Below are positions 1-64,000 of a stretch of 64,000 nucleotides of DNA, piece by piece (within the stretch, counting starts at the first letter, position 1; every line of letters starts with the position of its first letter). The stretch comes from an uncultured virus (IMG/VR IMGVR_UViG_3300042934_000354) (taxonomy: Duplodnaviria; Heunggongvirae; Uroviricota; Caudoviricetes). The position numbers were made by a program, and so were the translations under genes. Where the stretch lies: IMG/VR virus record IMGVR_UViG_3300042934_000354; one strand, 5' to 3'. The notes under the pieces are model-generated. The model worked only from the letters and a program-made list of their open reading frames with translations. It had not been told where the DNA came from and did not search any database.

Positions 1-71
1 TCAGCTGCTTCTCTTTGGGTTAAACCACGCTTCTCACGAAGCCATTTTACACGCGCAGAAAAAATATCCAA
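1..71 (-). CDS. XRE-family HTH repressor, N-terminus only (runs off window)
   Basis: SD AGGAGTG then TTG start; reads MDIFSARVKWLREKRGLTQREAA; divergent from the HTH gene at 156. Confidence 0.75.
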   Translation of the reverse strand, partial: MDIFSARVKWLREKRGLTQREAA

Positions 72-127
72 AAAAATCACTCCTGTGTCTTTACATAGAA
101 ACCAAAACGATATATTATTAACTCAAG

Positions 128-144
128 GTATCCAACTAGGATAC
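128..144. promoter_or_regulatory. Operator palindrome GTATCC-N5-GGATAC
   Basis: Perfect inverted repeat between divergent HTH genes; degenerate copy at 381-396 at the end of the cro-like gene. Confidence 0.6.
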
Positions 145-155
145 ATTATAAGGAG

Positions 156-383
156 GTGGGAAAAGAAATGGCTATGCCGAAAACTAAAATTGCTATGATT
201 CGCAGACAAAAATTCCTTAGTCAAAAAGAAGTTGCCACTCACTTGAAAATGTCTGTTGTTAACTACTCCAAGATTGAAAGAGGGGAGAGAAGGCTAACTG
301 TGGATGTTGCAAAACAGCTTGTAGATATATTCAAACTAACCTACATTGATGAACTGTTAGATGATAATCCTTTAGCAAGTTAG
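156..383 (+). CDS. Cro-like XRE HTH protein
   Basis: HTH_3 pattern LSQKEVA...YSKIERGER. Confidence 0.85.
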   Translation: MGKEMAMPKTKIAMIRRQKFLSQKEVATHLKMSVVNYSKIERGERRLTVDVAKQLVDIFKLTYIDELLDDNPLAS

Positions 384-442
384 CCTAAAAGGATACTTTT
401 CATTCTACAGTTGTAAATTATTTTTTACAAGGGAGGATTCCG

Positions 443-826
443 ATGATAGAAGCATTTACAACATGGTACGAAAAACATAAAGCTACATTTGATATGGAAA
501 ACGAAATAATCGCTGACAAACTTTCACAAGGGATCAACGGCATCGAATGGCTTGTCTTACAGACGGAAGTAAACAATCGCAACTCAGAAAAACTCAAGTA
601 TTGGTTGGAACTTATTAGCGATATTGAGGGAAAGAATGCTGAGGATGTAATGAAAGATGCGTTGCAAATGAACCATGAAGAATTCTACAAGAAACACGAA
701 CTAAATTGGTGGATAAGTGTTAAAGATACACTGACATACCTAAGACTTATGAAAGAAAGAAAGTATGATCGTTATTTTATGTTCATCCAAAAATTAAATA
801 TTAGGGAGAATGAATATGACAATTAA
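443..826 (+). CDS. Hypothetical protein
   Basis: GGGAGG SD, 127 aa, coupled to the next gene. Confidence 0.7.
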   Translation: MIEAFTTWYEKHKATFDMENEIIADKLSQGINGIEWLVLQTEVNNRNSEKLKYWLELISDIEGKNAEDVMKDALQMNHEEFYKKHELNWWISVKDTLTYLRLMKERKYDRYFMFIQKLNIRENEYDN

Positions 827-1574
827 AAGTGATGTTCTAGTTGAAAGTAAATCAATGCGTGAATCGGTAATTGATAGAGAAGAAGTTCTAGAAAAGGTTA
901 AAAAGTTAAGTTTTTTATCTGACAACAGTAGTTTGACCATCGAGATGGCTGCAAATTATTACGAAGTAGAAAAATCAGTTATCGAGATGACAATCACCCG
1001 GAATAGAGACGAGCTTGTAACTGATGGTTTGACTGTACTTAGAGGCAGTGAACTTACCAAATACAAGTTGGAGAGTGTTATTCCTAAAAATACTCCTTCA
1101 TTAACGATAATGACGAAAAGAGCATTGCTCAGAATAGGAATGATACTACAAGAAAGCGATGTGGCAAAAAGTGTGAGATCGTATTTATTAGACTCTGAAC
1201 AAGATAAAAAGGATACTTCAATAAACTCATTAAGCCCACAATTGCAATTTCTAATTCAAATGGAGCAACGAACTAACGAATTGGAGAGCAAACAGGCAGA
1301 ATTGAACCAAGCATTCACCCACCTTTCCTTGGTGGTGGACAATGAAGTCTGGATTACGGATCACCAAAAGGCGGATATCAAACAAGCTGTACTTAGCCGC
1401 GTAGGACATTTAAAAAGCCAAGCAGTTGACGCCCACTTCCAAGGTGCATTCAGCGATCTAAATAAATTCTTCAACGTACCTAAATACGATAAGATCAAAC
1501 GCTCAGACTACGCTCAAGCGATGGAATTCGTAAAAGGATGGTTCCCTAAACGCAAAGAATCCACTTCTCTCTAA
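810..1574 (+). CDS. Phage antirepressor-like protein with C-terminal ORF6C-type domain
   Basis: C-terminus FNVPKYDKIKRSDYAQAMEFVKGW resembles ORF6C and matches the C-terminus of 14101-14724. Confidence 0.75.
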   Translation: MNMTIKSDVLVESKSMRESVIDREEVLEKVKKLSFLSDNSSLTIEMAANYYEVEKSVIEMTITRNRDELVTDGLTVLRGSELTKYKLESVIPKNTPSLTIMTKRALLRIGMILQESDVAKSVRSYLLDSEQDKKDTSINSLSPQLQFLIQMEQRTNELESKQAELNQAFTHLSLVVDNEVWITDHQKADIKQAVLSRVGHLKSQAVDAHFQGAFSDLNKFFNVPKYDKIKRSDYAQAMEFVKGWFPKRKESTSL

Positions 1575-1679
1575 ATCCCTGGCAGGAACAAGAAGTGGAT
1601 CACATCGAGGGCAGCGCCCTTACACCCACATTGTAACATTACACCACGAACACGGCAATGCCCTCCACAAGGAGGAAGT

Positions 1680-1799
1680 ATGGAAAATAATCAATTTGTA
1701 TTGACACCGGAAAGTATAATAGAGGTACTAGGCCCAATGTCTAAAAAAGATATTCAGGAGCTAATGGATCGGTTTCGCAAAGGACTTATACATCAATAA
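1680..1799 (+). CDS. Small hypothetical protein (39 aa)
   Basis: AGGAGG SD; MENNQFVLTPESIIEVLGPMSKKDIQELMDRFRKGLIHQ. Confidence 0.45.
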   Translation: MENNQFVLTPESIIEVLGPMSKKDIQELMDRFRKGLIHQ

Positions 1800-1805
1800 T
1801 CATTC

Positions 1806-1879
1806 AAGGGTATTCCGCAAATTGCGGAGTGCCCTTTTTATATACAAAAACTAACAGGGACCCTCTGGGGTCCTTTTTG
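1806..1879 (+). terminator. Two tandem intrinsic terminators
   Basis: GGGTATTCCGC-aaatt-GCGGAGTGCCC-TTTTT and GGGACCCT-ctg-GGGTCC-TTTTT. Confidence 0.65.
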
Positions 1880-1900
1880 CATGCCAAAAGGAGGGTTAAA

Positions 1901-3505
1901 ATGTCCAGCATATTCAACACGGACGCCTGGAAAAAGGCTGTGCAGACGTACAAATCCAAGTCTCCAACCCCGTCTGTACCTTCAACGCCGATTGGTGCGC
2001 TTGCGGGAGTGAGCCAACCTGCACCGCAGCCAACACCCGCCACACTTCCGCCAGCAGCAATACAGGCCGCCAGCAACGTGAGGTCCGGTAAAATGTCTGT
2101 ACCAACAGTCCCGGAATCCGCAAAGGTCGCAGCGCAGAAGATGGTAACCAGGACATCCCAGCAACCTCGTACTGAGCAAGCACTGTCGGCACAGGCGGAT
2201 CTCGTGAACACACCGTTCAGCTACGACCCTACCTCTGATCCGGCCTATCAAGCAGCACTACGGGCCGCACAGCAGACGCTTGAGGTAAACCAGAAGAATA
2301 CAAACGCGCAGCTACGTGCTACGGGGCAGGGAAAATCCTCTTACTCCGAAACGGTAGCCAATCAGTTAGCGAATCAAAGTTCGGAGAACATCGCAAATAA
2401 CGTATTACCGGTATACGCGCAGCAGGCCTACCAGCAGTACCAGGACAGCATCGGCAACCAGCGTAACCTGTACAGTGACTACAACCAGCAGGACTTCCAG
2501 AATCCGATTACAGAGTCCAGCGTAACCGGTAATTATATGCCTGCCGAAGCAACTGCAGCCTACAAGCAACTAATAGCTAATAAGCAAGCCGCAGAGTCAC
2601 CAACGATCACCCGGGATGAACGTGCAGCCATCAGCAGCGAAACGGACGCACTCCGGGCCACGCTGAAGCGTCTTGGCATTGATATCAGCGGACTGGGTGC
2701 AGATAAGACATCGGCACAGGCAGGGGCGGTTAATCCAGGTATTCGCACACTGGCCGGACAGAACCAGGACTTGGCTGCAAGCAATCAGACGTTCAATCAG
2801 AAGCTTTCCACGCGGCAGCAGGACTTTAACGAAGGGATCACAATGGCTGATCTCACTGGATCTATCAATGGTAAGGCAACCACGGCAGAGCAGCAGCGGC
2901 AACTCACAAATCTCTGGACCGTGGCTGAACAAACCGGAACAATACCAGATACATTGGCCGATCAATATGGCATCCCACGGGGAACACAGACTCAGTCAGC
3001 GAAACAACTCGCAGCTCAAATTGCGAATGATGTTCGTGGGCTCGACATATCACAGCAGAATGCAGACACATCACAAGCCAACGCAAGCAGCAGCATAACC
3101 GGTAACACGTTCAACCGATACCTTGATATCTGGAAGGCCACCGGAACCGCGCCATCCGGATTAGAGGCGTATGGTGTAGAGGCTGGATCTCCGTGGTACG
3201 AAGGTGCACAAAACATTAAAGAAGGCGGGTTAACTGTTAACCAAGTAATTGACAATGTTAAATCTTTGTATCAGGAACCCATTACTAGGAAGGAAATAGA
3301 TCCTTCCACTTTAAAAATGATAGAAACAGATACAGGCAAAACAAAGATAACTTCAGACCCGGCTCAAAGGAAAAAAATGTTCGACAATGTAGTCGATTCC
3401 GGTTTAGGCAATAACGAAACGCTTCAAGCCCTGAATTCACTCGGATTTACTAAAGCCGAAATCCAAAAGTTTTACGATGAAGGAATCCAATCATCGGGGG
3501 AGTGA
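1901..3505 (+). CDS. Putative internal virion/DNA ejection protein (Q/A-rich)
   Basis: AGGAGG SD before ATG 1901; homolog of 45038-46546 (FSYDP.DPAYQAAL, IRTLAGQNQDLAA); position matches podoviral ejection genes. Confidence 0.7.
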   Translation: MSSIFNTDAWKKAVQTYKSKSPTPSVPSTPIGALAGVSQPAPQPTPATLPPAAIQAASNVRSGKMSVPTVPESAKVAAQKMVTRTSQQPRTEQALSAQADLVNTPFSYDPTSDPAYQAALRAAQQTLEVNQKNTNAQLRATGQGKSSYSETVANQLANQSSENIANNVLPVYAQQAYQQYQDSIGNQRNLYSDYNQQDFQNPITESSVTGNYMPAEATAAYKQLIANKQAAESPTITRDERAAISSETDALRATLKRLGIDISGLGADKTSAQAGAVNPGIRTLAGQNQDLAASNQTFNQKLSTRQQDFNEGITMADLTGSINGKATTAEQQRQLTNLWTVAEQTGTIPDTLADQYGIPRGTQTQSAKQLAAQIANDVRGLDISQQNADTSQANASSSITGNTFNRYLDIWKATGTAPSGLEAYGVEAGSPWYEGAQNIKEGGLTVNQVIDNVKSLYQEPITRKEIDPSTLKMIETDTGKTKITSDPAQRKKMFDNVVDSGLGNNETLQALNSLGFTKAEIQKFYDEGIQSSGE

Positions 3506-3924
3506 TAAGCCCTACGGCTTCGGCTAGTGGGGCTAAATCAAACCAATATTTAGGCGGAACACTTAAAGACAAGGGAGACGTATTTGAAGCAGCAGCAGCA
3601 AAAGAGGGTATCGACCCTGCATTGTTAAAAGCTATTGCGGTACACGAAACAGGAAATGGAACTAACCCAGGTTCTAAAAATAGGAACAATGTGGGCGGCA
3701 TGATGCGCTCAGACGGCAAAGGGCAGCAGAGTTTTGAAAGCATTGATGAAGGCATCTATGCTCTGGCGTCCTTGTTAAGACGGATGTACATCAGTCAGGG
3801 GTTAGATACAATTGAGAAGATTCAAAAGCGATATGCACCGAACGGTGCGGCTAATGATCCAACTAATCTAAACAGTTACTGGACGAGTGGAGTTAAAAAG
3901 TACTACGACTTATTCTCGAAGTAG
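3502..3924 (+). CDS. Peptidoglycan hydrolase domain (GH73 glucosaminidase-like), probably expressed as a -1 frameshift extension of the upstream gene
   Basis: AIAVHETGNG...NNVGG...F.SI.EGI...KRYAP...W motifs; no well-spaced SD. Confidence 0.7.
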   Translation: MISPTASASGAKSNQYLGGTLKDKGDVFEAAAAKEGIDPALLKAIAVHETGNGTNPGSKNRNNVGGMMRSDGKGQQSFESIDEGIYALASLLRRMYISQGLDTIEKIQKRYAPNGAANDPTNLNSYWTSGVKKYYDLFSK

Positions 3925-3934
3925 GAGGTGAACC

Positions 3935-6900
3935 ATGACACTTGATTTCGAAGCACTACGCAAGAAACGCGGCGTGACCACTTCAGGAACAGGGGAATTT
4001 GATTTTGATGCATACCGCAATCGGAAAGTTACTGAAACGCCGGATGTTGAAAGAGTAACCGTTAACCCTATCTTGAAGAGTACGCTCAGTGGAGTGGGGA
4101 TCGGTGAAAAGCCAATGGAATTCCCTACTTATAGCCGTGCTGTTACGCCGAAACCAGAACCGAAAAAAGAAGAAAAAAGCACACTGAGCAAAGTCCTGGA
4201 TAACGTCAATGCATTTACGGACCGTGCAGCGAGCGCCACGACATTCGGCGGTACCGACCTTGTGGATCGATTGTTTGAGAAATTTGGACCTAAAGCATAT
4301 AGTGACGAGCTTAAAGAAAAAAGAGAGCGTTCCGAAAACCTTGGAGCAGCTGGGGCCGCAGCAGATGTGCTCGGCTCTCTGGTAAGTGGGCAGGCGGCAT
4401 ACAAGGCGGCAGGTGCGGCAGTAGATCCTTTAATCAAAACGTTACCTAAATTGACACAAAGTTTGATACGTGGAGGCGCTGCCGGTGCGGCGTTTGAATT
4501 TCCGCGGCAGGCTAATCAAGAAGCTGCGGAGTACCTGGGTGGAGCGCAGCAGAGTGTCCCGCAGCGCCTTAAAAATGTGGGCTTATCGGCGGCTCTTGGC
4601 GGTCTCACTGATTTAGGTATTGGCGCAGGCGGTCTCGCTGCATCTGGGATCAAGAACCCTGTGCTTGGTAAAGCGGTGGGCGGCGGTATCGGCGTAGGTA
4701 GCTTGGGCGCTGCACTGGGACTTGCAAATGAAGTCCAAGAAAAGGCGTCAGGACAACAACAATCTTTTGGTGGCAGGCTGGCGGATATCGGAAAGTACAC
4801 ATTGGCCGGGGCTGGATTAGGGATTGCTGGAGGTACAGCGGCAGCTACATTTATGCGTAACAAAGGTGTTCCGGAAGAAACGATTGCTGAAGTTCTCGCG
4901 CTACCAGAAGGACGCGGAACGATCCGTCAATCGGCTGCAGCTGAACGTGCCAGCGTACCGGCCGGAACTGATCCAATCATTAACCCATCTGACTTTACTC
5001 CGGAACCTCTGGGATTGCCGCAAGGTAACACTGTGGGGCCGACTGTGGCGCGCCGGGCAACGCAGACGAATGTTTATCGGCAGAAGTTTGAGAACCTCAT
5101 AAGAGAGGCACAGAAGCGTGAATTCAGCCCGGGACGCGAGGACATCGAGCTTGAAAACCTATGGTCTCAGATGGCTGAACGCAACGATCCGGGCTTAGAT
5201 GAACTGGTAGATCTGGCCTATCCGAAGCGCACCAATGTGCCACAACGAGGTATGGTTGGCGCGGCCAGGTCAAATCAGGAAATGCGTGAAGTGGCAGGAG
5301 TGGGCAATCCAGTCCGGAGCAGTGCCGACCGTAACCCTTCACAGGTGATCAGCCCGGCCGCGGCACCACAGACAGTTGCCGGACGCGCCGGAGGTACACC
5401 GCGAGCTGAAATATCTAGTATTCCGGATGTTCCTGTTTCTTCAGCACCGAGACAGCCCGTCCAGGAAAATGTTCCAACCCAAGCCATGAGCCGGGAACAG
5501 GACATCATGAATCGTATTAACAATTTGACACAGGATGATATTGAATACATCCAAAGTGGCCAGTTTGATCAGACGAAGTTACCTCCGGAAGTCTCGTCTA
5601 TCAGCAGACAGGAGCCAGCGGTAAGAGAACAAACTCCACTTGTAGATGCTGCTCCGGATGTAAATGCTCAACCGCAGAGCCAGGACATGTTCACGGATCT
5701 GTTCGGCGATCAGGGGTTAGGCATTTCATCCGGAGGAAGCTCAGCAAGAGTCGGTTCCGGACCGGTAGACACCGCAGATCAGATTGTCCGGCGCGGTATC
5801 AAGAACGACAAGCAAGGCATAAAGCAGGCGGCGGCAGCACAGGCTCGGGCGACCTATCAGAACCTTGTCGATAACCTTGATCCATTAAAACGGATCAGCG
5901 GTGACACATATGAGTCTGCTATGGATGCCACCCGGGCCAATAACCTTGCAAATACTGTTGTTCGTGACAAATTCGTGAATCTTGAAGGCGAAGTGATCGG
6001 CAACAGTTTGAACGATATCTTTAAAAAAGTGGCGCGGGGACAGGATAAGAACTTTATTGATTACCTCACGCTGCGACATGCAAAAACGCGCATGGCCCGG
6101 GGAGAACGGGTGTATGCAGAAAACCTTGATATGACTCCGGATAAGGTGCAGCAGCGCATCGACACATTAAACTCCCGTTACCCTGGATTCGAAGAGATCG
6201 CGAAGGAATGGGATAAATTCAATGATAACGTGCTGCGGGAGATCGGCGTAAAGGAAGGGTTGCTCTCGAATGAACTGTACAATGCGCTGCGGAAGAAGAA
6301 TCCGAATTACTCCCCAATGCGCCGGCAGTTCCTTCGTTCAGAAAAGCCCGGAAAGAACTTCATCCAGAAGACAACAAAATCATCATTCAGCGGTCAGAAA
6401 GCACCAATTCAGCAAGTCAGTCCTACCGGGTCCGTCCGGAACATCGTAGACCCGCGCAAATCCACCATTGAGTCCGTGGGCGCATGGACTAATGCAGCCC
6501 TACGTAACCGGACGATGCAGTCTATGGTAGATGCGATCAAGCGAGATCCGGAGGCATTCAAAGGTGTCGCTGAGATCATCCAGCAGCCGAAGAGTAAGGT
6601 GAATCTCAAGGATGTACTCACCAATGGTGGTCAGGACGACTTCTTAGAAGCGCTGGATGCAGACTTTAAGGACCTGTTCAGCACCGCAAAGGTAGACGGT
6701 GATAATGTAGTTCGAGCAATGGTCAACGGGGAACCGGTACACATCAAGGTACAGGATCCGGAGATTGTCAAAACGCTAATCGGCATGGGTCCACAGGCTT
6801 CCAACATCCTTATTGACACCATGTCTGCATTTTCTAACGCGACCAAGCGCGGTGCAACCGGTCTGCTGGCCCCGGCTTTTGCCATCAAGGGAGCGACAAT

Positions 6901-8386
6901 GGACCTTGCACAGTCTGCTATTCAGTCCAAAAACCCACCGAAGCAGATTGCATACACAATTTATTCCATCTTCAGCGGTATAGGTGATTCGCTGGGCATT
7001 AAAGGACTACGGAATTGGGCGCAGGAGTACCGCCGTGCTGGTGGTGGATACACAGCATCGCTAAAAGGGGATCGGCGCTTAGACACGGGAATATCCGATA
7101 TGACACGATACCCAAAATTGTCACCACAGAATGCAGTTAAAATTGGAGTAAAGGCCGTAAAAGCACCATTCAAAATACTCGAAGGAATAGGTAATATCGC
7201 TGAAAATGCACCGCGTATTGCTGCATCGAAAATAGAACGGCAGAGCCTCGGTAACCAGATCACGCCGCAGAATATCAGGCAGGCCATGAGCGCCGGGCGT
7301 GAAATTACTGTTAACTTCAGCCGGAAGGGTGCACTGACCCGGGATATTGAAGCATTCGTGCCTTACAACAATGCTGCAGTTCAGGGAACGTATCGTGTGC
7401 TACGTGCATTTAAGAATAATCCCGTCCGGACTGTGGCCGCAATCGGCACGCTAGCGGTACTTCCGAAGCTTTATGAATATTCCAAATTCGGTGATGATCC
7501 GGACTATCAGAATCTACCGGCCCGAGACCGTACGCGGTTCCTAATCGTCAAGAAGAACGATGATGGTACATTTGTCCGGATCCCAATGGAGCCAGCCTAC
7601 AACAGCTTTGGGGAGGCGACTATTGAAGCCTTAAGGTATTTCAAGGACAATGACCCAACGGCCTTCAAGGGAACAATGGACGCTTTGGCGAATGCCTGGA
7701 CACCTCCACTTGTGACTGGTGCGCTGCAAGGAGCAACTAAGGGTGGCGGAGCAGAGGGAAGTATTGCTGGGGTGGTCAATTCAACAGTAGCCGCACCGTT
7801 TGTCGCCTCTGTAGCAAACCAAAGTTTCACCGGTGCTCCTATCGTATCTCAGTCTCTCCAGGACCGCAGCAGACCGTATCAGTATGATGAACGCACCAGT
7901 GCTGTAGCGAAGAAGTTAGGACAGACGCTGGATATGTCGCCTCAGAAGGTAGATTACATTATTAAGGCGTACGGTGGAGACTTGGCCCGATTGGTTTTAC
8001 CATTGACTTCCGATCTTGGACAGGGCAACGTCCGAAACACGCTGCTGAAGAACTTCATTGTAGATCCGGAATTCAGCAACACCTTGACGGATGACTTCTA
8101 CGATGCCAAGGACAAACTGAATCAGGCATACGCTGATTTCAACGAGGCCGGGGCAGAATTACCTAAGTGGTATGATGATGACCTGAGAAAGGCGCTTAAT
8201 TCGACTGCGAAAGGATCGGTATCGAAGGAGCTTGCCGGACTGCGCGATTACAAGAAAGAAATCACCGCTGATAAATCACTGACAGACAAGCAGCGCACCG
8301 AGAAACTCCGGGAGGTTCAGAAGCAGATCAACGAAATCTACATCAACATCAACTCTGCGCTGAAAGAGTATGGGGTAATAAAATGA
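3935..8386 (+). CDS. Large ejection/polyvalent protein with LPD38-like C-terminal region
   Basis: 1483 aa; REITVNFSRKG...FVPYNNAAVQG and RIPME motifs; homolog of 46967-51514. Confidence 0.7.
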   Translation: MTLDFEALRKKRGVTTSGTGEFDFDAYRNRKVTETPDVERVTVNPILKSTLSGVGIGEKPMEFPTYSRAVTPKPEPKKEEKSTLSKVLDNVNAFTDRAASATTFGGTDLVDRLFEKFGPKAYSDELKEKRERSENLGAAGAAADVLGSLVSGQAAYKAAGAAVDPLIKTLPKLTQSLIRGGAAGAAFEFPRQANQEAAEYLGGAQQSVPQRLKNVGLSAALGGLTDLGIGAGGLAASGIKNPVLGKAVGGGIGVGSLGAALGLANEVQEKASGQQQSFGGRLADIGKYTLAGAGLGIAGGTAAATFMRNKGVPEETIAEVLALPEGRGTIRQSAAAERASVPAGTDPIINPSDFTPEPLGLPQGNTVGPTVARRATQTNVYRQKFENLIREAQKREFSPGREDIELENLWSQMAERNDPGLDELVDLAYPKRTNVPQRGMVGAARSNQEMREVAGVGNPVRSSADRNPSQVISPAAAPQTVAGRAGGTPRAEISSIPDVPVSSAPRQPVQENVPTQAMSREQDIMNRINNLTQDDIEYIQSGQFDQTKLPPEVSSISRQEPAVREQTPLVDAAPDVNAQPQSQDMFTDLFGDQGLGISSGGSSARVGSGPVDTADQIVRRGIKNDKQGIKQAAAAQARATYQNLVDNLDPLKRISGDTYESAMDATRANNLANTVVRDKFVNLEGEVIGNSLNDIFKKVARGQDKNFIDYLTLRHAKTRMARGERVYAENLDMTPDKVQQRIDTLNSRYPGFEEIAKEWDKFNDNVLREIGVKEGLLSNELYNALRKKNPNYSPMRRQFLRSEKPGKNFIQKTTKSSFSGQKAPIQQVSPTGSVRNIVDPRKSTIESVGAWTNAALRNRTMQSMVDAIKRDPEAFKGVAEIIQQPKSKVNLKDVLTNGGQDDFLEALDADFKDLFSTAKVDGDNVVRAMVNGEPVHIKVQDPEIVKTLIGMGPQASNILIDTMSAFSNATKRGATGLLAPAFAIKGATMDLAQSAIQSKNPPKQIAYTIYSIFSGIGDSLGIKGLRNWAQEYRRAGGGYTASLKGDRRLDTGISDMTRYPKLSPQNAVKIGVKAVKAPFKILEGIGNIAENAPRIAASKIERQSLGNQITPQNIRQAMSAGREITVNFSRKGALTRDIEAFVPYNNAAVQGTYRVLRAFKNNPVRTVAAIGTLAVLPKLYEYSKFGDDPDYQNLPARDRTRFLIVKKNDDGTFVRIPMEPAYNSFGEATIEALRYFKDNDPTAFKGTMDALANAWTPPLVTGALQGATKGGGAEGSIAGVVNSTVAAPFVASVANQSFTGAPIVSQSLQDRSRPYQYDERTSAVAKKLGQTLDMSPQKVDYIIKAYGGDLARLVLPLTSDLGQGNVRNTLLKNFIVDPEFSNTLTDDFYDAKDKLNQAYADFNEAGAELPKWYDDDLRKALNSTAKGSVSKELAGLRDYKKEITADKSLTDKQRTEKLREVQKQINEIYININSALKEYGVIK

Positions 8387-8535
8387 TCCAGTATGACGAA
8401 GCAGAATTTCTAAACCAAGCAGTATCAGACGAGACACTCTATCTGGTGCTGCTTTTTTGCGGCCCTGAAGTGAGGGACAAGTTACTATACGGCGGTGACG
8501 ATATTGTGGAATTGGATACAGTTTCTAGTCTATGA
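8383..8535 (+). CDS. Small acidic protein (50 aa) leading the lysis cassette
   Basis: ATGA overlap with the upstream stop; MIQYDEAEF matches MQYDETEF at 51514-51672. Confidence 0.55.
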   Translation: MIQYDEAEFLNQAVSDETLYLVLLFCGPEVRDKLLYGGDDIVELDTVSSL

Positions 8536-9715
8536 TCTGCCGTATTTCCTATACCGGTCAGCGGATAATTTCAAGTGGGACGCTGTAATCATCTTTTGCG
8601 TGTATCAAATCGGCCGAATCAGCGGAATGCGCCTCTTCAGAAATTACCTGGAGAGGCATTTTCCATATTTCCAGAGTGAGGAGGTTCAGTTTAAGTCATG
8701 GACCATCAAACAGATAACAAAACTAGGCGGGGATCCATTTCTACCCCAAAAAGAATACCGTGGTGCTGGGCGTTCAAGGAAGTTGCCAGCGAAGAACTTC
8801 GATTTATCTTCAATGAGATTACAGGGGGCGGACGCCCCGGAAAGGCGGTACCCGATGAAGACAGTCATAATTGACGGTGGTCATGGAAAGAAAGATTCTG
8901 GAGGCATAGGGGAAAGCGGTAAGCTTGAGAAGGACTTCAATCTATCCATGGTCCTGAAGGTCAATGAGCTGCTGAAGAAGAACCCGGAGATTAATGTAAT
9001 CCTCACACGCTCAACGGACGTATTTGTGGAGCTTGTAGACCGCGCCAAGATCGCCAATAAAGCGAAGGCAGACGTATTCCTATCTATCCATGCCAATGCC
9101 GGGGAACCACCTGCTAATGGCTCTGAGACGCTGTACACGAAGGATATGGACAAACCTTTCGCTACGATCATCCATAAATACCTGATGTCTGTGACCGGTC
9201 TCACCGACCGCAAATGCCGGTATCAGAACCTATCCGTATGCCGGAACACCACCATGCCCGCGGCGCTGATCGAACCGGGATTCCTCACAAATCCAGCCGA
9301 AGAAGAATTGCTCTTTAATGAAGAGTTTCAAAATCGGCTTGCTGTGGCGATGGCGCAGGGTATTTGCGAATACTTGGGCGTTAAATATGGAGTACGAATC
9401 ACTCCGCCCGGAACGTATCCGGTACCCATATTGATTGGAGAGATGTCGCCGTTTGATGGCCTGCTTATAGAAGGTAAAAGTTGGATTCCTGCTAAAGCAG
9501 TGCTGAACGCCCTGGGCGCTCGCTGGTCCTACGCACTGCGGAGTATCTATGTCGGTGACACAAAGGTCGATACGAAGAACTACGATGGCACCAGCTACAT
9601 TAAAGGGACGGATCTCCGGGACCTGGGCGTAGTTCGTGGTGTGTTTCTGGACCCGGATGCCATCAATACCAAACGAGTACTCATTTATCCAAAGGAGAGT
9701 GTGACAAATGAATGA
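8504..9715 (+). CDS. N-acetylmuramoyl-L-alanine amidase (Amidase_3 endolysin) with an in-frame hydrophobic N-terminal extension; internal start at 8855
   Basis: IDGGHG, EKDFNL, SIHANA, LIEPGF zinc-amidase motifs; SD-like sequences before both TTG 8504 and ATG 8855. Confidence 0.9.
   Translation: MWNWIQFLVYDLPYFLYRSADNFKWDAVIIFCVYQIGRISGMRLFRNYLERHFPYFQSEEVQFKSWTIKQITKLGGDPFLPQKEYRGAGRSRKLPAKNFDLSSMRLQGADAPERRYPMKTVIIDGGHGKKDSGGIGESGKLEKDFNLSMVLKVNELLKKNPEINVILTRSTDVFVELVDRAKIANKAKADVFLSIHANAGEPPANGSETLYTKDMDKPFATIIHKYLMSVTGLTDRKCRYQNLSVCRNTTMPAALIEPGFLTNPAEEELLFNEEFQNRLAVAMAQGICEYLGVKYGVRITPPGTYPVPILIGEMSPFDGLLIEGKSWIPAKAVLNALGARWSYALRSIYVGDTKVDTKNYDGTSYIKGTDLRDLGVVRGVFLDPDAINTKRVLIYPKESVTNE
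8698..8874 (+). CDS. Overlapping -1-frame ORF inside the endolysin extension (58 aa)
   Basis: Conserved with 51835-52047 (KE..S.EL..I...ITGG..PG..V.D), with synonymous third-position changes. Confidence 0.55.
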   Translation: MDHQTDNKTRRGSISTPKRIPWCWAFKEVASEELRFIFNEITGGGRPGKAVPDEDSHN

Positions 9716-9977
9716 TGCATTAAATCAGGTGCTTGCTTTGGCGACTGCCCTTACTGTATTCGTTACTGTCGTGCTGAATGGCGTGAAGGCAACTGTTACT
9801 CTTCCGAAGAACCTTATTCCGGTAATCGGCATTGTAATCGGTTTAGGGGTAGGTGCAGCGGCGTATATCTTCACTGACCTAGAATTGATTTACCGTCTAT
9901 GGGCTGGGGCCATCGCGGGGTTCTCTGCCACAGGGTTGTATGAGCTGCAAAAGAACAATCCCGGGACAACAAAATAA
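9708..9977 (+). CDS. Holin, Listeria A118 (Hol118)-like
   Basis: Three hydrophobic segments, WAGAIAG..ATGLYE motif, directly after the endolysin. Confidence 0.85.
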   Translation: MNDALNQVLALATALTVFVTVVLNGVKATVTLPKNLIPVIGIVIGLGVGAAAYIFTDLELIYRLWAGAIAGFSATGLYELQKNNPGTTK

Positions 9978-10071
9978 AAATATGTGTTATAATTAATTAG
10001 CGAGGGATTATATTTTGTGTCCGGATAAAAGGCCATTCTTAACTGGATGGTCTTTTTTTACTGTGGATAAA

Positions 10072-10093
10072 AGAACTTACGTTCGCATATAAT
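10072..10093 (+). promoter_or_regulatory. LexA (SOS/Cheo) box next to the -10 of a SigA-type promoter
   Basis: AGAAC-TTAC-GTTCG at 10072-10085 next to TATAAT at 10088-10093. Confidence 0.8.
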
Positions 10094-10110
10094 AGCATTG
10101 AGGTGAGATT

Positions 10111-10518
10111 ATGAGCGAATATATGAGCTATTCAGATAAACCCCTTGGCAACATGCTTACCGACCTGGAGCGAACGATGATCCGGGAGCTGATCCTGTTA
10201 CCCTACATAGATACGATGGTTGCCAAGAGCATGAAGGAGATTGAGCTGTCCGGAAACGTACTGAGCAGAGCCTACCTGACCACCGGCAGGTACATTCAAA
10301 AGCGCATCATCCAGGATGTGTATGATCTGCGGCGAGAGTTGAAGAAGAGAAACATCAAAGTGCTTGAGGATACGCAGGATGATTTCATCACGTACAACAA
10401 GGTGTTTTTCAGAGGCTACCAAGAACGGTTCGGGATGACGCGGGATGTGATGAGGACGGAGATCAGCTTAAGACTCACGCAGTACACCGCAGACTTAGGC
10501 GATGCTCTCAAAAAATAA
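10111..10518 (+). CDS. YhjD-like SOS-inducible protein
   Basis: Resembles B. subtilis YhjD by eye (..ELKKRNIKV......F..Y....RGY); SOS box upstream. Confidence 0.6.
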   Translation: MSEYMSYSDKPLGNMLTDLERTMIRELILLPYIDTMVAKSMKEIELSGNVLSRAYLTTGRYIQKRIIQDVYDLRRELKKRNIKVLEDTQDDFITYNKVFFRGYQERFGMTRDVMRTEISLRLTQYTADLGDALKK

Positions 10519-10578
10519 GTAAGGCCTACCCATTAACCGGGAGGTCTTTTTACTTTATAAATAGAAGAAAACCGCCTT

Positions 10579-10632
10579 ATCGTGTGCGAATTGATATCTA
10601 TGGAAAACCGTACATAACAATCTACACACGAT
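10579..10632. other. attP-like serine-integrase site, central dinucleotide AA
   Basis: 54-bp imperfect palindrome ATCGTGTG...TTGATATCTATGG-AAAA-CCGTACATAACAA...CACACGAT abutting the integrase stop. Confidence 0.75.
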
Positions 10633-12116
10633 TAATTGAAAATAACACTCTGAATAGACGCCGGAATGAACTTTCCTTTCTTGCCATGTGCTTTATCGAG
10701 TGGTGTGTATAACGTGATTTCCTTGAAGATATCCAGGATCATTTCATGCTTATCTACATCATCCATCTGGTCCCATACTTCAGGCAGGCCGAATAAGATT
10801 TCATTCTGCTCTGCAAAATCCTCTATGTGCACATCCGGCATTTTAGCGAGCTCATCCATCAGCAATTCCTCATTCTGCTTTTCATCGGCGTTGTGATCCC
10901 GCAGTTCCTCTTGGGAGATCAAATCATCGGCATACATACGCTGCCACTTCTTGCGCCGGTCCCGGACCTTATCTAGCTCTCTTACCAGATCCTTGCGCAG
11001 ATCAACCACCGGATCTTCTTCAGCCGTTGCGGCCAATTCCCGGATCGCTGAATAATCTGTGGATAACCTTTCGCCAATCCATTCCAGCAGCAGCGACTCC
11101 ACCAACTCCTGGCGAAACATTGGCATGGTGCATCCTTTACCAGTCTGGCGCCCGGAGCAGATATAAGACAGAATCTTATTGTAGCTGCCATCCTGGCGTT
11201 TGTTCTGGTGGTACCGGCCGGACATCTTCCCGCCGCACTTGCTGCACTTCAGCACACCGCTGAACCAGTATTCCCGAACCTTAGAGTGTCCGGTGAATGA
11301 TCGGCGCTTCATTTCCTCTTTGTGCTCCTGATACTCTTCCCAGGTAAAGGTTAAATCCTGTGTCCCATCCACGATCAGTACATCAACGTGCTCTTCCATT
11401 TTCCGATGTGCGTATTTCCCATTTGCTTTTTTAGTCCCGTATCTCCGTTTGCCTGCATAGTAAGGATTATCCAGTACATACCACACACTGAAGGAGGTCC
11501 ACCGGTACCCGCGCCGCAGCAGGCCCATATCGTTCAGTTTGGTTGCCACGCCTTTTAGTCCCAAGCCCTCCAAGTAAAATTTCCTTACCAGCCGATTCTG
11601 CGTGTATTCCTCTTGTACAATCTTTTCAAATTTGTCATACCCGAAGTTAACCGGACCGCCCGGACGCCGACCATCGTGGACCATCTGCTCCATGCCCATG
11701 CGTACGCGCTCTGCTGTGTTCTCACGCTCCCACTGAGCGATATCAGCCACTAGCCGGATAAATAGTCTACCTGTCGCTGTGCGTGTCTCAAACGACTCCG
11801 TACAGCTCTGAAACTTGACGTTATGGGACTCGAACATCTTGATGAGGTTATCGCAGTCACTGGCGGACCGGGTCATACGGTCAAGCTTATACACCAACAC
11901 CACATCAAATGCATGTATCTCCACATCTTTAATCATACGCTGCATCTCAGGGCGCTTCAGATCCTTTGCAGACCACCCATCATCTATGTACACCTCAGTG
12001 ACTTCCCAGTCCTGAGAATCGGCGTAGGCCAGCAGCCGGCGCTTCTGTGCGTCAATCGAGAATCCTTCAGCTGCTTGCTCGTCTGTAGATACCCTGATGT
12101 ATATTCCTGCTTTCAC
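10632..12116 (-). CDS. int: Large serine recombinase (integrase)
   Basis: YIRVST catalytic motif, VYKLDR.TRS, recombinase domain, CSKCGG zinc ribbon, coiled coil. Confidence 0.96.
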   Translation of the reverse strand: MKAGIYIRVSTDEQAAEGFSIDAQKRRLLAYADSQDWEVTEVYIDDGWSAKDLKRPEMQRMIKDVEIHAFDVVLVYKLDRMTRSASDCDNLIKMFESHNVKFQSCTESFETRTATGRLFIRLVADIAQWERENTAERVRMGMEQMVHDGRRPGGPVNFGYDKFEKIVQEEYTQNRLVRKFYLEGLGLKGVATKLNDMGLLRRGYRWTSFSVWYVLDNPYYAGKRRYGTKKANGKYAHRKMEEHVDVLIVDGTQDLTFTWEEYQEHKEEMKRRSFTGHSKVREYWFSGVLKCSKCGGKMSGRYHQNKRQDGSYNKILSYICSGRQTGKGCTMPMFRQELVESLLLEWIGERLSTDYSAIRELAATAEEDPVVDLRKDLVRELDKVRDRRKKWQRMYADDLISQEELRDHNADEKQNEELLMDELAKMPDVHIEDFAEQNEILFGLPEVWDQMDDVDKHEMILDIFKEITLYTPLDKAHGKKGKFIPASIQSVIFN

Positions 12117-12284
12117 TGGATCACTCCTTAACTCTATCTATGTCTGTATTGTAGGGGAGGGGTAGCAAAAAGACCATACCTCATTAAGTATGGAATATTT
12201 GCCCTGTCATATTTTGTGGAATGATAACTTTATTGCAATAAAGTATGATTTAACTACCCGCGTTTCGGGTAGGAGGGCGACATC

Positions 12285-12617
12285 ATGAAATTACTAACAG
12301 TTAAAATGCAGGACAGATTAGGCGATGACGAAGATTTTGTGGAGCTAGATGTTGACGATGTTGATTACATTAACATTTGGTATCGCACTAAAAGTTCTAC
12401 AGGAGTACCAGCGTTTCACACGGTTTACGGTTCTTTCATTTGTCTTTGCAATCTAACCGATTTAAGCAAGGCACTTAAGTCGTTTGGATTTGAGTCAGCG
12501 GATCAGTCAACGATCATAAATACAAAACGTGTCAAAGAAGTGAAGTCTGTTGACAATAACGGTTCAGTGATTAAATTCACCAGCGGTACCCAAGTAAAGA
12601 TACGAAAGCAGATTTAA
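12285..12617 (+). CDS. Stand-alone LytTR-type DNA-binding protein
   Basis: F...DQSTIIN...V pattern; homolog 54988-55320. Confidence 0.7.
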   Translation: MKLLTVKMQDRLGDDEDFVELDVDDVDYINIWYRTKSSTGVPAFHTVYGSFICLCNLTDLSKALKSFGFESADQSTIINTKRVKEVKSVDNNGSVIKFTSGTQVKIRKQI

Positions 12618-12772
12618 TGTGTGATTGTCAACCCCTCCACGGTTGTTGGACGGGTACAATCGTTCGACCGCGTTCGACAGCGTTTTCATAATCTTGATGT
12701 TATATTAACGACATGAAATAATTAGTACTTATGGGCAGGTGATTATATCGATAACATGTATTATGATTGTCT

Positions 12773-12796
12773 GTAGTACTCCACGTGGAGTACTAC
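12773..12796. repeat. Perfect 24-bp palindrome GTAGTACTCCACGTGGAGTACTAC
   Basis: Seen directly; 22-bp counterpart with a different centre at 55477-55498. Confidence 0.9.
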
Positions 12797-12830
12797 CTTC
12801 CGGGTCGGAGCAGCTGAACGCCACTCAAGC

Positions 12831-13043
12831 CTACTGTTCATAAAAGTCATAGAGATCATCAATGTAGCAGCCCAATTTCATGGATATTGTCTTTGCTGTA
12901 CCTAAAGACATCACCTTCCGATTATTAGCGTAATCAGATATTTGGGCCTTAGGCATACCCAATTCCACAGCCAGCCATTGTTGATTTTGTCTAATCTCTC
13001 TAAGTCTTTTTTTCAGTAGGCAACGACCAGGTACATAACCCAT
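12831..13043 (-). CDS. XRE HTH regulator
   Basis: HTH pattern; near-identical homolog 55534-55746. Confidence 0.85.
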   Translation of the reverse strand: MGYVPGRCLLKKRLREIRQNQQWLAVELGMPKAQISDYANNRKVMSLGTAKTISMKLGCYIDDLYDFYEQ

Positions 13044-13076
13044 GTCGATGTCACCTATATTTTTTTATTTAAAATA

Positions 13077-13115
13077 AGAACATACGTTTTGTTTGCCCCA
13101 GTGATGTGGTAATAT
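13077..13115 (+). promoter_or_regulatory. Degenerate LexA box over the -35 region of an extended -10 promoter
   Basis: AGAAC-ATAC-GTTTT (13077-13090); TGgTAATAT (13107-13115); counterpart CGAAC-ATAC-ATTCC at 55780-55793. Confidence 0.55.
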
Positions 13116-13155
13116 TAACGAATCATCACTGCAAAAACTCTAAGGGGTTGTTTCA

Positions 13156-13326
13156 ATGCAAAAGGTAAAGGTGGACATAACAAGACAAACGTTGGAAGAG
13201 TTAGGAGTACGGACAAGCTGTATATTGCAAGGTATTGAGTCTATGAGCCCCTTGGACATGAAGCCTGAGTACATTAAAGCTTATCTTCTTTTGCGCCTTG
13301 AACCGCAGGAACTTGTTTCTTCATAG
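13156..13326 (+). CDS. Small protein (56 aa), candidate SOS-induced antirepressor
   Basis: SD AAGGGG, ATG; conserved at 55859-56029; overlaps the repressor 3' end on the opposite strand. Confidence 0.6.
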   Translation: MQKVKVDITRQTLEELGVRTSCILQGIESMSPLDMKPEYIKAYLLLRLEPQELVSS

Positions 13327-13690
13327 ACCGTTCAGCCCGGACCAATGCAATAAATCTTCTTACATCGTCATCTTCCAACTTTATCCCATCTACGATAAAG
13401 TCCATTTTGGCCATGATCTCTTCATCAGTGAGATCTAAGGAGTCAATTAAAACCCGGGATGGTTCCGACAAGACCTGTTCTGGGTTATCCGTTCTTCCTA
13501 ATAGATAATCCATTGATACAGAGAAGTAATCAGCAATAAGTTCTAAACGTTCCCTTTTAGGTAGTTCTCCCCTTGTTTCATACCTCCTTAGTGATGAAGA
13601 TGGAATGTCCAAAGCTTCAGCCAATTGATCTTGGGACAAGTTCTTTGTCTTTCTGAGTTCTTTTAACCTATGTTTGAACTCATTTTCCAT
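13274..13690 (-). CDS. CI-like immunity repressor (XRE HTH, no S24 autopeptidase domain)
   Basis: RLKELRKTKNLSQDQLA...DYLLGRTD; divergent from cro across operators; SD before ATG 13690. Confidence 0.9.
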   Translation of the reverse strand: MENEFKHRLKELRKTKNLSQDQLAEALDIPSSSLRRYETRGELPKRERLELIADYFSVSMDYLLGRTDNPEQVLSEPSRVLIDSLDLTDEEIMAKMDFIVDGIKLEDDDVRRFIALVRAERSMKKQVPAVQGAKEDKL

Positions 13691-13735
13691 ATTTGACACC
13701 ATCCTTTTATTCCTCCTTATATTGTAGTTTAAATT

Positions 13736-13829
13736 GTTCATAAAATAAACGTTCAAAAACTGATCAAAAAGGTGTTGACATGTTCAGTAATTGAACTTAT
13801 ACTAAGGTCATGAAGTTCAGTAATTGAAC
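13736..13829. promoter_or_regulatory. P2 operators GTTCA-N5-TGAAC and rightward promoter
   Basis: Perfect copies 13782-13796 and 13815-13829; degenerate copies 13736-13765; distal copy 14062-14076; TTGACA-17-TATACT. Confidence 0.85.
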
Positions 13830-13848
13830 AGAAACGAGGTGAACAAAG

Positions 13849-14088
13849 TTGACTGAAAAAGACCTTAAACCATTGCCGAATTTGATCAAAGCCAGAAATG
13901 AAATAGGATACACTCAAGAGCAGTTAGCCAAGAAATCAAAGGTTTCTCGTCCGTTATTGTGCAACATTGAGCGCGGCTATGCTCTTCCATCGCTTCCAGT
14001 AGCATATAGGATTGCAAAAGTACTGAAGAAACCAATCGAGCATCTTTTTTTTAATGATAATGTTCAAAAATTGAACAAAACAGCCTAA
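13849..14088 (+). CDS. Cro-like HTH protein
   Basis: HTH_3 pattern; first gene of the early rightward operon. Confidence 0.9.
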   Translation: MTEKDLKPLPNLIKARNEIGYTQEQLAKKSKVSRPLLCNIERGYALPSLPVAYRIAKVLKKPIEHLFFNDNVQKLNKTA

Positions 14089-14100
14089 GGAGGAATATGT

Positions 14101-14724
14101 ATGAATCAACTAACTAAAATGTTCAACTATGAAGATGGACAGCAAGTAAGAACAATTTCTATTGATGGTCAACCGTGGTTTGTAGCTAAAGACGTTTGCA
14201 ACATCCTCGGAGTTTCAAACATAACAGAAACGTTCAAAAGGCTTGATGAAGATGAGTTCAGTACTACTGAAGTCGTTGATTCAATCGGAAGATCGCAAGA
14301 AGTGTACATCATCAATGAATACGGCCTTTATTCACTGGTAATGACCAGTAGGAAAAAGGAAGCTAAATCATTCAAACGTTGGGTGACACATGAGGTACTT
14401 CCTTCCATCAGAAGCAACGGTTTTTACATCAGCGATTCTGACGATAAACATCCTGAACTTCTCAAAAAGATCAATGAATTAGAAAACAAAATAGAGTCAT
14501 TTGTAACACTTAACTCTTTTGAAGCAAGGAAGTTGCAGAAGGCCATTGCGAGAAGAGTTTACGATTTCGGTTTAACACCTGAAAACAGACCGCTTGCTTT
14601 CGCAGAGCTACACAGAGAAATAAGAGACAGATTCGGCGTTGCAAGTTATAGAGATGTTGCGAAGTTGGATTTTGATAATGCAATAAATTATGTAAAAGCA
14701 TGGATCCCAAGAAAAGCAGCGTGA
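14101..14724 (+). CDS. BRO-N / ORF6C antirepressor-type protein
   Basis: PWFVAKDVC...NEYGLYSL..SRK.EAK.FKRWVTHEVLPSIR. Confidence 0.9.
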   Translation: MNQLTKMFNYEDGQQVRTISIDGQPWFVAKDVCNILGVSNITETFKRLDEDEFSTTEVVDSIGRSQEVYIINEYGLYSLVMTSRKKEAKSFKRWVTHEVLPSIRSNGFYISDSDDKHPELLKKINELENKIESFVTLNSFEARKLQKAIARRVYDFGLTPENRPLAFAELHREIRDRFGVASYRDVAKLDFDNAINYVKAWIPRKAA

Positions 14725-14816
14725 TAAATGCTCTCACTACAAACTATCAATCTAGTATCAATTATATACCGACATCAATCGACTGAAAAGGATAAAACTT
14801 CCAAGGAGGCTACAGC

Positions 14817-14960
14817 ATGAAACTGCAACCACAAGGCAAAAACCCTGGATTATCACCGCAGGCGTGGTACAAATTGCACGTGAGATTAGCGCGGATGAAC
14901 TTGAAGTACCGGAAGCAGCTGATGGAGGCATACGTGAAAGGGGAGAAGAAAGTTGGTTGA
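14817..14960 (+). CDS. Small basic protein (47 aa)
   Basis: AAGGAGG SD; identical protein at 58137-58280. Confidence 0.7.
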   Translation: MKLQPQGKNPGLSPQAWYKLHVRLARMNLKYRKQLMEAYVKGEKKVG

Positions 14961-15216
14961 ACTGGCCCTATTACCGGCACACGAGAGGCTGGCTGAGCTG
15001 CACATGATCCAGAAGAAACGGAAGCTCACGGCCGAGGAACGTCAGGAACGTGAACACTGCTTAGATGTAAACGCCGCAGTTATGTACGATGTGGCAAATA
15101 TCAAGAACCTAACGGATAGTGCGCTTGCTACCAATGACATTCAATGGTTGATGGTGCTGAAGAAAAGGAAAGAAATCCTGGCAAAACGATTTAAAGGAGG
15201 AATTATCTGTGGCTAA
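14953..15216 (+). CDS. Hypothetical phage protein
   Basis: Coupled; homolog 58403-58669. Confidence 0.7.
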   Translation: MVELALLPAHERLAELHMIQKKRKLTAEERQEREHCLDVNAAVMYDVANIKNLTDSALATNDIQWLMVLKKRKEILAKRFKGGIICG

Positions 15217-15421
15217 GAAGCAATCGGAAGTACGGCGTTTCACATCGGTGTACACCTTCAAAATTCCAAATGAGCCTAAATGCGGCTGCGGTAAGCCAGC
15301 AGAGTATGAGGTCTATGATCACCACGAACCACATTGCCAATCGTGCATGCTGGAAGCAGTAGATTGCCAGATCCCTGTAATGGTACGGAGACTTGAGGGA
15401 GGGTTTGACGATGCAAGCTGA
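15209..15421 (+). CDS. Small Cys/His-rich protein
   Basis: CGCG...HCQSC; homolog 58662-58874. Confidence 0.75.
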   Translation: MAKKQSEVRRFTSVYTFKIPNEPKCGCGKPAEYEVYDHHEPHCQSCMLEAVDCQIPVMVRRLEGGFDDAS

Positions 15422-15611
15422 GACAGAGTTCATCGTAGATACGGAGTGCGGCCGGCACTTCTGCTGGTCGGCTCCCGACTATGAATACTTGGTGCGGAAG
15501 ATACACGACCGCGGATACAGAGCAACGTTCATCATGCCTTACGAGGAATTCCTGCAGCAAATGGAAACAGGCAAAGCCTACATCGAAAGAGAGCTGAAAG
15601 AATCTGCTTAA
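15411..15611 (+). CDS. Hypothetical phage protein
   Basis: GGAGGG SD; homolog 58864-59076. Confidence 0.7.
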   Translation: MQAETEFIVDTECGRHFCWSAPDYEYLVRKIHDRGYRATFIMPYEEFLQQMETGKAYIERELKESA

Positions 15612-15658
15612 GACGGTAGCTGATATTTTAGAACACTACGCGAAGGGAGGAAAGGAGG

Positions 15659-15826
15659 ATGGCTGCGAGACTGAAGTTTCTGGAGCTTGCGAAGATCGCG
15701 AACGGCCGCGGGACGTTGACGGAGAAGCTTAAGCGAGTGTATCTGCTGAACTATGTACGGGAAGTACGCAAAGAAAAGGCCGCTGCAGCAACAGCGACCC
15801 GGGAAAGACTGTTTGAAAATAATTAA
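15659..15826 (+). CDS. Small basic protein (55 aa)
   Basis: Strong SD; MAARLKFLELAK...; positional homolog 59124-59276 (YLELAK). Confidence 0.55.
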   Translation: MAARLKFLELAKIANGRGTLTEKLKRVYLLNYVREVRKEKAAAATATRERLFENN

Positions 15827-15864
15827 TACGGATATTATACCAAAACTTTAGGAGGTAGTACACA

Positions 15865-16509
15865 TTGAACATCTATCAAAAATTGGTCGAGGTAAGAAAG
15901 TCTGTTGATTATCTGAAAAAAGAATCTGAATCAAAACAGTACAAATATACAGGCAGCGCTCAAGTTTTGGCTTCTGTGAGGGACAAAATCAATGAAATGG
16001 GGCTGCTGCTTATCCCGCGAATCATTGAAAAAAACCTTTTGTCTGAAACCGTTGAGTACGAGGAAGGAAATAAACCAAAGAAGACAACAACATATTTTAC
16101 AGAATTGATCATGACTTATACGTGGATTAATGCGGAAAAACCTGATGAAACAATAGAATGCCCGTGGTACTCACAAGGTGTTGATATTGCAGGCGAAAAG
16201 GGAGTCGGCAAGGCTCTCACATACGCTGAAAAATATTTCACACTTAAGTTTTTCAACATCCCTACGGACAAGGACGATCCAGATGCATTCCAAAACAAGT
16301 TCGGCCAGAAAGCAGCTAAAGAGACTTTATCTAAGATAAGAGCTGCCTGGGCAACGTTGGGCATGAGGGCCAATCGGTTAGACGATCAGAGTGTAGCTCT
16401 GTATGGTGTGCCTGTGATGCAATTGGACGATGAAATGGCCGAATCCTTCCTGAACAAATTGACGGAGCAATTGGCGACTGGAGGTAAACGTGATGGAACT
16501 AACGGCTGA
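15865..16509 (+). CDS. erf: ERF-family ssDNA-annealing protein
   Basis: GKALTYAEKY....FNIPT..DDPD signature. Confidence 0.88.
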   Translation: MNIYQKLVEVRKSVDYLKKESESKQYKYTGSAQVLASVRDKINEMGLLLIPRIIEKNLLSETVEYEEGNKPKKTTTYFTELIMTYTWINAEKPDETIECPWYSQGVDIAGEKGVGKALTYAEKYFTLKFFNIPTDKDDPDAFQNKFGQKAAKETLSKIRAAWATLGMRANRLDDQSVALYGVPVMQLDDEMAESFLNKLTEQLATGGKRDGTNG

Positions 16510-17287
16510 AAACTACTACTCTCGTGAAGCGAATCAGGAATATATGAGCGTTTCACAATACAAAGACTTCATCAAGTGCGAATCTGCGGCGATGGCTAAG
16601 CTCAACGGGTCATATACGGACATGAAGCATGAAGCATTATTGGTTGGGTCCTATGTACACGCTGCATTGGAAAGTGACGAGGCGTTTGAAGCTTTTAAAT
16701 CATCAACCCCGGATATTTACACGGCTAAGAAGGAGCTAAAGGCACCTTTTAAGGCAGCTAACAATATGATTGATGCGGTTTTAGCTGATGATCTGTGCAA
16801 TAAGGTGCTTGAAGGAGAGAAAGAAGTGATCCTTACGGCTGATATCTTTGGGACCATGTGGAAATCGAAACTAGATGTACTGTCCCGGGAGAATGGACGG
16901 TTCACTGATATTAAAACGGTGAAATCAATCCGGGAAAAATATTGGAACGGCACAAAATATGTGTCCTTCATCCAGATGTACGGATATGACATTCAAATGG
17001 CAATGTATGCCGAGATCGAAAGATTAAGTGGCGAAATGAAATTCGAATATCTTGAGCCAACATTGCTGGCTGTATCCAAGGAAGAGGTACCAGATAAAGA
17101 AATCATCTGGTTTGACGATCAAATTATCCAAGAAAAGCTTCGAGAAGTAGAGCAGAAGCTGCCACATATTCTGGATGTTAAATTCGGTAATGTTAAGCCG
17201 GCCGGTTGTGGACGCTGCAATTACTGCAAGTCTCAAAAAAGATTGGGCAGCATGACACATTACCTTGACTTGCTTGAGGCTATATAA
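16490..17287 (+). CDS. PD-(D/E)XK exonuclease (DUF3799/RecE-like)
   Basis: SVSQYK, GSYVH, KSKLD...DIKT, Y.IQMAMY, C-terminal CGRCNYC. Confidence 0.85.
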   Translation: MMELTAENYYSREANQEYMSVSQYKDFIKCESAAMAKLNGSYTDMKHEALLVGSYVHAALESDEAFEAFKSSTPDIYTAKKELKAPFKAANNMIDAVLADDLCNKVLEGEKEVILTADIFGTMWKSKLDVLSRENGRFTDIKTVKSIREKYWNGTKYVSFIQMYGYDIQMAMYAEIERLSGEMKFEYLEPTLLAVSKEEVPDKEIIWFDDQIIQEKLREVEQKLPHILDVKFGNVKPAGCGRCNYCKSQKRLGSMTHYLDLLEAI

Positions 17288-17299
17288 CGGAGGTGACTT

Positions 17300-17632
17300 A
17301 TGGCAATCGACATCATCCAGATTAACCAAGAAATCTATGCGGCCTCTCAGCGACTGAGCAAGGCCGCAGACACTCTGTACGCGCTGGGCAAGTCAAAGGC
17401 TGAGTCCGAGCAGGCGTACCGCGTCAAGCTGGCGCAGGAAATGATCAAGCTGAAGACCGAAGGCATGAGCATCGGCATGATCGGTGATGTAGCCAAGGGT
17501 AATGTCGGGGATTACCTATTCAAGCGAGACTATGACGAAACCATTTGGAAGGCTGCTATAGAGTCCATTGGAGCCATTCAGACACAGATATCTGCATTAC
17601 AGTCCATCATCAAATATCAAAATGAGGTGTGA
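17300..17632 (+). CDS. Helical hypothetical protein
   Basis: GGAGG SD, 110 aa. Confidence 0.7.
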   Translation: MAIDIIQINQEIYAASQRLSKAADTLYALGKSKAESEQAYRVKLAQEMIKLKTEGMSIGMIGDVAKGNVGDYLFKRDYDETIWKAAIESIGAIQTQISALQSIIKYQNEV

Positions 17633-18051
17633 CCATGCGAAAGAAGCCCAAAAAGGAAGTGATGCCCTGGAGACAGGGCGTCCTTTCCCACCATCAGCGC
17701 GGCAGCATGAAGAGAGGTGACGCTACAAAAGTTACCTGGGAGGTTAGGCAGGAGGTTAACAGGCGATCCATGGAGCTGCGCGGAACGGATATCCCCTGCT
17801 GCGAGAAATGCGGGACCACAAAGAACCTCACAAAGGCACACATCGTCAACGCCAGCCAAGGCGGTTTAGGTTACGATCCGGCTAACATTATGAATCTCTG
17901 CGGTACGCATGGATTAACAGATACATGCCATCACAAAAGTGACAACTCATATACCGGCCGGCAGTGGAAGAAACAATACGGCGCGATGCTGCGGCTCTAT
18001 TACAGCGAGGGTAACGGTAAAAACTATTGGAGTTATAAGGAGGAAGCCTGA
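17629..18051 (+). CDS. HNH-like endonuclease
   Basis: CEKCG...AHI...GG....N...LC......CH. Confidence 0.7.
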   Translation: MTMRKKPKKEVMPWRQGVLSHHQRGSMKRGDATKVTWEVRQEVNRRSMELRGTDIPCCEKCGTTKNLTKAHIVNASQGGLGYDPANIMNLCGTHGLTDTCHHKSDNSYTGRQWKKQYGAMLRLYYSEGNGKNYWSYKEEA

Positions 18052-18287
18052 TGAAACTGTGGGATCAATTCCTTGAATTGAAAGCTCAAATCCACAACAT
18101 CACCATAGACGAAGATAAACGGCACGCAGACGTTCGTTTCCTCCGGTCCGTTGAATCTATCGAGAGAACCTTGAAACGCTCTCTCACAGGATCTGAGTAC
18201 CGTATCCTGTTCACTTTGGACGATCCGCAGGCTGAGATTGTTAAAAATCTACTGAAAGAGGCGAAAGAGAATGGGCAGAGAGATTAA
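18051..18287 (+). CDS. Hypothetical protein
   Basis: Homolog 61425-61646. Confidence 0.7.
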   Translation: MKLWDQFLELKAQIHNITIDEDKRHADVRFLRSVESIERTLKRSLTGSEYRILFTLDDPQAEIVKNLLKEAKENGQRD

Positions 18288-18696
18288 ATTTAGAGCATGG
18301 GATAACGAAAATAAGTGTTTTTTCGCGGATACCAACAGAGCGTATGATAATGTAATCGAGCAATTGCTGATATCTCCAGCAGGTGACATCAACCTTCGCA
18401 AAATGAACGGAATGTACCACGAGTCAATGTTCCCGGGGCGGTTCGTATTGCAGCAATACACCGGACTCAAGGATATTGACAGCCGTGATATCTACGAAGG
18501 TGATATATGTGAGGCCGAGCAAGTGCTCTATCCACTTACTGGAACTCGTACAGGGATCGTGAAATATCATGACGGTTCGTACCTGCTTGAAGATTTAAAC
18601 GGATTGGATGGAGATTTTCTGTTCAGTGAAACAGCAGAAACTAGGATCATCGGCAACATCTACGAAAACCCCGAACTTTTGGAGGTCACCCCATGA
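18271..18696 (+). CDS. YopX-family protein
   Basis: REIKFRAWD...QYTGLKD...IYEGDI...IGNIYENPELL. Confidence 0.92.
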   Translation: MGREIKFRAWDNENKCFFADTNRAYDNVIEQLLISPAGDINLRKMNGMYHESMFPGRFVLQQYTGLKDIDSRDIYEGDICEAEQVLYPLTGTRTGIVKYHDGSYLLEDLNGLDGDFLFSETAETRIIGNIYENPELLEVTP

Positions 18697-18833
18697 AACA
18701 ACTCGTAACCCGTGATCAGCACGGCACCATATGCACCACCCGGGAAGAGACACTTCCCACCTTGAACGAAATGCTGCTACGTGTGAGCGTGGCCCTACTG
18801 ATCCTTGCTGCGGCACTGGCGGTGATTCTATGA
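18693..18833 (+). CDS. Small C-terminally anchored membrane protein (46 aa)
   Basis: ATGA coupling; conserved at 62052-62192. Confidence 0.7.
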   Translation: MKQLVTRDQHGTICTTREETLPTLNEMLLRVSVALLILAAALAVIL

Positions 18834-18991
18834 GAGAACAAATCGCTATGTGGAAGGAATTCATCACCGTATATACCACAGCCTTAGCAGAGGCAGAGAA
18901 ATACGGTGATGTGGGCGGCACAGAGTGGAACAAGCACATGATTGACTTTTACCAGGAGAAGATTGACGAGGCGGAAAGGCAGAGTGCTTAG
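18830..18991 (+). CDS. Hypothetical protein
   Basis: Coupled ATG; weak homolog 62619-62813. Confidence 0.6.
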   Translation: MREQIAMWKEFITVYTTALAEAEKYGDVGGTEWNKHMIDFYQEKIDEAERQSA

Positions 18992-19206
18992 TCCGGGACG
19001 TGCTCAAGCAGATCACCAGGTTGACACTTGAAATATACACATAACTTGTTAAGGGTATCGTAGTCGATGCCCTTTCCTTCACCATCATATAGCTTCGTCA
19101 GCGTTTTCCTGGTGATGTTCGTTTCTTTCTCAAGAGCTGAGAAACTTTTTATCTTATTAACACCCATTAGTTCAGATAGTTTCACTTTTATCATAGTTAC
19201 CACCAT
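18988..19206 (-). CDS. HTH_26 (YozG-like) regulator
   Basis: TLNKLC.YF.CQPGDLLE; homolog 62810-63043. Confidence 0.88.
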   Translation of the reverse strand: MVVTMIKVKLSELMGVNKIKSFSALEKETNITRKTLTKLYDGEGKGIDYDTLNKLCVYFKCQPGDLLEHVPD

Positions 19207-19329
19207 TTCATTGATTAATTAATTCTATCATATCCATGGTTACGCAAAAATAAATGATTCAATAATAAACTGCGTACTACTGTACACATTATGCGTATTA
19301 TAGTACACTGTAGTTATAGGAGGTGCACG

Positions 19330-19503
19330 ATGATGCTAGTTGATGTAAAACAGATTGGTAATCGGCTTGGAGTTAGCAGAGGCACCGTCTTTCGTCTGAT
19401 GAGAGAAGGGATGCCACACAAGAAGCTCACGCCGCGCACTCTGAGATTTGATGAAGACGAAGTGCTTGAGTGGGTCGAAAAAATTCAGAAGAAGGCTGTT
19501 TAG
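19330..19503 (+). CDS. AlpA/Xis-like winged-helix protein
   Basis: LGVSRGTVFRL...GMP....RF...EV.EW; homolog 63160-63330. Confidence 0.8.
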   Translation: MMLVDVKQIGNRLGVSRGTVFRLMREGMPHKKLTPRTLRFDEDEVLEWVEKIQKKAV

Positions 19504-19514
19504 GTGGTGTCCAT

Positions 19515-20312
19515 ATGGACGGATGGATAAAGCTTCATCGGAAGATTAGGGATAACCCTGTTTTCAACGACATGAATTTATTCCGGTTATGGATGATTTG
19601 TCTCACTGAAGCAACACACAAAGAGCATGATCAACTGGTCGGAAAACAGATCGTAAAGTTGCTGCCAGGAGAGTTCGTTACCGGACGTTTTGACCTTGCT
19701 GAAATGTACAATCGTGGGTTAAAGAAAAAAGATCAAAAACCACCAACTTCTATCTGGAGATGGTTAGAAACTTTAGAAAACAACGATTTTCTGGTCATCA
19801 AATCGAACAACAAATTCTCAGTAGTAGCAGTACTTAAATGGCTAGAATATCAATCTGATGGTCAACAAAGTGGTCAACAAGTGGTCAACAAGCGGTCAAC
19901 AGATGGTCAACAAGTGGTCACAAACAAGAATGTAAAGAATGTAGAGAATGTTGAGAATGTTGAGAATGAAGATAATTTAAAAACTTTGGCGGAAGTTACC
20001 GCCATGTATGATCCAGAGTTTGAACTGTTCTGGATGGAATACCCTTCACAAAGAAGAAGGGATAAAGCTAAGTCTTATACCATTTGGAAAAAGGAAGTAA
20101 AGGCCATCCCCAAAGATCAGTTAACCGAATGTGTTAAACGATACGCCAAGGATAAACGAGCAATTGGGAATGATGGTAAATACGCTAAGATGCCAACTAC
20201 ATTTCTAAACGCAAAAACATATAAAGACTATTTAACGGGAGGGGAAAACTATGCACGCGACAGACTTTCTGAAGGCTCTACCGGAAAATACTCAGAATTT
20301 ATTATTGAGTGA
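19515..20312 (+). CDS. Phage replication initiator / replisome organiser
   Basis: GWIKLHRKI N-terminus, internal iterons, FELFW.EYP...K...PTTFLN C-terminus. Confidence 0.88.
   Translation: MDGWIKLHRKIRDNPVFNDMNLFRLWMICLTEATHKEHDQLVGKQIVKLLPGEFVTGRFDLAEMYNRGLKKKDQKPPTSIWRWLETLENNDFLVIKSNNKFSVVAVLKWLEYQSDGQQSGQQVVNKRSTDGQQVVTNKNVKNVENVENVENEDNLKTLAEVTAMYDPEFELFWMEYPSQRRRDKAKSYTIWKKEVKAIPKDQLTECVKRYAKDKRAIGNDGKYAKMPTTFLNAKTYKDYLTGGENYARDRLSEGSTGKYSEFIIE
19859..19968 (+). repeat. Replication-origin iterons
   Basis: Six ~11-bp GGTCAACAA(GT) repeats, then 9-bp AGAATGT repeats, inside the initiator gene. Confidence 0.8.
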
Positions 20313-21090
20313 TCCTATTGTGGAGCATTGGGGATGTTGTGTCGTCTGCAAAAAATTGCTCGGATATAAAGAGTATTTCGTCCTAGGTAGAACTAAGAGA
20401 TTGCCGATTCATTGCGATTGCGAGATAGCTTATGACAAACGAATGAAGGAAATTGAAGAACGCAAGGTAAGGTTATTATCCGTTCAAAAGACATTTAACC
20501 GTTTCAATCTCATACCGGAATCATTAGAAAATGCTGGATTTAAAAATTTCACAGTAAGACCAGGAACAGAGAAATGCCTTCAGCTTGCGAAAGAGTTTTA
20601 TGTGAATTTCGAAAAAGAAAAGATGGGATATGTATTCTTCGGGAGCGTTGGTAATGGAAAGAGCCATCTAGCAAGAGCAATACAGCGTTCTCTTGATGCG
20701 GATGGATGGCCCACTCTATTTCTGGATTGGCCTAAACTTGCTGACCTCACAAGAAAAGCGATTAGTGACAAGAGTATTAATATTGGTTCAATCGTGCAGG
20801 CCGCAATCAATGTGGATATGCTGGTGCTGGATGATATAGGAACCGGACATATGACGGATTACGAATTCAAAACAGTAGCTTTTCCTTTAATAAACGGAAG
20901 GCAGGGGAAGAAAACAATTTATACCAGCAACCTAGACCCGGATCGACTGGAAGCTTGGTTTGCTGCTGATAAAGATGGAAAACCGTTAGACGAAGATGGG
21001 AGATGCATTGATAGGATCATAGGTTCATGCAGATTTGTATTGAATAAGGCAACAAGCATGCGGCGTGAGAGAGCAAAAATAATCGAATGA
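20251..21090 (+). CDS. DnaC/IstB-like helicase loader ATPase
   Basis: Walker A GSVGNGKSH, Walker B LVLDDIG, TSNL. Confidence 0.92.
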   Translation: MHATDFLKALPENTQNLLLSDPIVEHWGCCVVCKKLLGYKEYFVLGRTKRLPIHCDCEIAYDKRMKEIEERKVRLLSVQKTFNRFNLIPESLENAGFKNFTVRPGTEKCLQLAKEFYVNFEKEKMGYVFFGSVGNGKSHLARAIQRSLDADGWPTLFLDWPKLADLTRKAISDKSINIGSIVQAAINVDMLVLDDIGTGHMTDYEFKTVAFPLINGRQGKKTIYTSNLDPDRLEAWFAADKDGKPLDEDGRCIDRIIGSCRFVLNKATSMRRERAKIIE

Positions 21091-21094
21091 GAGG

Positions 21095-21409
21095 ATGATT
21101 TTAATGGAAATCAATATTAAATTTCCGCAGTTGTTCTGTTTTCAATTAGTGAAAGATACAAAAACAAATAAATTAAACGTGTCAGCTATGCCAATGGGCA
21201 ACAAAGTAAAGAGAGAAAACATTAAATTCAGATCTGTAAAAAGTTACTCATGGGATGGACTAACACATTTTGCTGTCATTAGTGTTGAGGAAATGAATAA
21301 CCATGATGAACTACGGGACGAGTTAAGAAGATTGCAAGATCTTTGGGTCATAGATATAGCAAATCCATTCATAGTGGATGTTTCGAATGATGATTTAATA
21401 ATCAAGTAA
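21095..21409 (+). CDS. Hypothetical protein
   Basis: ORF in the early operon. Confidence 0.55.
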   Translation: MILMEINIKFPQLFCFQLVKDTKTNKLNVSAMPMGNKVKRENIKFRSVKSYSWDGLTHFAVISVEEMNNHDELRDELRRLQDLWVIDIANPFIVDVSNDDLIIK

Positions 21410-21477
21410 TGCTGGGACCGGACCGCAGACCACAAAGCAAGAGTGAACCGGCTTAAATAAGAGAGGATGGATGAACA

Positions 21478-22164
21478 GTGAGTTATTACGATGAGGATTT
21501 TTACTGTGAACCGAGTGAGTTTGAACAGCAAGTAAACGAATTCAAAGAATCTTTGATGAATGCCGTGAAGGATGAACATAAAGCAGAGATTGAACGGCTG
21601 CGGAAAAAAAATATTGAATTACAAGATGTTAAAAAGAACATTGACACAATTAAACGTGATTACAACCAAAAGGTTAGTGAATTAGAAATTCAGAAACGAA
21701 ATCTAAAAAATGAGGTGCGCCGTGAGCGACTACAAGAACTAATGGGTGATTTTATGGCCGAGTTGTTCTCTCCAAGTAGGGATCGGAAAAGCGGACCGAA
21801 ATGTGATAAGTGCAACGACAAGAGACGTATTACTTTTCTATCTCCGTCAGGAAAGGAAATGGAAGAGGTTTGCACATGCAGCAACAACATTATATTTTTC
21901 AAACCAACCGCAAATATATGCTCTTCATTTGCAGTTAGGAACGGGGAATTTATAGCTTGGTATAAATCTTACTCGATTGATAGATCAGACGGCATGGAAT
22001 TAGAATCATTGGGAGTTTCTAGTGTTGCTAAATTCATTTGGTCTGGTGAGAGTTTCGAGAAAATCGAAGAACGACACCACAATGTTTACTTCAGAACCTT
22101 GGAAGATTGTCAGGCATACTGTGACTGGTTGACCGAACAGGAAAATAAAAAGGTGAGCGCATGA
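21478..22164 (+). CDS. Coiled-coil/Zn-ribbon hypothetical phage protein
   Basis: CDKC...CTC motif; SD present. Confidence 0.7.
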   Translation: MSYYDEDFYCEPSEFEQQVNEFKESLMNAVKDEHKAEIERLRKKNIELQDVKKNIDTIKRDYNQKVSELEIQKRNLKNEVRRERLQELMGDFMAELFSPSRDRKSGPKCDKCNDKRRITFLSPSGKEMEEVCTCSNNIIFFKPTANICSSFAVRNGEFIAWYKSYSIDRSDGMELESLGVSSVAKFIWSGESFEKIEERHHNVYFRTLEDCQAYCDWLTEQENKKVSA

Positions 22165-22295
22165 ACGCTCCAATCGACGACTACGACCTATACGACAAAG
22201 ACTTCGCGGCCTGGTGGCGCAAGGGGCTGGAATCCTTCGGGATGGACACGAGCATCGTGGATGAATGGGAACGTGATCAGGCTGAGGCAGCATAA
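22161..22295 (+). CDS. Small acidic protein (44 aa)
   Basis: ATGA coupling; MNAPIDDYDLYDKDFAAWW... Confidence 0.5.
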   Translation: MNAPIDDYDLYDKDFAAWWRKGLESFGMDTSIVDEWERDQAEAA

Positions 22296-22312
22296 CAAGG
22301 GAGGAAACAGGG

Positions 22313-22582
22313 ATGAAGAAGATGAGTAATGGCGAACGTGCACAATTCGTAGGGAAAAAAATTATTGAGGCTACGGAAAATGACAAGACGATGGAGGACT
22401 TAACACAAACGCTGCTGGCTATGAGTTACACACTTGGTAGCATGACATGCGAGTTTCCGAAGGATAAGCGCCCGGAATTGCTGATGTTGATGTGCGAGAT
22501 GGTGGGAAAAGGACATATGGACGTTTCAAAAGGTATGGGAGAGCCAAGTGATCTGCAGATCATCAGAGGACATAGGGATTAG
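22313..22582 (+). CDS. Hypothetical protein
   Basis: GGGAGG SD. Confidence 0.65.
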   Translation: MKKMSNGERAQFVGKKIIEATENDKTMEDLTQTLLAMSYTLGSMTCEFPKDKRPELLMLMCEMVGKGHMDVSKGMGEPSDLQIIRGHRD

Positions 22583-22682
22583 AGCTAATACAAGCCCCAC
22601 ACAGGCGATAAAACCGCAAGGCAAGGCACAAGTTAGGGTATGACCAATCAAGCGCTCTACGGGGCGTATAGAAGGCGAGAGG

Positions 22683-22964
22683 ATGAAGGGAATGATCAGA
22701 ACAATGGTGCTGTTAGAAGACGGAAGTAGCAGAATGGTGACGATGACTGTGGATATGATAGGAAAACTCGCTAAAACGATAAGTGAAACGGGAATTGAAC
22801 ACATGAGAATTGCATCACAAGAAGTATTGACGGTCGTGGGATTTATGGTGATTGGCAAAAAGACTGGTGAGCGAGTGATTGTTTTGCCGAAGGCCCCCGA
22901 ATCGACCGAATCACCCAGCGACAGCGGCAGCCGTATAGAGGGGTCTGGGGGTTCCTATGAATAA
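22683..22964 (+). CDS. Hypothetical protein (C-terminus runs through the repeated motif)
   Basis: ORF track; SD. Confidence 0.5.
   Translation: MKGMIRTMVLLEDGSSRMVTMTVDMIGKLAKTISETGIEHMRIASQEVLTVVGFMVIGKKTGERVIVLPKAPESTESPSDSGSRIEGSGGSYE
22886..22947 (+). repeat. Structured repeat motif, copy 1
   Basis: GCC-GAA-GGC..CGAATC-GACCGAA..ACCCA-GC-GACA-GC-GGCAGCCG. Confidence 0.7.
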
Positions 22965-23247
22965 ACTAACAGAGATCAAACGCCAATACGAAGGATTCAC
23001 TAAGGACCCTAAAACGTATGTAGCCATGCTGTCAATGGAGGAACTAGGCTACCTCCTTTCTCTCCTAGAAGAAAAGGACAAAGCCCTAGCGTTCTACGCA
23101 GACGAAAAGTTGTATGAGCAAGAACTGATGTACTTTGACGATGAGCAAACAGATAGTTATTTTGAAGCGCCGGATATTATGGATGATCACGGAACTATCG
23201 CCCGTAAAGCCCTTAATACATCCTCTAACAACGAAGGAGAGAAATGA
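22957..23247 (+). CDS. Hypothetical protein
   Basis: Coupled accessory ORF. Confidence 0.65.
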   Translation: MNKLTEIKRQYEGFTKDPKTYVAMLSMEELGYLLSLLEEKDKALAFYADEKLYEQELMYFDDEQTDSYFEAPDIMDDHGTIARKALNTSSNNEGEK

Positions 23248-23712
23248 ATGACACCAGAACGGATAGAAGAGATTGAGTTTTGGTACAGGGTAGCAGAAAA
23301 AAGTGTCTTGATAAAGTACGTGAGGGACCTGCTGGCTGCTCTAGAAGAGGCAGAGCAACAAAAAGAATCGTTATGTCGGAAATTAACAAAGCAGGAGCTT
23401 ATCCACGTTAACTATACTCGTCAATTAAAAGAAGCAGAAAAAGAAAACGAACACATTCATCGCTTGCTTAGTGATGAAGATGAATGCGCTCTAGAAGATC
23501 CGCATGACTTTTACAGCCGAAAATATTTTAGTGAGCGAAACGCTGCAGTTGAAGAAATGCAAAAATCAATTAAGCGGTTGGCAGAGGCACAACAGACCAT
23601 AGACCGACTAACCGCCGCATTAATTGCTGAACGGGACGATGCCATCACTTGGGACGGTATAGGCACGGTAAACCGGATCAATAAGGTGCTGGAAGGGGAG
23701 ACACAGCCATGA
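23248..23712 (+). CDS. Coiled-coil hypothetical protein
   Basis: Coupled accessory ORF. Confidence 0.65.
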   Translation: MTPERIEEIEFWYRVAEKSVLIKYVRDLLAALEEAEQQKESLCRKLTKQELIHVNYTRQLKEAEKENEHIHRLLSDEDECALEDPHDFYSRKYFSERNAAVEEMQKSIKRLAEAQQTIDRLTAALIAERDDAITWDGIGTVNRINKVLEGETQP

Positions 23713-24014
23713 GTAAAGAACAACAATTTTTGAATGACCTTCATCGTGGATACGAAATAAGAAGGATTGAAACAGTTATCGAAACTCTTGATGCAGGGGT
23801 TTTTAAAAGCCTGTCATCATATGCCGATGCTGAACATTTCCTAAGATTTGCATTAACAGAGATTCGTAGATTAAAAAAAGAAAATGCAGATGTAGAACAA
23901 CGGGTGCAGCGGCACGAAAAAGCTTTAAACGAAATAATTGCTTACAGTACAGATGAAAATGCTGTAGATGTCGCTAGTGTATCGATGGGATATGTGGAAG
24001 GTGAGCAGCCATGA
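23709..24014 (+). CDS. Hypothetical protein
   Basis: ATGA coupling. Confidence 0.65.
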   Translation: MSKEQQFLNDLHRGYEIRRIETVIETLDAGVFKSLSSYADAEHFLRFALTEIRRLKKENADVEQRVQRHEKALNEIIAYSTDENAVDVASVSMGYVEGEQP

Positions 24015-24403
24015 CACAGGTACAGACAATGACCAACCCGGAGCTTAACCGGGCGCTGGCGGAGTTGATGGGGTACACGGTAGAACCTAGCGTTCAAAGT
24101 GGAGTCTACCGCCTGATGAAAGGCGGGAAGATACAAGCGACATCCAGTGTGCCGGAGGAATTGATCTGGTCCTACGCTCCCGATTATGCCGGTGACCCTG
24201 CTGCCTCTCTAGAGGTACAGACAAAGGCTATAGAACAAGATCCTGCTGGATATATCGATAATCTGCAACTGGTCAAGACAGGACAAACGATGGATGTAGG
24301 ATATTGGACGCATCCAGATATTGCAATGCTACTCACCGCCAGCCCCCGAGAGAGGGCAGAGGCGGCATATATCACGCTACAGGAGGCGAAAGAGAATGGA
24401 TAG
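24011..24403 (+). CDS. Phage ABA-sandwich-like protein
   Basis: ELNRALAELMGY...PDY..D..AS..V pattern. Confidence 0.6.
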   Translation: MTQVQTMTNPELNRALAELMGYTVEPSVQSGVYRLMKGGKIQATSSVPEELIWSYAPDYAGDPAASLEVQTKAIEQDPAGYIDNLQLVKTGQTMDVGYWTHPDIAMLLTASPRERAEAAYITLQEAKENG

Positions 24404-24593
24404 ATATGAGAATCACCATGATGAATGGCGCGAAGAAGATAAAATGCTGAAGCTTGGAATTAATCCAGACTCAAGAAAATGTACCGAGTGCGGAGATAAC
24501 ATTGATGATCTATACCCTGAGTTCGATACATGCCATTCATGTTTCTTTGAGAAAGCGAGTGAAGAAAATGCCGAACGAACAGGGACGATATAA
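24396..24593 (+). CDS. Small Zn-binding protein
   Basis: AGGAGG SD; CTECG...CHSC. Confidence 0.6.
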   Translation: MDRYENHHDEWREEDKMLKLGINPDSRKCTECGDNIDDLYPEFDTCHSCFFEKASEENAERTGTI

Positions 24594-24906
24594 CCGGCAG
24601 GAAGTACTTGAAAGCAAATTGCCATACTTTATACCGCGTTCGCAACTCTGGAATGGACCTGTTTATCCCTTCGCGGTCCTACTGAGTAAGACACGATGCA
24701 AGGAGTTAGGCGTGCCGATCCTTAAAGATGGACATGAGCAGCCGTCAGCGTTCCTATATTCACCTAATGCCGGTAGAGGCACTAACGATCTGAATCACCG
24801 TTATCACGCCTTATATGACCGGACAGACGCTTACGAGGCGATTAAAGATAGGCTGCATCCACGCGAGATTATGGGTACACGGCCCGATGATGGTAGTAAG
24901 CAGTAG
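24568..24906 (+). CDS. Hypothetical protein
   Basis: Likely start ATG 24568 (MPNEQGR). Confidence 0.6.
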   Translation: MPNEQGRYNRQEVLESKLPYFIPRSQLWNGPVYPFAVLLSKTRCKELGVPILKDGHEQPSAFLYSPNAGRGTNDLNHRYHALYDRTDAYEAIKDRLHPREIMGTRPDDGSKQ

Positions 24907-24935
24907 ACGCATACGGCGCAGGAAGGGGAGGTAAT

Positions 24936-25754
24936 ATGTCAGTCCCGAGAATACTTCAATACCCGGGCAGCAAATGGAGCATGTATGACTGGATTAATGG
25001 TTACATGCCTTCCACACAGGCATTTCCGACCTATGTTGACTTGTTCTTCGGATCCGGCGGCGAGTTTTTTAATAAGCCGCGCCATCCGCTAGAGACGATT
25101 AATGATTTGGACGGGAATGTGGTTAATTTATTCAAAGTCATTCGGGACGATCCGGAAAAGTTAGCTCACGTGATGGAATGGACGCCGTACAGTCGGGAGG
25201 AGTACTACAGATCCTATGACGATGCAGATACGGACATTGAAAAAGCTCGGCGCTTCCTGGTGCGTACATGGCAAGCCATCGGAGCAAAAACAAGTGACCG
25301 GACCGGATGGAAAAGCGTCATACAGTTTGATAAAGCGCCCAATAAGACATTCGCCAAGGCATGGATGGAAGTGCCTGACAAGATAATGGCAGTCACCGAA
25401 AGGCTGAAAGGCGTTCAAATCGAGCAGCAACCAGCAGTGCAGATACTTCAGAGATACAAGCATAACGATGTTTTGATTTATGCGGATCCTCCTTATGTGC
25501 TATCAACCAGGTCGAAACGGATGTATAGGCACGAAATGAAGGATTCCGATCACATTGAATTGCTGGAAGCCTTGAAGGAGCACCCGGGTCCGGTTTTGTT
25601 GTCTGGATATGACCATCCTCTGTACAACGATATGCTGCATAACTGGAGGCGGGAAGAGTTAGCGGCTTATGCGGATTCAAAACGGCCACGGACTGAGGTT
25701 CTTTGGCTAAATCCAGTAGCAGCAGAACACAGCGCCCAGATAACGTTGTTTTGA
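24936..25754 (+). CDS. DNA adenine methyltransferase (D12/Dam class)
   Basis: YPGSK, DLFFGSG, NDLD, YADPPY. Confidence 0.93.
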   Translation: MSVPRILQYPGSKWSMYDWINGYMPSTQAFPTYVDLFFGSGGEFFNKPRHPLETINDLDGNVVNLFKVIRDDPEKLAHVMEWTPYSREEYYRSYDDADTDIEKARRFLVRTWQAIGAKTSDRTGWKSVIQFDKAPNKTFAKAWMEVPDKIMAVTERLKGVQIEQQPAVQILQRYKHNDVLIYADPPYVLSTRSKRMYRHEMKDSDHIELLEALKEHPGPVLLSGYDHPLYNDMLHNWRREELAAYADSKRPRTEVLWLNPVAAEHSAQITLF

Positions 25755-25825
25755 TGAACAGTACGAAAATACAGGGGACAGAGAGGGTATACAGCCCTCC
25801 TCTCCCACTAAGGGAGGAACAAACA

Positions 25826-26134
25826 GTGAACGTGTATAAAGTCAACGACTACTGGATTGCTGCAAAGGACGCTGATTCGGCATTCGTACAGTATTTAGAA
25901 GAGACAGATGGCATGGAGAACATGGAACCTGATGATATCGCAGAAGGAGAAGAGACAGAAATAACCGTGAGCATTTACAGATTAACATCACATGAAATTG
26001 AAGTGCAAACCGTCCCTTGTTGCGAGGATGGGTGCGATCGCTGCGATGGATTGAATGAACAACTTTACGACACATATCAAGAGTTACTGGCGCGGAGAAC
26101 TGATTTCCCGTGCGTCCTAGCAAAAGAACTTTAG
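25826..26134 (+). CDS. Acidic Cys-rich hypothetical protein
   Basis: GGGAGG SD before GTG 25826. Confidence 0.65.
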   Translation: MNVYKVNDYWIAAKDADSAFVQYLEETDGMENMEPDDIAEGEETEITVSIYRLTSHEIEVQTVPCCEDGCDRCDGLNEQLYDTYQELLARRTDFPCVLAKEL

Positions 26135-26147
26135 GGGAGGAAGCCCA

Positions 26148-26792
26148 ATGACACAAACACCATCGAGGGACTGGCAAAAGGATATGGAGATAGCCGAGCA
26201 GCTAAAATTATGGGACGTAGATCCGGGAGGCGAGGAGGACGGCGCGGCCTTTTACACGATGGATGCCGATGGTATTTACACTACTGTCCGCGCTGACAAC
26301 ATGCTTGGCAAGGATGCCGAATTGCTTCATGAGGCGCTATATGCCCTTCCCTACTGGCTCCAAGAAGCCAAGAAACAATTCGATTTAGCAGAAGAGCTGA
26401 ACAATGAAGTATTCTCGGCAAATTGCGAAAGAGAAACCTTCGATCAAACGATAAAAGGTGGACTGGAGCGAGCGCTCAAGACAACGGACCCTTACGAGAT
26501 GCTGAAAGTAATACAAAGCTTGTATCGCACCCTATACCCAGATACCCCAGCACCCACCCAGACTGCCGGAATAAAGGTTAAATGCATACGAGATAATTAT
26601 TCCGGTGAAGGGAAGTTGTCGTTCATTTCCGGAAAAACCTATGAAGCTGATAAAACCGATGGCGACATTATCGTAGTTAACGAGCAAGGCAGCCGGCACA
26701 TAATCAAAACAGAAACGGGCTTGCATGAATTTTTCAGTACGTACTTTGAATTCATCACCCCAGCACCCAAGGAGGGCAGCCATGAAAATTAA
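26148..26792 (+). CDS. Mosaic hypothetical protein
   Basis: SD; internal segment bounded by 13-bp direct repeats. Confidence 0.65.
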   Translation: MTQTPSRDWQKDMEIAEQLKLWDVDPGGEEDGAAFYTMDADGIYTTVRADNMLGKDAELLHEALYALPYWLQEAKKQFDLAEELNNEVFSANCERETFDQTIKGGLERALKTTDPYEMLKVIQSLYRTLYPDTPAPTQTAGIKVKCIRDNYSGEGKLSFISGKTYEADKTDGDIIVVNEQGSRHIIKTETGLHEFFSTYFEFITPAPKEGSHEN

Positions 26793-26916
26793 ATCAGAAG
26801 TGACTATGTCAATCAAAGGATTCTTACACGATATGGGATTCACCGAAAGCGCAAAGTTAATCAGCGTTGAAGTCAAAGGTAACAAGGTGGTCATCACTGC
26901 GGAGGAGGGTGCTTAA
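26782..26916 (+). CDS. Small hypothetical protein
   Basis: AAGGAGG SD. Confidence 0.55.
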   Translation: MKIKSEVTMSIKGFLHDMGFTESAKLISVEVKGNKVVITAEEGA

Positions 26917-27179
26917 TGACACTCACAAGGGAAGAGAAGATAGACATTCTGAATTCGTTCTTTTTGCTGGAATGGGATTCATCAAGCAATGTGATTGACT
27001 ATATCTTCATCAATAACAACAGAACTAACGTTGATAAGCTGATGAATATCGGCGTGCCGGTGGATGAAATCAAAGCGAAGACAAGCGTTGCAGGAATAGA
27101 CATTGCTGAATTTGTCTTTAGTTATGGGGAAGCCGAGTGGCTATCTGAGACTGGAGAATTCTTAGACTATATACCTTGA
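26916..27179 (+). CDS. Hypothetical protein
   Basis: TAATG coupling. Confidence 0.65.
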   Translation: MTLTREEKIDILNSFFLLEWDSSSNVIDYIFINNNRTNVDKLMNIGVPVDEIKAKTSVAGIDIAEFVFSYGEAEWLSETGEFLDYIP

Positions 27180-27181
27180 TT

Positions 27182-27242
27182 GGCCGTCAGGCCTCCGATT
27201 CGACCGCACTACTCAGCGTCAGCGGAGGCCGACACAGGTCTG
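27182..27242 (+). repeat. Structured repeat motif, copy 2
   Basis: GGCC-GTCA-GGCC..CGATTC-GACCGCA..ACTCA-GC-GTCA-GC-GGAGGCCG. Confidence 0.75.
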
Positions 27243-27347
27243 GTACTTAACTTATAAGGGGGCAGAGACAACTGCTTGGTTGTTAAATTACCGGAAATTA
27301 AGGAATTTGGTTGTTACGCTAATTTACCCCAAAGGGAGAGGATACAC

Positions 27348-27761
27348 ATGAGCAAAGCGCCGATGTTCAAAGCCTGGGACATACGCCGAAAAAGGATGCG
27401 GGTGGTTCGAGAGATTAAATTCTTCGCTGATGGCATACGGGTGGATGTGGCCAAGCGTGAGGAAGATTACGAACCTCTACTCAATATGTCTGGATACGAT
27501 CCGGAATTCATACTTCTCAGGCACGTGGGGCTTGAAGGTGAAAATGTAAAAGAAGCATATGAAGGAAGTATCCTTAAAATTCCCGATTTATATGAAACCC
27601 CTGAAAATACAGAAATGACATATCATTACGAAAAAATTACTCATTCAGAAGGGACCTTTAAAGTTGGAGGATTTCCTATAGGTGAAGATTGGGATTATCT
27701 AAACGAAGCGGCAGAAGTTGTGGGAAATATATATGAGAATCCCGGAGTTGTCTGGGTATAA
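27348..27761 (+). CDS. YopX-family protein (second copy in P2)
   Basis: FKAWD...YEGSI...EVVGNIYENP. Confidence 0.85.
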   Translation: MSKAPMFKAWDIRRKRMRVVREIKFFADGIRVDVAKREEDYEPLLNMSGYDPEFILLRHVGLEGENVKEAYEGSILKIPDLYETPENTEMTYHYEKITHSEGTFKVGGFPIGEDWDYLNEAAEVVGNIYENPGVVWV

Positions 27762-27776
27762 GGGGGAGAAGAGGAT

Positions 27777-28124
27777 ATGAGCGAATGGATGACAGGCCAC
27801 TTAAATATCGGCAAGAAAATCACTGTGTACGGTAGAAATGCTATGAGTTGGGGAGTAAATATCCAATCAAAGAAATACGGATATATTTGCTTCAGATTAC
27901 CTTTCAGGTGTTTCGGCAGATGGGAACCACTTTACTTTTACTGCAGCCCTAATGCAACTCCTTGGGCGGCAACGTTCATGATAGGTAAAAAGCATGACAG
28001 CCGTGATTGGGCGTTATCTCGGGTTCGCCGGGTGGCACTAGGTCATAACTTCTATTACGATTCCGAAAACGATGACAACGGAAATTATGCAAGGCTGCGA
28101 CAAATAAACGACAGGGTGCTATAA
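27777..28124 (+). CDS. Hypothetical protein
   Basis: SD; 115 aa. Confidence 0.65.
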   Translation: MSEWMTGHLNIGKKITVYGRNAMSWGVNIQSKKYGYICFRLPFRCFGRWEPLYFYCSPNATPWAATFMIGKKHDSRDWALSRVRRVALGHNFYYDSENDDNGNYARLRQINDRVL

Positions 28125-28189
28125 GGCCGAAGGCCATCGAGTCAGACCGAAATACTCAGGCGGAGCCGGTGGCCGTATAGGGCTATCTG
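28125..28189 (+). repeat. Structured repeat motif, copy 3
   Basis: GGCC-GAA-GGCC..CGAGTC-AGACCGAA..ACTCA-GGC-GGA-GCC-GGTGGCCG. Confidence 0.75.
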
Positions 28190-28218
28190 CTCCCCATAAA
28201 GAAAGGAACAACAAACCT

Positions 28219-28428
28219 ATGATCAATTGGATAGAATACGACCCAGCGAATCCGCCGAGTGACTTTGAGATATATCTTATCTACCAGGAGTACAACGGGA
28301 AAGACGAGGTCTGTACAGCTTACCGGATGGGCGGACAATGGTTCACTTGCCAAGGGAGTGAAGCAGTAGAGGGCATCACTTATTACGGAGACTTCAACCT
28401 ACCAGGGGAGGATAAAGCAGATGACTAA
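28219..28428 (+). CDS. Small phage protein (DUF551-like)
   Basis: WI....P...YL...W.....IT pattern. Confidence 0.55.
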   Translation: MINWIEYDPANPPSDFEIYLIYQEYNGKDEVCTAYRMGGQWFTCQGSEAVEGITYYGDFNLPGEDKADD

Positions 28429-28885
28429 GTACCGGAAGAAGCCAGTAGTAATCGAAGCCGTTCAATGGTTTGAAGGGGATCAAGTGGAGGGCGTACAGGA
28501 TTTAGCCATGCTATCAGAAATGTATTTCAGCAAGTCGGCCGCCGATGGCAGATATGTCGTTAAGACGCTGGAAGGCATGATGCAGGTAAGCCCGGGCGAT
28601 TGGATCATTACTGGTGTCAAAGGCGAGAAGTATCCGTGTAAACCAGATATCTTTGAATTGACCTATGAACCGGCTGAGCCCACACCACCAGTACAGCCAG
28701 ACATTAAGCCGGGGGATAACGTGGAACACAAACATAGACCAGAGTGGGGCATAGGTACAGTGATGGCGGCCGCAGATAACGCTTTAGTATTTTTCAATGC
28801 CCGTAATTTTGATGATCAATTAACAGAATGTGAGTTTACTGAACTGGAGGTAATAACCGATGATCAGCCAACAAAAGAAGCATAA
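28421..28885 (+). CDS. Phage protein (PGDYG-like) with C-terminal SH3-like domain
   Basis: KYRKKPVVIEAVQW...TLEG...SPGDWII.GVKGE.YPCKPDIF..TYE. Confidence 0.8.
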   Translation: MTKYRKKPVVIEAVQWFEGDQVEGVQDLAMLSEMYFSKSAADGRYVVKTLEGMMQVSPGDWIITGVKGEKYPCKPDIFELTYEPAEPTPPVQPDIKPGDNVEHKHRPEWGIGTVMAAADNALVFFNARNFDDQLTECEFTELEVITDDQPTKEA

Positions 28886-29183
28886 GCGCGTCACCCCTAT
28901 GCCGGTAGTATCCAGTTTCCCACCACCGAACCGTGAGACGGTCCACAGCATAGTGACCACATACACGTTAACGCCGGAAGAACTGGCCGAAGTGATTGCC
29001 AAGTACGGACCACCAACACGGCCATACGGAAGCTACAGCAGCATAGCAACACCGCCAACACGCCAGCAGGGAGGTGCCAAGCGTGGTACAGTTCGAGATA
29101 AAAGTAAAACCAATGGGAAGCGTACGAATGACGCAAAAGGGAAAGTGGACGGACCCGGCAGCACAAAGGTATCTGGACTATAA
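28860..29183 (+). CDS. Hypothetical protein overlapping rusA
   Basis: TYTLTPEELAE...KYG motif; start uncertain. Confidence 0.45.
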   Translation: MISQQKKHKRVTPMPVVSSFPPPNRETVHSIVTTYTLTPEELAEVIAKYGPPTRPYGSYSSIATPPTRQQGGAKRGTVRDKSKTNGKRTNDAKGKVDGPGSTKVSGL

Positions 29184-29487
29184 GAAACTGCTGGGATACG
29201 AAGCACGCAAGCACATTAAGACACCGTTAGATCAGCCTATCATCGTCACAGTGGACTTTTATTATCAGATCCCTACCTCATTTACGAAAGCCAAGAAGAA
29301 GCTCATACAGGAAGGTAAGCTACGTCCTGTGGTCAAGCCGGACATCGACAATGCCGCCAAAGGGATCATGGACTCACTCAACAAGATAGCTTATCTGGAT
29401 GATAACCAAGTCGTGGGGCTACACACAAACAAGTACTATGCAGACGAGGCACGAATCGTAATCCAAATTGAGGAGTGGATCGCATGA
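29083..29487 (+). CDS. rusA: RusA-family Holliday junction resolvase
   Basis: KPDIDN..K...DSLN...DDNQV. Confidence 0.92.
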   Translation: MVQFEIKVKPMGSVRMTQKGKWTDPAAQRYLDYKKLLGYEARKHIKTPLDQPIIVTVDFYYQIPTSFTKAKKKLIQEGKLRPVVKPDIDNAAKGIMDSLNKIAYLDDNQVVGLHTNKYYADEARIVIQIEEWIA

Positions 29488-29681
29488 GAGCAGCATGGAT
29501 CAACCTTGTCACTGGATATAAGCTTCTGGACGACTATGGAGCCCATAGAGGCACTATCATCACCTTGGACAAGCAAACACACCAGCGTAGCTTAAGGGCG
29601 CTGTATGAGCCTCCTGTGGTGGTATACACGGAAGGCAGCAAGATCCTGCACAAAGGTGAGATTGATCGCAAAACGGCATGA
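29484..29681 (+). CDS. Hypothetical protein
   Basis: ATGA coupling. Confidence 0.55.
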   Translation: MRAAWINLVTGYKLLDDYGAHRGTIITLDKQTHQRSLRALYEPPVVVYTEGSKILHKGEIDRKTA

Positions 29682-29789
29682 TTAATTCTATGAAAACGTG
29701 AGAAAACGAAAGATATTTGTACAATAGTCGCGGGAAATAGTGTATAATATAGGTAATAATCAATTATTTGAGCGAAAAGAGGGGTATTC

Positions 29790-30785
29790 GTGGAAATATC
29801 GGAATTGCAAGATCAAATCGAGCAGCTACAGTATGAGTTGAACATGGAAAATCAGCGCGGTGGGTTGAAGGATGCAGCCAAGGTAGAGGGCCTGGAATCA
29901 CAGATTGCTGAATTGAAAGCTGAGATGGAAAAACCAGAACTTCCCCCAGAGATTGTAAAGGCAAATGAGGAAGCAGAACTGTTCGGGACAGCCTTTGAAC
30001 CATTCTGCAAAAACACCCTATCTTATAACGTGATCCGCGAAAAAGTATTCGCTAAAACGTATGCCCTGATGGACGCTTTAACTGATGCACAAGTGCAGGC
30101 GGAAGAAACAGCGGCTATCACGAACAGCGAACTATCTGAACTATCACAACAGATTGAGGACCGTGACGCGATTATCTCCGGGCTGCGCAAGGAACTGTTT
30201 GAAGCGAAGGAACTGGCAGAGGACAATGCCAACAAGCGTGACGCAGCAGGCCGTGAGCTATCGGAAGCCTCACAGACCATAGATGCGCTTAAGGATAAGC
30301 TTGCAGCTGCCGAAGTAGAGCCGCCGAAGAAGAGAACAAACGTGGAAGGATCCGAAGAAGCGTCCGAAGAGCTCAAAAAGACACTACCCGTTATATACGA
30401 TGTGGAAGAACTGGACCACCGCAGAAGCCGGTTCCGGGCGAAATTTGCAGAGACAGACGAATCTTTCGAAGACTGGTTTATTTACAAAGAGGCCAGATAT
30501 GTGGAGGTGTCCGCTGAACAAGCGGTGACATTTCGAACCGAGTACCTTGCAGCGCAACAACCGGCGCCTGTTGAAGAGGATCATTCATACGATATTCCCG
30601 ACAGCACAGACGAGGTAGAAACGACTTACACCGCACCTGCCTTTCGTGGCGAAGACGAGAACGCCGCAGAGCCTGGATTGGCTGCTGAGGCATCAACAGT
30701 GGCTGGATCGCCAGTTACACGCGAAGAATTCGAAGAGCTCAAAGCCAGAGTCGCCCAGATCGAATCCAATAGATCGGTTGCTTAA
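29790..30785 (+). CDS. Acidic coiled-coil protein with its own promoter and terminator
   Basis: TATAAT upstream; GGCGGCTCCGGTCGCC-TTTT downstream. Confidence 0.75.
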   Translation: MEISELQDQIEQLQYELNMENQRGGLKDAAKVEGLESQIAELKAEMEKPELPPEIVKANEEAELFGTAFEPFCKNTLSYNVIREKVFAKTYALMDALTDAQVQAEETAAITNSELSELSQQIEDRDAIISGLRKELFEAKELAEDNANKRDAAGRELSEASQTIDALKDKLAAAEVEPPKKRTNVEGSEEASEELKKTLPVIYDVEELDHRRSRFRAKFAETDESFEDWFIYKEARYVEVSAEQAVTFRTEYLAAQQPAPVEEDHSYDIPDSTDEVETTYTAPAFRGEDENAAEPGLAAEASTVAGSPVTREEFEELKARVAQIESNRSVA

Positions 30786-30837
30786 GAAGATAAATGAATG
30801 AGGCGGCTCCGGTCGCCTTTTCCCCTAAGGTGATGAA

Positions 30838-30981
30838 ATGAACGTAGGCGATAGGGTCCAGCACAAGTCAGGCTTAACCGGCAGGATCGTAAGCATCACA
30901 GAGTGGGTATATGTATTGATAGACGAGTCGATGACGGTAGTACCGTATTATGCAGTGAGCCTGGAAGTGATTGAGGATTAA
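30838..30981 (+). CDS. Small SH3/KOW-like protein (47 aa)
   Basis: MNVGDRVQHKSGLTGRIV; SD AAGGTG. Confidence 0.55.
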   Translation: MNVGDRVQHKSGLTGRIVSITEWVYVLIDESMTVVPYYAVSLEVIED

Positions 30982-31001
30982 TCTATAGGGGGGATTAACA
31001 C

Positions 31002-31268
31002 ATGATCAAGTTCCAAGTAGGGGAAAGTGAAATGATCATGCAAGATGGTGAAGATGCTGAATCATTTATATCTCAAATGGTAGCAAAAGCCATGGTAGAG
31101 CGTCAGAACGGAGACTTTAGGATTACTGCAGATGATGCTGTTGTTAGGATTGAAAAACATCCAGCGAGTGTAGATGATGCTCACGAGACATTGGCAGAGT
31201 ACTTAAAGGGTAAATGCCGTATGATCGTTCTGAGGTCCGTTAGAACAAGACATCTTGAACGTTATTAA
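31002..31268 (+). CDS. Hypothetical protein
   Basis: SD GGGGG. Confidence 0.6.
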   Translation: MIKFQVGESEMIMQDGEDAESFISQMVAKAMVERQNGDFRITADDAVVRIEKHPASVDDAHETLAEYLKGKCRMIVLRSVRTRHLERY

Positions 31269-31280
31269 GGGGGGATAACC

Positions 31281-31700
31281 ATGAACTGGAAGGAGTCATA
31301 CGCTGATACGTGTGCGGAGCTGCAGATACTTCGTCTCAGGGAAAAGGAAGTCAAGCGAAGAGTTGAGTTGGCATATAAGTACACAGTAATCGGCAGCATG
31401 CCATCATCAGGGCCATACGTGCATATCTCTCTAGATAAAGGGCTGGAGAAGATTGAGAGAGAACAGCATGAATTGGAATGCATCCGGGAAGAGATCGACC
31501 GTGTGCAGAAGATGAAGAATGACATGGACGTGGAGATTGCTAAGTTCACCGGACTGGAAAATATGATCCAAAGCAGACGACTTGCAGGTAAAAAGTACAA
31601 GGAAATTGCAATGGAATTAGGCTACAGTGAAAGCCATATTCGCACTTATTGCTACAAAAGAGGATACAAAAAGGATACACAAAGTACAAATGCATCGTGA
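31281..31700 (+). CDS. Late transcriptional activator (RinA/ArpU-like, sigma70 region-4 HTH)
   Basis: KKYKEIAMELGYSESHIR; last early gene before the packaging module. Confidence 0.75.
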   Translation: MNWKESYADTCAELQILRLREKEVKRRVELAYKYTVIGSMPSSGPYVHISLDKGLEKIEREQHELECIREEIDRVQKMKNDMDVEIAKFTGLENMIQSRRLAGKKYKEIAMELGYSESHIRTYCYKRGYKKDTQSTNAS

Positions 31701-31717
31701 TATTATAGTAGTATGAG

Positions 31718-32098
31718 GAATTGGCGATCAGTGACCCGGGGACTGCCCCTATCGCCGATTCCCATCACTTGGATGATTCACTCCTACCCCTTGGCGCTGG
31801 GAGACTGGCGCTACATTTTAGCAACACCCATCCATAACGCGCTAATGCGCACACTTCGATGTTGGGGATGGTTTGCATATAGGCCTGCATGTACGTTATG
31901 ACGGTTAAGCTATGCTTAGCTTAGTACTTGTGGGCTATCTCATAGTGATAACGCCGGTCGGCCTATGGGATTACAGGGATCGGGCATAAAAGGGAAACAC
32001 AAGGCAAAGCATCAAGGGGCCGAGTGCACGCGCATGACGGGGTTTAGGGCGCGCTGAATCTGCAAGAGGTAACGGTATACGCCGTTGCCTTTTTTGTT
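31718..32098 (+). ncRNA. Putative structured late-leader RNA ending in an intrinsic terminator
   Basis: Several long hairpins with G-U pairs on the + strand; terminator GGTAACGG-tatacg-CCGTTGCC-TTTTTT. Confidence 0.45.
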
Positions 32099-32103
32099 TT
32101 TAT

Positions 32104-32163
32104 CTCTGCATCGATTCGACCGAATTACCCAGTGAAACGGGGGCCGCAATGAGGCATTCAGAG
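32104..32163 (+). repeat. Structured repeat motif, copy 4
   Basis: CGATTC-GACCGAA..ACCCA-GT-GAA-AC-GGGGGCCG. Confidence 0.65.
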
Positions 32164-32223
32164 TATTACTTATCTATTATATTTATCATTATGATGACTA
32201 TAGTGATCGAGGTGGTGAGATAG

Positions 32224-32442
32224 ATGAAACTACATCCAGATGGAACGGTTGAAGGTACGCCAGAGGAAATTATGAAGTATCAGCAGCTTAAACCAGTGGG
32301 AGTAAAGCCTATTGGCGCAGCAACAAGCATTGGATCACCACTGAGTGGCGCCGTAACGTATCCGGGAGACGGCCAAACGTATATATCAACTAAGCCATCA
32401 CAGGCGAGATATGACGCAAATGCGCAGACTACAACAGTATAA
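32224..32442 (+). CDS. Hypothetical protein
   Basis: SD; MKL.PDGTVEGTPEEI. Confidence 0.6.
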   Translation: MKLHPDGTVEGTPEEIMKYQQLKPVGVKPIGAATSIGSPLSGAVTYPGDGQTYISTKPSQARYDANAQTTTV

Positions 32443-32532
32443 GTCTCCGAAATTACGAGTGTTATACTTTGTAAATCGAAAATAGGCGTGAATTATAGCG
32501 CAATTAAGTTAGATTAGAGGGAGGTGAACACA

Positions 32533-33027
32533 ATGGCAGGAGGCAGACCAAGCAAGTACCATTCCAACGTTGAACCGAAACTCCTGCTCATTGAGGCATG
32601 GTGCAGGGACGGATTAACTGTTGAAGATATCGCGGCTAACCTAGAGGTTTCTGCTGCAAGTATGTATGAGTATCAAAAAAAATATCCTGAGTTGTTAGAG
32701 GCCTTAAAAAGGAATAGGGAATTTGCAGACGCGATTGTCGAGAATTCTTTGTACAAACGGGCTCTTGGATATGAATTTGATGAAATCACACACGAACCTC
32801 TATATAACATGCTGGGTGATCCTATATTAAATCCAGACGGAACTCCAAAAGTGGCTGTAACAAAGATTGTTCGTAAGCAAGTGGTACCAGATACTACTGC
32901 TCAAATCTTCTGGCTGAAGAACCGTAAGCCGCAGCAGTGGAGAGATAAGCAAGAGCTTGGCATAGAAGGTGAACTCAACATAAAAGTGTCCTTACCGAAA
33001 GGATTGACCCCAGATGCCGACAATTAA
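32533..33027 (+). CDS. terS: Terminase small subunit
   Basis: GRPSKY...HTH...PDTTAQIFWLKNR.P..WRDK; directly before TerL. Confidence 0.88.
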   Translation: MAGGRPSKYHSNVEPKLLLIEAWCRDGLTVEDIAANLEVSAASMYEYQKKYPELLEALKRNREFADAIVENSLYKRALGYEFDEITHEPLYNMLGDPILNPDGTPKVAVTKIVRKQVVPDTTAQIFWLKNRKPQQWRDKQELGIEGELNIKVSLPKGLTPDADN

Positions 33028-34489
33028 CATCGACTTAACCGAGTTGCCGAACCTTACGAATGATCGGTTCTATCCCCTTTACATGAATAAGGATAGATAC
33101 TTGGTGCTGATGGGCGGCGGCGGTTCGGGTAAGTCGGTGTTTACGGCTCAGAAGATCATCTTCCGGCTACTGACTGAACAGAAGCACCGTATCCTCGTAC
33201 TACGTAAGGTAGCGAAGACGCTGCGTGAATCGGTGTTTATGGAGCTTAAGAACGCGATATACCGGTGGGGCTTGGAAAAGCTGTTCAAGATTCCGAAAGG
33301 AACGAGCTCAGAACTGCACATAAGCTGCATCAACGGCAATGAGATCCTATTTGCTGGATTGGATGATGTAGAGAAGCTTAAGTCCATTTCAGGTGTCACC
33401 AGCGTCTGGATGGAAGAAGCAAGCGAGTGTTCACCGGAAGACTTCAGGCAGCTAGATATCCGGTTACGTGGCAAGCATATCAATTACAAGCAGATGATGA
33501 TCACCTTTAACCCGATTGACATCAACCATTGGCTGAAGAAAGAATTCTTCGATCAACCCAAGCCAAACGCCACTACGATCCACAGCACATACAAGCACAA
33601 TAAGTTCCTGGACGATGAAGCCATTAAGGTGCTGGAGGCGTTCAGGGAGACCGACCCATACTTCTACCAGGTGTACGCGCTTGGAGAATGGGGAGTGCTT
33701 GGTAAGACCATATTCAACGCTCAGAAAGTAAGTGAGCGCATCTCATACCTTCGCGACCATGATCCATTGGTGCAGCGAGGGTATTTTGTTTATCAGAAAG
33801 ATGCTGCAGATAAGATCATGGACAGCACTATCAAGTGGATTGAGGACGACAACGGGTATATCAAGTTATTTGAGAGACCGCAGTCGCAGACACCTTATGT
33901 AATCGGCGGTGACACGGCTGGTGATGGATCGGATAACTTTATAGGCCAAGTGATCAACAACGTCACAGGCAGGCAATCAGCCGTGTATAAGAACCAGTTT
34001 GACGAGGATTTGTATGCAGAGCAGATGTATTGCCTAGGAAAGCATTACAATTACGCGCTGGAGAGCATTGAAACCAATTTCAGCAGCCATCCGGTTAAGG
34101 TACTCAGCCGACTTGAGTATACGAATCAGTACATCCGGGAGCGCGAGGATACATTCACCGGTTCCATTACCAAAGCGTATGGCTTCCGAACAGATAAGCT
34201 TACCCGTCCTTCGGCAATAGCTGAACTAGTGAAGATCGTACGTGAGTCCGTGAACCTTATCAACGATATCGATACGCTGAACGAGATGTTGACCTTTGTA
34301 CGCAACGAGAAAGGGCGACCACAGGCACAAGAAGGCGCTCATGATGATTTGATCATGGCCCTTGCGATTGCTTATTACAGCCGAGGACAGCAGGAAAGTA
34401 GATTGCTGCAGAAGGCGATAGAAACACCTGTCACACCGTTCCCATTCCGCACAGACGAACCCACCGGAGGTGATTACTTAGCATGGTAA
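33014..34489 (+). CDS. terL: Terminase large subunit, PBSX family
   Basis: GGGGSGKS, WMEEASE, TFNP, HDD..MA. Confidence 0.96.
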   Translation: MPTINIDLTELPNLTNDRFYPLYMNKDRYLVLMGGGGSGKSVFTAQKIIFRLLTEQKHRILVLRKVAKTLRESVFMELKNAIYRWGLEKLFKIPKGTSSELHISCINGNEILFAGLDDVEKLKSISGVTSVWMEEASECSPEDFRQLDIRLRGKHINYKQMMITFNPIDINHWLKKEFFDQPKPNATTIHSTYKHNKFLDDEAIKVLEAFRETDPYFYQVYALGEWGVLGKTIFNAQKVSERISYLRDHDPLVQRGYFVYQKDAADKIMDSTIKWIEDDNGYIKLFERPQSQTPYVIGGDTAGDGSDNFIGQVINNVTGRQSAVYKNQFDEDLYAEQMYCLGKHYNYALESIETNFSSHPVKVLSRLEYTNQYIREREDTFTGSITKAYGFRTDKLTRPSAIAELVKIVRESVNLINDIDTLNEMLTFVRNEKGRPQAQEGAHDDLIMALAIAYYSRGQQESRLLQKAIETPVTPFPFRTDEPTGGDYLAW

Positions 34490-34671
34490 AAGAGGCCGCA
34501 GACCTTGGTGAGCTACTTAAGTTGCCAAACCTGGAGGAAGAGACAACCGCACTAATCAATGCGAAGATGCGCGAATTCATAGGCGAAGTGAAGCCGACAC
34601 CACCGGAGGTCAAACAGGAAGTTGAAAGTATCGTGGCCGAGTGGCTAGGCGCACAGAAAGAAGGTGAGTAA
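34483..34671 (+). CDS. Small hypothetical protein
   Basis: GGAGG SD; between TerL and portal. Confidence 0.6.
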   Translation: MVKEAADLGELLKLPNLEEETTALINAKMREFIGEVKPTPPEVKQEVESIVAEWLGAQKEGE

Positions 34672-36408
34672 ATGGCAAGGGAAGAGGCGACAACGTATGA
34701 CAAGCTGGCTGGAGAGGTAGAGAAGCAATACAAAGAGGGCCTATCCTTCCTGCGCAAGATGGGTTACCTGGACAAATGGCCGGAGTATGAGAGGTTCAGA
34801 GCAGGTGACCAATGGCCTCCAGCGACACCACGAACCAAATCACTGCCGCGTCCGGTGTTTAATTTGATCAAGATGATTGAGACGCATAAGGTCGCCAACG
34901 TCATGAGTGAGCAAATTAACATGCTGTTCAGTCGTGAAGAAGCAGACGAAACCATGGAGCAAGATGATACAGGCGATTTGTTCAGCCGGTACTCAGCAGC
35001 TACCTGGGAACGCGTCAAGCAGGACGATATCAATGAGGAAGCGCTGGACATTGCAGCCAACACAGGCACAGTGGCCGTGCATTATCACTACGATATGAGT
35101 ATCCAAGGCGGCGTGAAGTTCCCTTTCATCGGTGAAATGGACGGCGAGGTCATTGACCCGATCAACATATTCTTTGGTAATGAGCAGCAGCGTAATGTAC
35201 AACGACAGCCATACATCATAATCAGCAGCCGCGAGAGCGTCAACAGTGTCCGTGAATACGCCAGAAAGAATGGCATGAGCAAGGAAATGGTATCCCAGAT
35301 CAAGCCGGACAAGGACACAGAGGATGAGGGGTATGATCTTGCAAAGGTCGAGATTGACGACAGCAAGAAGATTGCAGTTATCACCAAGTACTGGAAGGGC
35401 AACGGCGGCAAGATCATGTTCTGCAAAGTTGCTGGTGGCATGACCATCAAGAAGCCTACGGACACAATGCTGAGCCGGTATCCTATCGCGGTCATGCAAT
35501 GGGAACGCCGCAAGAAGTCAATACGCGGTATAGGAGACACTGAGGGATTGATCCCGAACCAAAAGGCTATTAACACACTGGTCGCTATGCAGATACTATC
35601 TGTGCAGCTCACAGGCTGGCCCAAGCTCATTTACAAGAAAGGCGCGATTGATCCGAGCAAGGTAACCAATGCCCCTGGTGAAATGATCGAGGATCACCTA
35701 CCCGTGGGCCAGGGTGACGGGGCCAAGTACCTAACACCCGGTAACATCAGCTCCGTTGCTGGCAGCTTGGTAGAGTCCATACTGACCTATACACGCCAAA
35801 TGACCGGGGCCGATGAAGCTTCAACAGGATCTGCACCATCAGCTGATCTCAATGCCACTGCTATCATGCTGCTGCAAAAGGCTTCAGCCATCCCAATTGA
35901 GTCCATTAAGCGCCGTTTTTACTCCTTTATTGAGGACATTGGCCGCATATGGGAGGACATTTGGAAGGTAAAGTACAATCTACCGCGCCAAGTCACTCTA
36001 AAAGACGATGATGGCGAGGAATATCCGGCAATGTTTGACGGATCACAGTACCAGGACGTGCCGATGTCGCTCAAAATTGATGTTGGACCTTCATCCACTT
36101 ACTCCGAATCACTCATGTTGTCGAGCTTGGACAAGGCTCTGGACCGTGGGGATATCGACTATATGCAGTATCTCAAGTATGCGCCGCATGCTGTCGTTCC
36201 GTTCAGAGACCGCCTCATGAAGGAAATGGAAGAGAAGAAAGGTGTTATCGGCCAAATGGAACAATTAGTCGCTTCCATGCAGCCGGAGGAAAGAGAAATG
36301 TTCCAGTCCATGCAGCCGGATCAACAATTTATGTTCCTTCAGCAGAACATCTTAGCTCCACAAGTATCACAAGCAGTGCCGAATCAACCTACAGCCGTAG
36401 GAATGTAA
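34672..36408 (+). CDS. Portal protein (P22-like)
   Basis: GDQW, NQKAIN, NATAI..LQ motifs; position after TerL. Confidence 0.88.
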   Translation: MAREEATTYDKLAGEVEKQYKEGLSFLRKMGYLDKWPEYERFRAGDQWPPATPRTKSLPRPVFNLIKMIETHKVANVMSEQINMLFSREEADETMEQDDTGDLFSRYSAATWERVKQDDINEEALDIAANTGTVAVHYHYDMSIQGGVKFPFIGEMDGEVIDPINIFFGNEQQRNVQRQPYIIISSRESVNSVREYARKNGMSKEMVSQIKPDKDTEDEGYDLAKVEIDDSKKIAVITKYWKGNGGKIMFCKVAGGMTIKKPTDTMLSRYPIAVMQWERRKKSIRGIGDTEGLIPNQKAINTLVAMQILSVQLTGWPKLIYKKGAIDPSKVTNAPGEMIEDHLPVGQGDGAKYLTPGNISSVAGSLVESILTYTRQMTGADEASTGSAPSADLNATAIMLLQKASAIPIESIKRRFYSFIEDIGRIWEDIWKVKYNLPRQVTLKDDDGEEYPAMFDGSQYQDVPMSLKIDVGPSSTYSESLMLSSLDKALDRGDIDYMQYLKYAPHAVVPFRDRLMKEMEEKKGVIGQMEQLVASMQPEEREMFQSMQPDQQFMFLQQNILAPQVSQAVPNQPTAVGM

Positions 36409-36489
36409 AACATAGGGCTTCCGCTGAGACTGCGGTGGCCCTTTTTATATACAAATTTGCCCCAACCATAGGGCAAGGAGGCGTTACAC

Positions 36490-37287
36490 ATGGAAGAGAC
36501 CGCCAACCATAGCGGCATTGAACAGGCAGAACCGGTTACTGAGCAAGCATCGGTAACGGAGACAGTTGAATCACAAGCCACAGGGGAGACTGCAACACCA
36601 GCGGAGGAACCTAGAGGGATAAAGGTCAAGTACAACAAGGAAGAACGCTTTGTGCCAGAGGATGAGGTTCCGAATTGGGTTCAGAAAGGTTTGAACTATG
36701 ACAAGGTATCCGAAAAAGCCCAGCAAGCCGAGCGTTATCAGCAATCACTTGACCGTGTTGCGAAATATTACGGGTTTGATACTCACGAATCTTACATGGA
36801 AGCGCTGGAACAGGCCGAAACAGACCGCCGCATCACTGAAGAGGCGGATCGTCTCGGTGTGTCGGAGGATGTAATACGAGAATACGTCCAGCCACTGAAG
36901 AGTGAGCTTGATCAACTGAAGCAGCGCGACCAACAACGGTCCGAACAGGATGCACTCCAGAAGGTGGAGGCTCAAATATCAAGCATGGAGAGCGATATCG
37001 CTAACTATCCAAACTTTGCACAGCACAAAATGGATGTCATCAACCTTGCCGCAGTTAAAGGATACAGCTTGGATGATGCCTACAAGATCCTTACTTACGA
37101 CACGCGGGTAACAACCGCATCGCAACAGGCCCAGCAGGAGGCCATACGAAGACTGCAACAAAATGCCGACAGCTCAACAGGCGCACTGGGCGCTGACGCA
37201 CCGGAACAGGCCACAGGATACATGGCGATGTCTCCAGCAGAGCGAAAAGCGTACCGTGAGGCCATTAAGCGCGGACAACCATACTAA
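36490..37287 (+). CDS. Capsid scaffolding protein
   Basis: Acidic; IKVKYNKEE...QKGLNYD; before the capsid gene. Confidence 0.8.
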   Translation: MEETANHSGIEQAEPVTEQASVTETVESQATGETATPAEEPRGIKVKYNKEERFVPEDEVPNWVQKGLNYDKVSEKAQQAERYQQSLDRVAKYYGFDTHESYMEALEQAETDRRITEEADRLGVSEDVIREYVQPLKSELDQLKQRDQQRSEQDALQKVEAQISSMESDIANYPNFAQHKMDVINLAAVKGYSLDDAYKILTYDTRVTTASQQAQQEAIRRLQQNADSSTGALGADAPEQATGYMAMSPAERKAYREAIKRGQPY

Positions 37288-37301
37288 GGGGATGACTTAC
37301 C

Positions 37302-38264
37302 ATGGCAACATCAGTACAAGGGTATAACGCAACAGCCGGAGTAAATGCACTTACCGCAGAACAACATACGTATTTCCAGGATGAATTGCTCGAAAGACTG
37401 CTGCCGGAACTCAAATGGACGCAGTTCGGCGAGAAGAAGACTATCCCGAATCGCAAAGGTGCTACAACAAGCTTCCGCCGGCTTAATTCTCTGGCCGTAT
37501 CTACAACGGCACTGACCGAGGGTGTTACACCAGACGGCGTAAACCTGGATATCGTGGCAATCACAGCCACAGTAGCCGAATATGGCAGCTGGACCAAGAT
37601 TTCTGAATTCATCAACATGACAGGATATGACCCACTCTTGACTGAAGCGTCTGGACTTATGGGTGAAAACGCTGGTGAATCCATTGACACCATCGTGCGC
37701 GACATCGTGGCCGCAGGAACGAACGTAATTTATGCCAACGGTAAAGCTTCCCGAATCCTCACAGCTGCAACCGACAAGATTACTGCTGCAGACATCCTGA
37801 AGGTACGACGCACCATGAAGAATAATAGAGTCAAGGAAATCAAACTTCCTGGTGGTGGCTCTGGGTTTGTGGCTCTGGTACATCCTTTCGTAGCAATGGA
37901 CCTTATGCAGACACAGGAATGGAAAGATCAAAACACCTACGTAGACACCAAGAACCGCGAAGAAGGTATCCTGGGCAAAATATACGGCATCTACTTCATG
38001 GAAGTGGATAACGGTGTGAAATTCACTGGTGCCGGTGCATCGTCTGCGGACATCTACGGCACTATCTTCCTGGGCCGGGGCGCTTATGGCTTGCCTGACA
38101 TCGGCGGCAGCATGAAGCCTGAAATCATCGTACACCCTGCCGGTTCCGCCGGATCTGCTGACCCATTGAACCAATTCAACACCATCGCATGGAAATGTGC
38201 ATTCACTGCTGTTCGTTTGCAGGAACTGGCTATCATCCGTTACGAATCTGGCGCATCTGTATAA
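37302..38264 (+). CDS. Major capsid protein, N4-gp56 family
   Basis: FGEKK.IP..G.T..FRR, LTEGVTP, DPLNQ..T..WK. Confidence 0.93.
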   Translation: MATSVQGYNATAGVNALTAEQHTYFQDELLERLLPELKWTQFGEKKTIPNRKGATTSFRRLNSLAVSTTALTEGVTPDGVNLDIVAITATVAEYGSWTKISEFINMTGYDPLLTEASGLMGENAGESIDTIVRDIVAAGTNVIYANGKASRILTAATDKITAADILKVRRTMKNNRVKEIKLPGGGSGFVALVHPFVAMDLMQTQEWKDQNTYVDTKNREEGILGKIYGIYFMEVDNGVKFTGAGASSADIYGTIFLGRGAYGLPDIGGSMKPEIIVHPAGSAGSADPLNQFNTIAWKCAFTAVRLQELAIIRYESGASV

Positions 38265-38318
38265 AATCACTGAATGAGGGGGCCTAACGGCTCCCTTTTA
38301 ATTTGAGGAGGAACCACC

Positions 38319-38609
38319 ATGGCAACAGAAAAATCACTCGAAAAACAAGCAGCAGAAGCAGAAAAAAGCGCAGCACAACAACTGCAGGAAATGCCGAAAG
38401 TGAAAATAATCATCCCGGACGACCCTCAGAACCCATCTGACAAAGTCGTTCCAGTTGGATTTAACGGCGTAATATACGCGATTCCGCGGGGAATTACAGT
38501 AGAAGTCCCACAGGTGATTGCTGAGATTTGGCAGGACTCATACGAACGGACCCGGGCTGTCAATCAACGCATTGAAAGAAGCACGAGCCAAGAAATCAAA
38601 GTAATGTGA
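38319..38609 (+). CDS. Conserved head-associated protein
   Basis: V..NG..Y.IPRG..VEVP..IAE pattern after the capsid gene. Confidence 0.7.
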   Translation: MATEKSLEKQAAEAEKSAAQQLQEMPKVKIIIPDDPQNPSDKVVPVGFNGVIYAIPRGITVEVPQVIAEIWQDSYERTRAVNQRIERSTSQEIKVM

Positions 38610-38655
38610 CACTGGCCCCGCAATGGGGCCTTTTTGTCTATTAAGGGGTGATAAC

Positions 38656-39240
38656 GTGACTCTACAGGAGATCATAGATGAAATAACCGAGAAGTACCCT
38701 CATGGCCTGTCCAATGATAGTGTAATCCGCAAGGTTAACCAGGTACAAAATGAACTGTTCCGAACAACATTCCCGGTGCGCAGTTTGGCGATATATAACC
38801 TGCAGAAAGAGGTATTTGCTTACAACCTACCATTTCCAAAATCAAGCTTGGTTGGAGTGTTCGCTAATGGTGTTGAACATCGATACCAGGACGTTCGCAG
38901 GGCTTCAAATACGCCGTTCTATTACTTTGTGGGAACAACAGGCTTTGCTATCTACCCAACACCCACAGAGGACGTTACAGGCGGCCTGACGCTGTTCTAC
39001 AACAAGTACCCAACTCAATTATCTGTTTCAACTCTGACAGCAGTACCGGAGCTTGATGCAGACTTTCACATGCTGCTGGTGTATGGGACATTGGTACAAA
39101 TCGCGGAGAACTTCAATGATGTGGCGATGGTTAACAATTACACAGCGAAATATAACGGTTTAATTGAAGAATTTAACAAAGTCAATGATGAAACACCGGA
39201 TTACCTTGTCATTGAAGATGTCATGGGGGGGTTGTTATGA
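38656..39240 (+). CDS. Head-tail adaptor (podoviral)
   Basis: IYPTP, PELDADFH.LLVY; SD before GTG 38656. Confidence 0.75.
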   Translation: MTLQEIIDEITEKYPHGLSNDSVIRKVNQVQNELFRTTFPVRSLAIYNLQKEVFAYNLPFPKSSLVGVFANGVEHRYQDVRRASNTPFYYFVGTTGFAIYPTPTEDVTGGLTLFYNKYPTQLSVSTLTAVPELDADFHMLLVYGTLVQIAENFNDVAMVNNYTAKYNGLIEEFNKVNDETPDYLVIEDVMGGLL

Positions 39241-41282
39241 GCTCACAAGGCGATATTGCACAGCAGTTTATAGATGGTGGCGTGATCCCAGCTGACCTAG
39301 TAGGGCAAGCATCTGTATCTAAGGTATATGTCGATGGTCAATTAGCTGAGCGTGATACTGATATTTCAGCTGCGGCGTCTTTAGCAGCAGCAGCTCAGGG
39401 GTCTATCAATACGCATGAGGCTTCAGCGTCTGCCCACTCATCGTCAGCAATCACGTATACAGGGCCAATAGCAGCCAGCAACGTTAAGCAAGCCATTGAT
39501 GCAACTGATCAAAGAGTGAGTACCATCGTGGCAGGAGCCGGTGCGAGTAACACGGAGATTCTTGATGCCAGACAGCCGGCTACAGGAGAGGCTTTCCCGA
39601 TTCTTGGCGCCAGACTCAATGACGTTGATGCGCGGTTGGCGGAAACTACGGAACGTTTAGTGGATTTAGGCCTTAACGTAAAAAGTTTTGGAGCAATCGG
39701 TGACGGGGGTTCACATCCGTTATCCGATTATTTTCCGTCCCTTGCTTTAGCCCAAATGAAATATCCACATGCCCAGGCGCTGACTGATCAAGTAGATTGG
39801 GCGGCTATTCAATTGGCAATCGACTACGGATACGACATTGGACGATATACCATTCAAGTACCTAAAGGCGAATATAATATGACCTATCCGTTATTACATT
39901 GGGATGGGATGAGGCTAATTGGAGATGGCAGGAGTTTCGGTGCTGAGCAAAAGGGCACTCGTATTTTTAAACATAATCATTTCACTCTGAATGATGGTTC
40001 GATTTATGCTGATACTGATGCCGTTGTCATTTTAGCCAATAAATCAAAAGTGATAGAGGGATATGTTCAGGCCAATCAAGAGATCCATAACATATTTATT
40101 GACGGAATTATCGACTTTGACACTGCCAATTTCACTGCTTATGGGGTCGTAAGTTATACTAACACTTCGTTTTGCACAATTAATAGCTGTGAGATTGGAT
40201 CAGATATATCATTACAATTTAGACATCACTTATTCCAATCGACTGTTACAAATAATCTTTTTACTGGGTGGCACAAAGGATTCTCAATGCTGCGACTCGG
40301 AACAAGCAATTACCTATCCAAATGCTATGTTCTTAATTCTCGCGCTGATGATACTGCGATTGCGTATGAATTAAGAGGAATTTATTCATCCGGAAACAAC
40401 TTGGCCTGTGACAGCGGAAAAGGGACTGTCTATTATTTTGTTAATGCTGATTGGGATTTATCTGGTGTTGGATGTGAGGACTGTAATCATGCGAAGACAA
40501 TCGTTGAAGTTGATGGAAATAGCAACGTTACAATTAATACTCCAACGCTATTAGGTAACTTTGATGTTGGCTCTACAGTATTTAAAGTAGGCACTGAATC
40601 ACGTTTAACGATAAATAATGGAACGATCGGTGATGTTCATACTCCTCAGAAGGTGAGCGAAGGTAGTCTATATCAACTTGGATACAGATGTGCTCTCACG
40701 CTCAATAATGTTCAAATGAGAGACAAATACAACACCAGACCCACTAACCTGGACATCAATAATAGCTATGCAAAAATAACACCAAAAGGCTCAACGGAAA
40801 TCGGGTTATTTGGACTTGAAAGCCCAACTGTCTTTAAAAGTCCAAGACAGTTCATCGGCTCGCTAGGACCTATTGATGATTACAACACCTTTAATCAATT
40901 AACACCAAGAGTAATTTTTTTGGGAGTGGATAACCCGTACTATAACTTTGATGGGGCTAATTATGCCGGTTCGATGGCTCTGCCAATAGGCACAGTTTTT
41001 TTAACAGGAAATCCCTTGAAATATGGCTGTGTCGGTTGGACGATTACAGGATACTACACAGGAGATGAAAACTTTTTATACGGTGCTATCGTCACCCCTA
41101 TACCTATCGTACTATCGGGTACTACAGCGGAAAGGCCAGTATTGCAGAACTTCACTATTGGCGGACGCACATTTAAAAGCTTAGCGCCGGGACAACCGTT
41201 CTTGGATACAACAATCAGTAAAATGATATATAGAAACGTTGCAAATGATGGATGGATGGATTCGAATGGTACAGCGGTATAG
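39237..41282 (+). CDS. Tailspike / receptor-binding protein with pectate-lyase-like beta-helix
   Basis: NVKSFGAIGDG...AAIQ.AID...VPKGEY; lower-GC C-terminal part. Confidence 0.82.
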   Translation: MSSQGDIAQQFIDGGVIPADLVGQASVSKVYVDGQLAERDTDISAAASLAAAAQGSINTHEASASAHSSSAITYTGPIAASNVKQAIDATDQRVSTIVAGAGASNTEILDARQPATGEAFPILGARLNDVDARLAETTERLVDLGLNVKSFGAIGDGGSHPLSDYFPSLALAQMKYPHAQALTDQVDWAAIQLAIDYGYDIGRYTIQVPKGEYNMTYPLLHWDGMRLIGDGRSFGAEQKGTRIFKHNHFTLNDGSIYADTDAVVILANKSKVIEGYVQANQEIHNIFIDGIIDFDTANFTAYGVVSYTNTSFCTINSCEIGSDISLQFRHHLFQSTVTNNLFTGWHKGFSMLRLGTSNYLSKCYVLNSRADDTAIAYELRGIYSSGNNLACDSGKGTVYYFVNADWDLSGVGCEDCNHAKTIVEVDGNSNVTINTPTLLGNFDVGSTVFKVGTESRLTINNGTIGDVHTPQKVSEGSLYQLGYRCALTLNNVQMRDKYNTRPTNLDINNSYAKITPKGSTEIGLFGLESPTVFKSPRQFIGSLGPIDDYNTFNQLTPRVIFLGVDNPYYNFDGANYAGSMALPIGTVFLTGNPLKYGCVGWTITGYYTGDENFLYGAIVTPIPIVLSGTTAERPVLQNFTIGGRTFKSLAPGQPFLDTTISKMIYRNVANDGWMDSNGTAV

Positions 41283-41297
41283 AAAGGGAGGATAATT

Positions 41298-41582
41298 ATG
41301 GCACTACTTACTAAATCAATACTTGAAAACGGTCTTGAGGTTGATAATTCATACACGCGTATATTTTTTCTAAATATGAACGGGGATAAAGAGAAGCTTA
41401 CCATCGGGGTTCAGTATTTTATCAGCCAAGAAGCTATTCAAGAGGGTAAAACACCTTTGAAGTCTGAATACTACGATTTCGTACCCTCTGTTGAAGACGG
41501 ATCAGAGAACTTTATCAAGCAAGGATACGAGCATTTGAAAACATTACCGGAGTTTTCCGGTGCAATTGATGTTTTAGAGTAG
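41298..41582 (+). CDS. Small tailspike-associated protein
   Basis: QGYEHLKTLPEFSGA.DV motif. Confidence 0.65.
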   Translation: MALLTKSILENGLEVDNSYTRIFFLNMNGDKEKLTIGVQYFISQEAIQEGKTPLKSEYYDFVPSVEDGSENFIKQGYEHLKTLPEFSGAIDVLE

Positions 41583-41664
41583 GGCCGGGACGAGGATCGC
41601 AAATTTCAACACAAATAATAGCCTCCTTGTCGGGAGGCTCTTTAAATTTTAGGAGGTGATGAGC

Positions 41665-41805
41665 ATGTTCAGAAGGATCAGAGAATGGCTGATTTTCAAA
41701 CTGGTTGGAAATCAGCCGGTAATCATGAACATTGATTGTGTATTGTGTCCAAAAACATATGATATGGATTCTACAATCTTAACTAAAAATTCTAATCTTG
41801 TGTAG
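41665..41805 (+). CDS. Small hypothetical protein (46 aa)
   Basis: AGGAGGTG SD; MFRRIREWLIFKLVG... Confidence 0.5.
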   Translation: MFRRIREWLIFKLVGNQPVIMNIDCVLCPKTYDMDSTILTKNSNLV

Positions 41806-42034
41806 GTGGACTAGACAGGTTGTACTTCTTGCATTTAGGGCAGTGAAGTACAATGCCTGTTACCCCTGATAATTCCACACCTTGAGCGAGAACGAAATCG
41901 CAGAATCCACAAGTCAGTTTATAACTTCCTTCACCCTTTATAAAGGGTTCTCGATTAGGGCTATTGCCTTTAGTGAAAACAGTGGCTGTTCCTTCGTCTG
42001 GTTTTGGTATGATCTTTAGTCTTATCTTTTTCAA
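41792..42034 (-). CDS. Zn-ribbon (Com-like) moron protein
   Basis: AAGGAGG SD + TTG; CGFC...CPKCKKYN; own TATAAT upstream. Confidence 0.7.
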   Translation of the reverse strand: MKKIRLKIIPKPDEGTATVFTKGNSPNREPFIKGEGSYKLTCGFCDFVLAQGVELSGVTGIVLHCPKCKKYNLSSPPTQD

Positions 42035-42159
42035 ATGCTTTACCTCCTTTCTAAAAAATGACAACGCATGTCTCATTTTAAAGGAAATGGAGGATTTATA
42101 CTATTATAAAAAGTTTTGAATAGTAGGATCATACTGCGCAATAAGAAAGGAGGTGCTTC

Positions 42160-43550
42160 ATGCAACCTTGGGTATCTGCACCGAATAAATCCAAACCAGT
42201 CATTGTCACGCTGGCCGATGGCATAAATCAATCCGTAGAGTCCATAGAGCTTGCTGACGGTCAAAGTACCGCGGCACTCAATGTGGACTCTTTTATTTAT
42301 CCAACGCTTCAGGTGCGTGACGGGTACGCACTGCACAGCACCCACACGGGCTATATTAACCGCCTGTTCAAGTTCCTGGGTGTTTGGTACTGTGGCAATG
42401 GAAGGGGCCTGTATCGCTTTACAGGTTCCTCCTGGGTGTCTGTGTATGAGCATGGTGACGTAAACAATGATCGGCTATGGGATGCGGCTATGTTCTTCGA
42501 TGGCAGTAAGCTTTACTTCTTGGACGGATCTCTTCAGCTGCAGCAATGGGACGGCACCACTTTAACCACGATGAGCGCTGCCCCGGCATCCAGTGCGTTC
42601 CTTACAACACACGCCAACCGGTTCTATCTGGCGAACCGCAACGACAACCTGTTGTCATACTCCGGCCTGCGAGATGCTGCGGACTGGACGAGCACCAACA
42701 AATACACCGGAACCGGGAAGATCACCGTTGAAACGCCGGACGGAGAGAAGCCAACTGGCCTTATTGCTTACGCGGATCATGTGATACTGTTCAAAAAGTA
42801 CACACTACACGAGCTGTACGGTGAGGATTCAACCAACTTCCAGATGCAAAACCCTTACGGGGTAGGTTGTATCTCAGATCGGACCATCGTTCCAACCAAT
42901 TCGGCGCTTTTTGGCTAGGCCCTGACGGAGTATATTCCTACTCAGGAGGGGCCGCACCCGTCAAAATAAGCGATCCTATCAAAAATTACATTGCGTCCAT
43001 CAACCAAGCTTACGCGAAACACTGCGTGGCCGGCACTGATGGGCGTTTTCTTTACCTGTCCCTAGTGACCGGGGGAAATACCCTTCCTAACATAACTCTC
43101 AAATACGACCTACAGGGTGGCCGCTGGTGGCCTTGTAGCTTTGTGGCTACATCTTATTACCTTGACGGTCAGACGCTCTACATCGGGACTGTAGACGGTC
43201 AGGTGCTGCAAATGGGAGGGGCAACAGACAACGGGGCGGTAATCAACTGGTCTATTGAAACTAAACCGTTCAGTGAAGGTGACGAAACCGTCCGGAAGAC
43301 CATTAACCGCCTGTGGGTGATTGCGGATATTGAGCCGAGCTCTTCTCTCTATGCGGCCTACGCCACAGGCACAGAAGGTTCCACCTGGAACGTGGTAAAC
43401 TCCACGACCAACGGCACCGGAGCTATTCAAAGCATCCGCATACCGGTAATCGTCAACACACCGCAAATATGGTACCGCCTGAAGCTATACGGTACTGGGA
43501 AGGTCAAAATACACCGCATTATCCGCGAGGTCACAGGGAGGAATTCATAA
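42160..43550 (+). pseudogene. Tail nozzle/stabilisation protein (P22 gp10-like beta-propeller), frameshifted at a T5 run (42908-42912)
   Basis: Two ORFs join as ...GCISDRTIVPTNSALF/WLGPDGVY with one extra T. Confidence 0.75.
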
Positions 43551-44284
43551 TGGCTGGAGTTAACTTGCCGAATGTTGAGGGTATGACCTCGCTATCGGAT
43601 TTAAAGAACGCTGTCGGTAAAATGACGAAGGAACTGTCGTGGCTGCTGAACAACTTGGATACGCGCAACCTGAACTATGTTGATGGTGATCTACTGGTAG
43701 AGGGTACGGTGACGGCGCTGAAACTGCAGGTGGAGGAATTATCTGCGATCAGTGCAAACCTGGGTAAGATTGTATCAGGTGAAATCTATGGCGCGTATAT
43801 TGCAACCAAGGAAGCTGCATATCCGAGAGCAGAAATGAGCTCTACGAGCGATTTGTTCGGTGCATATAAAGATGCAGATAATTTCATCCGTATTGTTGCT
43901 GATTATGGCGGTTCTCCAGCATTAGAAGTGTGGAGTGCTGGGGCTATTAAGGGCAGAATCAATACTTTATTAGGCGTTCTGGCTGTCGAGGGATATTCGG
44001 GTATAACAGTATCTTCCTATAGTTCAACTGATTTGCGATCAGCCGAATATGTTCTTGTTCCAAAGTCGGACTGGAGTGGACTTATTAAGGAGGATGGACT
44101 TTCACTTCAAGATGAATTCGATACATTGAGTGATGAACTAGCGGGAAAGGCTACTGTAGGGATATCAACAAGCCTTTCTGGTTCAGCGAATGGAGGTATA
44201 CCTATTGGAACAGTACTGATGGTATCTGGAGGCGGTACAGTTACATGGACAGGAGTACCTTTGCATTCACACGCCCAAAATTAA
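43550..44284 (+). CDS. Tail-associated protein
   Basis: TAATG coupling and GGGAGG SD; LSAISANLG motif. Confidence 0.7.
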   Translation: MAGVNLPNVEGMTSLSDLKNAVGKMTKELSWLLNNLDTRNLNYVDGDLLVEGTVTALKLQVEELSAISANLGKIVSGEIYGAYIATKEAAYPRAEMSSTSDLFGAYKDADNFIRIVADYGGSPALEVWSAGAIKGRINTLLGVLAVEGYSGITVSSYSSTDLRSAEYVLVPKSDWSGLIKEDGLSLQDEFDTLSDELAGKATVGISTSLSGSANGGIPIGTVLMVSGGGTVTWTGVPLHSHAQN

Positions 44285-44324
44285 ATGCTATACTTATCCC
44301 AAAGTCTAACATTGGGGTGCAATT

Positions 44325-44936
44325 ATGAAGAAATTCGGAATGCTAGTGGTTGGTTTTGTCATCGGGGCAACACTTACGCTTTCGCCGCAGATATACGGTG
44401 CTGGATCAAAGTTATTGGGTAGCAAGGTAGATAATACTTTAGACATTAAACTCAATGGATCATCTATAGGTCAAGGCGCTGTGATTAACGGTACAAGTTA
44501 TATACCAGTTAGATCCGCAGCTAATGCCCTAGGATTGGAGGTAAACGTGGATAACACTCAGGTTAATTTAACGGAAACTTCTAACGAAGATAATGCAAGA
44601 ATAGCACAAGAAGAACAAGCTAAAATGGATAAGGAACAGAAAGAAAATGATGACGCTGCATATAAGGATAAATTAAACCGTGACATTACAAGTTCCAAGC
44701 GTAAACTGGAAAGTTATACAAAAGCATTGACATTATCTGAAAGTGAAATAGTTAGAACTAAGGCTATGCTTGATACAATAAACGCAAATCCACAGGCCCC
44801 CGCAGACTCAATAAAAGAAGCTCAAGATAAGTACAACACAGCGTTAAGTGCAAAAGAAGCAATGCAGAAAAAAATAAACGATGAAACAAAAGTATTATCT
44901 GATTTACAAACTGAACTATCGAAAATGCAACAATAA
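44325..44936 (+). CDS. Exported moron protein (signal peptide, copper-amine-oxidase-N-like stalk, coiled coil)
   Basis: MKKFG + hydrophobic stretch; INGTSYIPVR; upstream TGcTATACT and downstream terminator. Confidence 0.75.
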   Translation: MKKFGMLVVGFVIGATLTLSPQIYGAGSKLLGSKVDNTLDIKLNGSSIGQGAVINGTSYIPVRSAANALGLEVNVDNTQVNLTETSNEDNARIAQEEQAKMDKEQKENDDAAYKDKLNRDITSSKRKLESYTKALTLSESEIVRTKAMLDTINANPQAPADSIKEAQDKYNTALSAKEAMQKKINDETKVLSDLQTELSKMQQ

Positions 44937-45037
44937 TAATCAAAACCTATTGACCCCACATGCTACACTGAAATAAATAACAGATCGGCCAGAGGACTCC
45001 ATACGGGGTCCTTTTTCTATTGCAAAGGAGTGAGAAG

Positions 45038-46546
45038 ATGGCGACAACGTTAGGAAATGGCGTAGTGGACTACAACACAGCCGCAGCAGAAGCCAAGAAG
45101 AAACTCGTGCAGAATCAACTAAAGATCAACAATGATCCCGGATATGTAGCCAGTGAGCAGCAACGAGCCTTACAGGTGATTGCGCAGCGACAAGCACAGG
45201 GACTGGACACCAGCGGCCAACAGAAGTACCTCACGCAGCAGCTTGGGTACAAAGCTCCGGCAGCAACTACAACCGCAGCACCGGCAGCGCCAGCGGTCGC
45301 AGCGCCTAAGACAAATGCACAGCAAGGATCTGATTACATGGCACAGATGGCGGCTATAGCTAACCGTCAGGTCACACCGTTTTCGTATGATCCCGAAACT
45401 GATCCAGCCTACCAAGCAGCATTGAAACGAGCCAGCGCGAATATTGATGCTGGAACCTCGCAGGTACAAGCAGAAATGAATCGGAGAAATATTCTGAATA
45501 GTTCTATCACGACTGATAGATCCGCAGAAATAGGTGCTTTAGAAAAAGCTAACGTGGAGACAACCGTCCTACCGCAGCTGATGCAGCAAGCTTACCAGAA
45601 ATATGCGGATCAATTGGCACAAGAGCAGCAGCAGTTCGCTAACCTTGGCACTGTAGCGAATTCCTACCTCAGTGAGGATCAACGTGCTATCGATAACACC
45701 AATACCACCGCAGGGCTCACGGGTAACCTGCCGGGCGGCGAGCAGGCGCAGCAGCTTTACTCTCAACTAATGTCCCTGAAGCAGCAGGCCGAGGCTAAAG
45801 GCATCACCGCAGCAGACCGCAGCAAGTTAAGCAATCAGGCTGACGGTATCCGGGCTATGCTGTCTACCATGGGCGTGGATATCAGCAAACTGGGAGCGAA
45901 TACAAACTCCGTCACAGCAGGACAGATCACACCAACTATTCGCACGCTGGCCGGACAGAACCAGGACTTGGCAGCACAGAATCAGACATTTAACCAAGCC
46001 ACTCAGACCCGCCAACTGGATACAGCGGATAAGCAGTACGGTGAACAGTTTGCTTACACTAAAGCGCGTGATGCCATCTCTGATAAGCAATGGCAGGCTA
46101 AGTTTGACGAGGATGTACGACAAAACGGCCTGAGTTATGGCCTACAGCAATTGTCACAGCAGAATGATCAGGCATACCGTCAAGCTCAATTGGCGCTCTC
46201 CCAGGACGATAACGCCCGGGCATGGGCTACGCTTGATTATGACCAGTCACAACCGGGATCAACAAAGACCAGCAGTTTAACGCCTAACCAAGTATTAGAA
46301 AGTGTGAAATCATTGTATTCTGAACCTATTTACACGACAGGAACAGAATATGACGCTAATGGTGAATTGGTCCAGAAAGATACTGGAAAAACAAAAATCA
46401 CAACAGATTCTGGGAAAAGAAAACAAATGTTTGAAACTGTTGTTGACTATGGGCTAAGTGATTCAGAGACCAATCAAATTCTTTTATCACTTGGCATGAC
46501 CAAGAAAGAAATTGATTCACTCATTAAGCAATATTCGGGGGAGTAA
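45038..46546 (+). CDS. Putative internal virion/DNA ejection protein
   Basis: SD before ATG 45038; homolog of 1901-3505; ends TCG GGG GAG TAA. Confidence 0.72.
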   Translation: MATTLGNGVVDYNTAAAEAKKKLVQNQLKINNDPGYVASEQQRALQVIAQRQAQGLDTSGQQKYLTQQLGYKAPAATTTAAPAAPAVAAPKTNAQQGSDYMAQMAAIANRQVTPFSYDPETDPAYQAALKRASANIDAGTSQVQAEMNRRNILNSSITTDRSAEIGALEKANVETTVLPQLMQQAYQKYADQLAQEQQQFANLGTVANSYLSEDQRAIDNTNTTAGLTGNLPGGEQAQQLYSQLMSLKQQAEAKGITAADRSKLSNQADGIRAMLSTMGVDISKLGANTNSVTAGQITPTIRTLAGQNQDLAAQNQTFNQATQTRQLDTADKQYGEQFAYTKARDAISDKQWQAKFDEDVRQNGLSYGLQQLSQQNDQAYRQAQLALSQDDNARAWATLDYDQSQPGSTKTSSLTPNQVLESVKSLYSEPIYTTGTEYDANGELVQKDTGKTKITTDSGKRKQMFETVVDYGLSDSETNQILLSLGMTKKEIDSLIKQYSGE

Positions 46547-46962
46547 CGTCCGGCGTAGCATCCGTTAAGGTGCCGACAAAATACGCCGGAGTAATATCGT
46601 CGGCAACAAGTAAGTATGGACTACCAGATGGGTTGCTTGCTGCTGTCGCCAGTGCGGAGTCTAGCTTCAATCCTAACGCAACCAACAGCAAGAGCGGAGC
46701 CTCAGGCATGTTCCAGTTCATGCCAGCGACAGCCAAGGGCTACAATATTGATCCATACAACGTGAATCAAGCTGCAGACGCCGCTGGGAAAATGTTGAAC
46801 GGACTCATTGCCAAGTATGATGGAGATGTTTCCAAAGCACTGGCAGGCTACAACTGGGGCGGTGGGAATGTAGACAAGGCAGTAAAGAAATACGGCAACA
46901 ATTGGTTACAACATGCGCCTACAGAAACAAAGAACTACATCAAAAAAATATTAGGACGGTGA
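46543..46962 (+). CDS. Lytic transglycosylase (SLT/GH23) domain, probably a -1 frameshift extension
   Basis: AESSFNPNA...GASGMFQFMP.TA...ALAGYNWG...ETKNY; frame open from the slip site; no SD at GTG 46570. Confidence 0.85.
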   Translation, partial: VTSGVASVKVPTKYAGVISSATSKYGLPDGLLAAVASAESSFNPNATNSKSGASGMFQFMPATAKGYNIDPYNVNQAADAAGKMLNGLIAKYDGDVSKALAGYNWGGGNVDKAVKKYGNNWLQHAPTETKNYIKKILGR

Positions 46963-46966
46963 GGAA

Positions 46967-49900
46967 ATGGCCACTTTTGACGCAGTTCGCAATCGAAAAA
47001 GGGGTGAAGAGGCCAAGCAGCGCGTGCTGTCTCGGACCTATTCACCTGCAGAGGAACAGCCAGAAAGTTCATTTTCTGCCGTCCGTAATCGAAAGGTTAC
47101 AGATACAACATCTACAGACTCAGCAGAATCATCCAGAACAAAGGAGATCCTTGGTGACACACTGGCAGGAGTCGGTATTGGTTCACAGCCGCAGGGATTC
47201 AACACTACTCCGGATCCGCAGAAGACGATTGATTTCAAAGCAGAACAATCTAAGAAAAACGCATCTGTATTTCAGGATAAGCTACCGGCCGCCAACCTGA
47301 TCCAAACCGGCCAGGGAGTTCAATCCACACTGAAGGATAAAGTTCCAGCAGCCAACCTCGTGCAGCAGACCGGACGCGGACCGGCTAATGCTTCAAACAT
47401 CCCTGGAGTTTCGCAATATGAGATCACCAAGAAAGAAATAGCCAACGACTCTGTGCCGTACGCAGTTAAAGCATACGCGAATATCATGAACTACATCACA
47501 CAGGGTAATCCAGCAGTGGTGGCGGTGTCCCGGGCTTTTGCTGGTAACTCTGGTGCGACCCGTAGAGACACTACAAAATTCCCTGTAATTGACAAGGTGA
47601 CCGATGCAATTAACAACTTTGTGACACCTTTTGTGACACCTACAGGTGCGCCAGTGGGCCAAGGCATTATCGGATCAACGTATGGAGCGACAGAGAAGGC
47701 GTTGAGCGGTAAAGCTGGGCAATCCATTCTCAACGCAGCTAGCAAAGTTATTCCGGGTTCACAGAACGTTGCGCGTGTGACAGCCACAGAGGCGCTTGCA
47801 GGCGGCATGCAGGGTGTAGGATTCGGGCTGCAACAAGGACAAGACAGCGGCAACGAAATCGCCCGTAACGCCCTCTTAGGGACCGCGGCAGGCGGTGTAC
47901 TTGGTGGTATAGGCGCTGCAGCCAGCGAAGGACTCACATCTGCACTCAGCAAGATCATGAAGAGATCCGGCCGGGCAGATGATGAAGTCGCCGCAACGCT
48001 GGAAGAAGTATTTACACCTCGTCAGGCGGAGATTGTACCGCAAAGCGAAATCAGAAATAACCTGCCTGAAACGAATCCTTTAGCTCTGCCACAATCACCT
48101 GAACTGTTGGCACTACCACCTGGACGAAGTACAGCCACGACAGCACGTATTGAACAACGTACCAACGTGTACCGGCAGAAGTTCGAAAACCTTATTGCTG
48201 AAGCACAAAAGCGTCCATTAACACCGGGTCGCGAAGACTTGGAACTGGAGAACATATGGTCCCAAATGGCTGACCGCACGGATCCAAGCCTCAACGAACT
48301 GATTGATCTGGCTTATCCGAAACGTACCGCCGTTCCGCAGAAAGGTATGGTCGGCGCGGCCCGAGCCAATCAAGAAATGCGCGAGGTGGCAGGTGTAGGA
48401 AACCCAGTTAAAAGTTCAGCTCCGCAGGTGTTTGCTGATGCTGCTGCACCAACGCAGGTATTGGGCAGAAGGGGTTCGGTTGGTACGTCATCCGAAGGGA
48501 CGATCAGAAGCAGCACTTTGACGCGTGAACAGGAAATCATGAACAAGGTCAATGCAAAGCAGCCTCTGACGCAAGCAGACATTGAGTTTGCCCAAAGTGC
48601 GGAGTTTGATAAAAACAAGTTATTCCCTGAGTCCACGCCTGAGAAATCAACCTATGCCAAAGCGAGACCAGCACAGCCGGAAGTAAAGTCACCTTCTAAG
48701 CCAGAACCGGTAATGAAATCAACTCCGAAAAATGAGGTTCAGGAAGTTGAAGAAGCTATCAAAGCTGTCAATCAGCCTAATGTCCGGGACAAGGTTTACT
48801 CTTACCTGGATGAAGCAGAAAAGGCAGCTAGAGAGCGCATAGCCAAGCGCAAAGGATATCTGAACTCCAGTCCTTTGCCGGAGTGGGCGGACTACGCGGT
48901 GATTATGGCGGCCAAACTCGGTAAGGGAACAATCAAGGTCGCGAACTTCACAGAGGAACTGGTTAAGGAATTCGGTGAATCTGCCCGGCCACATGCAGAA
49001 AAAATACTTCGTATGAGCCGGGAGGAACTGCGTAAACAGGAACGATTGGCGAGTAAAGAAGGTAAATCAGCAGTTGAATTCAATGCTAAACCTGAAGGTG
49101 ATGCCGCCTCGTTCGCTGAGAAAATCAGCCGTAACGCACCGAAAAAGTCAACTCCATTTGCGGAACGGTGGCAAAAGTGGCGTACACAGACTACAGACGA
49201 CCTAGCAGCCTTGGAGACGGTCGAAAAGAACGTTCGTGGTGGAAAGTTATCCAGCGCAGAAGACAGCCTTTATAAGGCAGCTAGAATGTTCAAAGGAGCG
49301 CCGGAACGTGCCAGCCAAATTGTGCAGGACCGATTAGGATCGGTAATCAATAAGGTTGAACAGGCCGGAAACTCCGTGGAGGACCTAGAATTGTATGCTC
49401 TTGCTAAACATGCACAGGATGTGAATGCAGCCGGATATAAATCTGGATTTACTAACCAAGAAATCAAGTCCATTCTGAATGAATTCGGATCTGATGAAAT
49501 GAAAGCAGCACAGCAAGAACTGGTTAAGGTAAACCGCGATATGCTGAAAGAATTGTTGGACAGTGGGGTAGTTTCACAAGAACTATATGATGTGCTGGGC
49601 GAACGTTGGAAGAATTACATTCCGTTGTTCCGAGAAATGGATAATGAAAAGGTAGGGTTCGGCGATGGACTGTCGAGCGCACTTGCCAATGTAACCAGCC
49701 CGATCAAGGCGCTGCAGGGGTCGGAACGAAAGGTCATTGCACCACTGGAAAACATGGTGAAGAACATCTTCCAGAGTGTTAATGCGGCAGAACGAAACAA
49801 GGTGGCTCAGCAGATTACGAAGCTTGCTGAACTGGACGAGAACGGGACATATATCCGCAAACTCACCAATGCTGAACAAGTTGGAGAGAAAAACGTAGTC

Positions 49901-51514
49901 AAGGTTAAAGTCGATGGCAAGGAAGTTCGGTACGAGGTGCAGCCAGAGGTATACAAAGCTCTGATGAACCTTGATCAAGAGTCCAGTAATACGCTGATGA
50001 ACATCCTATCTAAGCCTGCCAGTCTACTACGTGCCGGAGCTACCATAACACCAGAGTTCGCGCTTCGAAACCCGATCCGAGATATTAACAACGCCTTTGT
50101 TGTCTCAGAGAGTGGCTTCAATCCTATTACTGACTTTGGTGCCGGTCTGATACAGACAATCAAGAAGGGACCTCTGTATAAGGACTGGATTGATAACCTG
50201 GGAGCTTACGGTAATACACTTTCGCTGGATAGAAATGTCCACAAAAAAGCCTTAGAAACCGTACTGAAGCAGCCAAATTCAAAGAAATTTGTCAATTTGG
50301 TGAATGGAAAATCACTCATCGGACTGCTGAGGTCGATTTCAGACACAACCGAATCAGCAACTAAGGTCGGAGAGTACCGGGCTGCGCTACGTTCCGGCGC
50401 GAGCAAACAAGAGGCAGCGTATCGTTCGAGGGATTTGATGGACTTTGCCAGGGCAGGATCTAGCATACGCCCAACTAATAGAATAGTTGCTTTTTTGAAT
50501 GCAAACATTCAGGGGAAATCAAAACTTATCCGAGCTATTAAAAACGATTGGGTTGGCGTTACTACTCGAGGGATTGTATCGGTAACGGTTCCGACAATTG
50601 GGATATTCATCTTGAACCACAAGTATGCTAACGATACACAGAAATCCACCATCAGCAACGCCCCGGACTGGATGAAGGATTCATTCTGGTTGATGGCCAT
50701 ACCTGGAACGGATACAGTAGCGCGAATACCAAAACCATTCGATCTGGCAACATTGTTTGCAAATTTGCCAGAAAAAGCACTGTCTTTTGTTTTGGATAAA
50801 GATCCTGAAGCATTCGATGGATATGTAAGGCGATCTATCAAAAGCAATGCTTTACCAACCCAAATATCCGGTATACTGCCAGTAATTGAAGGGATGTCTA
50901 ACTATTCATTCTTTAAGGAAGGATCAATTATTCCTAAGGCAGAGCAAGGATTACAGTACAAAGACCAGTACGATCCGGTTCGCACCACATCTACGGCCCG
51001 GATTATTGCGGGAGGAGTAGATAAATTGACCGGAGGAAAGGGATCGTTCAAGAACTTCAGCTCTCCGCGGGTGATCGATAATACACTGCAGGGCCTGACG
51101 GCTGGACTTGGTAAATATGCCACCGATGCCATTGATATCATTCTTGATAAAACAGGAGCATATGAACGAACCACAAAGCCAGCAAAGTCCATTGAACAAG
51201 CGCCGTTCACAAGATCGTTTCTGGTTGATCCAAATCAGGGCGGCAAGGCTATGGATAAATTTTATTCATTGAAAGACAAACTCACGAAGGAAAAGTCTTC
51301 CTCCAAACTGAATAAGGTTCCGTTCAAAAAACTGAGCGAATTGGAACGGATCAATAATGTTTCCGAAGTAGTGAGCGACATAAATAAATCGATCAAGGCT
51401 ATAGAACGTGGTGAATTGTCAGCCAAGGAAAAGCAATTAAAGATTGAACCTTTAATCAAACGCCGGAATGACTTAGTGCAGCGCGTCACACAAAGCCTGA
51501 AGGACAAAAAATAA
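46967..51514 (+). CDS. Large ejection/polyvalent protein with LPD38-like region
   Basis: 1515 aa; RDLMDFARAG...FLNANIQG, RIPKPF motifs. Confidence 0.75.
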   Translation: MATFDAVRNRKRGEEAKQRVLSRTYSPAEEQPESSFSAVRNRKVTDTTSTDSAESSRTKEILGDTLAGVGIGSQPQGFNTTPDPQKTIDFKAEQSKKNASVFQDKLPAANLIQTGQGVQSTLKDKVPAANLVQQTGRGPANASNIPGVSQYEITKKEIANDSVPYAVKAYANIMNYITQGNPAVVAVSRAFAGNSGATRRDTTKFPVIDKVTDAINNFVTPFVTPTGAPVGQGIIGSTYGATEKALSGKAGQSILNAASKVIPGSQNVARVTATEALAGGMQGVGFGLQQGQDSGNEIARNALLGTAAGGVLGGIGAAASEGLTSALSKIMKRSGRADDEVAATLEEVFTPRQAEIVPQSEIRNNLPETNPLALPQSPELLALPPGRSTATTARIEQRTNVYRQKFENLIAEAQKRPLTPGREDLELENIWSQMADRTDPSLNELIDLAYPKRTAVPQKGMVGAARANQEMREVAGVGNPVKSSAPQVFADAAAPTQVLGRRGSVGTSSEGTIRSSTLTREQEIMNKVNAKQPLTQADIEFAQSAEFDKNKLFPESTPEKSTYAKARPAQPEVKSPSKPEPVMKSTPKNEVQEVEEAIKAVNQPNVRDKVYSYLDEAEKAARERIAKRKGYLNSSPLPEWADYAVIMAAKLGKGTIKVANFTEELVKEFGESARPHAEKILRMSREELRKQERLASKEGKSAVEFNAKPEGDAASFAEKISRNAPKKSTPFAERWQKWRTQTTDDLAALETVEKNVRGGKLSSAEDSLYKAARMFKGAPERASQIVQDRLGSVINKVEQAGNSVEDLELYALAKHAQDVNAAGYKSGFTNQEIKSILNEFGSDEMKAAQQELVKVNRDMLKELLDSGVVSQELYDVLGERWKNYIPLFREMDNEKVGFGDGLSSALANVTSPIKALQGSERKVIAPLENMVKNIFQSVNAAERNKVAQQITKLAELDENGTYIRKLTNAEQVGEKNVVKVKVDGKEVRYEVQPEVYKALMNLDQESSNTLMNILSKPASLLRAGATITPEFALRNPIRDINNAFVVSESGFNPITDFGAGLIQTIKKGPLYKDWIDNLGAYGNTLSLDRNVHKKALETVLKQPNSKKFVNLVNGKSLIGLLRSISDTTESATKVGEYRAALRSGASKQEAAYRSRDLMDFARAGSSIRPTNRIVAFLNANIQGKSKLIRAIKNDWVGVTTRGIVSVTVPTIGIFILNHKYANDTQKSTISNAPDWMKDSFWLMAIPGTDTVARIPKPFDLATLFANLPEKALSFVLDKDPEAFDGYVRRSIKSNALPTQISGILPVIEGMSNYSFFKEGSIIPKAEQGLQYKDQYDPVRTTSTARIIAGGVDKLTGGKGSFKNFSSPRVIDNTLQGLTAGLGKYATDAIDIILDKTGAYERTTKPAKSIEQAPFTRSFLVDPNQGGKAMDKFYSLKDKLTKEKSSSKLNKVPFKKLSELERINNVSEVVSDINKSIKAIERGELSAKEKQLKIEPLIKRRNDLVQRVTQSLKDKK

Positions 51515-51672
51515 TGGACAAATTAATGCAGTATGACGAAACCGAATTTCAAGACGGTCTAACCGCCTGGGCGCTGGACTGGATCACGCACCTATACGGG
51601 GCAGAGATGGCGGAGTTACTTGATCCGGAGGCGGTGCCAATCGATGTGGGGGACCATAGAGTCGCTGTATGA
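51514..51672 (+). CDS. Small acidic protein (52 aa) leading the lysis cassette
   Basis: TAATG coupling; homolog of 8383-8535. Confidence 0.55.
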   Translation: MDKLMQYDETEFQDGLTAWALDWITHLYGAEMAELLDPEAVPIDVGDHRVAV

Positions 51673-52858
51673 TCTGACGTACTTCATATTAAAGAACATG
51701 GAGGGCCTTAAATGGGAGGCCCTTTTGTTCTACCTATTTTACCTATACGGGAAACGCAGTGGTATGAAGATGTTCCGGAAGTTTCTGCAGGGACACTTCC
51801 CCTACCTTGCTGACGAAAATGAGGACTGGCGCAGATGGGCAACGAACCAAATCGAATTGTTAGGTGGTCGAAAATGGCAGCCAACGAAGCAGTATGGGCG
51901 TACCAAACGATTAAAGAGTCGGGCAGCGGAGAGCTCAACTATATCATTGACCTTATCACTGGAGGACACCCTCCGGGAAGGAGTGTTAAAGATGGCGAAG
52001 AAAAAAGTCAAAAAAGTAAAGATAGACCCGGGACACGGGGGGCATGACTCAGGAGCGATCAGCATCACCGGTGTGAAAGAAAAGGATATCAACCTTGCAA
52101 CGGCGCTGAAAATCGCTGAACTGCTCAAGCCAAACCCCAACATTGAATGTACTTTAACCCGGGACACAGACGTATTCATCGGTCTGAGCGAACGGGCGAA
52201 AATGGCGAATAAAGATAATGTTGATGCGTTCATTTCCATCCACGTGAATAGTTTCAAAGACACATCTACTGGCACCGAGACAGAATACACGCGGACCGGT
52301 GAGAGCGAGAAGTTGGCAAAGATTGTGCAGAAGCACCTGGTAAAGGCTACAGGCTTCAAGGATCGCGGCATTAACAAATACAACCTTGCAGTGACCAGGG
52401 AGACGACCATGGCCGCAGCGCTGACAGAGCCGGGCTATTTAAGCAACCCTGCGGAGGAACTGATATTGGTTTCCCCTGACTTCATCCCGCGCTATGCAGA
52501 GGCTGTAGCCCGGGGAGTATGCGAGTATCTGGAAATCCAATATGAGGCTGTTCCATCAAATACAAACCCAGTTACCGTACGCATCGGCGGCCTGGACATT
52601 GAGCAGCCGGGTATTATCATCGATGGCCGCAGCTGGGTACCGGCTAAGCTCACCTTAGGGATGTTGGGCTTCCTGCAATGGACCTTTTCAAACAAGACGA
52701 TCTTAATCAACGGAACACCGGTGGAGACCAAGATATACAACAATACCAGTTATATCCGATCTACGGACCTTATGACGCTCGGCCTAATCCGCAGCGTGTT
52801 TATGGAGCCGGACGCATCCAATCCAAAAAGAGTATTGATCATTCCGAAGGAGGGGTAA
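51644..52858 (+). CDS. Amidase_3 endolysin with in-frame N-terminal extension; internal start at 51992
   Basis: IDPGHGG, EKDINL, SIHVN, TEPGY; SDs before ATG 51644 and ATG 51992. Confidence 0.9.
   Translation: MWGTIESLYDLTYFILKNMEGLKWEALLFYLFYLYGKRSGMKMFRKFLQGHFPYLADENEDWRRWATNQIELLGGRKWQPTKQYGRTKRLKSRAAESSTISLTLSLEDTLREGVLKMAKKKVKKVKIDPGHGGHDSGAISITGVKEKDINLATALKIAELLKPNPNIECTLTRDTDVFIGLSERAKMANKDNVDAFISIHVNSFKDTSTGTETEYTRTGESEKLAKIVQKHLVKATGFKDRGINKYNLAVTRETTMAAALTEPGYLSNPAEELILVSPDFIPRYAEAVARGVCEYLEIQYEAVPSNTNPVTVRIGGLDIEQPGIIIDGRSWVPAKLTLGMLGFLQWTFSNKTILINGTPVETKIYNNTSYIRSTDLMTLGLIRSVFMEPDASNPKRVLIIPKEG
51835..52047 (+). CDS. Overlapping -1-frame ORF (70 aa)
   Basis: Conserved with 8698-8874. 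Confidence 0.55.
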   Translation: MGNEPNRIVRWSKMAANEAVWAYQTIKESGSGELNYIIDLITGGHPPGRSVKDGEEKSQKSKDRPGTRGA

Positions 52859-52860
52859 CA

Positions 52861-53220
52861 ATGAAAGAAATTTGGGATCAAGTACAACCGCAGGTGGCTA
52901 CTGTTGTGGTTACGCTTATAGGGATAGCGGCTACTGTAGCCCTCTCTCTGCTGGCCGTATTGCAAAGTAAGGTAAAGATCTGGTTAGCAAGTAAAACATC
53001 CCTAGCAGAGCGTGAGCTGATCCACAAGATCGCTTTAGAGGCTTATGCTTTTGCCGAAAAGGAGTTCAAAACTCTGGGCGGACCGACCAAGCTTTCAGAA
53101 GCTTATAACTACGCATCTAGATTGTTAAACCAGTCCGGGATGCAAGTAGCGCCGGAAGAAATTAAAGCAGCAATCGAGAAAGCGGTGCTTGATTATAACC
53201 AGCCGAAAAAGTCCGCATGA
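52861..53220 (+). CDS. Holin, LL-H-like family
   Basis: One N-terminal TM segment; AYAFAE...K..EA......IKAAIEKAV; SD before ATG 52861. Confidence 0.8.
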   Translation: MKEIWDQVQPQVATVVVTLIGIAATVALSLLAVLQSKVKIWLASKTSLAERELIHKIALEAYAFAEKEFKTLGGPTKLSEAYNYASRLLNQSGMQVAPEEIKAAIEKAVLDYNQPKKSA

Positions 53221-53281
53221 CGAGTAGGCCATCCTTAACCGGGTGGCCTTTTTTACTTTATATATAGAAGAAAAACGCGTT

Positions 53282-53335
53282 ATCGTGTGCGTCTTGATAT
53301 CTATGGATTACCGAAGATAACAAACTACACACGAT
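53282..53335. other. attP-like serine-integrase site, central dinucleotide TT
   Basis: ATCGTGTG...TTGATATCTATGG-ATTA-CCGAAGATAACAA...CACACGAT. Confidence 0.75.
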
Positions 53336-54819
53336 TAATTGAAAATAACACTCTGAATGGATGCCGGAATGAACTTACCTTTTCGGGCATGTGCTTTCTC
53401 AAGAGGTGTGTATAACGTAATTTCTTTGAAGATATCCAGAATCATGTCGTGCTTATCCACATCGTCCATCTGGTCCCATACTTCCGGTAGGCCAAACAGG
53501 ATTTCGTTCTGCTCTGCATAATCCTCTATGTGGACGTCCGGCATTTTTGCAAGCTCTGCCATCAGTAATTCCTCATTCTGCTTCTCATCAGCGTTGTGAT
53601 CCCGCAGTTCCTCCTGAGAGATCAGATCATCGGCGTACATGCGCTGCCACTTCTTGCGCCGGTCCCGGACCTTTTCAAGCTCCCTCGCCAAGTCCTTGCG
53701 CAGATCAACGACCGGATCTTCTTCTGCAGTTGCGGCCAGTTCCCGGATAGCTGAATAATCTGTGGATAACCTTTCACCAATCCATTCCAGCAGCAACGAC
53801 TCCACTAACTCCTGGCGGAACATCGGCATGGTGCATCCTTTCCCCGTCTGCCGGCCGGAACAGATATAGGATAGGATCTTATTGTAGCTGCCATCCTGGC
53901 GTTTGTTCTGGTGGTACCGTCCGGACATCTTGCCCCCGCACTTGCTGCACTTCAGCACACCGGAGAACCAGTATTCCCGAACCTTTGAGTGTCCGGTGAA
54001 TGATCGGCGCTTCATTTCTTCCTTATGTTCCAAATACTCTTCCCAGGTAAAGGTTAAATCCTGTGGACCATCCACAATCAGCACATCCACTTGCTCTTCC
54101 ATCTTGCGATTTGTGTACTTGCCGTTTGCTTTCTTGGACCCATATCTCCGTTTACCGGCATAGTAAGGGTTGTCCAGTACATACCAAACGCTGAAGGATG
54201 TCCACCGATACCCGCGCCGAAGCAGTCCCATATCGTTCAGTTTGGTTGCCACTCCCTTTAACCCCAATCCCTCCAGGTAAAATTTCCTGACCAGCCTATT
54301 CTGTGTATATTCCTCTTGGACAAGCTTTTCATTCTTGTCATACCCGAAGTTAACCGGACCGCCCGGCCGCCGTCCCTCGTGCACCATTTGCTCCATACCC
54401 ATGCGTACACGCTCTGCCGTGTTCTCACGCTCCCACTGAGCGATGTCGGCCACGAGGCGGATAAATAGTCTACCTGTCGCCGTGCGCGTCTCAAACGACT
54501 CCGTACAGCTCTGAAACTTGACATTGTGGGACTCGAACATCTTAATAAGATTGTCACAGTCACTGGCGGACCGGGTCATGCGGTCAAGCTTGTACACGAG
54601 CACCACGTCAAAAGCATGTATCTCCACGTCTTTGATCATACGCTGCATCTCAGGGCGCTTCAGATCCTTCGCGGACCATCCATCATCAATGTATACATCT
54701 GATACTTCCCAGTCCTGAGAATCGGCGTAGGCCAGCAGACGGCGCTTCTGTGCGTCAATCGAGAAACCTTCAGCTGCTTGCTCGTCCGTGGATACCCGGA
54801 TGTATATACCTGCTTTCAC
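53335..54819 (-). CDS. int: Large serine recombinase (integrase)
   Basis: Same length as, and nearly identical to, 10632-12116. Confidence 0.96.
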   Translation of the reverse strand: MKAGIYIRVSTDEQAAEGFSIDAQKRRLLAYADSQDWEVSDVYIDDGWSAKDLKRPEMQRMIKDVEIHAFDVVLVYKLDRMTRSASDCDNLIKMFESHNVKFQSCTESFETRTATGRLFIRLVADIAQWERENTAERVRMGMEQMVHEGRRPGGPVNFGYDKNEKLVQEEYTQNRLVRKFYLEGLGLKGVATKLNDMGLLRRGYRWTSFSVWYVLDNPYYAGKRRYGSKKANGKYTNRKMEEQVDVLIVDGPQDLTFTWEEYLEHKEEMKRRSFTGHSKVREYWFSGVLKCSKCGGKMSGRYHQNKRQDGSYNKILSYICSGRQTGKGCTMPMFRQELVESLLLEWIGERLSTDYSAIRELAATAEEDPVVDLRKDLARELEKVRDRRKKWQRMYADDLISQEELRDHNADEKQNEELLMAELAKMPDVHIEDYAEQNEILFGLPEVWDQMDDVDKHDMILDIFKEITLYTPLEKAHARKGKFIPASIQSVIFN

Positions 54820-54987
54820 TAGATCACTCCTTAACTCTATCTATGTCTGTATTGTAGGGGAGGGGTAACAAAAAGACCATACTAATAGAGGTATGGAATA
54901 TTTCCCCTGTCATATTTTGTGGAATGATAACTTTATCGCAATAAAGTATGATTTAACTACCCACGTTTTGGGTAGGAGGGTGACATC

Positions 54988-55320
54988 ATGAAATTACTAA
55001 CAGTGCGAATGAACGATCGAAAGGGAGACGAAACAGATTTTGTTGAGTTAGATATTGGAGACGTAGATTACATTAATGTATGGCACCGCACAAAAAACTC
55101 TTATGGAGTACCCGCATTCCATACTTTTTACGGATCTTACATCTGTCTTTGTAACTTGGGAGATTTAGGAAAAGCCCTTAAACATTTAGGATTTGAACCA
55201 ATGGATCAATCGACTATCATCAATACAAAAAATGTCCAACAAGTAAAGTCAATTGATAATAATGGATCAGTAATTAAATTTGTCAGCGGATTGAAAGTTC
55301 GGATACGCAAGCATATTTGA
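54988..55320 (+). CDS. Stand-alone LytTR-type protein
   Basis: Homolog of 12285-12617. Confidence 0.7.
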   Translation: MKLLTVRMNDRKGDETDFVELDIGDVDYINVWHRTKNSYGVPAFHTFYGSYICLCNLGDLGKALKHLGFEPMDQSTIINTKNVQQVKSIDNNGSVIKFVSGLKVRIRKHI

Positions 55321-55533
55321 TATGTGATTGTCAACCCCTCCACTGTTGTTGGACGGGTACAATCGTTCGACCTCGTTCGACAGCGTTTTCATAAATAGAG
55401 TGATATATTAACGACATAAAGTAATTAGTACTAAAGGGCAGGTGATTATTGCAGAATTATGTATTATGATTGTTTGTAGTACTCCGTACGGAGTACTAAC
55501 AACCGGGTCGGAGCAGCTGAATGCCGCTCAAGC

Positions 55534-55746
55534 CTACTGTTTATTAAAGTCATAGAGATCATCGATGTAGCAACCCAATGCCACGGCAATTGTTTTCGCA
55601 GTAGCGAGAGACATTACCTTCCGATTATTCGCGTAATCAGATATTTGGGCCTTTGGCATATTTAATTCACCGGCTAGCCATTGTTGATTCTGCCTGATTT
55701 CTCTAAGTCTTTTCTTCAGTAGGCAACGACCAGGTACATAACCCAT
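55534..55746 (-). CDS. XRE HTH regulator
   Basis: Homolog of 12831-13043. Confidence 0.85.
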   Translation of the reverse strand: MGYVPGRCLLKKRLREIRQNQQWLAGELNMPKAQISDYANNRKVMSLATAKTIAVALGCYIDDLYDFNKQ

Positions 55747-55858
55747 GTCGATGTCACCTATATTTTTTTATTTAAAATACGAACATACATTCCGTAATGC
55801 CCAGTGATGTGGTAATATTAACGGATCATCGCTGTAAAAACTCTAAGGGGTTGTTTCA

Positions 55859-56029
55859 ATGGACAAGGTAAAGATGGACATAACAAGACAAACGTTGGAA
55901 GAGCTAGGAGTACGGACAAGCCGCATATTGCAAGGTATTGAATCAATGAGCCCCCTGGACATGAAGCCTGAGTACATTAAAGCTTATCTTCTTTTGCGCC
56001 TTGAACCGCAGGAACTTGTTTCTTCATAG
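55859..56029 (+). CDS. Small protein (56 aa), candidate antirepressor
   Basis: Differs from 13156-13326 at three residues. Confidence 0.6.
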   Translation: MDKVKMDITRQTLEELGVRTSRILQGIESMSPLDMKPEYIKAYLLLRLEPQELVSS

Positions 56030-56396
56030 ACCGTTCGGCCCTGACCAGTGCAATAAACCTTCTTACGTCTTCGTCATCCAACTTTATCCCATCCACGATA
56101 AAGTCCATTTTTGCTATGATCTCTTCATCTGTAAGGTCCAAGGAATCAATTAAAACCCGGGATGGTTCCGACAGGACCTGCTCTGGGTTTTCTGTTCTTC
56201 CCTGTAAGTAATCAACTGAACAATTAAAATAATCGGCTATTTTATTCATTCGCTCTTTTCTTGGGTCTCCATTATTTGATTCATATCTTCTTATTGAAGA
56301 TGCTGGCACATCTAATGCTGCTGCAAGTTCCTCTTGAGTAAGTCCTCTCCTTTCCCTAAGTTCTTTCAATATTTCCTTAAATGGTCTATTAGGCAA
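55977..56396 (-). CDS. CI-like immunity repressor
   Basis: SD AAGGAGTG + TTG 56396; diverged HTH, C-terminus almost identical to the P2 repressor. Confidence 0.9.
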   Translation of the reverse strand: MPNRPFKEILKELRERRGLTQEELAAALDVPASSIRRYESNNGDPRKERMNKIADYFNCSVDYLQGRTENPEQVLSEPSRVLIDSLDLTDEEIIAKMDFIVDGIKLDDEDVRRFIALVRAERSMKKQVPAVQGAKEDKL

Positions 56397-56437
56397 TTTA
56401 ACCACTCCTTGTATTTGTTTTAATATTACAGCAAAAT

Positions 56438-56535
56438 GCTCGTATAATAAACGTTTGAAAATCGAGCTAAAAAGTATTGACACGCTCGATAAACGAGCAT
56501 ATAATAAACCCATAAGCAACGCTCGATAAACGAGC
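56438..56535. promoter_or_regulatory. P3 operators GCTCG-N5-CGAGC and rightward promoter
   Basis: Perfect copies 56484-56498 and 56521-56535; distal copy 56770-56784; TTGACA-17-TATAAT. Confidence 0.85.
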
Positions 56536-56556
56536 ATGAAGAAAGGGGGTTTAACA

Positions 56557-56796
56557 GTGACTAAAAAAAATCTAGTACCGTTAACGAGTTTAATCAATGC
56601 TCGCAAGGAAATGAAGCTAACTCAAGAAGAGTTGGCGACACTTGCTGGCATATCAAGAGCATTAATTAGTAACATTGAAAGGGGAGAATATAACCCTTCA
56701 TTGCATGTTGCATATCGCATATCTCGAACATTAAAAAAACCAATTGAACAGATTTTTTTTAATTCAAACGCTCGAAAAACGAACATTTCAGCATAA
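56557..56796 (+). CDS. Cro-like HTH protein
   Basis: LTQEELA...ISNIERGEYNPSL. Confidence 0.9.
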   Translation: MTKKNLVPLTSLINARKEMKLTQEELATLAGISRALISNIERGEYNPSLHVAYRISRTLKKPIEQIFFNSNARKTNISA

Positions 56797-56810
56797 AGGA
56801 GAGGTTATGT

Positions 56811-57632
56811 ATGAACCAACTCAGGATCGTAAGTAAAGGTGGTAAGTTGCTCGCTGATAGTAGGGAAATCGCTTTAATGATTGGCAAAAGACATGACAAT
56901 TTGCTAAGGGATGTGGATTTTTACGTTTCTGTTCTTAATGAATCAACCTCCTCAGATTTGAGGGCGTTAACCGGACCAGATTTGGACCCGTTGAACTTCT
57001 TCATTGAGGAGACATACATCGACTCCAAAGGTGAAGAACGAAGACGGTATGACATAACAAAAAAAGGCTGCGACATGGTAGCTAACAAAATGACTGGAGC
57101 TAAAGGAGTTCTCTTCACCGCAACTTATGTAACTCGCTTTGAAGAGATGGAACGTAAATTGCTGAATCCTGAAACTCCGTCATACATGATTCCTGATCCT
57201 GTAGAACGTGCAAAGAAATGGATTGCTGAGGAAGAGACACGTCAGAATCTTGAATCTAAAACACTTCTGCTGGAACAACAATTATCAGAAATAGAACCTA
57301 AACTTACTTACCTCGATAAAATACTAACTTCTAAAGGGACAATTACCATTACTCAGATTGCAAAGGACTACGGATTATCCGGATCAGCACTCAACAAGAT
57401 ACTCCATGAAGAAAGAATACAATACAAGGTCAACAAACAATGGGTTCTTTACACCAAATATACAAATAAAGGATTAACCCAGTCAGAAACTATTGACATT
57501 AAAAGAAGCAACGGAGAGCCAGACGTGACAATGAATACCCGATGGACACAAAAAGGACGGCTATTCATACACGAAATAATGACTAAACGTGGAATTATCG
57601 CATTCATGGATAGAGAAAGCTTGGGTGCATAA
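56811..57632 (+). CDS. Rha-N / KilAC (ANT) antirepressor-type protein
   Basis: DSREIA.MIGKRH..LLRD; ITQIAKDYG...WTQKGRLFI. Confidence 0.9.
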   Translation: MNQLRIVSKGGKLLADSREIALMIGKRHDNLLRDVDFYVSVLNESTSSDLRALTGPDLDPLNFFIEETYIDSKGEERRRYDITKKGCDMVANKMTGAKGVLFTATYVTRFEEMERKLLNPETPSYMIPDPVERAKKWIAEEETRQNLESKTLLLEQQLSEIEPKLTYLDKILTSKGTITITQIAKDYGLSGSALNKILHEERIQYKVNKQWVLYTKYTNKGLTQSETIDIKRSNGEPDVTMNTRWTQKGRLFIHEIMTKRGIIAFMDRESLGA

Positions 57633-58068
57633 AGTGAGTGAATTAAACCCATACGAGAGCATGATCAAATTCGGACGAATACTTGTTGGTGCACCTAATG
57701 TTGATATGGCAGAACAAAAACCTGAATTAATAATTCATTTTGTGAAATTGGTCGAAAAGGATCTGCTGTTCAAGCCAATAGATGATTTCTTCTTATTATT
57801 CCCTCCAATTAAAAGATATAAGGATGACGGCTCATGGGATTACTTCTCGACTCAAAAGATGAGAGAGGAAAAGCTAGGAACACATTTCGGAAAAGGTGAT
57901 CTTGCTCATTTGCTTATGACTACTTGTTACGAGAATAAGTTCATTCAAGCTCTAGGGGACGCACTTATTGAATCCATAACGAACATGCACAGGAACACAA
58001 CTGGTAGAAGTTTGATGATGGACTTTCTCGCACAGAACGGAGCTAAGTTCACGTTTATACCAGATTGA
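57589..58068 (+). CDS. Hypothetical protein (start uncertain)
   Basis: FPP.K.Y.D...WDYF motif; absent from P2. Confidence 0.6.
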   Translation: MELSHSWIEKAWVHKVSELNPYESMIKFGRILVGAPNVDMAEQKPELIIHFVKLVEKDLLFKPIDDFFLLFPPIKRYKDDGSWDYFSTQKMREEKLGTHFGKGDLAHLLMTTCYENKFIQALGDALIESITNMHRNTTGRSLMMDFLAQNGAKFTFIPD

Positions 58069-58136
58069 TTACTAGTATCAATTATATACCGACACCAATC
58101 GACTTAAAAGGATAAAACTTCCAAGGAGGCTACAGC

Positions 58137-58280
58137 ATGAAACTGCAACCACAAGGCAAAAACCCTGGACTATCACCGCAGGCTTGGTACAAATTGCACG
58201 TGAGATTAGCGCGGATGAACTTGAAGTACCGGAAGCAGCTGATGGAGGCATACGTGAAAGGGGAGAAGAAAGTTGGATAA
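58137..58280 (+). CDS. Small basic protein (47 aa)
   Basis: Identical to 14817-14960. Confidence 0.7.
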   Translation: MKLQPQGKNPGLSPQAWYKLHVRLARMNLKYRKQLMEAYVKGEKKVG

Positions 58281-58401
58281 CAAAAGCACACTTATACAGT
58301 TGATCGATTACTGGCTGGATACGGCTGAGGACTCAGAGATCCTTGCAGACCGCATCATTAAACAGTTGGGCCTAACCGACATCCAAGAAGTGGAGGTGTA
58401 A
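58273..58401 (+). CDS. Small acidic protein (42 aa) present only in P3
   Basis: Uses the same SD/TTG as P2 14953; MDNKSTLIQLIDYWLD... Confidence 0.55.
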   Translation: MDNKSTLIQLIDYWLDTAEDSEILADRIIKQLGLTDIQEVEV

Positions 58402-58402
58402 C

Positions 58403-58669
58403 ATGATCGAACTGGCCCTATTACCGGCACACGAGAGGTTGGCTGAGCTGCACATGATATCCAAGAAACGCAAACTCAGAAAGTCGGAGCAAACGGAACT
58501 GGATCAATGCATGGAGCTTAACGCTAAGGTCATGATTGAGATCGGATATATCAAAAACGAATCACAAATGTCCCACAAGATTGACGATGTGGAATGGCAG
58601 CACGACATCTGCGCCCGGATCGAGGCAGTAAGCAAGAAATTCATTCGAGGGGGAATATACAGTGGCTAA
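58403..58669 (+). CDS. Hypothetical protein
   Basis: Homolog of 14953-15216. Confidence 0.7.
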   Translation: MIELALLPAHERLAELHMISKKRKLRKSEQTELDQCMELNAKVMIEIGYIKNESQMSHKIDDVEWQHDICARIEAVSKKFIRGGIYSG

Positions 58670-58874
58670 GAAGCAATCGGAGATTCGGAAATTCACATCG
58701 GTGTACACCTTCAAAATTCCAAATGAGCCTAAATGCGGCTGCGGACGTGACGCAGAGTACGAGGTATACGATCACCACGAGCCACATTGTCAATCCTGCA
58801 TGCTTGAGGCGGTAGATTGCCAGATCCCGGTGATGGTGCGGAGACTTGAAGGAGGGTTTGACGATGCAAGCTGA
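58662..58874 (+). CDS. Small Cys/His-rich protein
   Basis: Homolog of 15209-15421. Confidence 0.75.
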   Translation: MAKKQSEIRKFTSVYTFKIPNEPKCGCGRDAEYEVYDHHEPHCQSCMLEAVDCQIPVMVRRLEGGFDDAS

Positions 58875-59076
58875 TACAGAGTTCATCGTAGATACAGAGT
58901 GCGGCCGGCACTTCTGTTGGTCGGCTCCGGACTATGAATACTTGGTGCGGAAGATACACGACCGGGGATACAAAGCAACGTTCATCAAACCCTACGAGGA
59001 ATACCTTGCTGAAATGGAACTTGCTGCTGAGTTTATGAAACGCGAAGAGGAAAGAGAGCTGAAAGAATCTGCTTAA
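58864..59076 (+). CDS. Hypothetical protein
   Basis: Homolog of 15411-15611. Confidence 0.7.
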   Translation: MQADTEFIVDTECGRHFCWSAPDYEYLVRKIHDRGYKATFIKPYEEYLAEMELAAEFMKREEERELKESA

Positions 59077-59123
59077 GACGGTACTGGACATAATCGAACA
59101 TTACGGGAAGGAGACGAAGGAGG

Positions 59124-59276
59124 ATGATCCCACAGGACCGGACACTATACCTGGAACTGGCGAAGCAGAGGCCGAATGATAAACGCTGGGTGAGGACGTG
59201 CTTTAAGAACTACGCAAGGGTGCTAAAAAGAGAATGGGCAGCCGTTGGAGGGCCACCCATGTCAGTTGCTTTATAA
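59124..59276 (+). CDS. Small basic protein (50 aa)
   Basis: SD; MIPQDRTLYLELAK... Confidence 0.5.
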   Translation: MIPQDRTLYLELAKQRPNDKRWVRTCFKNYARVLKREWAAVGGPPMSVAL

Positions 59277-59317
59277 AATTCACAAATTAATTCTACCACG
59301 GAAAGGGTGAGTGATCA

Positions 59318-60193
59318 ATGCAAGCACTTCGCTTAGTTGGCACAAAGGACCTAGAACATGAGGACTGGCTGGAATGGCGTAAGCGCGGGATTGGTGGATC
59401 TGATGTAGCTGCGATCTGCGGACTGAGCCGGTATAAATCGGCCTTGGAAGTCTACCTGGATAAGATCGGAGAGATACCGCCGATTCCTGACAATCCAAAA
59501 ATGAAGGCTGGCCGGATACTTGAGCCGGTTGTCGCGGACTGGTTTGCAGAAGAAACCGGCATCCGGGTCCAGAAGCAGAATTACATCTTCCAACATAAAG
59601 ACTACCCGTTCATGCTGGCGAATATTGACCGCTGGGTTCCCGGGGAGAATGCGGGGCTTGAGATTAAAAATACTGCTGAGTATTCGCGTAACAACTGGTT
59701 TGATGGGCAAACCGAGATCATTCCCACGGAGTATCAGCTACAGGCTAACCACTATATGGCGGTGACCGGTGCGGACAAATGGTATGTGGCCGTGCTGATC
59801 GGCGGTTGGGACTTTCAGTGGCGGGTGATCGAGCGTGACGACAACCTGATCAAGAACCTTATCACCATTGAAGAAAACTTTTGGACACAGCATGTTACGG
59901 CCGGAGTACTTCCGGAAGTTAAGGCTCAGGACACGGATCTGATGAACTATATGTACCCTGCCAGCGCCCCTACAAGCGTCAACATCAGCGAGGCATACTA
60001 CGAACTCATTAAGAGACTCATAGACACGAAACAGGCCTTAAAACAGGCCGAGGAAGCCCATGAAGATGTGAAGAACAAAGTTAAAAACCTTATGGGCGAA
60101 AACGAACTGGCTTTATGGCAGGGCGAAAAGTTCTGTTCTTGGAAAACAAATGCACGCGGCAGTCGCGTATTCAAAATAATCGGAGGTCTATAA
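59318..60193 (+). CDS. yqaJ: YqaJ-like viral recombinase exonuclease
   Basis: W...RKRGIGGSD, ANID, LEIK, YQLQ..HYM.VTG. Confidence 0.93.
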   Translation: MQALRLVGTKDLEHEDWLEWRKRGIGGSDVAAICGLSRYKSALEVYLDKIGEIPPIPDNPKMKAGRILEPVVADWFAEETGIRVQKQNYIFQHKDYPFMLANIDRWVPGENAGLEIKNTAEYSRNNWFDGQTEIIPTEYQLQANHYMAVTGADKWYVAVLIGGWDFQWRVIERDDNLIKNLITIEENFWTQHVTAGVLPEVKAQDTDLMNYMYPASAPTSVNISEAYYELIKRLIDTKQALKQAEEAHEDVKNKVKNLMGENELALWQGEKFCSWKTNARGSRVFKIIGGL

Positions 60194-60196
60194 ACC

Positions 60197-61039
60197 ATGA
60201 ATATGAAAGCACCCACTAACCAAAACGCACTAGCAGGAGCATTGACCGGAATTGCTACAGCACCAGCAACCAGAGGCAAAACCATCAATGACCTGTTTGA
60301 GCAGATGAAGCCAGCGATTGCACAAGCCATCCCGAAACACCTCACTCCTGACCGTCTCCTACGTATTGCAACAACCAGCATACGGACTAACCCCAAACTG
60401 AAGGTATGCACGCCCGAGAGCCTTCTAGGAGCTGTAATGCAGTGTGCGCAGCTGGGACTTGAGCCTTCCATCCTTGGTCATGCTTACCTCATTCCATATA
60501 AGAATAAAGGCGTGGACGAATGCCAGTTTCAGATTGGTTACAAAGGCCTGATAGAGCTTGCCCGGCGCACCGGACAGATCAGCAGCATCATGGCCCAGGC
60601 AGTCCACCAGAATGATGAATTTGAGTACGAATATGGTATCAACGAAAAGCTGCGGCACGTTCCGGCAGACGGTGAGCGCGGCCCCGTAGTGAAATATTAC
60701 TCTTACGCCAAGTTCAAAGACGGCGGCTACTCCTTCATGGTCATGAGTCGCCAGGATATCATGATCCACCGCGATAAATTCAGCAAGGCCAAGACTTACG
60801 GCCCATGGGTTGACCACTTTGACGAGATGGCGAAGAAGACCGTGCTTAAGGCGCTAATGAAATATATGCCGATCAGCGTAGAGTTCCAGCGTGCCGTGGA
60901 TCAGGACGAAACAACCAAACATTTCGAGTCCGGGACTGATGATATGAGCGAGATTGTGGATGTAACAGATTGGGCAGAAGCTCCCGGTGAAGTAACAGAA
61001 GTCAGTGAAGATCCGAATCAGGCTGCACTCGAAATCTAA
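60197..61039 (+). CDS. recT: RecT-family recombinase
   Basis: AQLGLEP..LGHAYLIPY, FQIGYKG...LARR, MAKKTV. Confidence 0.95.
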   Translation: MNMKAPTNQNALAGALTGIATAPATRGKTINDLFEQMKPAIAQAIPKHLTPDRLLRIATTSIRTNPKLKVCTPESLLGAVMQCAQLGLEPSILGHAYLIPYKNKGVDECQFQIGYKGLIELARRTGQISSIMAQAVHQNDEFEYEYGINEKLRHVPADGERGPVVKYYSYAKFKDGGYSFMVMSRQDIMIHRDKFSKAKTYGPWVDHFDEMAKKTVLKALMKYMPISVEFQRAVDQDETTKHFESGTDDMSEIVDVTDWAEAPGEVTEVSEDPNQAALEI

Positions 61040-61047
61040 TCGGAGGT

Positions 61048-61425
61048 GTGACCATGCAAAAGAAGAAGAAAAAGGAAGTATCGGCGTGGAAAAAGGACAT
61101 TCTCAAGCACCATAAAAAGAGTAAGACCCGTTCACAGCGTGCAGAGTTTCCCCTGTGGGTAGTCGGTGAACTAATTGCTGAGTCCGGTGGTCTTTGCCAA
61201 GTCTGCTTCGTCAGCCGCGGAACTCAAACACATCACATCATGCCCCGGAGCGGATCCGGCCGGGGCGTTAAAGAGAACGGACTTCGTGTCTGCAATTACT
61301 GCCACAAGGTGATCCATGAGAAGAACTCTGTGCTGAACAAATACATTGAGCTGCAGCGTGAGAAGTACGGAGAAAACTTTTGGTTCGATGAACTTGATCG
61401 AATCCAGTACAAGGAGGAAGCCTGA
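61048..61425 (+). CDS. HNH endonuclease
   Basis: CQVC...HHI.PRS..G.....N...C..CH..IH. Confidence 0.85.
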   Translation: MTMQKKKKKEVSAWKKDILKHHKKSKTRSQRAEFPLWVVGELIAESGGLCQVCFVSRGTQTHHIMPRSGSGRGVKENGLRVCNYCHKVIHEKNSVLNKYIELQREKYGENFWFDELDRIQYKEEA

Positions 61426-61646
61426 TGTTCAAACGTTTCTTGGCATCATTATCCGGCACTCTCACAGACGAGCTAGAACAGGCCAAACAGGCGTCATTCA
61501 TCGACTTGGTAGTTTTACTGGAGCGTAAGCTCAAACGATCCTTAGGGGCAAACGAGCTTCGCGTGGTATGGAGCATGGATGATATTCAGACGGAAGTTAT
61601 TACAAATCTACTGAAAGAGGCGAAAATTAATGAGCAGAGAAATTAA
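61425..61646 (+). CDS. Hypothetical protein
   Basis: Homolog of 18051-18287. Confidence 0.7.
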   Translation: MFKRFLASLSGTLTDELEQAKQASFIDLVVLLERKLKRSLGANELRVVWSMDDIQTEVITNLLKEAKINEQRN

Positions 61647-62055
61647 ATTCCGCGTTTGGGATAACGAAAATAAAAGTTTCTTCAGAGATACAAATAGGGC
61701 GTACGAGAATGTAATAGAGCAATTGGTTATATCACCTGCCGGAGACATCAACCTTCGCAAAATGGATGGGATGTACCATGAATCAATGTTCCCAGGACGG
61801 TTTGTTTTGCAACAATACACTGGATTAAAAGACAAAAATGGAATGGATATTTATGAAGGTGACATCATTCGGCACGAAGACTTCTCTATTGGCTGCACAG
61901 TCGATTTGAACATCACAGGTGTTGTGAAAATGGTAGACGGTTCATGGTGTGTGGAGCGTGGAGATAACGGTGATTACCTGTTTACCGAAACAGGAACGAA
62001 TGAAGTATTAGGTTCAATCCACGAAAATCCAGAACTGCTGGAGGTCACCCCATGA
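61630..62055 (+). CDS. YopX-family protein
   Basis: Homolog of 18271-18696. Confidence 0.92.
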   Translation: MSREIKFRVWDNENKSFFRDTNRAYENVIEQLVISPAGDINLRKMDGMYHESMFPGRFVLQQYTGLKDKNGMDIYEGDIIRHEDFSIGCTVDLNITGVVKMVDGSWCVERGDNGDYLFTETGTNEVLGSIHENPELLEVTP

Positions 62056-62192
62056 AACAACTCGTAACCCGTGACCAGCACGGAACCATATGCACCGTGC
62101 GTGAAGAGACGCTGCCCACCTTAAACGACATGCTGATTCGTATATGTGTGTCTATCTTACTCTTGGCGGCATCATTGGCGGTGCTGATATGA
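62052..62192 (+). CDS. Small membrane protein (46 aa)
   Basis: Homolog of 18693-18833. Confidence 0.7.
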   Translation: MKQLVTRDQHGTICTVREETLPTLNDMLIRICVSILLLAASLAVLI

Positions 62193-62410
62193 CCCGCAAG
62201 GAAACGCTGCTGAATCTGGATGAACTACTCAAGGTTTGCAGCAGCTGCACTAAGAAGAAAACAGCCGGATACCTATCTACCCAACACAACCGGTTCCAGC
62301 ACTATTGCCACAATACATGTAAGACAGGAAAGAAGCTGCAAAGTATCGCAGATGACCTGGACGCAGAAGTCCGGGCGCGGAGGAAGCAAAAGAAAGGGAT
62401 GAGCGCATGA
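62189..62410 (+). CDS. Zinc-finger protein
   Basis: CSSC...YC...C.TGKKLQ. Confidence 0.7.
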   Translation: MTRKETLLNLDELLKVCSSCTKKKTAGYLSTQHNRFQHYCHNTCKTGKKLQSIADDLDAEVRARRKQKKGMSA

Positions 62411-62622
62411 CTACCGGAACGCGCGTTACCGCAAAAACCTTCTGGGTATGGACGGAGACAGCAGCCGCAGCGAATCCCTGCCGGATCCCGGGCGCTCCGG
62501 TGCAGCAGCAATTCTTCAACTACGGCAGTTCTGCCCCGGCCGGTTGGCTGGAGCGTGAGTACATCGTTGATGCAGAAGATTATGAGGGACAAGTTGATTT
62601 ATTCGGGGTGGTGAGCGCATGA
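62407..62622 (+). CDS. Hypothetical protein
   Basis: ATGA coupling. Confidence 0.6.
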   Translation: MTTGTRVTAKTFWVWTETAAAANPCRIPGAPVQQQFFNYGSSAPAGWLEREYIVDAEDYEGQVDLFGVVSA

Positions 62623-62813
62623 GCAGAAGAAGTCAATTAATCGCAGACATCTCCGTTATGAAACGGGAAATCGAAGTATACGAAAACTGTTTGCTATACG
62701 CAACGAAATACAGCGTGTTAGGAGATATCGAATACTACGGCGAGTTGAGGAATCACATAACCCGCCGTATCGAAAAAGCCGAGGCTGAGCTGCAGCAGTT
62801 AAAGAGTGCTTAG
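62619..62813 (+). CDS. Hypothetical protein
   Basis: ATGA coupling. Confidence 0.6.
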   Translation: MSRRSQLIADISVMKREIEVYENCLLYATKYSVLGDIEYYGELRNHITRRIEKAEAELQQLKSA

Positions 62814-63043
62814 TCCGGGATGTATTCCAGAAGATCCCCTACGTTGCAATCAAAATGCTCACAAAGCTTATTGAGAGTTTCATAGTCAATTCTCTTATTC
62901 TTTTCATCCCAGATATTGGTGAGGGTGCGCCGGTCCAATTCCGTCACCCTTGCCAACTCAGATATATTTCTAACTTTATGCTTCAACATTTGTTCGTGGA
63001 GTTTGCTTTTAATCACATTATTCACCAGCCATTTTATAGTCAT
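62810..63043 (-). CDS. HTH_26 regulator
   Basis: Homolog of 18988-19206. Confidence 0.88.
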   Translation of the reverse strand: MTIKWLVNNVIKSKLHEQMLKHKVRNISELARVTELDRRTLTNIWDEKNKRIDYETLNKLCEHFDCNVGDLLEYIPD

Positions 63044-63159
63044 AACCTATTTCTATCATATACATCATGCCCATAAAGTAAATGATTCAGAACATTATGT
63101 ACAAGTAGATGTACAAATTGCGTAACTTATAGTAAGATAAGTACAAAGAGGTGATAACA

Positions 63160-63330
63160 ATGTTAGTAGACGCAAAAGACATTCAAAAGAAGTACAAGAT
63201 CAGCAGACCCACCGTCTACGAGCTGATTAAAGAAGGTATGCCGCACATTCGAATCTCTGAACGGATACTGCGGTTTGATCCAGACGAAGTTATGCGGTGG
63301 TTTGAGGAACGTCAAACCAAGGCGGTGTAA
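63160..63330 (+). CDS. AlpA/Xis-like protein
   Basis: MLVDAKDIQKKYKISRPTVYELIKEGMP...RFDPDEVMRW; SD GAGGTG. Confidence 0.8.
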   Translation: MLVDAKDIQKKYKISRPTVYELIKEGMPHIRISERILRFDPDEVMRWFEERQTKAV

Positions 63331-63332
63331 TC

Positions 63333-64000
63333 ATGGCAAAAAAGGCTCCATTCTTTTCGCACGATATGAACGCCAGACATGACCCGAAAATATCAGCAAT
63401 GCGCGGCGTATATGGTGCCGAAGGGTATGGGTGGTTCTGGATGCTAAATGAACTCATGGCCGAATCAGACGGGTATCAACTGGATTGTAAGAGCAAGTAC
63501 GCATTCAATGCTTATGCAATGCAATTGCAATGCAAATCAGATATTTTGCAGAAATTTGTATCGGATTGCATTGAAGAATTCGAACTGTATGCAACGGACG
63601 GAATCACATTTTGGTCTAATTCCCTTCGAAAAAGGATGCAATATCGGGACGCTGTATCAGAAAAACGGTCCGAAGCAGCTAATAAACGATGGGAAAAGAA
63701 GCAATCAGATGCAAATGCATCTAAAAGTGATGCAAATGCAATGCAAAAAAATGCAAACAAAACAAAACAAAACAAAACAAAACTAGAACCTGAAATTCCT
63801 GACACAAATTATCGTCAACAGGTGCTGGAATGGATCAATAAATACGAACTGAAATGCAAGGGAGTTTTACAACTAGAGGAAATTACATCATTCATCGGAA
63901 CAGTTGATATCGAAGTAATAGAATATGCCATTAAGAAGGCTGAAAAGAAAAACGCTCCATATGCCAAAAGAGTACTTGAAGAACTGGTTGAAGAAGGTAA
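63333..64000 (+). CDS. Replication initiator, DUF4373-type N-terminus with DnaD-like C-terminus (partial)
   Basis: FFSHD.NAR.DPKI...YGAEGYG.FW; (A)TGCAAATGC repeats at about 63709-63760. Confidence 0.85.
   Translation, partial: MAKKAPFFSHDMNARHDPKISAMRGVYGAEGYGWFWMLNELMAESDGYQLDCKSKYAFNAYAMQLQCKSDILQKFVSDCIEEFELYATDGITFWSNSLRKRMQYRDAVSEKRSEAANKRWEKKQSDANASKSDANAMQKNANKTKQNKTKLEPEIPDTNYRQQVLEWINKYELKCKGVLQLEEITSFIGTVDIEVIEYAIKKAEKKNAPYAKRVLEELVEEG

Follow-up and report, generated by a model that had tools for sequence, protein, structure and literature searches.

A probable programmed -1 ribosomal frameshift at the end of a virion-module gene in temperate, podovirus-like Paenibacillus phages

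Programmed frameshifts are well known in tailed phages, where they occur in tail chaperones and in a few capsid and tail proteins. The capsid proteins 10A/10B of phages T7 and T3 and the capsid of Lactobacillus phage A2 involve -1 frameshifts, and in Escherichia coli dnaX a -1 frameshift leads into a frame that ends almost at once, giving a shorter product. T7 gp16, an internal core (ejection) protein, carries an SLT lytic transglycosylase domain at its N-terminus. The G/GT chaperone genes encode roughly 100-150 aa, and the lambda slip site is of the same type as G_GGA_AAG and G_GGA_AAC, the commonest heptamers of the family considered here. Xu, Hendrix and Duda reportedly described the G/GT-type frameshift of the phage lambda tail assembly chaperone in 2004. 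The PRFect publication cites lambda-type chaperone frameshifts (Xu, Hendrix and Duda 2004) as a test set.

Here we analyze a site at the 3' end of a gene in a phage virion module. Like lambda G/GT, it would involve a -1 frameshift near the end of a structural-module gene and give a minor, C-terminally extended form. However, the protein is ~500 aa long, belongs to another gene family, and is encoded in a podovirus-like module without tail tube or tape measure context; its extension is an enzyme domain rather than one that binds the tape measure, and the site is followed by a strong RNA structure. The T7/T3 10A/10B and A2 cases are alike in that the -1 slip occurs where a virion protein gene ends and a minor longer form is incorporated beside the major one, whereas what they add is short or structural instead of an exchangeable enzyme module, and the gene class differs. 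With dnaX the site has in common a slippery heptamer and a downstream stem-loop at 5-6 nt spacing, although here the shifted frame would add a domain of ~140 aa. T7 gp16 is comparable in that an SLT domain, presumed to cut peptidoglycan at entry, is attached to a protein encoded among the internal/ejection genes of a short-tailed phage. In T7 the largest core protein carries this domain as an in-frame N-terminal fusion, whereas here it would be joined to the C-terminus of the preceding protein, and by recoding only. Literature searches found no published description of a frameshift of this kind, and the preliminary description likewise knew of none for ejection genes.

Gene end, extension and genomic context

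The window is a 64,000-nt stretch of an uncultured viral record (IMG/VR IMGVR_UViG_3300042934_000354); the features discussed are collected in Table 1. Read directly, the gene ends TCG GGG GAG TAA (46535-46546), with a run of five G residues at 46537-46541. The SLT open reading frame (ORF) is offset by -1 relative to the 502-aa ORF. Because a TAA at 46525-46527 closes the -1 frame, which is open from 46528 onward, any shift is confined to 19 nt, in which no homopolymer other than the G-run occurs. The -1 ORF has a single start codon close to its beginning, a GTG at 46570, 11 codons in, and no Shine-Dalgarno motif is present in the preceding 15 nt. On this point, as in its coordinates for the gene end, the -1 frame, the stem and the loop complementarity, the preliminary description was correct. 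The G-run is without indels in exactly matching contigs of two soil assemblies (depths 51 and 28), which possibly come from the source sample.

Table 1. Coordinates of junction features in both prophages of the window
Feature	Position	Strand	Remarks
Homologous gene of the other, tandem prophage	1829..3505	+	Ends TCG GGG GAG, then TGA 3503-3505; slip site 3496-3502
-1 extension of first prophage, glucosaminidase-type hydrolase in place of SLT	3496..3924	+	PF01832, E 5.6e-9
Hairpin 3' of first prophage's slip site, AGCCCUAC.../...GUGGGGCU	3508..3534	+	Fold
Virion-module protein gene, 502 aa from ATG	45038..46546	+	Zero frame; ends TCG GGG GAG TAA
Proposed -1 slip site G_GGG_GAG	46537..46543	+	In phase, adjoins stop
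-1 frame extension, 141 codons, SLT lytic transglycosylase	46537..46962	+	Stop 46960-46962
Zero-frame stop TAA	46544..46546	+	Adjoins slip site
Stem 1, TCCGGCGTA (46549-46557) with TACGCCGGA (46582-46590)	46549..46590	+	Perfect 9 bp, starts 5 nt after heptamer
Stem 2 (candidate pseudoknot), loop TGCCGAC (46571-46577) with downstream GTCGGCA (46599-46605)	46571..46605	+	Complementary
Next gene, 1515 aa, LPD38 domain (large polyvalent protein type), candidate ejection protein	46967..51514	+	PF18857, E 7.2e-28

The window contains two copies of GGGGGAGTRA (0.2 expected; at least two in 3 of 100 shuffles), and both are the homologous gene ends of the window's two prophages. These have the variant heptamer in common and differ in stimulator and hydrolase. 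In the first prophage, the region 3503-3560 folds at -19.4 kcal/mol (z -2.87).

We identified the -1 product as an SLT protein through PF01464 (E 3.9e-24; 84.9 bits against a gathering cut-off of 21.3; profile positions 3-110 of 117), matched by residues 20-121 of the extension. It also matches phrog_2013 'lytic tail protein' (E 3.1e-38), and contains a stretch ...AESSFNP... that we take to mark the catalytic Glu-Ser. The SLT part has 1300 matches in GenBank phage records, all below 60% identity and therefore uninformative on the junction. The PHROG comparison also showed phrog_342 'internal virion protein with endolysin domain'.

The 502-aa protein has ~170 homologs, the named ones nearly all from Paenibacillus. 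It matches no Pfam family and no named PHROG family, an Atlas look-up returned only clusters without a name, and neither the protein nor near-identical DNA was matched in the GenBank phage collection. Its AlphaFold model is mostly helical (pLDDT 72, pTM 0.28), and neither PDB nor BFVD yielded a fold match at E <= 0.001. It has no sequence similarity to T7 core proteins, and T7 ejectosome chains are not significant fold matches (7k5c_A, E 2.0; 7eyb_A, E 3.6). The next gene encodes an LPD38 domain; an LPD38-bearing protein of podophage phi24B was detected in virions, and the authors of that study proposed it to be an ejection protein. A neighboring 252-aa ORF matches phrog_511 'internal virion protein' (E 2.6e-9), and the portal and adaptor are of the SU10/P22 podovirus type. 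Its gene order in this podovirus-like module makes the 502-aa product a candidate for an ejection or internal virion protein. The window's phage module yielded no tail tube, sheath or tape measure; this, the length of the protein and the podovirus-type portal and adaptor do not fit a tail assembly chaperone of the G/GT kind.

Phase and slip motif among relatives

We compared 92 related loci, drawn from genomes of Paenibacillus and Cohnella and from viral contigs in IMG/VR. Of these, 88 were assessable and 63 junctions distinct; locus counts do not represent independent events because the loci are related. In 46 sequences both the upstream C-terminus and the SLT domain could be located, and the SLT phase is -1 in 43, in frame in three and +1 in none. 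At none of the loci compared was the hydrolase found in the +1 frame. An in-phase slip motif together with a -1 extension of at least 100 aa was found at 79 of the 88 assessable loci. The stop adjoins the motif at 73 of the 92 loci, with X_XXY_YYZ at 63 and X_XXX_NAR at 10; at five loci the motif lies 1-6 codons upstream, within the overlap, and one further locus counted among the 79 (L051) has a canonical motif.

All 63 distinct junctions contain an in-phase slippery motif. It is the canonical X_XXY_YYZ in 54 (GGGAAAC in 36, GGGAAAG in 15, GGGAAAA in two and CCCAAAC in one); the non-canonical ones are GGGGGAG in six (the window and five others) and TTTTCAR in three. A few relatives use A_AAA_AAC. 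The third base of the codon preceding the heptamer is X in 63 of 63, while this codon encodes eight different amino acids, and at one locus the three X bases have jointly switched to C (C_CCA_AAC). The extension type varies by locus (SLT, glucosaminidase PF01832 or VgrG3-like_C PF21277), and the junction signal is unchanged. Four distant relatives are without the extension, one locus has a decayed extension and four sequences are natural in-frame fusions (loci L072, L083 and L086; protein P0077), so the frameshift is not obligatory for the family.

The preliminary description had proposed a programmed -1 frameshift and had named conservation of the phase and of the G-run in homologs as one of the conditions for its reading. 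This check came out in its favor: the phase is conserved, and an in-phase slip motif has been kept; G_GGG_GAG itself has not, outside the six junctions above. Most relatives carry the textbook G_GGA_AAC or G_GGA_AAG in place of a G-run, which strengthens the frameshift reading.

The window's own heptamer departs from the X_XXY_YYZ rule. Only its P-site half, G_GGG, re-pairs perfectly, and a -1 slip would set tRNA-Glu opposite GGA; in the T_TTT_CAR relatives of this heptamer the tRNA in the A site is unable to re-pair. Because A-site re-pairing is poor or impossible, the mechanism at the variant sites is uncertain and efficiency may be low. Slippage in the window could be tandem, giving a junction ...SGEV..., or involve only the P-site tRNA-Gly on G_GGG, giving ...SGGV....

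Downstream RNA structure and alternative readings

Sequence 3' of the stop is predicted to be structured across the family. Windows of 55 nt have a mean folding energy of -18.0 kcal/mol (z -2.4, n = 63 junctions), versus -10.1 kcal/mol (z -0.06, n = 188) for control windows within the same genes. In the analyzed window, the nested fold of 46544-46610 reaches -20.5 kcal/mol (z -2.80), equaled by one of 200 shuffles. The preliminary description proposed an H-type pseudoknot. Stem 1 is supported by compensatory changes: across 14 related sequences pairing holds in 93.7% of cells, and five of the nine pairs have changed on both sides. Support for stem 2 in the window's class is moderate. In 12 sequences, in a register chosen by eye, 74 of 84 cells are paired, a score reached by one of 2000 shuffles; the core, GCCG/CGGC, does not vary, and covariation is seen at two flanking pairs. 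Shuffle tests run sequence by sequence are weak, and for the window alone 115 of 1000 shuffles did as well as or better than this short, GC-rich stem. The alignment-tool count for the second helix (70.4%) is an underestimate because MAFFT misplaced a 3-nt length difference in loop 3 and split the stem-2 partners from shared columns; the arms were re-registered by script. In the commonest hairpin subclass, none of ten pairs shows a compensatory change.

Could the SLT domain simply be a separate small protein, translated from GTG 46570, perhaps by ribosomes coupled to the upstream gene or re-initiating past its stop? The product would keep all the Pfam-matched residues, and GGGGGAG does resemble a Shine-Dalgarno sequence, its third copy in the window (27762-27768) lying 8 nt before the ATG of the ORF at 27777. 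We consider this improbable. No start codon lies 5-10 nt past GGGGGAG at either junction in the window, the GTG lacks a Shine-Dalgarno motif of its own, and it is a valine codon replaced by GCG, GCA, GTA or ACG in relatives. Family-wide, the first ATG, GTG or TTG of the -1 ORF lies anywhere from 6 to 438 nt in, at no conserved position, and is preceded by a Shine-Dalgarno-like motif at only 2 of 58 loci. An independent start also leaves unexplained why every distinct junction has a slippery motif and why the +1 phase is absent. More improbable still is that the junction represents a fusion gene broken by a 1-nt deletion in the G-run, or an assembly error, with the SLT part a dead remnant. The in-frame fused relatives and the error-prone nature of homopolymer runs are what such an account can draw on. 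Against it, the -1 arrangement recurs at the 79 loci in many genomes and metagenomes, extension ORFs across loci are intact (124-210 aa) with recognizable catalytic domains, and most junctions are G_GGA_AAC, not homopolymers; the two assemblies also agree on the run, although they may not be independent. Transcriptional slippage as a general mechanism is rejected because most junctions (G_GGA_AAC) are without a long homopolymer.

A different question is whether frameshifting is real but stimulated in the window by a simple extended hairpin instead of a pseudoknot, a reading that is possible, if somewhat doubtful. The nested minimum-energy structure consists of stem 1 and an inner helix, GCAUC/GGUGC, that competes with stem 2; plain hairpins are found in most of the family, and the per-sequence tests of stem 2 are not significant. 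The inner helix, however, needs a 9-nt insertion found only in the four closest sequences, whereas stem 2 is present at the homologous place in sequences without this insertion. Its pairing also survives changes from A-U to U-A to C-G that alter amino acids on both arms.

Proposed mechanism and implications

We conclude, with a probability of roughly 0.85, that ribosomes undergo a programmed -1 frameshift at this site, where a ~500-aa virion-module gene of a temperate, podovirus-like Paenibacillus phage has its 3' end. Most ribosomes would stop at the zero-frame TAA and release the 502-aa protein. A fraction, paused by the adjoining stop and by the RNA structure 5 nt downstream (stem 1, probably within an H-type pseudoknot), would move one base backward along the G-run in G_GGG_GAG. 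These ribosomes would read 138 more codons, yielding a product of ~640 aa with a C-terminal lytic transglycosylase, expected to be rarer than the short form; the preliminary description supposed a fixed ratio of the two. We further infer that the protein may be packaged and ejected, with the minority copies bringing a wall-cutting enzyme to the host peptidoglycan at infection.

More tentatively, and with somewhat less than even confidence, slip site, adjoining stop and RNA stimulator may together form a conserved recoding cassette throughout a lineage of temperate, podovirus-like Paenibacillaceae phages. The cassette would be a fixed docking point that closes the ejection-protein gene and behind which hydrolase modules (SLT, glucosaminidase, VgrG3-like muramidase) are exchanged, and it would fix how many subunits in the ejected complex bear an enzyme, a sub-stoichiometric number. 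Members with X_XXX_NAR-stop motifs (G_GGG_GAG, T_TTT_CAR) would then have to use P-site-only slippage beside the stop.

The family offers a natural series for frameshift efficiency in Bacillota, with canonical, G_GGG_GAG, T_TTT_CAR and A_AAA_AAC slip sites and with hairpin and probable pseudoknot stimulators in one homologous context. If the reading is true, the annotation of many Paenibacillus prophages would be corrected, as the hydrolase ORF has no start codon of its own and is likely to be missed or miscalled. A conserved frameshift by which a probable ejection protein acquires a cell-wall hydrolase would add a new functional class to those known, and would account for the way in which a phage with a short tail, infecting a Gram-positive host with a thick wall, brings along a limited amount of wall-cutting enzyme in its particle.

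The 502-aa gene and its -1 extension

Two related prophages lie in tandem in the window (1-21000 and 43000-64000); 11 repeat families, 70-98% identical, have copies 42.7-43.8 kb from each other. Both prophages encode a serine-recombinase integrase, terminase, portal, major head protein, holin, and Amidase_3 endolysin. Matches link the portal to the SU10 and P22 portal families and a 205-aa protein to the SU10 adaptor. A search of the window's prophages revealed no tail tube, sheath, or tape measure, so the particle is probably short-tailed.

Features of the two junctions and their prophages (positions in the window)
Feature	Position	Strand	Remarks
Serine-recombinase integrase, 494 aa	10632-12116	minus	first prophage
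Serine-recombinase integrase, 494 aa	53335-54819	minus	second prophage
Slip site G_GGG_GAG + TGA	3496-3505		first prophage
-1 extension	3496-3924		first prophage; glucosaminidase-type domain in place of SLT
502-aa gene	45038-46546	plus	sequence reading; start ATG 45038, extendable to TTG 45020; end TCG GGG GAG TAA 46535-46546
-1 frame	46528-46962	plus	closed by TAA 46525-27, then open
G5 run	46537-41
Stem 1	46549-57/46582-90		9 bp
Stem 2	46571-77/46599-605		proposed pseudoknot
Third GGGGGAG	27762-27768		8 nt 5' of the ATG of ORF 27777-28124

The gene end agrees with the preliminary description, and the frame encoding the lytic transglycosylase (SLT) domain is indeed open in -1 directly past it. 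Because the -1 frame is closed until shortly before the gene end, the two frames overlap by just 19 nt, and the G5 run is the sole homopolymer inside this overlap. The 141-codon -1 product matches PF01464 (SLT) in a Pfam profile search (E 3.9e-24); its phage-family matches are "lytic tail protein" and "internal virion protein with endolysin domain." The third GGGGGAG, the only one besides the two junctions, seems to be used by the phage as a ribosome-binding site.

The 502-aa gene lies late in the structural module. It is preceded by a tailspike-like protein and a number of small ORFs, including one with a weak match to phrog_511 "internal virion protein" (E 2.6e-9), and followed by a 1515-aa LPD38-domain protein. 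In podophage phi24B, proteomics detected a giant LPD38-bearing protein in virions, and its role as an ejection protein was the authors' proposal. Given these neighbors, "ejection protein" is a reasonable but tentative label. The 502-aa protein itself matched no Pfam family, and an Atlas look-up gave no named family. Its predicted model consists of long helices (pLDDT 72, pTM 0.28), for which a fold search returned no match at E <= 0.001. We put the odds that the carrier of the SLT domain is an ejected internal protein at about even.

Reading phase and slip motifs among relatives

About 170 homologs of the 502-aa protein were detectable. Among the 120 listed, most are about 480-600 aa long, nearly all named ones are from Paenibacillus, and one (P0077, 704 aa) carries SLT in frame. 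We compared 92 loci encoding relatives, 20 genomic (18 Paenibacillus and 2 Cohnella) and 72 from IMG/VR. A tblastn search located the two parts, upstream C-terminus and SLT domain, together in 46 sequences, namely the window and 45 loci; of these, 43 have SLT in the -1 phase, 3 have it in frame, and 0 have it in the +1 phase.

A canonical X_XXY_YYZ heptamer lies directly 5' of the stop codon in 63/92 loci and an X_XXX_NAR heptamer, the class of the window's site, in 10. The slip motif is 1-6 codons upstream, within the frame overlap, in five loci, and L051 combines a canonical motif with an internal frame change. There are four in-frame fusions (L072, L083, L086, and probably L088, placed by C-terminal sequence only), one locus with a motif but a -1 ORF of just 25 codons (L080), four without an extension (L089-L092, the most distant relatives), and four interrupted by contig ends, two of which retain G_GGA_AAC/G and the stop. 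Of the 88 assessable loci, 79 have both a slip motif in phase and at least 100 aa of -1 extension. At the level of comparative genomics, the programmed -1 frameshift that had been proposed is supported, as are its slip site and frame. From sequence comparison, we consider it likely (probability about 0.85) that SLT is expressed through a -1 shift at the G-run.

An alternative is that SLT has a start of its own. The first ATG, GTG, or TTG is scattered from 6 to 438 nt into the -1 ORF across the family, and an SD-like motif precedes the first possible start in 2/58 loci. The window's GTG at 46570 is a valine codon that is not kept, relatives having GCG, GCA, GTA, or ACG there. An independent start was rejected on these grounds. 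The extension varies by locus among SLT (two subtypes), a glucosaminidase-type domain (PF01832), and a VgrG3-like C-terminal domain (PF21277), and the junction signal is identical in kind across all of them. The window's first prophage is a direct illustration, with the glucosaminidase-type domain behind the same G_GGG_GAG and a stop.

A search with the SLT part of the window supplied 8 further junctions; with these added and duplicates removed, 63 distinct junctions remained. Canonical heptamers account for 54 (GGGAAAC 36, GGGAAAG 15, GGGAAAA 2, and CCCAAAC 1), the window's GGGGGAG for 6, and TTTTCAR for 3. The codon preceding the heptamer's first full codon encodes 8 different amino acids, its third base is X in 63/63, and all three X positions are altered together in the one C_CCA_AAC locus. 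This constancy and the concerted change to C indicate that selection acts on the nucleotide sequence of the junction, not on the protein.

Several gene ends deserve mention. T_TTT_CAG or T_TTT_CAA directly precedes the stop in L098 (1492-1501), L102 (1483-1492), L106 (281-290), and L082. The genes of L011, L053, L079, and L080 end in C_CCA_AAA_AAC, a dnaX-like A_AAA_AAC adjoining the stop; given its short -1 ORF, the L080 copy may be decayed. G_GGG_GAG or C_CCA_AAA sits 3-6 codons 5' of the stop in L048, L085, and L087, whose VgrG3-like extensions run to about 199 aa. The in-frame fusion in L083 (4600-4700) retains G_GGA_AAC and a 9-bp stem (CTCCACCAC/GTGGTGGAG), no longer needed, which suggests that this fusion is recent. 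In the soil run X2, a short contig departs from the window at 46516, just 5' of the junction, and carries the sequence C_CCA_AAC TGA, so the same sample also contains a relative whose heptamer is of the C type.

RNA structure after the proposed slip site

Both helices of the H-type pseudoknot put forward in the preliminary description pair exactly. The nested fold of 46544-46610 reaches -20.5 kcal/mol (z -2.80; 1/200 shuffles equally stable). Windows of 55 nt from the stop average -18.0 kcal/mol (z -2.4) across the 63 junctions, versus -10.1 kcal/mol (z -0.06, n=188) for control windows placed 300, 600, and 900 nt upstream within those genes. Across the 14 sequences of the window's SLT subclass, 93.7% of stem 1 cells are paired, with both-sided changes in 5/9 pairs.

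For stem 2, the core GCCG/CGGC is invariant and two flanking pairs vary (A-U, U-A, or C-G; C-G or A-U), the changes altering amino acids on both arms. Pairing occurs in 74/84 cells, reached by 1/2000 column shuffles, with arms registered by script in a register chosen by the analyst. The 3' arm is displaced one codon in four sequences, an argument that pairing is under selection. Several points weigh against stem 2: the per-sequence shuffle test gives weak support (115/1000 for the window), the nested optimum has a competing inner helix formable only by the four closest sequences, and the commonest plain-hairpin subclass is conserved, yet shows compensatory change in 0/10 pairs. Stem 1 of the proposal is supported and stem 2 moderately so; we lean modestly toward a pseudoknot as the window's stimulator. 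The first prophage has a different stimulator, a plain hairpin (-19.4 kcal/mol, z -2.87).

Precedents and proposed mechanism

The signal would operate like those of lambda G/GT, T7 10A/10B, and dnaX. The junction falls outside the tail-chaperone family, whose context and size it does not share. In T7 gp16, an internal protein carries an enzyme of this kind, but there it is fused in frame at the N-terminus, whereas here it would be joined via a -1 shift. A literature search combining frameshift, ejection protein, and transglycosylase found no report; nor, at the level of titles, did literature on internal virion proteins, virion-associated peptidoglycan hydrolases, tail-associated lysins, and Paenibacillus podovirus prophages describe this case. 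The PRFect paper refers to reported frameshifts in lysins and in genes for capsid and tail, and lists motif classes such as "five"; the parts consulted say nothing of ejection proteins. The kind of signal is thus already known, and no description of this case was found in the literature searched.

The favored reading, programmed -1 ribosomal frameshifting, would yield a majority species of about 54 kDa alongside a rarer one of about 64 kDa that bears the hydrolase. Canonical sites would permit standard tandem slippage. At G_GGG_GAG, the P-site tRNA-Gly would re-pair perfectly, and the A-site tRNA-Glu would face GGA, by our reasoning forming G-C, G·U, and A-U if its anticodon is UUC. At T_TTT_CAR, A-site re-pairing would be impossible after a -1 slip, which points to P-site-only slippage with an empty A site at the variant sites; the downstream structure and nearby stop codon would aid such slippage. 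The existence of natural in-frame fusions shows that the long form works as a protein and that the ratio of short to long form is not indispensable.
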